32,321 bases of DNA from Perkinsus chesapeaki ATCC PRA-425 (lineage: Eukaryota; Protista; Perkinsozoa). The translations under genes and the position numbers were made by a program. Location of the stretch: the NCBI GenBank assembly GCA_013115145.1, contig JAAPAO010000405.1:1-32321 (forward strand). The letters are read 5' to 3'. Shown here piece after piece: positions 1 through 32,321 of the stretch (its first letter is position 1; each line of letters begins with the position of its first letter). The notes under the pieces were generated by a model. The model was given only the letters and a program-made list of their open reading frames with translations. It was not told where the DNA came from and searched no databases.

Positions 1-3000
1 TAGATATACCAATAGCAGTTAATGCATTATCACCAGTACATACTACACTACGTATATCACCATCCTTTAACATTTTAATTGCTAATGCACTATCACTTTT
101 AACTTCATTCTTGAACAATAATAATCCTACCAAACTTAGACCAGTCTCGAGATAATCCCTTGTCATTTTAAGAACATCTTTATCACTCATACTAGCATCC
201 AGCACCCGATAACCCATACCCAAAACATACAAATTATCAGCAGACAACCTCTCGCACTCAGCCTCATAGTCAGCTGGAACAGCGCCGCTGCCGCAGCCAG
301 CTTGAACCTTCTCATAAGAGCCCTTGATAAGCACAATCAATCGGCCCTCGGTGTCCCTCACAACACACCCACTAGTCATTCTAGTATGTTCGAACTGTAA
401 TTGGCGAACAACCGTAAGTGACATCGAGCCATCTGGAGAGGTATATACCAACTCTTCACTTCCTACCGAAGGCAGTGACCAACCAGAAGCCTTCACCATA
501 GCCACTTCAACCTGATTACCGACCAACTGACCATCACGGAGCGACGTTACAGTGTGACAGGCGGCCAGACCATATTGCATCAGTAAAGGGGCCGATGCCG
601 CCTTATCAGAGGCAGATGCTTCCCCACATAGCTTACCGCTCTCAGCAGTCTCGCTAAGGTTGATGCGATCCGCGAATTGGCCGTCATTTACTGGTAGAGC
701 CCCAACAAGTTCCATACCATCCTTAGTAATGGTACCAGTCTTATCAAATACCATAACTGATATTTTACCAGCAACTGGTATCCTCTCTGGTTGAAGGCAG
801 AATATCTTATGATGATTACGTAATCGTTTAGCAGCGACAGTCTGTCCCATTACCATTGCTACTGGTAACATTGGATTCAGAGACTGCAATACCGACACCA
901 GAACTTGCAGCACTGTAACGATCCAGTCACCCATATCAGTCAAGACGAAGTAAAGGATAGACAGCAAGATCGCATAGGCGAACATAATGCCATAAACAAT
1001 AGGGAGCTGGTCGTGATACTTAAACCTGACATCATCCCAATCTTCATAGTGCGCACTTACGCCCATGTATACTTACCGAACAGACTGTGGGAACATAACC
1101 ATTCTCACCAGCTGACCTTTGGTAGTTAGACCCCCAACGGCTGTAACAACCATAACAGCATGGCCCTGATAAGGGCCTGTAGACTGCATGCACAAGGTGC
1201 CTGAAAGGGAGTACCATTAAGCGTGAACGGTTATATGGCCATCGCTAACATCAGACAATGCCGTGTTCGAACTAACTATGAACGTAGCCATCACTACCTC
1301 GCACACTAGGCCTTGACCGGTATCGGGAACCATGGCAAAAACGACTTCAATTTCTAGCGTTTCTAGTGTCTAATTTCCATCTGTAAAGCAACAATAACCC
1401 AGACGACCAGCCACGAGTCCGCGCCTCCATTTCGCTTATCGCAGGTACCTTTGCGACCTCAACAACGCCATAACTCAACATGATTATATTTTCGGCGTTA
1501 GACATCAAACATTTCTCAACGAATTCAGTTGTGTCGAAGGACTTGTGGCCCCGCGTGGGGACGCTGTGAGGCTGCGAGTCGCGAAGCCAGGCCCAACAAA
1601 AACGCTCAGAAGGTAATTTCAGAAGTCAAGAACGTTCACGGATCCATGAGAAAGATGATAGCAGAACAATGAAAATAAACCAGAAAAATATCATATTCGT
1701 CCCGTTGATGTGTTGAGCGCGAAGTTCACGTCGACAATGCCCAGTAATTAAGGATGATTCAGCTTGATTTATGGATACATCTACAACTACCTTACGAAAA
1801 TGATAAGATACATCTACAACTACCTTACGAAAATGATAAGATACATCTACAACTACCTTACGAAAATGATAAGATACATCTACAACTACCTCACGAAAAT
1901 ACACAGGCTCTGCGGATAGTAAGATCATCACCAATAACGATCAAACCGGTATTATTCAAAACCGCAATATTAAAGCACGCAGATGGTCTACTGGCTACCC
2001 CAAAAATCCAGTTTATACCAAACCACAGCTTAGTTCACCACTCCACTATACTCAGTTAGCAATGACTATCAAATCTAAGTTGCTTAAGGAGGCAACCTTC
2101 CCGAATCGATCACCACCACCATAGCTCCCATTATTACCTGCATGAACAGTATTATTGGCCGAGAACGTTGCTCCTTCATACTTCTCCACAGCAACCTTTT
2201 GAACCGGTAAAGGCTCTCCAGTGAGCATTGATTCATTAACCACAATATTACCATCCGTAATATAACCATCACAAACCAAATGCTCTTGGTCTTCCACCAT
2301 AACGATGTCACCCAAAACAACCTCGGAAGAATCTACCACTACCCAAGAGGAGTTGCGCAGCACTCTAACTTCAGCACTGTGACGAGCCAACTTGGCGATC
2401 TTCTTCTGGCCTTGACGCACTATAAATATAGCCTTTATGAAGCCAGTAATTAGCATCATTAATAACCAAACTAGGCCGACATTCCAACCACTATAACCAA
2501 GATATGTCCATGAACCCATACTTTGTACAACATAGAACAAGCTACTAAACTCAGTTATCAGACTTTCGATAATACCAGGAACTTTAACACGGATCTCATT
2601 AGTACCAACAACCCTCCTCACCGAGTCGGCCTGGGGATCGGTCAACCCTCCAGCGTGAAGGAGGTTCACCGCGGAGCTAACTGAGATCCTGTCATCTCGA
2701 CCAACCGGCCTGAACCTGTCCTCAGCACCCTCGTAGTAGTACCGTACGCAAGTGTACTCTATAGTGCGATCCCCATCTTCATCGGTAATTTTTATCAGTG
2801 TTTTACAGGAAGCTCGCTTATACTTGAGGATAAACGAGCGCCAAGCGTCCAGCATTTTCCTGAAGATATCTGGGATTTTCTCCTCCTTGGCCATGCCAGG
2901 GTCCACCATATCGGCCTCGTCCATTTCGGGCACTTCCTCCTCGATAAGCATGTGAGTCGCTCTATCTAGGTCAACTTCGGGAAGCATGAATTTGGTCCGT

Positions 3001-3437
3001 ATAGCGTCATAGAACTCTATCATGAAGGCCACTATGATATGGAATATTGCAAATACGACAATATACGGTCCCATAATACCGTTCCAATCAGTTCCCCAAG
3101 CAGTGTAAACGTCATAGTAGTAGCTTACAGTCGCTAACACCGCCATGGCAACAAAGGCGGCTACCATTGAAGAGAACCACCCGATCAAGATACTCTCACC
3201 AAATAGAGATCTGCTGAACCCAGACTGCAGCAGGAGCTTCTCGTGGTCCTCCTCAGTGGAGTGGAAGGTGAGTCGGCGAGCCCCCAACGGCTGGCCAGAC
3301 CTCTTTTTGTCCAGAGCGCGACGTTTAATAAGGCTCTTGCAATACTGGGCACGGTAAATGGCGAATAGGACGGATAGAAGGGCTAAGGCAGCAATCGCTA
3401 GGACATAGCCTAGGATAAAGGAGGTTTCGAAATCCAT
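1..3437 (-). CDS. P5-type (ATP13A-like) P-type ATPase, 3' end beyond window start
   Basis: Exons 3437-2138, 1200-1077 and 1026-1 join in phase at GT-AG sites. Motifs: A-domain VNESMLTGEPLPVQK, phosphorylation site FDKTGTIT (731-745), P5-like IFCLQPERIPVAGK, N-domain LAACHTV and GNQVE, KGSYEK, CTGDNALTA near base 1. Several N-terminal TM segments. Confidence 0.92.
1774..1900. repeat. 33-bp minisatellite, about 3.9 copies, in ATPase intron 1
   Basis: Unit GATACATCTACAACTACCTTACGAAAATGATAA starts at 1774, 1807, 1840 and 1873; no spacers. Confidence 0.97.
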
Positions 3438-3961
3438 TTATCTTCTTTTAGTAATGAATTTTGAATTGAATCACCGGAATCAATTAAACCTGCAAAATAA
3501 GATGTTATTATTTCCATAGCCTTTGTAGTAGCTAGATTAACGTATTCTTAAAAGGGACACATAACACCACAAGTCACGCTCTACGTGGCAGCGGCGTAAG
3601 ATTACTCGGGCGTAGCGAGTTCTTGTCGAGCTCGATTTTTTTGATAAATTCTGGTGGCCAAGGAGGGGGAGTAAATGGAGTCGAGCACATAGTCGGTACA
3701 GTTCCTATAGTAGTAGTCGAAGTCAAAGATATGAATGTTCCGAAGATCCTTAATAGGTGAATTGAATGCTCATTTTGTCGGTGATTCGTGCCGCCACTCA
3801 TTTGGAGATGAATTCGATAAGTGAAAGAGTTTCTTAGTAGCGAAGGGCATTTAGGAGCTCGTATTAAGTGAACTGAAGTCAGCAGTGAATTCACACTACT
3901 AAATAATACACCCATGCTTTTCAAGCTGGTTACTGGGATGGTGTGATCGATTGACGGCTTT

Positions 3962-4315
3962 GGGTTATTCAATTAACCTATTTCGAATCTTTCACTACCC
4001 TGAGCAGAGCGCTGTTTTTAATCTTCAAAAAGCTTTAACAAGATATCTCTCGATAAGCGGATTGATCCAGCATCAGGTTAGGGGTTAGTCAATCAACCTA
4101 TTTCGAATCTTTCACTACCCTGAACAGAGCGTTGTTTTTAATCTTCAAAAAGCTTTAACATGTTATCTCTCGATAAGCGGATTGATCCAGCATCAGGTTA
4201 GGGGTTAGTCAATCAACCTATTTCGAATCTTTCACTACCCTGAACAGAGCGTTGTTTTTAATCTTCAAAAAGCTTTAACATGTTATCTCTCGATAAGCTG
4301 ATTGATCCAGCATCA
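3962..4315. repeat. 120-bp tandem triplication covering the upstream region, ATG and first 12 codons of the PITH gene
   Basis: 3961-4080, 4081-4200 and 4201-4315 are near-identical; the third copy continues into the PITH reading frame (ATG at 4280). Confidence 0.96.
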
Positions 4316-5542
4316 TTAGAGTGTCTTAATGAAGATCCAAAGCATCCTGTTAAGAATCTTCTTCAACCCAATTCCGCACTGTAAGATTCGTCATAGAGTA
4401 TCTTACATATTTACCAAATACAGAATATATAAATTTGTTGCGTAGATGACGAGATTATCTTAGTTGTTGTCACCAGCCGTCTGTTGAGCTGCATTTTTTA
4501 TACTGATGACATACAAATGCATAAAATATATCATTTACTTCACTAATATAGCCTTCTCCCGAATAGCTCGGCCCTCCGGTGCAGTCCGTTCTGGTATTTA
4601 CCATTGGCCCTGCCAAAGAAGTAACGATCATTGAAGACGTCTCCTGGAGTCTTGTTAAGAACTCTCGATAGATTCATTTCTAATGGATTCGACAGTCGTT
4701 TGATTTATCGTTGTGCCCTGGCCGGGCTAAATGCCGTGTTAGGTATCTACAGTCGGACCCTACAGTAGATCAACAACTACTAATACGAATGGAGTTCAGA
4801 CAAGCAGTAACGTTGAGGGAAATCAAAGTGGTTGTTTAGGGGAAGGGCAGCCGTTAATTTATTACCCCTATTAGATAAGCTGCCAGCCCGATGAGACCTG
4901 CCCCAACCTGATCAAGCTTTTTACTAATAGGCTATCTTTAGGATTCCATTAGGCGGAATCTGACGACCCTGTTCAGGTCATAGCGGGCTACTCGGGGGAG
5001 GGGACTTCTTGCAACTGTCAAGCGAAATTCAAGGTCATATTAAGTGAGCTGACTTCAGTCTTATATCATTTATACACTCTAAACCTTCCTTTATATCATT
5101 TATACACTCTAGCCCTTCCTTTATATCATTTATACACTCTAACCCTTCCTTTATATCATTTATACACTCTAAACCTTCCTTTATATCATTTATACACTCT
5201 AACCCTTCCTTTATATCATTTATACACTCTAAACCTTCCTTTATATCATTTGTTACAGTGAACCCCCTCCTAGTTGAACCGCTACTAGCATCGCTCCGCC
5301 GGCTCCTTATCAAGATTCCCAACTTCTTTCAGATGATTCAAATAGAGGACCCCTCGCAGGCCTCGGAGATGGTTCAACTCCGAATCACCAAATTCCAGAA
5401 TGTCAAGAGCCTCCAGATTTTTATAGAGGACAATTTTGGATCCGACATTACTCGTATAAACCGGATTGAGCTCTTCGGGACTTTGGGGGAAAACACCGAT
5501 ATGAGTAGTGCAAAAGCGGCAGCAGCAGCTTCCACAGTGTAA
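4280..5542 (+). CDS. PITH-domain protein (TXNL1 C-terminal/PITHD1-like), interrupted by an in-frame TAG at 4950-4952; possible pseudogene or null allele
   Basis: Exons 4280-4380, 4743-4827, 4875-4976, 5333-5542 are phase-consistent: MLSLDKLIDPASLECLNEDPKH..LYLQSDPTVDQQLLIRMEFRQAVTLREIK..CPNLIKLFTNRLSLGFH*AESDDPVQ..VQLRITKFQNVKSLQIFIEDNFG..RINRIELFG, matching the PITH pattern (ECLNE, DEQLLI, LRxxKFQNVxS). Confidence 0.8.
5061..5251. repeat. 30-bp minisatellite, about 6.4 copies, in PITH intron 3
   Basis: Unit TTATATCATTTATACACTCTA(A/G)(A/C)CCTTCCT starts at 5061, 5091, 5121, 5151, 5181, 5211 and partially at 5241. Confidence 0.97.
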
Positions 5543-5857
5543 GCTTCTATTCAGGTAAGCTTGATAAGAGTGCAGGCTGACGTCGGTGCAAGTAGAGGGA
5601 CGGAAGAGTCCTCCTGATCCCCTATGTAGGGCTATATGGACGCAGGTTCGATCCTCGGCTAGGTTAGTTTAGGTACTGTCAGTGAGCGAATGACGAGTCA
5701 CCATTAAAAGCAATTGCCTGGGTGTCTCTGATAAGCTGACTAATCGACACGTACATTCTCTGTTGTATCATGGCCCTCCTTTCCTTTATTTTTCTCTGTC
5801 ACCCTAGGCAGTCGTGTTACAGTGGTGGTGCCAGTGGTGCTTGTGCAGTAGCTGGTG

Positions 5858-7266
5858 ATGGGTGTATCTTCTAGGGAAGAGGAGCTGAATGTCCTGTTGT
5901 GTCTCACAGGCTCCGTAGCGACCATCAAATGGCTCAACTTAATCGCTGAGCTCACTGAACAAGGCAAAGTCAAAGGCATTGATGTAATGAGGGAGAGAAT
6001 CTCGAAGTCGGCACCCGACTGGGAACCATCACGCCAGCTGGCTGGAGGGCATTGTCGAGCTTTAGGTAAATGTTAAGGTGGTGGCATCGGAGAGAGCTGA
6101 ACACTTTGTGTATCTTGACGGGCAGTTAGCAGCATTGAAGGACGTAGAGGTTTATACGGACGCGCAGGAATGGGATGCATGGCGCGGTAATACGGACAGA
6201 GCGGTATTATTGGGATTATGCCGGAAAGGTTTGTACTGTACATAGTGTCGCTTCGGGCTTCCCTAACTGGACCTCCCGAAGTGCTTCAAGAAAGCGTCAC
6301 GGTGGCAGCGGCTGAGAATAGCGGAGGTTTTTATATGGAAATTTATCCTCGCTCCACACACATGGAAGCCAACATATGTATTAACTCAAGCGAAGAGGGT
6401 TTTCGGGTTTCGGGTTTTCATGGTGTCCAACTCGAATGCAAGTCTCGATCGGTATATATGTATACTTGTCAGCTCGGGGTGATCCGGTAACTCACATTGA
6501 TCTTCGTCGATGGGCTAATGTTGTCCTTATTGCTCCTCTATCGGCGAATACTCTGTCTAAGATTGCCAATGGTGCAGCGGATAACCTTCTCACCAGCGTT
6601 ATGAGGTGAGTGCTTGGAGGAGGCTGTGCGGTTGAGAGCGGGTTAGGTGCCTTGACTTGAGCTCGGAGGGTCGGCGGAAGTGTCCGGTGTATCTTTGTCC
6701 AGCTATGAATACGATGATGTGGGATAATACATTCACGCGGGAACATCTTGAAGTAGTTAAGGGTTAGGGTAAATGATGAGGAAGAGGGTATTTTAGGGTA
6801 GTAAATGATAAGGGAAAGGGTATTTTAGGGTAGTTAATGATAAGGGAAAGGGTATTTTAGGGTAGTTAATGATAAGGGAAAGGGTATTCACTGATGACAT
6901 GGTAGAATTTGCGTCATGTTTTAGGCGTCAGTATAGGCTTATCTCGAAAAAACCAACTTCACAAACGTTGGAGTGTGTGGAGGCGTACCGAATGGGTCCT
7001 CATTAAAAAGTCAGGTCTGCGTTAATAAGCTGGGCTTCCGTCTTATAATGCCGATTTGTAAAACACTAGTGTGTGGTGAGACTGGTCTAGGAGCCATGGC
7101 AGAGCCGAAGGACATTGCAGCAGCCGTGCTGGGAGGCTTCGAAGGGGACCGGCTGCCGAGGAATTGGGAGAAGACACCGGGATGCAAGCTGGGACCGTTG
7201 GGCATTTCGCTGGCAGTTAATGTGGCCCTTTTGGGCATTCTCGTGTACAAAATTAGGTTTCAGTAG
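5858..7266 (+). CDS. PPCDC: Phosphopantothenoylcysteine decarboxylase (HFCD/Hal3-family flavoprotein) with a C-terminal hydrophobic tail
   Basis: Exons 5858-5983, 6078-6186, 6473-6605, 6647-6752, 7015-7266 are phase-consistent. Motifs: VLLCLTGSVATIK, DPVTHIDLRRWA, IAPLSANTLSKIANG-ADNLLT, PAMNTMMW, LVCGETGLGAMAEP (catalytic His and clamp Cys present). Confidence 0.92.
6785..6888. repeat. 32-bp G-rich minisatellite (about 3.3 copies plus a degenerate upstream copy) in PPCDC intron 4
   Basis: Unit AGGGTATTTTAGGGTAGTTAATGATAAGGGAA starts at 6785, 6817, 6849 and partially at 6881; contains TTTAGGG. Confidence 0.93.
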
Positions 7267-7400
7267 TAGAAAGGCGTTGACTGGGGATCGAACGTGTGCG
7301 GGTTTTGTATATACGGGTTATTCTATAAGGGTTTTGATTTCTCCCCTTCGACTGGCATCGTTGCCTTCTTCTCTTGCCGTCATCCAGCACCAGCCTTCTA

Positions 7401-9722
7401 ATGGGACGCAAGAACAAGCACTCAGAAGGGGGATCGTCGAAGGTGTTCCGACCCTTCTGTTATTACTGTGAAAGGGACTTCGATGATGAGAAGGTAGCCC
7501 CCTTTGCTGCTGCTGCGGTGATGCTGCTGAGTGCTGGGTGCTCAGGTTCTCATACAGCATCAGAAAATAAAACATTTCAAGTGCTCAACATGTCAACGGA
7601 AATTGGATACTGGTAACATGTGGGGAAGGGCAGGATGAGGACGAGGAGGGGACAAATTGCACAATGGGGCAATCGTGTATCTAAATGTTTTCATGTCATT
7701 ATACTGTATAGTGTTCGCAACAGTTCTCCGCTATTATGCTTACATTGACTCTACTGTATGATACATTTGTATATTATATAAAGTGCATATGAATCATATA
7801 TAATATATATATTATCAAAACTGACTTGATTATTATTCCTCTCAGCAAGCGGGTTGGTAGCGCACATGCTTCAAGTCCATAGGGAGACATTGAACAAGTA
7901 AGCTGATGCTCTTGTAAGTTTCGCGGCTCTACTTCTTGTATCAGAGTGCCGGATGCCATCAAGGGGCGGGAGAATCCTGATCTTCAAGTTCGTGGAATGG
8001 AGGTAGCATAACGTTCGCTTTGGGGCTTTCGATAATATCTTATCTTCGCTGCCAATCTCTGGTGGGGTTGTAGTGATCCATCTTGTAAAGATGTTTGCAA
8101 GTATAACTTGGTGCAATCTTGTGTATGAATAAAAGTTTATTAAGATTTAATAATATAATGCAAACTGAGATGATTAGGGAGGATAATGCGGGTTTGTAGA
8201 AGAACTGAGCGGCGGCGGCTGGTATAAAAGTCATTGTATTACGGCATTGTCGATGTTCCCGCCGCCTTTTCTTGATGCTATTGATTTAATATTTATAACA
8301 GTAATGGTTATGTTGGTGAAGTAAGGTGTCATCGTTACACTAGATTAGAACTACATTTTATAAGGGCTTCGCATACGATTTATTTCATATCGCTGAAGTG
8401 GTGTAATCTAATTCCCCTTATATTGTTATGACGACAAGAGTATAAACCCATCCACAAAATTATATCACAGACGGTGTTTCAGAGGTATTGCATCCAATAC
8501 AAGTAGTCTAACGTACATTTTCTGCCAGTTGATCCTACGGGGTGGATGAATCACGATGGTCATAACTGTGACGGCATTCTCTTCCGGCCCGGTGAAATCT
8601 TATAGGTGTTGTTGAATTCGATATTAACTATTATTACCATGTTAAGATGCTATGTGATTTAGTTGCAAGTATAGGCAGCGGTGGTAGTAGATTTACTCAT
8701 CTCAGAACGTGCCGATGGGGCTTATACTAGAGAGAGCGAAAGGAACTGACATGGAGAACTTCTACTTAAAGAAGCATCAAGAATTGAAACATGAAGCATT
8801 GTAAGGAAATGTAACCTTGGTGGATCAGCAATTGGTGGAATGTAGGCCGCCGCCTCGGCCTACCGGGGGGATGCCCTTCATGCCGTTTATGCCGCCTCCT
8901 CATCTACTTGTTGGCAATCAACCCATACCAGGTAACTACTCATTTTATGTATTTAACACGGTCTTGGCTTTTTATAGGTCAAGGGTTGCCTCCCAATACA
9001 ACACCTCCACCGGGGATGCCAGGCTTAGGAGTCCCCCCGCTGCCACCGATGCCACCGTTCTTCATGCCACCAACTGGCGGCGGCCCGGCGTCCAGCTCGC
9101 CGCCTGGCCAGACTAATATTTCCGCTCAGCCGCCTGCAGGGTTGCCTGTCCCTCCACCGTTCCCGGGATTCCCTCCTCAAGGCATACCCGGCTTTCCCAT
9201 GCCATTCCCACCGATGCCGACACCTCCCCAGGAAGACCAGTCTAATGCGAGCAATGCGGTAGGTGAACTTCTGCTTGTTAGTGTTGAAGAGGAGTTCCCT
9301 TCGTTCCAGGTGGCAGCGGCGATGGCAGCTGCGACGACCGCGGCTGGCAACCTACAAGGAGTAGGATTATTGGATGACAGTTTCTGTATTACAGTCATTC
9401 CAACTTCAGGCTACAGAAAGATCGCGAAGTCGCAGTAGAAGCCCTCGGAGGAATTACACGGTACGCTTATCAGTAGCTTATTCGTTGGTCCAACGCTGAG
9501 TGTTAGGCTCCCAATGCGGCGGCAGCAGCGGACGGCAGCGGCAGGCATTCAGTGCATGGCACAGGGCAGATGACAGGCGTTACTCTGACACCTTACCGGG
9601 AGGACTTGCAGAAGGGTGATCAAGTCTGTTTTGTGAGTTGTTGCCGTTCTCTGTGTAACGTCGAATTAATGCTGTGTTAGGAGGAGATGCGCGCCGCGGC
9701 TATGCTGGCCGCTCGAGGATGA
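7401..9722 (+). CDS. ZNF207: ZNF207/BuGZ-like zinc-finger protein with Pro-rich region
   Basis: Eleven phase-consistent exons (7401-7493, 7546-7612, 7846-7897, 7945-8002, 8706-8800, 8846-8931, 8978-9258, 9310-9360, 9410-9460, 9507-9632, 9681-9722). N-term MGRK..[63 protein letters not shown]; C-term VCFEEMRA resembles the ISLEERRA motif. Confidence 0.9.
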
Positions 9723-9821
9723 ACAGATGGGAGCTCTGTCAGTAGGTTGGGCGGAGTAAATGAGTGAAAACGTCTCAGTGGGTATCATATTTTCGAAGAG
9801 TGCTAAAGGTTTCCTGTGTTG

Positions 9822-11519
9822 TCAATTAAAAACAAGGGTACAGCTTCGGAGACACAAGCGGAGACTCGCCGGTCCGAACCAAGGGTGGGAGGGCGTAAGA
9901 CACTCTAACAACCCTGGGCCGGAGAGATTTGGAATCCTGGACCGGGGCAGGAGGGGATTTGAGGGCGGCGCAGCGCAAGGGTCGTATCCCCTCTCGGCGA
10001 AGGCGTGGTTCAGCATAGATGCATTAGAGCAAGTGATGGAATTTTGAGGCAAAAGTCTGGCCTGGGCGGGGCTGAGAGGGAGGAGCTCGGCGGCGCGCTT
10101 GTCAGCAATGATGCCGTTATCGTCTATGAAACCCAGCATGCGCAATTCCTCCAGCGATGCTTCCATCGCGCGCGGAGGGAGGCGTGAGCCACTGTAATGA
10201 GCAGACATTACGGACACCAAGGGATATCGACTGCAGCAGCGCCGATGATAGTGAAGGGGTGCGAGTGGTCTCTGGCAGGGAATGATCGGGGAATATACCA
10301 AGCGAGGATTTGGGGAAAAGTCGGTAGCAAGTGCCGAGCGACCAGCTCGCTGCACAAGTTGCTCCTTGCTGCAGGGGGTGATCTGAAGGGAAGAAAAGAT
10401 GTAACAGTTCCAATGAGAAGCCTGGGGCGCCGAGCCACACTGAACGATTGAGAGAAGTATAAGCATAGTTTTAGATATGATTAAGAAAGTGGAGGAAATC
10501 CTGGCCGGTCGTCCACGCATGTCAACTAGATCTTAATATTCGTCTGACGAGCCCCTTCACCCTCATTTAACAATCCGCTCATGGGCTTGTATGCAGCGGG
10601 CCACGAGCAATTGCAACTATTGTGAGCTATTTGGAAAAAGCCAACTTGTCGCTGCTGAAGTACTCGGGTGCCACGTTGCAAGAAATGGATCATTCTGCGG
10701 ACAATCTTACGGAATTCGGAGAGGGATGTAATCGAAAGAACCAGAGTTGATGATTGGAGGAAATGTGAGAAATTCACGCACGATTATAGCATCCCTAGAG
10801 CAGCATAAAAGCGTGTCATCTCGCACGCCCCTCGGAGACGGGACGGCTGAGCTGATTTCAATCGGGAAGTGGCGTCTGATGTGTCCGAGTTGTTATATCT
10901 CTGGACTCACCAAGTCCGTCTTGGGCTTACAGGGCCGCCGCGTTACATACCCTCGTGTGGGTAGAGAAGTCTGCCCTATACAGGAGGAGGTGGTGGAAGA
11001 GCCGCAAACAGCAGAATCTGAAATCCTCCTGGACTTCTAATAAGGCGAGCTCTTCTGATAATCGAGCAACAAGTTAATTTCCACTATTGGCTCTTGTAAG
11101 AGCCACGTTATCGGTGGTTGATTAGCACGTTCGGTGGTCGCCAGAATTCTCATTTGTTTTCGGTCATGAAAGGCATTCCGTCCGTCGTACTATATTCGGT
11201 CATTCTGAGTCATATTGTGCTTCTGATTGAGGCATCTGGACAACGTGGAGTGTTTCGAAATTCTAAGAAGCAGACAGAGGATGAGGTAACGAATAGAGCC
11301 CAGAAGCGCTGCTGAAACTAGAATATATACCACCCTGGGAGGGCGGGAAGGGTTTACAAAAAAACTGCTTAGCTTACGATACAGTTGATGAGGCCCCGCT
11401 CTGCTGCATATTGAGCTGTAGTCGTGGTGCGTTCGCCCACGACGAGTGCAAGGTGATCTCATATCGTATCCTGCTTGTTCTTTTGTCAAGCGATCATCGA
11501 TCGCGCTACCTGGGACCAT
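9822..11519 (-). pseudogene. Degenerate DEAH/RHA RNA-helicase-like locus (pseudo-enzyme or pseudogene)
   Basis: ITPCSKEQLVQRAGRS resembles motif VI (10335-10352). PPRAMEASLEELRMLGFIDDNG..LLPLSPAQARLL resembles the winged-helix/HA2 region. LALVVGERTTTTAQY (11378-11458) sits where motif I would be but lacks GKT. No complete stop-free exon path found; 5' boundary uncertain. Confidence 0.55.
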
Positions 11520-11530
11520 CGGGGCTCTAG

Positions 11531-12321
11531 CTTCTAACCACGATCGTTGAGGAAAGGCTCGAACCGATCGCGTATTTCCTCATCATTGTTTTCTGGCAGG
11601 CCTTTTCGTCTGTAATCGGCCACAAGGAAAGATCCGGAACATCATTCGAGAAGCTAACACTAACATCCGACTCATTCTCGAGCCCGAGTAGACCGACTGC
11701 TGAAGACCTGGACGAGGTAACACGACACTGCTGATGTGTGCTATATGCTGCCCGCAATCCGAGCCTCAGGCTGCGAAATTTAGTGCTGCGGTAGTTGAAA
11801 GATTTTCGTATAAACACACCGCGAAGTCGGACAGCCAGCAACAGGCGGATATCTCATCCAAGGAGCTCCCCGCTTGTAAAGTGACCAATGGAGAGGATAC
11901 TATCGTATATTACATAGACAAATCGGAGGGAAGTCTCCAATTTGATGAACTCCAGTGCGGAGATGAACGTTGGTTATTGTAAGCTCGGGCTTGCGCCTCG
12001 TACGCGTTTACGCTCATTTATTACAGCGATCCGTTCACCGACGACTTCATGTACGTCAAGGGGCTGGAGGAAGAAATTTATTTAGAAAGACAGGGGCTAT
12101 TGGCCAAAACCCTGGCGAAACTGTCGGGAGTGCCGACGTCAAGCTTAAGAGTTACCGCTGCTTTTTGTGGAGTCACCCTGGTGAAGCTCCAATCGCTATC
12201 CAAAGCCATGGGATTCGATTCCGTATTCAGCGGAGTATGTTTGGGTCACCGCAAGACAATGGAACAAGTCCCCAGAATGAAGTTCACGTTGTCTCCGGTA
12301 CACAGATACGTTAAGCAATAA
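11531..12321 (+). CDS. Hypothetical protein, unrecognised family, paralog A (signal-peptide-like start, no in-frame ATG found)
   Basis: Exons about 11531-11716, 11770-11978, 12027-12321 are phase-consistent; clear similarity and shared intron positions with paralog B. Confidence 0.65.
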
Positions 12322-12337
12322 CAGTGAGCCACGGCCA

Positions 12338-13162
12338 ATGCTTCAGGGCCGTCGCGCTACTAACCCACAACCCAACAAACTGATACTCAGAGTAGGGGGT
12401 TTCTCTTCTGAATCTCCAGCGGTTGAAGGACTGACCAAAAGGGTAAGTGCGAGAGTCGACGGTGATTCTGATACATTATGTACAATTAATATTAATGAGA
12501 ATACTGACCGCCGTTTAGACTAGTAAGATGAGAGATATAGTCACGACTGCCATATCGTAGGTTGAGCCTTTTGAGAGTGAAGTCAAGAGAAGAGCGGTAT
12601 ATAAGTACAGAGATTTACAAGAGGGCGTTCCACGGACCGATATGGCTCACGTGAATGTAGCAGAGTGCCGCGTTACCCATGACCAATATGGCATCTCCTT
12701 CACCATCAACGAGGACCGCGATATGCTGAAACTAAGCGAATTAAAATGTGGAGTGAATACGTACTCATAGTAAGTCTGGGATCAAAGCTGTTGGGTGAAG
12801 TCTCGACCCTCTTCCATTATTCAGCGACATTTTTGACGAAGTTCTCTTCCGCGAGACGACCCACTGTGAGCCGAACATTGACCGTCGCGTCTACGTTAAT
12901 GGAGCTGGCCGTCCTTCAAGCTTCTTAGCTCACGTGGAGAACGGCATCGACATGAGCGATCAATTCTGTGCGGAAGCCTCCGTGAAGCTGAACCAACTAT
13001 CTCGAGCCATGGGCTACGAGAACATCTTTTTTCTTCAATGTCCCCCACATTTCGCTTTCGCAACTCCCATCATTGAAAACATCAAGACTGATATGAGAAA
13101 TGTAGGTGATATCTCGGATTTTATCGTTTGTATATTTGTCCATACAGTTCAGTCCTCCATAG
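12338..13162 (+). CDS. Hypothetical protein, unrecognised family, paralog B
   Basis: Exons 12338-12442, 12561-12769, 12825-13102, 13148-13162. ECRVTH..LSELKCG..Y|D and FCAEASVKLNQLSRAMGYENIF align with paralog A (ACKVTN..FDELQCG..F|D and FCGVTLVKLQSLSKAMGFDSVF). Confidence 0.68.
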
Positions 13163-13804
13163 CTTAGCTCCTCTTTCGCACCGGTGATCTCGTTGATGTT
13201 GTGAATGTGTGCTAAGTAGTGTTTGAATCAGTGCTCACTTTAGCACTCAAAAGGTGCACTATCTCGTTTCTATCATGTTTCTTCGTATTCTTCTGCGGTT
13301 CTTCTGGACAGTCACTAATGCCAAGTCATGTCTTTTAGAGTCGTCATATGTGTCTCGCACAGAAGAAACGGTTCGTGCCCTAGCTTATGACTGGGACTTC
13401 AGAAAATGACTTGATGTTGATGTATGTATGATGTCATGTAGAAGATGTACTCCAAATACAGGATTGAGTTCAAGTCTCGTCAATAAAATGGCTAAGTGGA
13501 ATGATGAGAGCCTCCCCCAGGACGCACCCTAATTATTAGGGCTTAATGTCTATGGACACAGCATTTTAATTGGTATACTGTGAAGCCACCGTTCCTCTCG
13601 AACTTTCAAGATAGCTTTTTGCGCAAATTCTGAGCAGTTCTTCACTTCTCCAAGTTTGCAGAGCCTTTGCAGAGCGTTTTAGGAACGGCCGAGCTTGCGT
13701 GACGCGGCGCGTTCGGTCAAGGCTTCGGTCGCATTCTACTTTGACGTCAGTCGATGATTTGGCTGCTGCAGATCCGCGTACGAAATTTTCATGGATTCTT
13801 GTAA

Positions 13805-15625
13805 ATGACATCATCGAGCTCGCCAAGTATCACAGACGATCCTCCGTCTGCCCCCCCGAAAGCACCACATAGCTCGTCCGCTAACACTCTAGGCGAATTG
13901 ATAAAGATAACACAAGAAAGCCTCGGGGCGTTGATCAGTAGGCCGCGAATGACTGAGAAGCTTCTGCAGCGGCCACCTGTGAAATTCCTGTATGATGTGG
14001 TTTATGAGATCGCCATTGTAACTGGATTCGGTAAGGCGAAGAGCACATGCATCGCCAGCTCCCGTCAGGACGGGAAATAGAAAGCGTCTGCTCGGCGGTC
14101 AATACGCGAGATGAGAAACTGAAGTTTGTGAGATTATTGCATGGCACCGTTCAACACGCTCTACATCGAGAGATAGACCTCGACCCTATGCGAGGTAAAT
14201 TGATGATTTCAAGTGTACTTCACTGACAGTGTTAGTTATCTGGGGCAAGGACCCTGAGAAAACTAACGCCCTTTTGCTCTCTCTTTACGAGGCAGCAACG
14301 CTGGTCCCCTACAGGTGGGTGCATCAGATGACTGTACTACCACTGCTGACATGTGATACCCGCATCGTTGTTGTTGTTTATATAGATAGTGTAGCACTGT
14401 GAATGTTAGCAATGAAATAACTGTCGAAAATGTGGGCTAACACTTGCCGGTCCAGTAGGATGATATGTGTAGTTCCGGTTGCATGATAGAAGCCACCACA
14501 AGGGTCTTGATGGAATTGAACCCTCAGCGTTAGGTCCTCCGAGGCCTTCCGTCGAGCACTGAACGGCGAGCCTGTTCCGCAGCAGGAGGAGGAAGTGGAG
14601 CTGGTGCAATCTGATGTGACGTTGGATGAAAGTAGCGACTCTTCAGATGATGTAAAGTACGTTTTGTAAACAGTGAAGAGTGACGGTTATTTAGGATGAC
14701 GAAATAGTATCAGAATCCTCTAGCAACCTCAGCATAGAGGTCGACGTCTCAAATGCACGCGTGAAAGACATGCTGGCTAAAGTATGATCTTCCACAAGCC
14801 TGACTGTGCAGCTGTGAGTAGACCATCAAGGATGAGAGGAGAATGTCTGAGCTGCTCGCTGAGATAGACGTCGAATTGGACAACATCGGTGACGGGGACG
14901 ATGCCGCCAGTCGGGTGCGACAGCGCAAGGTTACGTCACGCGCCACGGTCAGGCTCTGACTTTCACTAGGCACAATTCAACCTACTCAAGTTGTGTGCTT
15001 CTATACCCGTTCCCGATGACCAGCCCGATAAAGTGAAGTAAGTTGGTGAAGTATAATAGAAGGTACGCTTGTTTAGGCTCTCCGAGATAGCGGTCGTTGA
15101 GGATCCTGCGTTGGCTTGCCGCGCCAGTAGACCAAGCGCCACAACCAACGCAACTCTCAAAGAGAAGTCCATAGCAACTTTCTGCCTTGTCTGATACACA
15201 CTCGTCAGGTATGACGCCTTATTAACTGTACATGAGAACACCGATAGAACAATTGTCGATCGGGAGACGGACCTCTTAACGGTATCAATTCCCTTTAACC
15301 GGACAGCGCACGGTGACTCCAGCAGCAGTTACTGCGTGAAGAGCTAAGTGAAGGTTGGTTGTCCTATTTAACCTCATCACCCGCAACAGTGCTTATTGCC
15401 AAACACACCGAGGAGCGAGTGGTAGGATACTTCCCCGGAAACCGTTCCTGCTGCAGTTGTCAGATAACTGCTCTCAAGCGGCTATTATGCTCCTTTCGAG
15501 CGGCAGAAGAAGATACGCCAATCCCCACCGGGAACGTTGAGGAGCTGCAAGACGCTGTGTTGGCGTTGATGACTGATGACGATGAGGATTGGGAGGAGAA
15601 GATGCTCGACAGATTCAACTCATGA
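13805..15625 (+). CDS. IFT54/TRAF3IP1 (MIP-T3)-like protein with N-terminal CH-like domain; 3' end uncertain (15041 or 15625)
   Basis: TQESLGALISRPRMTEKLLQRPPVKFLYDVV..VTGF, then DEKLKFV..VIWGKDPEKTNALL and EAFRRALNGE, match the IFT54 N-terminus. Exons 13805-14030, 14069-14194, 14236-14313, 14386-14398, 14534-14651, 14695-14781, 14822-14929, 14970 onward are phase-consistent; later exons to 15625 need at least one weak donor. Confidence 0.72.
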
Positions 15626-15818
15626 ACCGTTGTCTCGTTGGTCAGCGGATCGAGGGTTAGTGTTATTTGTCAACCAACTGCCTTTCTAATGCGCATCCGG
15701 GGAGATACGGAATTCATACTCAACATCCTTCACGAAGGGATTTAGAAGATCATAATCGGTTGGCTCTTCCACTAAAACTCTAGTCGAGTGGATAACGACG
15801 GCTCAAGAGAAGCTTGGC

Positions 15819-16088
15819 GTGTTGTTGGACAGGCCGCCGCTAACATCTGTGAAACTCCCATATGATGTGGTCCACGATATCGTCGTTGGGAACGAGACAT
15901 CAAATCCAGAGCACCTCAAAAAACGACTTGTTCTGTCTAAAAGGACGACACCCAATTCCATGAACGTGGCAGCATTTGCCATCCTGTTTAAGAAAGGTAA
16001 CGACTTCCTTTCCTTCACATATCAATGGCCTCACAACGATAAAAGCAATGATAATTATAACACTACAAACTCAACGACTGATAATTAA
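15819..16088 (+). CDS. Hypothetical ORF or terminal exon, no recognised family
   Basis: 89 open codons between the IFT54-like gene and the RPL23 3' end; no ATG start in the upstream part and no motif recognised. Confidence 0.25.
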   Translation: MLLDRPPLTSVKLPYDVVHDIVVGNETSNPEHLKKRLVLSKRTTPNSMNVAAFAILFKKGNDFLSFTYQWPHNDKSNDNYNTTNSTTDN

Positions 16089-16152
16089 TTCCCCCTGAGA
16101 AAGGTCGTTTGATACCGGCCGATCAACATCACACTGCAGCTCGAATCGTTAT

Positions 16153-16786
16153 TTAGACGATGGTAGGGGCAGCAGAGGCGATCTTGGGCCAGAGCTCAGC
16201 GCACTCCTTGCCGACGGGGCCGGTGATGGCAGAACCCTTCATCTCACCCTTCTCATTAACAATAACGCCGGCGTTGTCCTCGAAGTAGACGAAGACACCC
16301 TCACGACGGCGCCAGGCCTTACGCTGACGAATAACGACAGACTGAAGGACCTTCTTACCTACGAAAAACAACAATAAAATAAAATTATAAAAATGGTAAT
16401 TATTACGGAGCTCGGGCTTTCCCTTCTTCACGGAAGACATAAGCATGTCTCCAAGACTGGCAGCAGGAAGACGATTGAGACGAGCACCGGTGCCCTTGAC
16501 GGCAATGGTGTAAAGGTTCTTACCACCGGAGTTATCGGCACAGTTAAGGATAGCACCGGTGTTAAGACCGAGGGTGATGCGCATCTTAGCGCCTCCGGAT
16601 CCGCGTCCTACAATAAATAAAAAAATATACACCACAGAAAGAGGCAGGAATCTAAGGTCGATGGTGGTAAGATGCACAAAATGTCGATAGACAATCCATA
16701 AAGACGATCTATAGTCCACGTCACTCAGTCGAATGTGCCACAATACATCCTCAGCCACCAATAACATCCCTATTACCTCTCTTCAT
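16153..16786 (-). CDS. RPL23: 60S ribosomal protein L23 (uL14)
   Basis: Exons 16786-16777 (ATGAAGAGAG), 16607-16407, 16358-16153 give [85 protein letters not shown]. Confidence 0.97.
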
Positions 16787-16999
16787 TGTGATGGGGGTTC
16801 GATAGAGCTGACTCTCAGGGAGAGAATTGAAGGTATCGATCAAGCTGTCGGCGAGCGAGATCGCTATGTAAAGAGCGCGCGCCCGAGCGATCGACCAAAA
16901 TGTACTAAGTGGAGGAGATGGAGGTGAAGAGCGGTATGGAGGGCTGAATAAGGCAGTTTAGTTACCGTTTTCCTTTCCTTTAACGACTAGCTTCTCTCC
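16787..16999. promoter_or_regulatory. 213-bp divergent intergenic region between the RPL23 and ABCF2 start codons
   Basis: Bounded by the RPL23 ATG (16786, minus) and ABCF ATG (17000, plus); must hold both 5' leaders and probably shared regulatory sequence. No specific motif identified. Confidence 0.55.
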
Positions 17000-18972
17000 A
17001 TGGTAAATAAGCGCGAGGCCGAACGTAAGAAACTCGCCAAACAAAAGGCGATGGAGAAACGACGGGGATACAAGTCTAAGAGCGACGAGGAGGTGAGATA
17101 ACTAAAGTAAATGGAAATATAATCCGACCATTAGACCGTCGATACCAAAGCTGAACTGGAGAAGCAGATCCAGGACACTAGTGCCTTGGAGAAGCCGGCT
17201 ATTCTCCAGCACGCCACCATTACTGGTCATCGTACTTCTCAGTATCTTGCCAAGGACATTAAGATCGAACAGTTTAGTATGATTATAGAGGGTAAGGAGT
17301 ACATCAAGGATACTACCTTGGAGCTTAATATGGGTCGACGTTACGGTATGATTGGTCTTAATGGAAGCGGCAAGAGTACAATTTTACAGGCCTTGGCCGC
17401 ACGAATGGTAAGCTGGAATATTACAAAGTGAAACGGTTAGATATTTTATAGGTTGACATTCCAGACTATGTGGATATCTGGCTCCTACACGAAGAGTATC
17501 CTCCTTCGGAAGAGACCGCTATTGAGGCCGTCATCAGCTATGTTGCAACTGAGCAAAAGCGACTTGAGGCCCTCATGATGGACATCATGGAGAACCACCC
17601 GGAGAACATGGACTTGGTCGAACAAATCGGATTCCGTCTTGATGAGCTCGATCCATCTACCTTTGAGATTCGGGCTCGTGAGCTCCTCACTGGTCTTGGA
17701 TTCAAGGAGGATATGATGCAGAAGAAAACGAAGGACATGAGCGGTGGGTGGCGAATGCGTGTTGCTCTCGCCCAGGCATTGTTCGTCAAGCCGACTTTGC
17801 TGTTGCTTGATGAGCCTACGAACCATCTCGATCTTGAAGCGTGCATTTGGCTCGAGAACTACCTCTCCAGCTACGACAAGATTCTTGTTGTGGTATCGCA
17901 CTCGCAAGATTTCTTGAACGGTGTGTGTACTAACATCTGGCATCTTACCTGCCAGGGAACCTTCGAGTACTACAGCGGTAATTATGATACCTTCGTGCGC
18001 ACGCGTGCAGAGAACGAGGCCAATCAGATGATGAAGTGGAAGAAGGAGCAAGATGACATAAAGCATTTGAAGCAGTTTATCGCCACCAGTGGTGGTATGG
18101 AGAAGGCGGTTAGGCAGGCTCAGTCCAAGCAGAAGATCATCGATAAGATGGTTGAAGCTGGTCTAACTGAGAGGCCTGTTCCCGATCCGGTGTACGCCTT
18201 CAAGTTCCCCGAGTGTGATAGGCTTCCTCCTCCGGTGTGCTCCTTCAATGACGTGACTTTTGCTTATAGTGGCAAGGTGAAGGACATCCTGTACCAACAT
18301 GTGAGCTTTGGTGTCGATCTCGACTCGAGGGTCGCTCTTGTCGGCCCCAACGGTGCTGGCAAGTCCACCCTTTTGAAGCTGATGGAGGGCAAGTTGGAGC
18401 CCAATCTCGGTACAATCTCCAGGCATCCTCATTTAAGATGGGGAAGGTTCAACCAGCACTCCACTGATCAGCTGGATCTCACCAAGACTCCTCTAGAATT
18501 TATGCGGAATAAGTTCGCCGATGGTATCGCTACCGTTGACGGCACGAAGGTCCTCGGAGTTGAAGAATGGCGTGCTAAGTTGGGCCAGTTCGGTATTACT
18601 GGTCACTGGCAGACTCAACCTATGGAGACCATGAGTCATGGTTATCAGGCCAGAGTTGCCTTCTGCCTGGTGGCTCTCGCGAACCCTCATGTGCTCCTAC
18701 TTGATGAGCCTACCAATCATTTGGACATGTCCTGTATCGATTCTCTCGCCAAGGCTATCAATAACTTCAACGGTGGTCTGGTACTGGTTAGTCATGACTT
18801 CCGACTTATCTCTCAAGTGGCCAAGGAGATCTGGGTGGTCGATCATGGTGTCAAGCGGTGGGATGGTAGTATCGAGGATTATAAGAAGTCGCTTACGAAG
18901 CAAGTTTTGCGGTCATCTCGTAAGACGAAGAAGGCTGCCCCTCAAGTCAAGACTGTTGTAGCGAAGCAGTAG
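17000..18972 (+). CDS. ABCF2: ABC-F family soluble ATPase (ABCF2/Arb1-like)
   Basis: Exons 17000-17092, 17135-17407, 17452-18972. Two NBDs: GLNGSGKST, MSGGWRMR, LLLDEPTNHLD; linker RQAQSKQK; GPNGAGKST, LLLDEPTNHLD, VSHDFRLI. No TM domains. Confidence 0.95.
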
Positions 18973-20090
18973 TAAATGCATGGAAGGGGATCTCTCCATG
19001 GAAGTTAGCTGTGCGCTGATGTAATATACTAAAACCACTGTACTGGGTACCGCAGCAATAAGAAGTGTCGACGTCATCACTATTTCTGACACCTCTAACT
19101 GTTCCTGTCTGTACAATCATAGGCTGGTATCCACTGCCTTAACCATCATCATCATCGGGCCTAGTCTATCACTGTAATCCTTCTTCTGAGGCCTCCTCCT
19201 CGTTGACCTCGTTGATCTCTCCATGGTCATCGACGGTGCCTCGGTATCCTACTAGGTCTGCAAATATTCTCCGCCTATCCGTTTTGGGTTGTGTTAGTCT
19301 GTCTGCAAAATAGTGAGATTTCACAGGTGTTTTGTCTCGTATTTTATAATCATAATATATTGGGTATTATATTCAAACCAATAGAGTGGATACTCAATCG
19401 ACCAGGGGCTCGACATACCCGCACCCGCCGCCGTCAGCAGCAGCAGCAACCATCGCCGTATGGCGCAATAGAGAATGGCGAATCAGGAGAAGAGTACGAC
19501 AGCGCTAGGAGGTACTGAGGTGCTGAGGTATTGACTAGGTTTATGGGCGCCACATGGCCTTGTCGGTAAAATGCGTTTCGGGAGCATCGCTGGAGTTCGT
19601 CAAGTGAATGCACGCTGGGAGCCTTCTCAAATGGTGTTCCCTGATTGTCAGAACTCGGCTTTGAGTAGCTTGTCATGTCTTTAAAATATCTCAACATTGA
19701 GTGATTAATGAAGAGCCGCAAGGCTTGTGGGAATACATTGAATCTCATAGAACCGCCACGGGACCAATGTTGTATCATAGCATTGAGCGCATCGGCAATA
19801 CTTCAATTTCCTGACCTGACAGCAGCCTGGCGCCTTGAAGAAGGAAGCTTGTCAGTAGCGCTCGGTGAAGGAAAACCGGTAGAAGTTCGAACTATTTAAC
19901 TGTGAATCATAGCAGTGCCTGCGTGTGGCATACTTCGCCTACGTTGAAGAGAGCGTCGATGGGAACGCGGATGGTTCGGTGGATAAGACAGTTGGGAGCT
20001 AGAATTATGAAGCAAGAGTTTATTCAGTGATTGGGGGGCCAACATTATTGAGACCGCTGTGATTTGTAGAGGGGCCTTTCGGTAGGTTAA

Positions 20091-20842
20091 TTGTCGTACT
20101 GGTTGTGGCTCAGTTCATCCCTACAACCTCGCCGACGTAAGTCCAGTCGCATTGGGTCGTCCTCATCCACAACAGCAACGGACAGCTGGTCGGTTGCTGC
20201 CGAATCGAGAGAAGTGGCGCGACTACGGAGGAAGTGCCAATCGTTGGAGAAAGCAAATAAGGCATTGGAGGATGAGAACGATAATGTTAAGGATCAATTG
20301 TAATAGGAAGGAGGAGGCTCATACCGTAACTTTCTCTGATCGCGACGTGTGCATGCGTGCTAATTCTCAGAAGGCGAAGTGAGTCCAGTTTGAAGGATGC
20401 AAGTGCTCAAGTTGAAGAGAAAAACAGGCAGCTGCAGACAGCTGGTGAAATGTCAGGCCTCGTCAGCTTAGCTCAGTAATATCCTCCTCATTGTTGGTTC
20501 TCTAATTTGACTTTGTAGGGTCTTGTGCTTCGGGTGCCTCATACCAGTACTTGGCGCACTTTTGCTCTTGTTGTTCTCTCAACCGTTACTACCACCGCCG
20601 CTGAAGGTGAGGTACAACCAAGGGCAAGGATTTGAAGGAAGTGTGGTATGGTGTTTTCGCTGTTGTTTCAGTTGGAACTAGGCGTCCAGTCAGCAGCCGT
20701 AATTGAGGCGCCGTCATCGTGGCGGTCGTCGAGTTGCGTTGGCCAGTATCTTCCTACCCTTCCGCCGGGGCCCATGCAATATATCTGGGCACCGTGGAGG
20801 TCGACGGAAGAGCCTTCATCCGGGCCTGAGAAAGGGGAGTAG
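20091..20842 (+). CDS. Hypothetical coiled-coil protein with one predicted TM helix; 5' end unresolved
   Basis: Spliceable segments EVARLRRKCQSLEKANKALEDENDNVKDQL, RRSESSLKDASAQVEEKNRQLQ, VLCFGCLIPVLGALLLLLFSQP and a tail ending at TAG 20842; one join uses a weak donor. Confidence 0.4.
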
Positions 20843-21661
20843 CTTTTTCGATGAGGCGTACTGTCTGAGTCATCGTCTCCTGTTGAGTGTTTTCTCATCA
20901 GTTCTGTAGCTGCCAATTGTTGTGTTTGTCAAGGAGATAGATGAAGCATGGTTCACTGAGACGAAGAGACTTTCTCGCGCAGATTGAGGGCTCATAATAT
21001 AAGGTATTGACTTTAGCCGAGGAACGGTGCTACTAGCAAGTCTATGAAAGGCTTTCAACGACGTACTGACCACCAGTTAAGAACTTGTGGAGAACTGAGG
21101 GGCAATAGTAACTGGAAGAGTGGTATACAAATGGTCCTTGTAGAGTCCATTCCTATTGTTTATGGCAGTGAATAAGAGGGATGATGGGCGACGCAAATAC
21201 AAGTGATTGTTCTGAATAATATACATGAATTTCATAAAGGCCATTAAACACCAAACTTGAGCCAGACTGAATAAATGGTCAAGTCCGTATTACAGTTATC
21301 CTCAACAGACCGTGATGTAAATTCCCATCAATACAAAGTGAGCGTCAATGCGAGATTTACATAACTTACGTCGATAGAAGTTACAGAGCGTTAGAGAATA
21401 TCGCCCGAGGGGAGTGAGCAAAAAACCAATGGTCCGAAGACGCAGTTGAAGCCATCTTCATGGAACGCAGTAAGTTGAATACGCCACAACTGTATGCATG
21501 CTCCATAATAGCTTGTAACTGTACTTCGATCATCCTTTCGACTGCAGCATGACACCGGTTACATTGTTAACCGTGAGCCGTGCGGATCAGAGGCATGTAG
21601 AATGTAGAGCTTCTCGAGTTGTAAAGGCCGGCGGGGTTATTTGACAACAGTCGCGTTCTCA

Positions 21662-24600
21662 ATGACACCATCTCTCCTACTGCTCCTCGCGGTGCTCTCC
21701 CCAGCGGCGATCTGGGCGTATCGTACCATCCACAGAGGTGCCATGTCGAATGCATTTATTCAAGTCTTAACTCCGTTTGGTAGGGACGCTTTGTGAATGC
21801 AACCATTTTAATAACTATTGGTTTAGCGTTGTCACCGCAATACAAAGGTAAGTCCAAGTTCCCGCGAGAAAGAGAGAAGTATCAGGTACGCTGAATTGGA
21901 GCGATCAGGTGGCCTCATGGACCCAATGATGCTGGCAGCCGTCGAGAACGATCTTCCCATCACATGCGAGGTAACCTCAGTGTCGTTAGATAGCATAGAA
22001 GGCTCTGCCTCAGCCAGGGGGGCCGACGACTCTTTATGACATGGAGATGGTGCCGATGAACGTGTCGACCCCAGTGGAGGTATCCAACCTATTACTGGTC
22101 TGTAATTGTCAAGTGGCCGTGGAATCATGCTGAGCAGGAGATCCTCGAGGCTGGCCGCACCGAATTCTGGCCTCTCGTATGGTTGAGCAAGTTCTGCGTG
22201 CCAGGACAGGTCCTACGCCTTTCTGCCGAGCCTGGTACCGGCGAACTATCAGGCAGCCTTAATGGCGTTGTGTTCGTGGAAGAGAGCCCTTCAAGGTGAC
22301 ATCGAAGGGGTTGCCAGCTACATGGTCGTGGGGGCAGAGCTGATGGAATACGGGTGAGTGTAGCGGGAGTCGCTGAAATATATTGGAAATCTCAGGCTCT
22401 CCTGTATGACCGATCACAACGGGGAGGACCTGCCGCTCAACGCCACTGTAGCATTTCTGCCGTTAATGGTGGAGCTTATTCCTGGTCAGGTCTTATCGGC
22501 ACTTCTTCGCGGCGAGCTGCCACTATCGTTACAAGATATAGTCATAGATCCCAGCAGGGACGAGAAGTACGCCAATACAGCTTATCGGTGAGAACGGAGG
22601 AGTCTCGAACGTGCAGCAAGTTCAGAGCGTGCATCCCTCTGCAAGTGAATCACCAGTGTTGGCCCTCGATCGCCTGGACGACCCATGACAGCTGTGAGAT
22701 GTACACTCCTGAGTGTGCCCACTTCCCTTACTATTAATAGAACATGTGTTCGATGAAGGTGCTGTGATCCCGATATCGAAGAGAAGGCTTCGGCTTGTGG
22801 TAAAAGCATGAGGAAGTGCTGCAACCTTCCGGAGGAGGCGGAGATCCACCAGCCGACTTGTGAGTGATCGGATGCGAGGCCGAAATCGGGAATCTGTGGG
22901 GTGCAGCGCCGATCCGTCTGCTGCACGATTCGCCACCGCCTTGGGATGAGTTCCAGCGGCTGCGCTCGAGTCTTCGGGATTGGAGGCGTGTTGGTTGTAT
23001 GTGGCCTCGGCTGGTGGAGATGTACTTGTCAAATGAAAGGGAGGATGAGAAGAAGAAAAAAGATGATGATGTGTGGACTAAAGCAAGAAATATAGGAATT
23101 CTATCGAGTGCGGTAAACTGCTAAAGTCGATATAATGTTTTGGATACCTCAGACAAAGAAGAAGCATTCGATGAAACATTCAAGAATTGGTGGGCATCGA
23201 GTTTTGGTGTGAAGGGGGAAATGACGGCATTTAGGTGGCAAAACTCCGAGGACCATCAGAGACTGTTCCCTCATGAAGACGTCTGGGCGATTAAGGGACC
23301 AGTCTGCTTCAACTTAGGTGGGTCGGTGCATTTGTTATAAGCTATCACGGTGCATTAGCGTGGTCGAGTTGATGAGCCTTTGTTCGTTTAGATACCGCCG
23401 AGTGGAGCACAGAGCTCGACATCGCTGATGGCATTGAAGTGGCTGAAGCCCTTCACGGTAATGTTGTCGATGAACACTCAGCCATGCTGCGTTCGTTGTT
23501 AGGCGTTTGTGGGGAAGGGATGCCCTTGAGGGAAGTGACAAGCTGTACATTGGATGGGGCATTGTTACCCGATAGAGAGGGGGTAAACTACACGCCTACG
23601 GAGAAGACACCGATGGATAGCTACTCACTGACACTGATGAGGGTAAACAAGGCTCCAAATCTACACCATCCGGGATACACGGTGCGTAGACACGACAGTC
23701 GCCACCACCATCAAACCAGACTATTCGTCGTCGTGGCCTGGCAGTTCTGATGGGGCAACTGAGCTGTGGGTCACTTGGCCAGTTGCTGATACCTACACTG
23801 GAGCTTTCAGCGAACATCTGGCACTTCTCTCAAGACTACACCTGGCTGTGGAAGCTTATTCAGCTCGGCGTTCTCAATGACAGTATTACGAATGCCTACA
23901 CGAAGGTTTGGCTCGTGGAGACAAAGTACGCATGAACACGCAGGGCGACGGTAGAACCAGTACTATTTTCATAGGTACGTCGGTCAGGCTGTTCCGGCAT
24001 GCTGCCCACTCGTTAGGTACGCTGCGGCGGAATGTGAAGTGGATGGCAAGAGATGTTGGCACTCTGATGGCGGGATACCCGGTCCGAAGGACCTATGGCA
24101 AATGATGGTTCACAAACTTGTACTTGTCGAGGAAGTGTTGGTCGATACTGCCCTATCCCCATAGGTGTTGTCATCAAACTTGGTGGCAAAAAGTGTCGAA
24201 TCCATTCACAGTTTCACCGACGGCAAAAGGCTGCTACGTGACGGTATAAAACATGTATGTTACGATGGCGCTGTGAGTGACGAGGCTTCGCCATGGTTCG
24301 GAGTAGTCTTCAGATTCAACCTTGGCGAGCATGGCCATCCGGTAAGCAGTATTACGACACCCTTCGTGAGACTGTTGTGGCCGCCTGTGGACTGCATGAT
24401 ACCGGCCTCACACGTACGGAAGCGTGAATACCATCGCCATTGCCAAGTCGGTTTAGGCAAAGTTGTTCTTCTCGAGCGGGGCTCACGTCATAGACGGTGG
24501 TCTGCCGAAACAGCAACCGAGATGACAGAGATGATCACCGACTGGGGTCGATTAAATGCTTTTACTGTGGGATGGGTACGCCCCGGTGGCCTTGACCCGT

Positions 24601-25434
24601 GCAACCAAGTAAAAGCTGCTCAGTTGTGCGAATCGCTCCTAGTTGCATTAGGTAGGGACCCTAGCGAACGCGGCTGTTATAATAGGCATCGGTGGAGCTG
24701 ACATGGCCAACCTGCTCTGGGCCCCTCGTGGTGCTATACTTATTGAAGTGAGTTCAATGGCGAACCGACTGGCGAATACCCGATAGTGTTAGGTTGATGC
24801 CGGCTGCTACCTTACCACCTCTGCATTATCAAGCAATGGCTCCGCGTATCGTTCTCATGTTTGTCGTAACGGCCAAAGCGGAGTGAGCCTATCGAGCAGG
24901 TGAAGCTCTTCAACGTGCCACCAGGTGCGGAAGCAACACTGTCATCCTTCCGCCCAGCCATTCCCATGGCGCGGCCCTGGTCTCGATTACAAAGGTGAAC
25001 ATTACAATAGAGCCAAGAGGATTTACGATGAAGCTGTTGCCGATGAACGATGCATAGACCCCGCCGAAGTGAGTGAACAGCCACTGCCGTGATGGGAGCA
25101 TTGTATCGGAGAGCCCGATAGAGACTTTAGAGATAAAATTCAAGATGAATTTTAGACACCCCCGCCCCAGAGCACCTTCTCGGCGGATGGTTACCGCGCA
25201 GAGTTCGCAAGGGTGAAGGGTCTTGCATACAGCGCAATACATAGGTAAGATATCAGTCCGCATTGGGCAGAGTTTTGGCTTAGGTGTGATTGCCACGAGC
25301 CGAGAGGGCATGATTACGACTGTTATCATAGTTGGCTTCAAGGTGAAATATCCATTGATGTGAAGGGCACTCTCATGCCTTTGTTGAACACATTGGTGCA
25401 CGACTATTTGCTGTATGCGTTCGATCTAGAATGA
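21662..25434 (+). CDS. Large multi-exon secretory-pathway glycosyltransferase, GT61 (DUF563/EOGT/POMGNT2-like) domain at the C-terminus
   Basis: Signal-like MTPSLLLLLAVLSPAAIWA at 21662; a phase-consistent path of about 20 exons can be built. GT61-type segments: SANIWHFSQDY, HVCYDGA, YYDTLRETVVAACGL, KVVLLERGSRHRRW, DPCNQVGTLANAAVIIGIGGADMANLLWAPRGAILIEV, FARVKGLAY, ISIDVKGTL; stop TGA 25432-25434. Some joins (22.6-23.8 kb) are less certain, so two genes are possible. Confidence 0.75.
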
Positions 25435-25733
25435 TGCTTCCTATGCGCTTCATGTTTTCGTTGAGGAGTTCGGGTTATACTCCATCACCACAATTTACAG
25501 CCTTCTACAAAAGCTGCTTAGCAAGGATGTAGTTAAGGCATCCTTTCTGCGAAAAGCATGCATGAAAGTAAGAATCTGTACAACTGACGGAACCCACTCC
25601 CACTGCACTCGGTTGACATTCAAACGCTATCGGTAAAGCAAGGAAAGAAAACGATGTTGGGAGTCTGTGCACATAAGCAGGTCGGCCAGCTACAATAGTC
25701 ATTGGCTATTTGTCAGAGCTCGGTGGTCAATGA

Positions 25734-28593
25734 TCACTAAATTAGTGACACCAATCATAAAGCGAATAGTAATGTTATCGCACGGGCTCAAACTCACGGA
25801 AAGAAAACCCGTCTACAAAGGCAAGGTGTTTGGGTACTATTTGACCGAGTGCTAGAAGCAAGTCTCCGACGTGACATATTTTCAACGTCTCCATGTGACC
25901 TTTTTGCAACACCATAGAAAAATTTCAACCCGAACACACAGTATTTGGAATCCATGCCTGTGGGATGATGTATAGTGCTAATAGGCTATCTCCGAGGCTC
26001 GGAGATAGCCTACTAGCACTATAGCTCGGAGTCTGAGCTTCAGAAGGATCAGTTCGTCAGGTAAAGCAGAGTTCGGTGGTCTCTGGATGGTCTCGCAGTC
26101 CGCTAATACAGAGGTGAAGGCCACGCTGATACTTTAGCGTTACGGGACAACTGTAGCGGGTCGACTAGATCATGAATTAAATGCGGGAACTCTCCGTCAT
26201 TGACTTGTGTAGGAAAAAGGCTAATCAGAGGGAGGTGGGGTAATACCACTGGGATTCATCTAACCTGTCCATCTTAGTTGAAAAGATGAACGACGGTCGT
26301 ATCTCAACCCGAACAAAGTAAAAGTGTGCTCTCTAGTAGCATAACGATACAGGCACGCAAAGTACTGTAAAAGCAAAGAATAATCGGGGAACTTGTTCAA
26401 TAATGGATATAGTCTCATTGAGGCTCAATGATTGTGCACAATCTGCTCAGGTGATTACGTATAAAGAGACACTACTTAATACAGCTAACATGGATCAAAA
26501 AGCTATCATCGTATGAGAGGAAGGCTCAACAAAAGTCCTTGTGCGCTCTCAGAACCACATCCCGGTTGAGAAAGCTTGAAGCGAGTATATTCACGCTCCG
26601 ATTGTACACGTAGTGATACAGGCTTCCATCGGCGTGAACGCCAAGGCGCCTGTTGGCCCTGTGAATGAAGTCAATGCACTCAGCATGGCTAGTGGGGTCT
26701 ATAACTAATGGGTAAAGTACAAGGTGACTGCTTGGAAATCAACATCACGTAAGATGCTGATTAGAATAGTGGGAGATTCAGCGAGCTCCGACATAGGTGT
26801 AGCTGATAGCACACACGACATGGACGGGCCGAAGAAAATACAGAGATACATACCACTTGGGCGCTAACCCTGCGAGGTTAGACTGTCCCTGTCACTATCT
26901 TCGACGAGCGCCCGATGGAGGGGAGGGTCCAACAGTCACGATAACTTATCTGGATCGGCCAGCCCTGACGCAAAGAAGCTCTAGCACTTGAGTGTGACTG
27001 TCATAAGTTGACACGCCTAGAACAGCCTCGATAGCATTGTCTGGCCTACACACCTTGCGTGCAGGAACGTGTCACAAGTTGTGAACGGTTCGTTGTGATT
27101 CACAACGTGTGTTCTGGGGAGCCTGTTGGATTAAACCTTCGCCATTCCCTCTATTGTGCGAGCCCAATCTGCGTAGAAAAACGGTGTTTGCGTAGACGTA
27201 GATTGGTGTGGAACTCAAGTGCAGTTAGTGCTCATGCTAACATTATAGCACAAATACGACCCTGGGCCGTTACGACCCGGTCGTAGTATTGGTATTCTGG
27301 CTCAACCTCCTTTGTTGTGTTATTCTTCAGAGTTCATCAACTGATACCGCGACACGTGCCTACATCTAGTGGCGCACAAAGCAGCCCTACATAGCGTAGT
27401 TGCATGTGTGACCGTAGGATACGTACACATGTGGGGGTTGATCAGCTTGTGGTAGGAGGTTCCTATATTCCGTCTGCTTGTACCAGTTCGTAGATGTGCG
27501 CCTGCTATATTGTATGTAAATCGATTCTGGTCGGCCACATGTAGCTACGAGTCTTTCCATTCCCCCCTGCTGTTGTTTTCTGTCACAGCCTGTGGCTCAC
27601 AGGCGTAGCGATTTTTGTAGAAACTAAGCGCGCACTCGTACAGTGTGGGTCGCTAAGAGACTCTCTTTAAGAGAGGATTCGGCGGAATCCTTTATTCGAG
27701 CTGTCGGTGGGAAGCTAGCTTCACATACGTTCCATTACTTGTCTCCGAGGTGACCTCGGACCCGAGGAGGCTCGGAGAGTGTGGTAAAATGTGGACTGCT
27801 TCCTTGGGTGGGCCCTTATTTGAAGCTTCCTCAGCCTAGCGATGAGACCAATATTCCTCAAGTGCTAGCTAACGCTTCTGATCCTTAGAGAAATTTCAAG
27901 GCCGATTCAAACCACCGGACCGGTGGCACCGGTATCGTGACGAGACTGACGTCCTTAGATTCTGAATATCTATTGTATATGTGAATCACATAATGTGACG
28001 TCTGAATCTCCTTTGGGTTCCCTAGCTTTGACTCAAAGCCTTTGATTTTCCTGGCGAGACGCAGCAAGCATGATAACCCTAAAGTCCCTCAGACTGAGGG
28101 CCTTAGCGGCCTGTGAATTTAAGAAACCCAAGATAAGCGTGTCGGAAAGAAGAGAGTTTGAGAGACTAGCAGTGGTAGTGCGGATTGGACCGTCACCTGG
28201 AAAAATAAATGGAGCTGATCTCGTCGACGTGATGCCGTTGACCCCCCCGGTGATGTCACGCACGCATGCTAAACGGTCAACAAATTTGCATAAAGCCTTT
28301 GGGATTGTGTTACCAGAGCCGGCCATCGTCTATCAATAGTATCAATCGGCTTATTGATCACGCCCCCGTCCACAAGCTTGCCCCGCACGTGTGCACATGG
28401 CACGGGGCTTGACGCTTGGGCAACCGCTACTGGAAACTTGCTGATGAGTTACTCATCAAAGATAACTTATGTCATGAGCCGTGCTGGCGTCACGCGCCGA
28501 GGCGCCAGCGCGGCGCACCACTCCAAGTTGAAGATTTCAACAGCTTCTTGAAGCCACCGGTGAAGGTTCTCTGTGGCTCAGCCACTGGCTGAG
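25734..28593. other. Island enriched in short perfect inverted repeats with a single central base
   Basis: 13 sites with arms of 7 bp or more: 25734-25748, 25982-26012, 26415-26431, 27091-27107, 27271-27285, 27661-27675, 27744-27760, 27912-27926, 27978-27992, 28025-28039, 28086-28100, 28442-28458, 28577-28593. No intact gene recognised. Confidence 0.85.
25971..26023. repeat. 53-bp near-perfect palindrome (26-bp arms, one mismatch, one central base)
   Basis: TATAGTGCTAATAGGCTATCTCCGAG-G-CTCGGAGATAGCCTACTAGCACTATA; only 25981/26013 is unpaired. Confidence 0.97.
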
Positions 28594-28845
28594 ATACACT
28601 TCTAGCTCCCCACAGGGGCGATACTCCGGCAGTTCTTCTCAGGGCAACCAGTATCTTTTCACTTAATGTACATCTATGGCGCTTACCATTGGGAACTGTC
28701 TGCTAGTGATACCTCTGACTCAATTGTCTACCTCGCAATATAATGCCAAACTACTTCTGCCTGACATACCTCGTTGTAGTTGCTGGACATACTACTTTCG
28801 AAGATGTTTTTGCAGGGTTGAAGATACTGAGCGGTACGGAGCGCA

Positions 28846-30404
28846 ATGCTGAGACTAGCGCTTGTAGGTTGGTCTGTAGGTGTGACGTATACAATTGAGG
28901 AAGAGAAGCAACATCTCGAGAGGTTCACATTCGATGTGAAGCAAGTGGAGCCTCTCGGGAAATTGTCTTCTGATGAGCTAGAGGAGCTGTTCGATCGGAG
29001 TATGCCGGCCCTCATGCAGAGCATAGCAGATGAGATTAACTCGCAGCAGAGCAGTTGGGTGGCTTCCGTAGATCAACCACATTTCCGCGGTAGTTTGGAT
29101 GCCCGTCTGCTTTTCTATCACCAGATTGAATTGCTAAATGGACCGGCTGACCGTCATCGTGTTTCAGGTCTATCTTGCGGAGATGTCATGGATCTTCACG
29201 GCGGGTTCATGGAAGCGAAGCCCTACAGCGCGGCGTTACCGGTGGCAAACCGCACATTGGCTCCAGTTGGTGACCTTCCACTTGATTTCGATGGTCGAAA
29301 AGAATTCAAAGAATGTACCAGCCTGATTGGCAGTGTTCCGTAAGTGATTCGTTACTAGTCGGAAACTGCGAGCCATGCCATTTCAACTCTTCAGAGATCA
29401 ATCCAATTGTGGTAGCTGTGCAGCAGTTTCCGTAGCTGCCGCATTCAGTGACCGTTTATGTATAAAAACCAAAGGAAAAGTGAAGAGGTTGTTATCCTCG
29501 GGTTACCTTATCGCTTGCTGCGACCCTGATACCGGATGCACTAGGTGAGCGCTCAAGGGTTAGATTTGCTCAGAATCTTCGCGCAGGGGCTCTGGCTGCC
29601 TAGGAGGGCAAACCTCCGAAATGTGGACATTTGTGCAAGAGTATGGATTCCCTACTGGTACGTTTAGGCCCTTCATGCTCCTATAGCCGGGAACCTAGCT
29701 CAAGTGCATGAATTCAGTGTCTCAGGTGGAGGCTATACACCTAAAGAGTCGATGAGTGAAGCCAGCGGCTGCTGGCCATACAATTTCCCGAAGTGCAATC
29801 ATAATGTTGGACTGGAGCCGCACCGCCTTATGGATTATCCGCCGTGTCCCAAAGTAGGTTGCGAGCATGATGCTTTCGTCTACTTTATTCTTCAGACTCC
29901 TGCCGAGCCGCCAGCTTGCTCGTCTACTTGCCCAAATGATAAGTACAAAAATGAGCTGGACGAGTAGGTTCATACCAGATTTTAGGGATGATGACTCTTC
30001 ATAATGGTTATTAGTGATCTACACTTTATTGATGATAAAGGGGCAGTTCGCATCCCTGATGTTGAGACAATGAAGCTCGAGCTAAGCCAATTCGGATCGG
30101 TGAGTGGTACAGTAAACCTCTCTGGCAGTCTTAGCATGAGGTTTGCCAGGTAACAGCTAATATGGAAGTATACGAGGACTTCCGATACTACAAGTCGGGT
30201 GTCTACACCCCCACACAGGGTAAACCCATCGGACCCCATTCAGTGAAGTTGATTGGTTGGGGAAAGAGAGGCAAGGATGAATATTGGCTTGCAGTGAACT
30301 CTTGGAATGAAGGATGGGGCGAATCTGGGCTATTTAGGATAGCCACGGGTAAGTGTAAAATAGAAGAAGATGTTGTTTATGGTGATCCTGAAGTTGATAC
30401 ATGA
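28846..30404 (+). CDS. Cathepsin B-like cysteine protease (papain family C1A)
   Basis: Signal peptide MLRLALVGWSVGVTYT; propeptide SIADEINSQQSSWVAS; DLPLDFDGR; DQSNCGSCAA (catalytic Cys 29417-29419); GCLGG; CWPYNFPKCNHN; YEDFRYYKSGVY; GPHSVKLIGWG (His); YWLAVNSWNEGWG (Asn). Several GT-AG introns; stop at 30404. Confidence 0.95.
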
Positions 30405-30785
30405 GACTCCTCCGATTTAACGGTTGAGTCAGCCCAAGTCTTTTGGACTTGTGGGAATCACTTTTGTTCTTTGTTAATATCACGAATAATAGCCGTTTAT
30501 CTGTAACCGTCGCCAACACGGCTGGCGTCTGTCATTTAATAAACTTTTTCATTTCTTCATGTATTTTGTGTTTCCAGTACATTAATGCCCACACTGCCCG
30601 TGTCTAATATTCGCCGTCGAGCCGCTAGTGCCCCATCAGCTGTGATAATCGAGGAGCCGACTGACGCCTCGCCCACGCCTGTGTTGTCGTTGGTCCGCCC
30701 GAATCACTTGCAACAAAACTCTGAATGATTCTCTCATGAAGCTGCTGCAGTTTATGAATAAGTAGAGAGTGAATTATTGAGTAAC

Positions 30786-32321
30786 TCATGTGGCTATAGC
30801 ATTGATGTCATCCGGGGATAAACCATCTAAAAGGGAATGGAGATCACCATCAAGTTCTGCTGTAACATCCTCCTGCTTCTCTCGGTCATTCGCGGAGGAG
30901 GCGGATGACGCTGACGACGCTCCATCTCCTTCAGAGGAAGATGCCTAAGCATCAGTGAACGTGGTACAACCACGAGGTTCGATGGCGGCTACCTCATCGG
31001 CCGAGGCTCGACAGTTCTCAGTTTCCTCAAGGATCTGCGCCACTTGCGCATTCACCACCTCTTGAGCTCCGACAACTGCCAAAGGGGCGCCTCGTGCGAG
31101 AGAGGCGGCTACTCCCACTTATGCTCTTTGCCGATTCGCGAAGATACTCATCGAAATCGTCGGAGCCTTGGGTCCTTTGATGACCGGTAGCACGGTACAG
31201 TATCCTGTGAACGGTATCGGTGTCACTGGCTGCTATGGCTTTGACGGTCTCCATTCCAGCCGAGTGCAGCGCGGCTGCCCAAGAGACTGACCTGAAGCAA
31301 TGCCGAATGGAAGAGAGTGAAGCACAATCGTGAAAACGCGAAGCGAGGATCATTCCGTTAGCGTCCTACAGCCCGACGTGACTGAGCTTGGAGGTCATCT
31401 CGGCGATGTACGCAGGTGCCCCGGTTGAGAGCTGCTCGCTGAGTGGGGTAAGAGCTGCCGCTAGTGCCCACCATCGGAGACGCTCACAGAATCCCACGAC
31501 CATGCCTGAGGACGGCTACTGTGGGGATCGCTGGAGGAATCGTACCACAGTACGCGGCGGAGGCCGACTGAAGCTGCTGTATTTGGCCACAGTTTACTTG
31601 GTAGTTTGCAGCCAGATTAGGAAGAGGCATCTGACGATTGATCTCAAGGCTGAGGAGGACGACTTACCCCCTTTAATAGGTGATGGAGGACTAATGTAGC
31701 GTAGAAGCGGACGTGAGTAGCCAACTGCCGACGCCACTTCATCACATCCTACACAGTAAGATTACACTATAAGCCCTCTCCCTTACCTCTGGGCTCTTTT
31801 GTTTGCACGCCGGCACTGGCGTGGATAAAGACAATGTGGTACTTCTTAAGAAAGGGGCGTTGAGGAACCCTTCATCGATCCCACATCTGACATGGACATC
31901 AGTCGCTGAGGTAAGGACCAGGACTGACCGAGTGGCGATCTTCCTTTGGTCAACCGTCATGCTGTTGTAGAGCCTCAAGAATGGCTCAATGCGGACGGGG
32001 ATGCCATGCCGGACTGGAGTGACAAGATACAGCAGGTGGAGGTCGCTGAGTGAGTCGAATCATTGTATCGCATCGGTGAGAGCTCACGCACCTCGATAAA
32101 AGGATTTGGCAGCTCGCATTCTTAAGATCGCGGAAGACAATCGAAGCCTCTTCGGCTTCTAAGGAGGAGAACGCCACGGCCTGAGGCAGCAGGAAGTGGA
32201 TGAGAGACGCCCTGGGGAAGGATGGGTCACACTTCGCCTAGGGGCGTCGACCGCAGCTGACCGTCTTCATCGTTAACCTAGAAACTCAAGATGGGGGCCA
32301 AGGGAAGACCGGTTCCTACTT
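30786..32321 (-). CDS. HELQ/POLQ-type Ski2-like DNA helicase, C-terminal part; gene starts beyond window end
   Basis: Spliced segments LRSTPLGE|AVAFSSLEAEEASIVFRDLKNA..S|DLHLLYLVTP..HVRFYATLVLHHLL..GQIQQLQSASAAYC|GMVVGFCERLRWWAL..AAALHSAGMETVKAIA match the HELQ/Pol theta helicase ratchet and HhH regions; stop TGA at 30788-30786. Confidence 0.85.

Follow-up and report, generated by a model that had tools for sequence, protein, structure and literature searches.

Genomic context

The window analyzed here, 32,321 nt in length, is the entire contig JAAPAO010000405.1 of the shellfish parasite Perkinsus chesapeaki (GCA_013115145.1). The features of interest lie in a 3.3-kb intergenic region (positions 25435 to 28742) between two annotated genes, namely an ABC-transporter gene model that ends to its left and a cathepsin-B-like gene (FOL47_007069, 28743 to 30404, plus strand) that starts to its right. 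An initial annotation described this stretch as a gene-free island, and while it indeed contains no gene and we retain the name, it is otherwise an ordinary intergenic region that also holds dispersed repeats. One of these has a core at 27279 to 27355 (plus strand) that is present at ∼570 times the single-copy depth (43,645 at position 27308, compared with 76), with 17 diverse loose ends at 27355, and depth also points to weaker repeats at ∼27486 to 27556 and ∼28286 to 28340. The dispersed repeats are constituents of the intergenic DNA and are separate from the palindromes described below. A tRNA scan of the island found none, and a comparison of the island with Rfam gave nothing at the gathering score and only chance-level matches at E ≤ 5.

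A single 4,086-nt Logan contig spans positions 24300 to 27336 with zero differences in DNA data from each of two studies, dated 2020 and 2022, and one of the runs may be the source of the assembly itself. Depth is ∼76 to 90 across 24300 to 28324 and ∼150 to 200 rightward, where two contig variants align. A haplotype difference adjoins the palindromic feature at 28573 to 28593, with the second contig replacing 72 nt (28594 to 28665) by 27 nt that consist of two further 12-nt CCACTGGCTGAG units and CCC. A single haplotype of the island is seen in the Logan contigs, the other being absent or too divergent to align, and the assembly seems to contain one island haplotype only. Two RNA runs yielded no contigs matching the stretch. 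The search for an orthologous or allelic locus with the ABC-F protein returned no Perkinsus protein, and an exact look-up of the L14 open reading frame gave no match. Four cathepsin homologues (P0121, P0136, P0137, and P0138), considered as possible markers of an orthologous locus, proved to be paralogues on other contigs without synteny.

Census of odd-length palindromes

An exhaustive inverted-repeat scan identified 14 perfect odd palindromes between 25734 and 28593, with arms of 7 to 15 nt around a single central base. The initial annotation had counted 13 of them, and while its quoted examples, their coordinates, and the vast excess all hold, the count from the scan is one higher and two of the palindromes (27912 to 27926 and 27919 to 27933) overlap. 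The whole window contains 30 perfect inverted repeats at an arm length of at least 7 and a spacer of 0 to 6. With the same minimum arm, the island (25700 to 28650) has 1, 14, 0, 1, 1, 0, 0, 0, and 0 palindromes at spacers of 0 through 8, respectively, and the remaining 29.4 kb of the window has 1, 3, 3, 4, 0, 1, 1, 0, and 1. When the island was shuffled 300 times with its dinucleotides preserved, the spacer-1 class had a mean of 0.21 and a maximum of 2, so that the preference for a one-base spacer proposed from inspection is borne out by an excess of ∼65-fold that is confined to the one-base center. Relaxing the arm to at least 6 gave 19 island palindromes at spacer 1, compared with 0 to 2 at any other spacer. 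The odd-length palindromes are thus real and far above chance.

Spacer-1 palindromes are found at three places outside the island (7796, which is an AT run, 13527, and 18628), where the initial annotation had noticed only one. Even palindromes are represented in the island by a single case against the 14 odd ones; this is the 14-bp palindrome at 26430 to 26443, which had been reported previously and is also present in our scan. Several of the odd palindromes occur as overlapping pairs with centers 7 nt apart (27661/27668, 27919/27926, 27985/27992, and 28032/28039), and this spacing means that the sequence reads as a word, the inverted word, and the word again.

An 8-base rule

For an 8-base word T, these pairs can be written as T[1-7], the reverse complement of T, rc(T), and T[2-8], giving 22 bases in total and a gain of 14 over the word itself. 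We call sequences of this form scars, in keeping with the interpretation that we favor below. Eleven of about 13 events in the island obey the 8-base rule at ≤2 mismatches, and 2 of those 11 are variant forms in which both of the folded-back copies are retained. The previously noted impression that the arms are unrelated and have a common geometry instead of belonging to a single repeat family is correct.

A scan of the window for the 22-nt grammar at ≤2 mismatches returned 10 matches, nine of them inside the island, where a binomial estimate of the chance expectation is ∼0.1. Proceeding from left to right, the island scars are located at 25734 to 25755 (T = TCACTAAT, 1 mismatch), 26416 to 26437 (CATTGAGC, 1 mismatch, overlapped by the 14-bp even palindrome, which itself falls outside the rule), 27264 to 27285 (GGGTCGTA, 1 mismatch), 27582 to 27603 (GTCACAGG, with both mismatches arising from one substitution in the middle word), 27654 to 27675 (AAAGAGAG, 1 mismatch), 27912 to 27933 (CCACCGGT, the only perfect 22-mer among the 10 matches), 27978 to 27999 (TATGTGAT, 1 mismatch), 28025 to 28046 (GCTTTGAG, 1 mismatch), and 28086 to 28107 (CCCTCAGT, 2 mismatches). 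Most island scars therefore bear 1 or 2 substitutions that break their symmetry. The sole candidate outside the island is at 13527 to 13548, with 2 mismatches. In every 22-mer, the bases at the two palindrome centers complement T8 and T1.

We also generalized the grammar to other word lengths. At ≤1 mismatch, a word length of 8 gives 7 matches in the window compared with a simulated mean of 0.0, a length of 7 gives 2, and lengths of 9 to 12 give zero; at a length of 5 there are 23 matches compared with 13 in simulation, which is no clear excess.

Two further events, referred to here as twin scars, retain more sequence, and in both of them the left and right halves yield an identical T. The first (25971 to 26038, T = CTCCGAGC) consists of a 53-nt palindrome at 25971 to 26023 (center 25997, arms of 26 nt, 1 mismatch) followed directly by rc(T) and T[2-8] at 26024 to 26038 (1 mismatch, with T as set by the left arm and center). 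The second (27071 to 27106, T = ATCACAAC) appears to keep both unfolded hairpins, with a left half of T[1-7] and rc(T) at 27071 to 27085 (2 mismatches), a filler of 6 nt, and a perfect right half of rc(T) and T[2-8] at 27092 to 27106.

The remaining palindromic features depart from the rule to different degrees. At 27742 to 27779 there is a compound palindrome, with perfect arms of 8 (27744 to 27760) enclosed by outer arms of 8 nt, which probably represents nested events. A single palindrome with arms of 8 is present at 28442 to 28458, and a partner copy of its T was not found. The feature at 28573 to 28593 is a shorter variant in which a 7-base version of the grammar is perfect at 28573 to 28591. 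The palindromes centered at 25997 and 27752 have TCTCCGAG-G-CTCGGAGA in common. We considered whether these two were related copies and rejected the idea, given that their flanks are unrelated and the common information amounts to only ∼9 nt; the sharing is treated here as coincidence or target preference.

Scars as insertions into a single word

The rule implies that a scar stands where a single word stood before, and three lines of evidence locate scars in place of a single word at an unoccupied site. One comes from the scar at 27264 to 27285, which overlaps the abundant dispersed repeat: where the window has the 22-mer, other copies of the ∼570-fold repeat read GGGTCGTA once. This empty site concerns one island scar and is drawn from loose ends at 27279 and 27231 and a contig consensus with an agreement of 0.67.

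Another comes from a second P. chesapeaki locus (L002), in which a retroelement pol gene with reverse transcriptase, RNase H, and integrase zinc domains is interrupted by three perfect scars. The long open frames of this gene run 2, 1, 3, and 2 and switch exactly at the scars by +2 each, as predicted by an insertion of 14 nt. The third is that when the annotated protein is aligned to the locus there is a gap of ∼20 to 80 nt at each of the three scars, and we read these gaps as predicted, spurious small introns. The frame comparison is based on open frames and annotated exons. A Pfam search of the pieces between scars did not recognize the integrase core, and a search for further copies of the L002 retroelement recovered its own annotated protein only. 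No site was seen that is occupied in one copy and scarred in another.

Distribution in Perkinsus

Four other P. chesapeaki loci, obtained for reasons unrelated to scars, contain 4, 4, 4, and 1 perfect scars. A 22.5-kb locus of Perkinsus marinus ATCC 50983 has 49 spacer-1 palindromes with arms of at least 7, compared with 1 to 3 at each other spacer, and 13 perfect 22-mers at a word length of 8, with zero perfect matches at any other word length. Scar density is greater in P. marinus. The five other Perkinsus loci examined, which represent two species, all have scars in their non-coding DNA. Most scars of the other P. chesapeaki loci are perfect, compared with only one in the island. The island is a dense patch of a genus-wide phenomenon and no unique element, and it is a rather old patch, because only one of its scars is perfect.

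Across 35 inferred target words, C at position 3 and G at position 6 occur in 46%, and T at position 2 and A at position 7 in 36%. The classic hAT target pattern nTnnnnAn is only marginally represented, its T in second or A in seventh place being seen in 25 of 70 cases (p ∼ 0.06), and the preference for C and G is the stronger one. The weak palindromic preference in the target words would fit a dimeric enzyme.

A transposon excision model

We consider it likely, and hold the view with good confidence, that the palindromes mark repaired excisions of cut-and-paste transposons that were hAT-type or at any rate belonged to a hairpin-forming superfamily making 8-bp target duplications. hAT elements hairpin the DNA that flanks them (PMC5873905; PMC1978519), and their target duplication is 8 bp, compared with 9 bp for Mutator (PMC4423477). 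The excess at a word length of 8 in the window, together with the 13 perfect matches at this length in P. marinus, points to derivation from an 8-bp target-site duplication, and the exclusivity of the one-base spacer, together with the identity of the centers in the 22-mers, agrees with a single-base center complementary to the base adjacent to the element. The parts of the hAT reading that we infer are the enzyme family, the opening of the hairpins, and the joining pathway.

Under this reading, transposons would have entered and left the intergenic DNA repeatedly. Each insertion would duplicate an 8-bp word T, leaving one copy on each side of the element. At excision, the transposase would nick 1 nt into each flank and seal each flank as a hairpin, with the left hairpin running through T[1-7] and the complement of T8 and then back along the other strand, and the right hairpin forming its mirror image. 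The one unpaired central base per palindrome would follow from this 1-nt offset. For the Hermes element, Zhou et al. in 2004 reportedly placed the first nick one nucleotide into the flank. If the host then opened both hairpins at a distance of 8 nt or more from their tips, two 3′ tails would result, with rc(T) at the left end and T at the right; being complementary over 8 nt, they could anneal, and ligation would yield the 22-nt product T[1-7] + rc(T) + T[2-8], with a gain of 14. A rarer route, in which the unfolded ends were joined without annealing, would produce twin palindromes with filler or a long arm of up to 26 nt.

No transposon or transposase was found in the window, and a scan for 8-bp duplications with terminal inverted repeats gave nothing credible in the window or in loci L001, L002, L005, and L006. 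In P. marinus, positions 17137 to 18485 of locus L004 contain a 1,349-bp non-coding sequence that is a candidate hAT-like non-autonomous element, which has a flanking 8-bp duplication without mismatch, a terminal inverted repeat of 11 bp that is likewise perfect and begins with CAGGG (termini like CAGGGTGTGAT), and repeated subterminal AAATTTCC-like motifs. The candidate is single copy, and we estimate the chance expectation of the scan at ∼0.01 to 0.04. Its CAGGG start resembles the termini of maize Ac. We infer a link between this candidate and the scars and regard it as a lead.

Alternative explanations

Hairpin excision might instead be the work of a Mutator-like or other hairpin-forming superfamily with an 8-bp duplication, as the MULE transposase Muta1 also forms flank hairpins and makes 8- or 9-bp duplications (PMC5499845). 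We judge this improbable. A Mutator-like footprint would derive from a 9-bp (8- to 11-bp) duplication, and the grammar has zero matches at word lengths of 9, 10, and 11 in either the window or P. marinus, which leaves a MULE limited to 8-bp duplications as a small possibility; in addition, >90% of Muta1 excisions are precise in a yeast assay, the one resident element that we found with a duplication of 8 bp has Ac-like CAGGG termini, and a single-base center is a documented hAT signature (PMC5873905). The initial annotation had grouped hAT- and RAG-type hairpin opening together as one option, of which the hAT side is supported by the 8-bp word and the single central base and the RAG side is not. 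V(D)J P nucleotides, made by RAG, and Transib are similar to the Perkinsus case in that a flank hairpin is opened off-center to leave a palindromic addition. However, closure of the RAG hairpin takes place precisely at the border, so that its palindromes are even and lack a central base, and a 5-bp target duplication is made, whereas the Perkinsus scars have one central base and an 8-bp word. Coding-end palindromes of the RAG/Transib type were therefore rejected, given the ratio of 14 odd palindromes to 1 even and the lack of a clear excess at a word length of 5.

Other explanations do without a transposon altogether. An error of repair or replication, in which fold-back (snap-back) priming or a double template switch created inverted triplications at random breaks, has some basis in that templated inverted insertions are possible products of fold-back and polymerase-theta-type repair and that a POLQ-helicase-like gene adjoins in the window, but it offers no reason for exactly 8 nt and one central base irrespective of sequence, and it leaves both the two direct copies of T around the filler and the palindromic target preference unexplained. 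We regard it as very unlikely, and the earlier suggestion that template switching perfected palindromes in single-stranded DNA likewise does not account for the fixed 8-base geometry. That the palindromes are clustered upstream of a gene and would be capable of cruciform extrusion could suggest a functional array of hairpins or cruciforms serving as an origin, a chromatin element, or a source of small RNA, which had also been put forward. This is extremely hard to reconcile with the data: the arms are unrelated, the substitutions in most island scars indicate that symmetry is not maintained, scars disrupt a retroelement open reading frame and recur in the non-coding DNA of all five other loci from the two species, and the region has neither an Rfam match nor contigs from the two RNA runs. 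Finally, palindromes are known from some library preparations, and the possibility of a fold-back artefact of sequencing or assembly had been raised at the outset. We give it next to no credence, and an assembly artefact is ruled out for the palindromes, because the contigs of two studies are identical over 24300 to 27336 and the Sanger-era P. marinus assembly has a like signature; many of the scars are, moreover, decayed.

Comparison with known systems

The closest likeness to the excision scars that we propose is found in Ac/Ds footprints from plants, budding yeast, and Candida albicans, which are also palindromic insertions centered on the complement of the element-adjacent base, with arms to 20 nt in yeast (PMC5873905), and which also keep both 8-bp copies minus one base each and are usually joined at microhomology (PMC5873905; PMC1978519). 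The earlier statement that no described element has this signature thus needs to be divided, since footprints centered on a single base are textbook for Ac/Ds (PMC5873905), while the stereotyped, full-length, and dense form was not found in the literature. Ac/Ds footprints are heterogeneous, as shown by 128 events in Candida that fell into 28 types, and most of their arms are 1 to 3 nt long, whereas Perkinsus has one dominant outcome in which the whole 8-nt word would be unfolded on both sides and annealed, with arms of up to 26 nt. The Ac/Ds footprints are also known from a reporter assay, whereas the Perkinsus scars are fixed genomic fossils at a density of 1 to 5 per kb.

Two other bodies of work are relevant here. 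A catalogue of excision footprints in rice (PMC4423477) similarly deduces past excisions from genome sequence, but these footprints are recognizable only by comparison of two genomes and are mostly deletions and foreign filler, whereas a Perkinsus scar can be identified from its own 22 letters. Fold-back and polymerase-theta insertions resemble the scars in being short inverted copies of neighboring sequence at a repaired break, but they vary in length and spacing and have no target duplication, in contrast to the fixed 7 + 8 + 7 geometry in Perkinsus. In the open-access text that we searched, we found no description of such scars in Perkinsus, and no genome in which a stereotyped footprint of the full duplication is described as a general feature. 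The hAT footprint is therefore a known kind, and what appears to be new is its uniform, long-armed, dense, and self-identifying form.

A broader proposition, which we consider evenly balanced, is that Perkinsus mends hAT hairpin ends by one near-fixed route, in which both hairpins are opened 8 nt or more from the tip and the unfolded target duplication is annealed, such that each excision leaves a datable 22-letter mark and thousands of these exist across the genus. If this is true, the genus holds a complete and countable ledger of transposition, present in two species, breaking open reading frames, and masked by annotators as tiny introns. Past excisions could then be counted and dated from one genome without a second for comparison, which is impossible in plants or animals because their footprints are short and varied. 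Such a uniform outcome would also suggest that the enzymes which open hairpins and join ends are an unusual set, and it would amount to a testable statement on DNA repair in an alveolate parasite, namely that hairpins are opened far from the tip and joined through 8 nt of homology. On a practical level, each scar adds 14 bases and so causes a frameshift in any coding sequence that is struck.

Scars in gene models and neighboring sequences

Another P. chesapeaki contig holds the locus (L002:38-3154) of FOL47_010859, an annotated protein that is a retroelement pol. Aligned to this locus, the protein skips three 22-nt scars, the motif that we read as a hAT-type excision footprint, with gaps of ∼20 to 80 nt. 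On the strength of this protein-to-locus alignment we read the gaps at the scars as spurious small introns, and P. chesapeaki gene models are probably distorted at every scar-hit coding sequence.

The gene adjoining the cathepsin-B-like gene (window 30786-32277, minus strand) is annotated with a POLQ_helical domain (polymerase-theta-type helicase), and the genome therefore encodes the machinery for microhomology end joining at least in part. This is the machinery required by the scar model, in which opened flank hairpins would anneal by their tails before ligation. Two palindromes that are unrelated to each other, at L002:3744-3796 and window 25971-26023, each consist of two arms, exactly 26 nt long, that flank a single central base, and this common arm length may point to a second distance at which hairpins are preferentially opened.

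Within the island lies the core of a dispersed repeat (window 27279-27355; depth, ∼570×), whose opening stretch, CGTAG ... TCTGGCTCAA, is similar to the Perkinsus spliced leader (SL) when compared with PmaSL2 (PMC3101222); GTTGTGTTATT, which comes next, is reminiscent of the “SL-like” sequences listed in the same source. Judged by these resemblances, the repeat may represent an SL-RNA-like pseudogene family. Haplotypes differ immediately to the right of the island: one contig carries an 11-nt tandem duplication (CTTATGTCATG) at window 28465, and another has two extra CCACTGGCTGAG units plus CCC in place of 72 nt at 28593-28666, adjoining the scar at 28573-28593.

Scars were absent from all four tandem-repeat arrays in the left part of the window contig, with periods of 33 nt (1774-1900), 120 nt (3962-4321), 30 nt (5031-5300), and 32 nt (6769-6888). 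In P. marinus, a candidate nonautonomous hAT-like element (L004:17137-18485, on GG681295.1), with an 8-bp duplication (CTGGGGGG) and a terminal inverted repeat (CAGGGTGTGAT), contains perfect scars at 17385 and 17722 and one with 2 mismatches at 17405.
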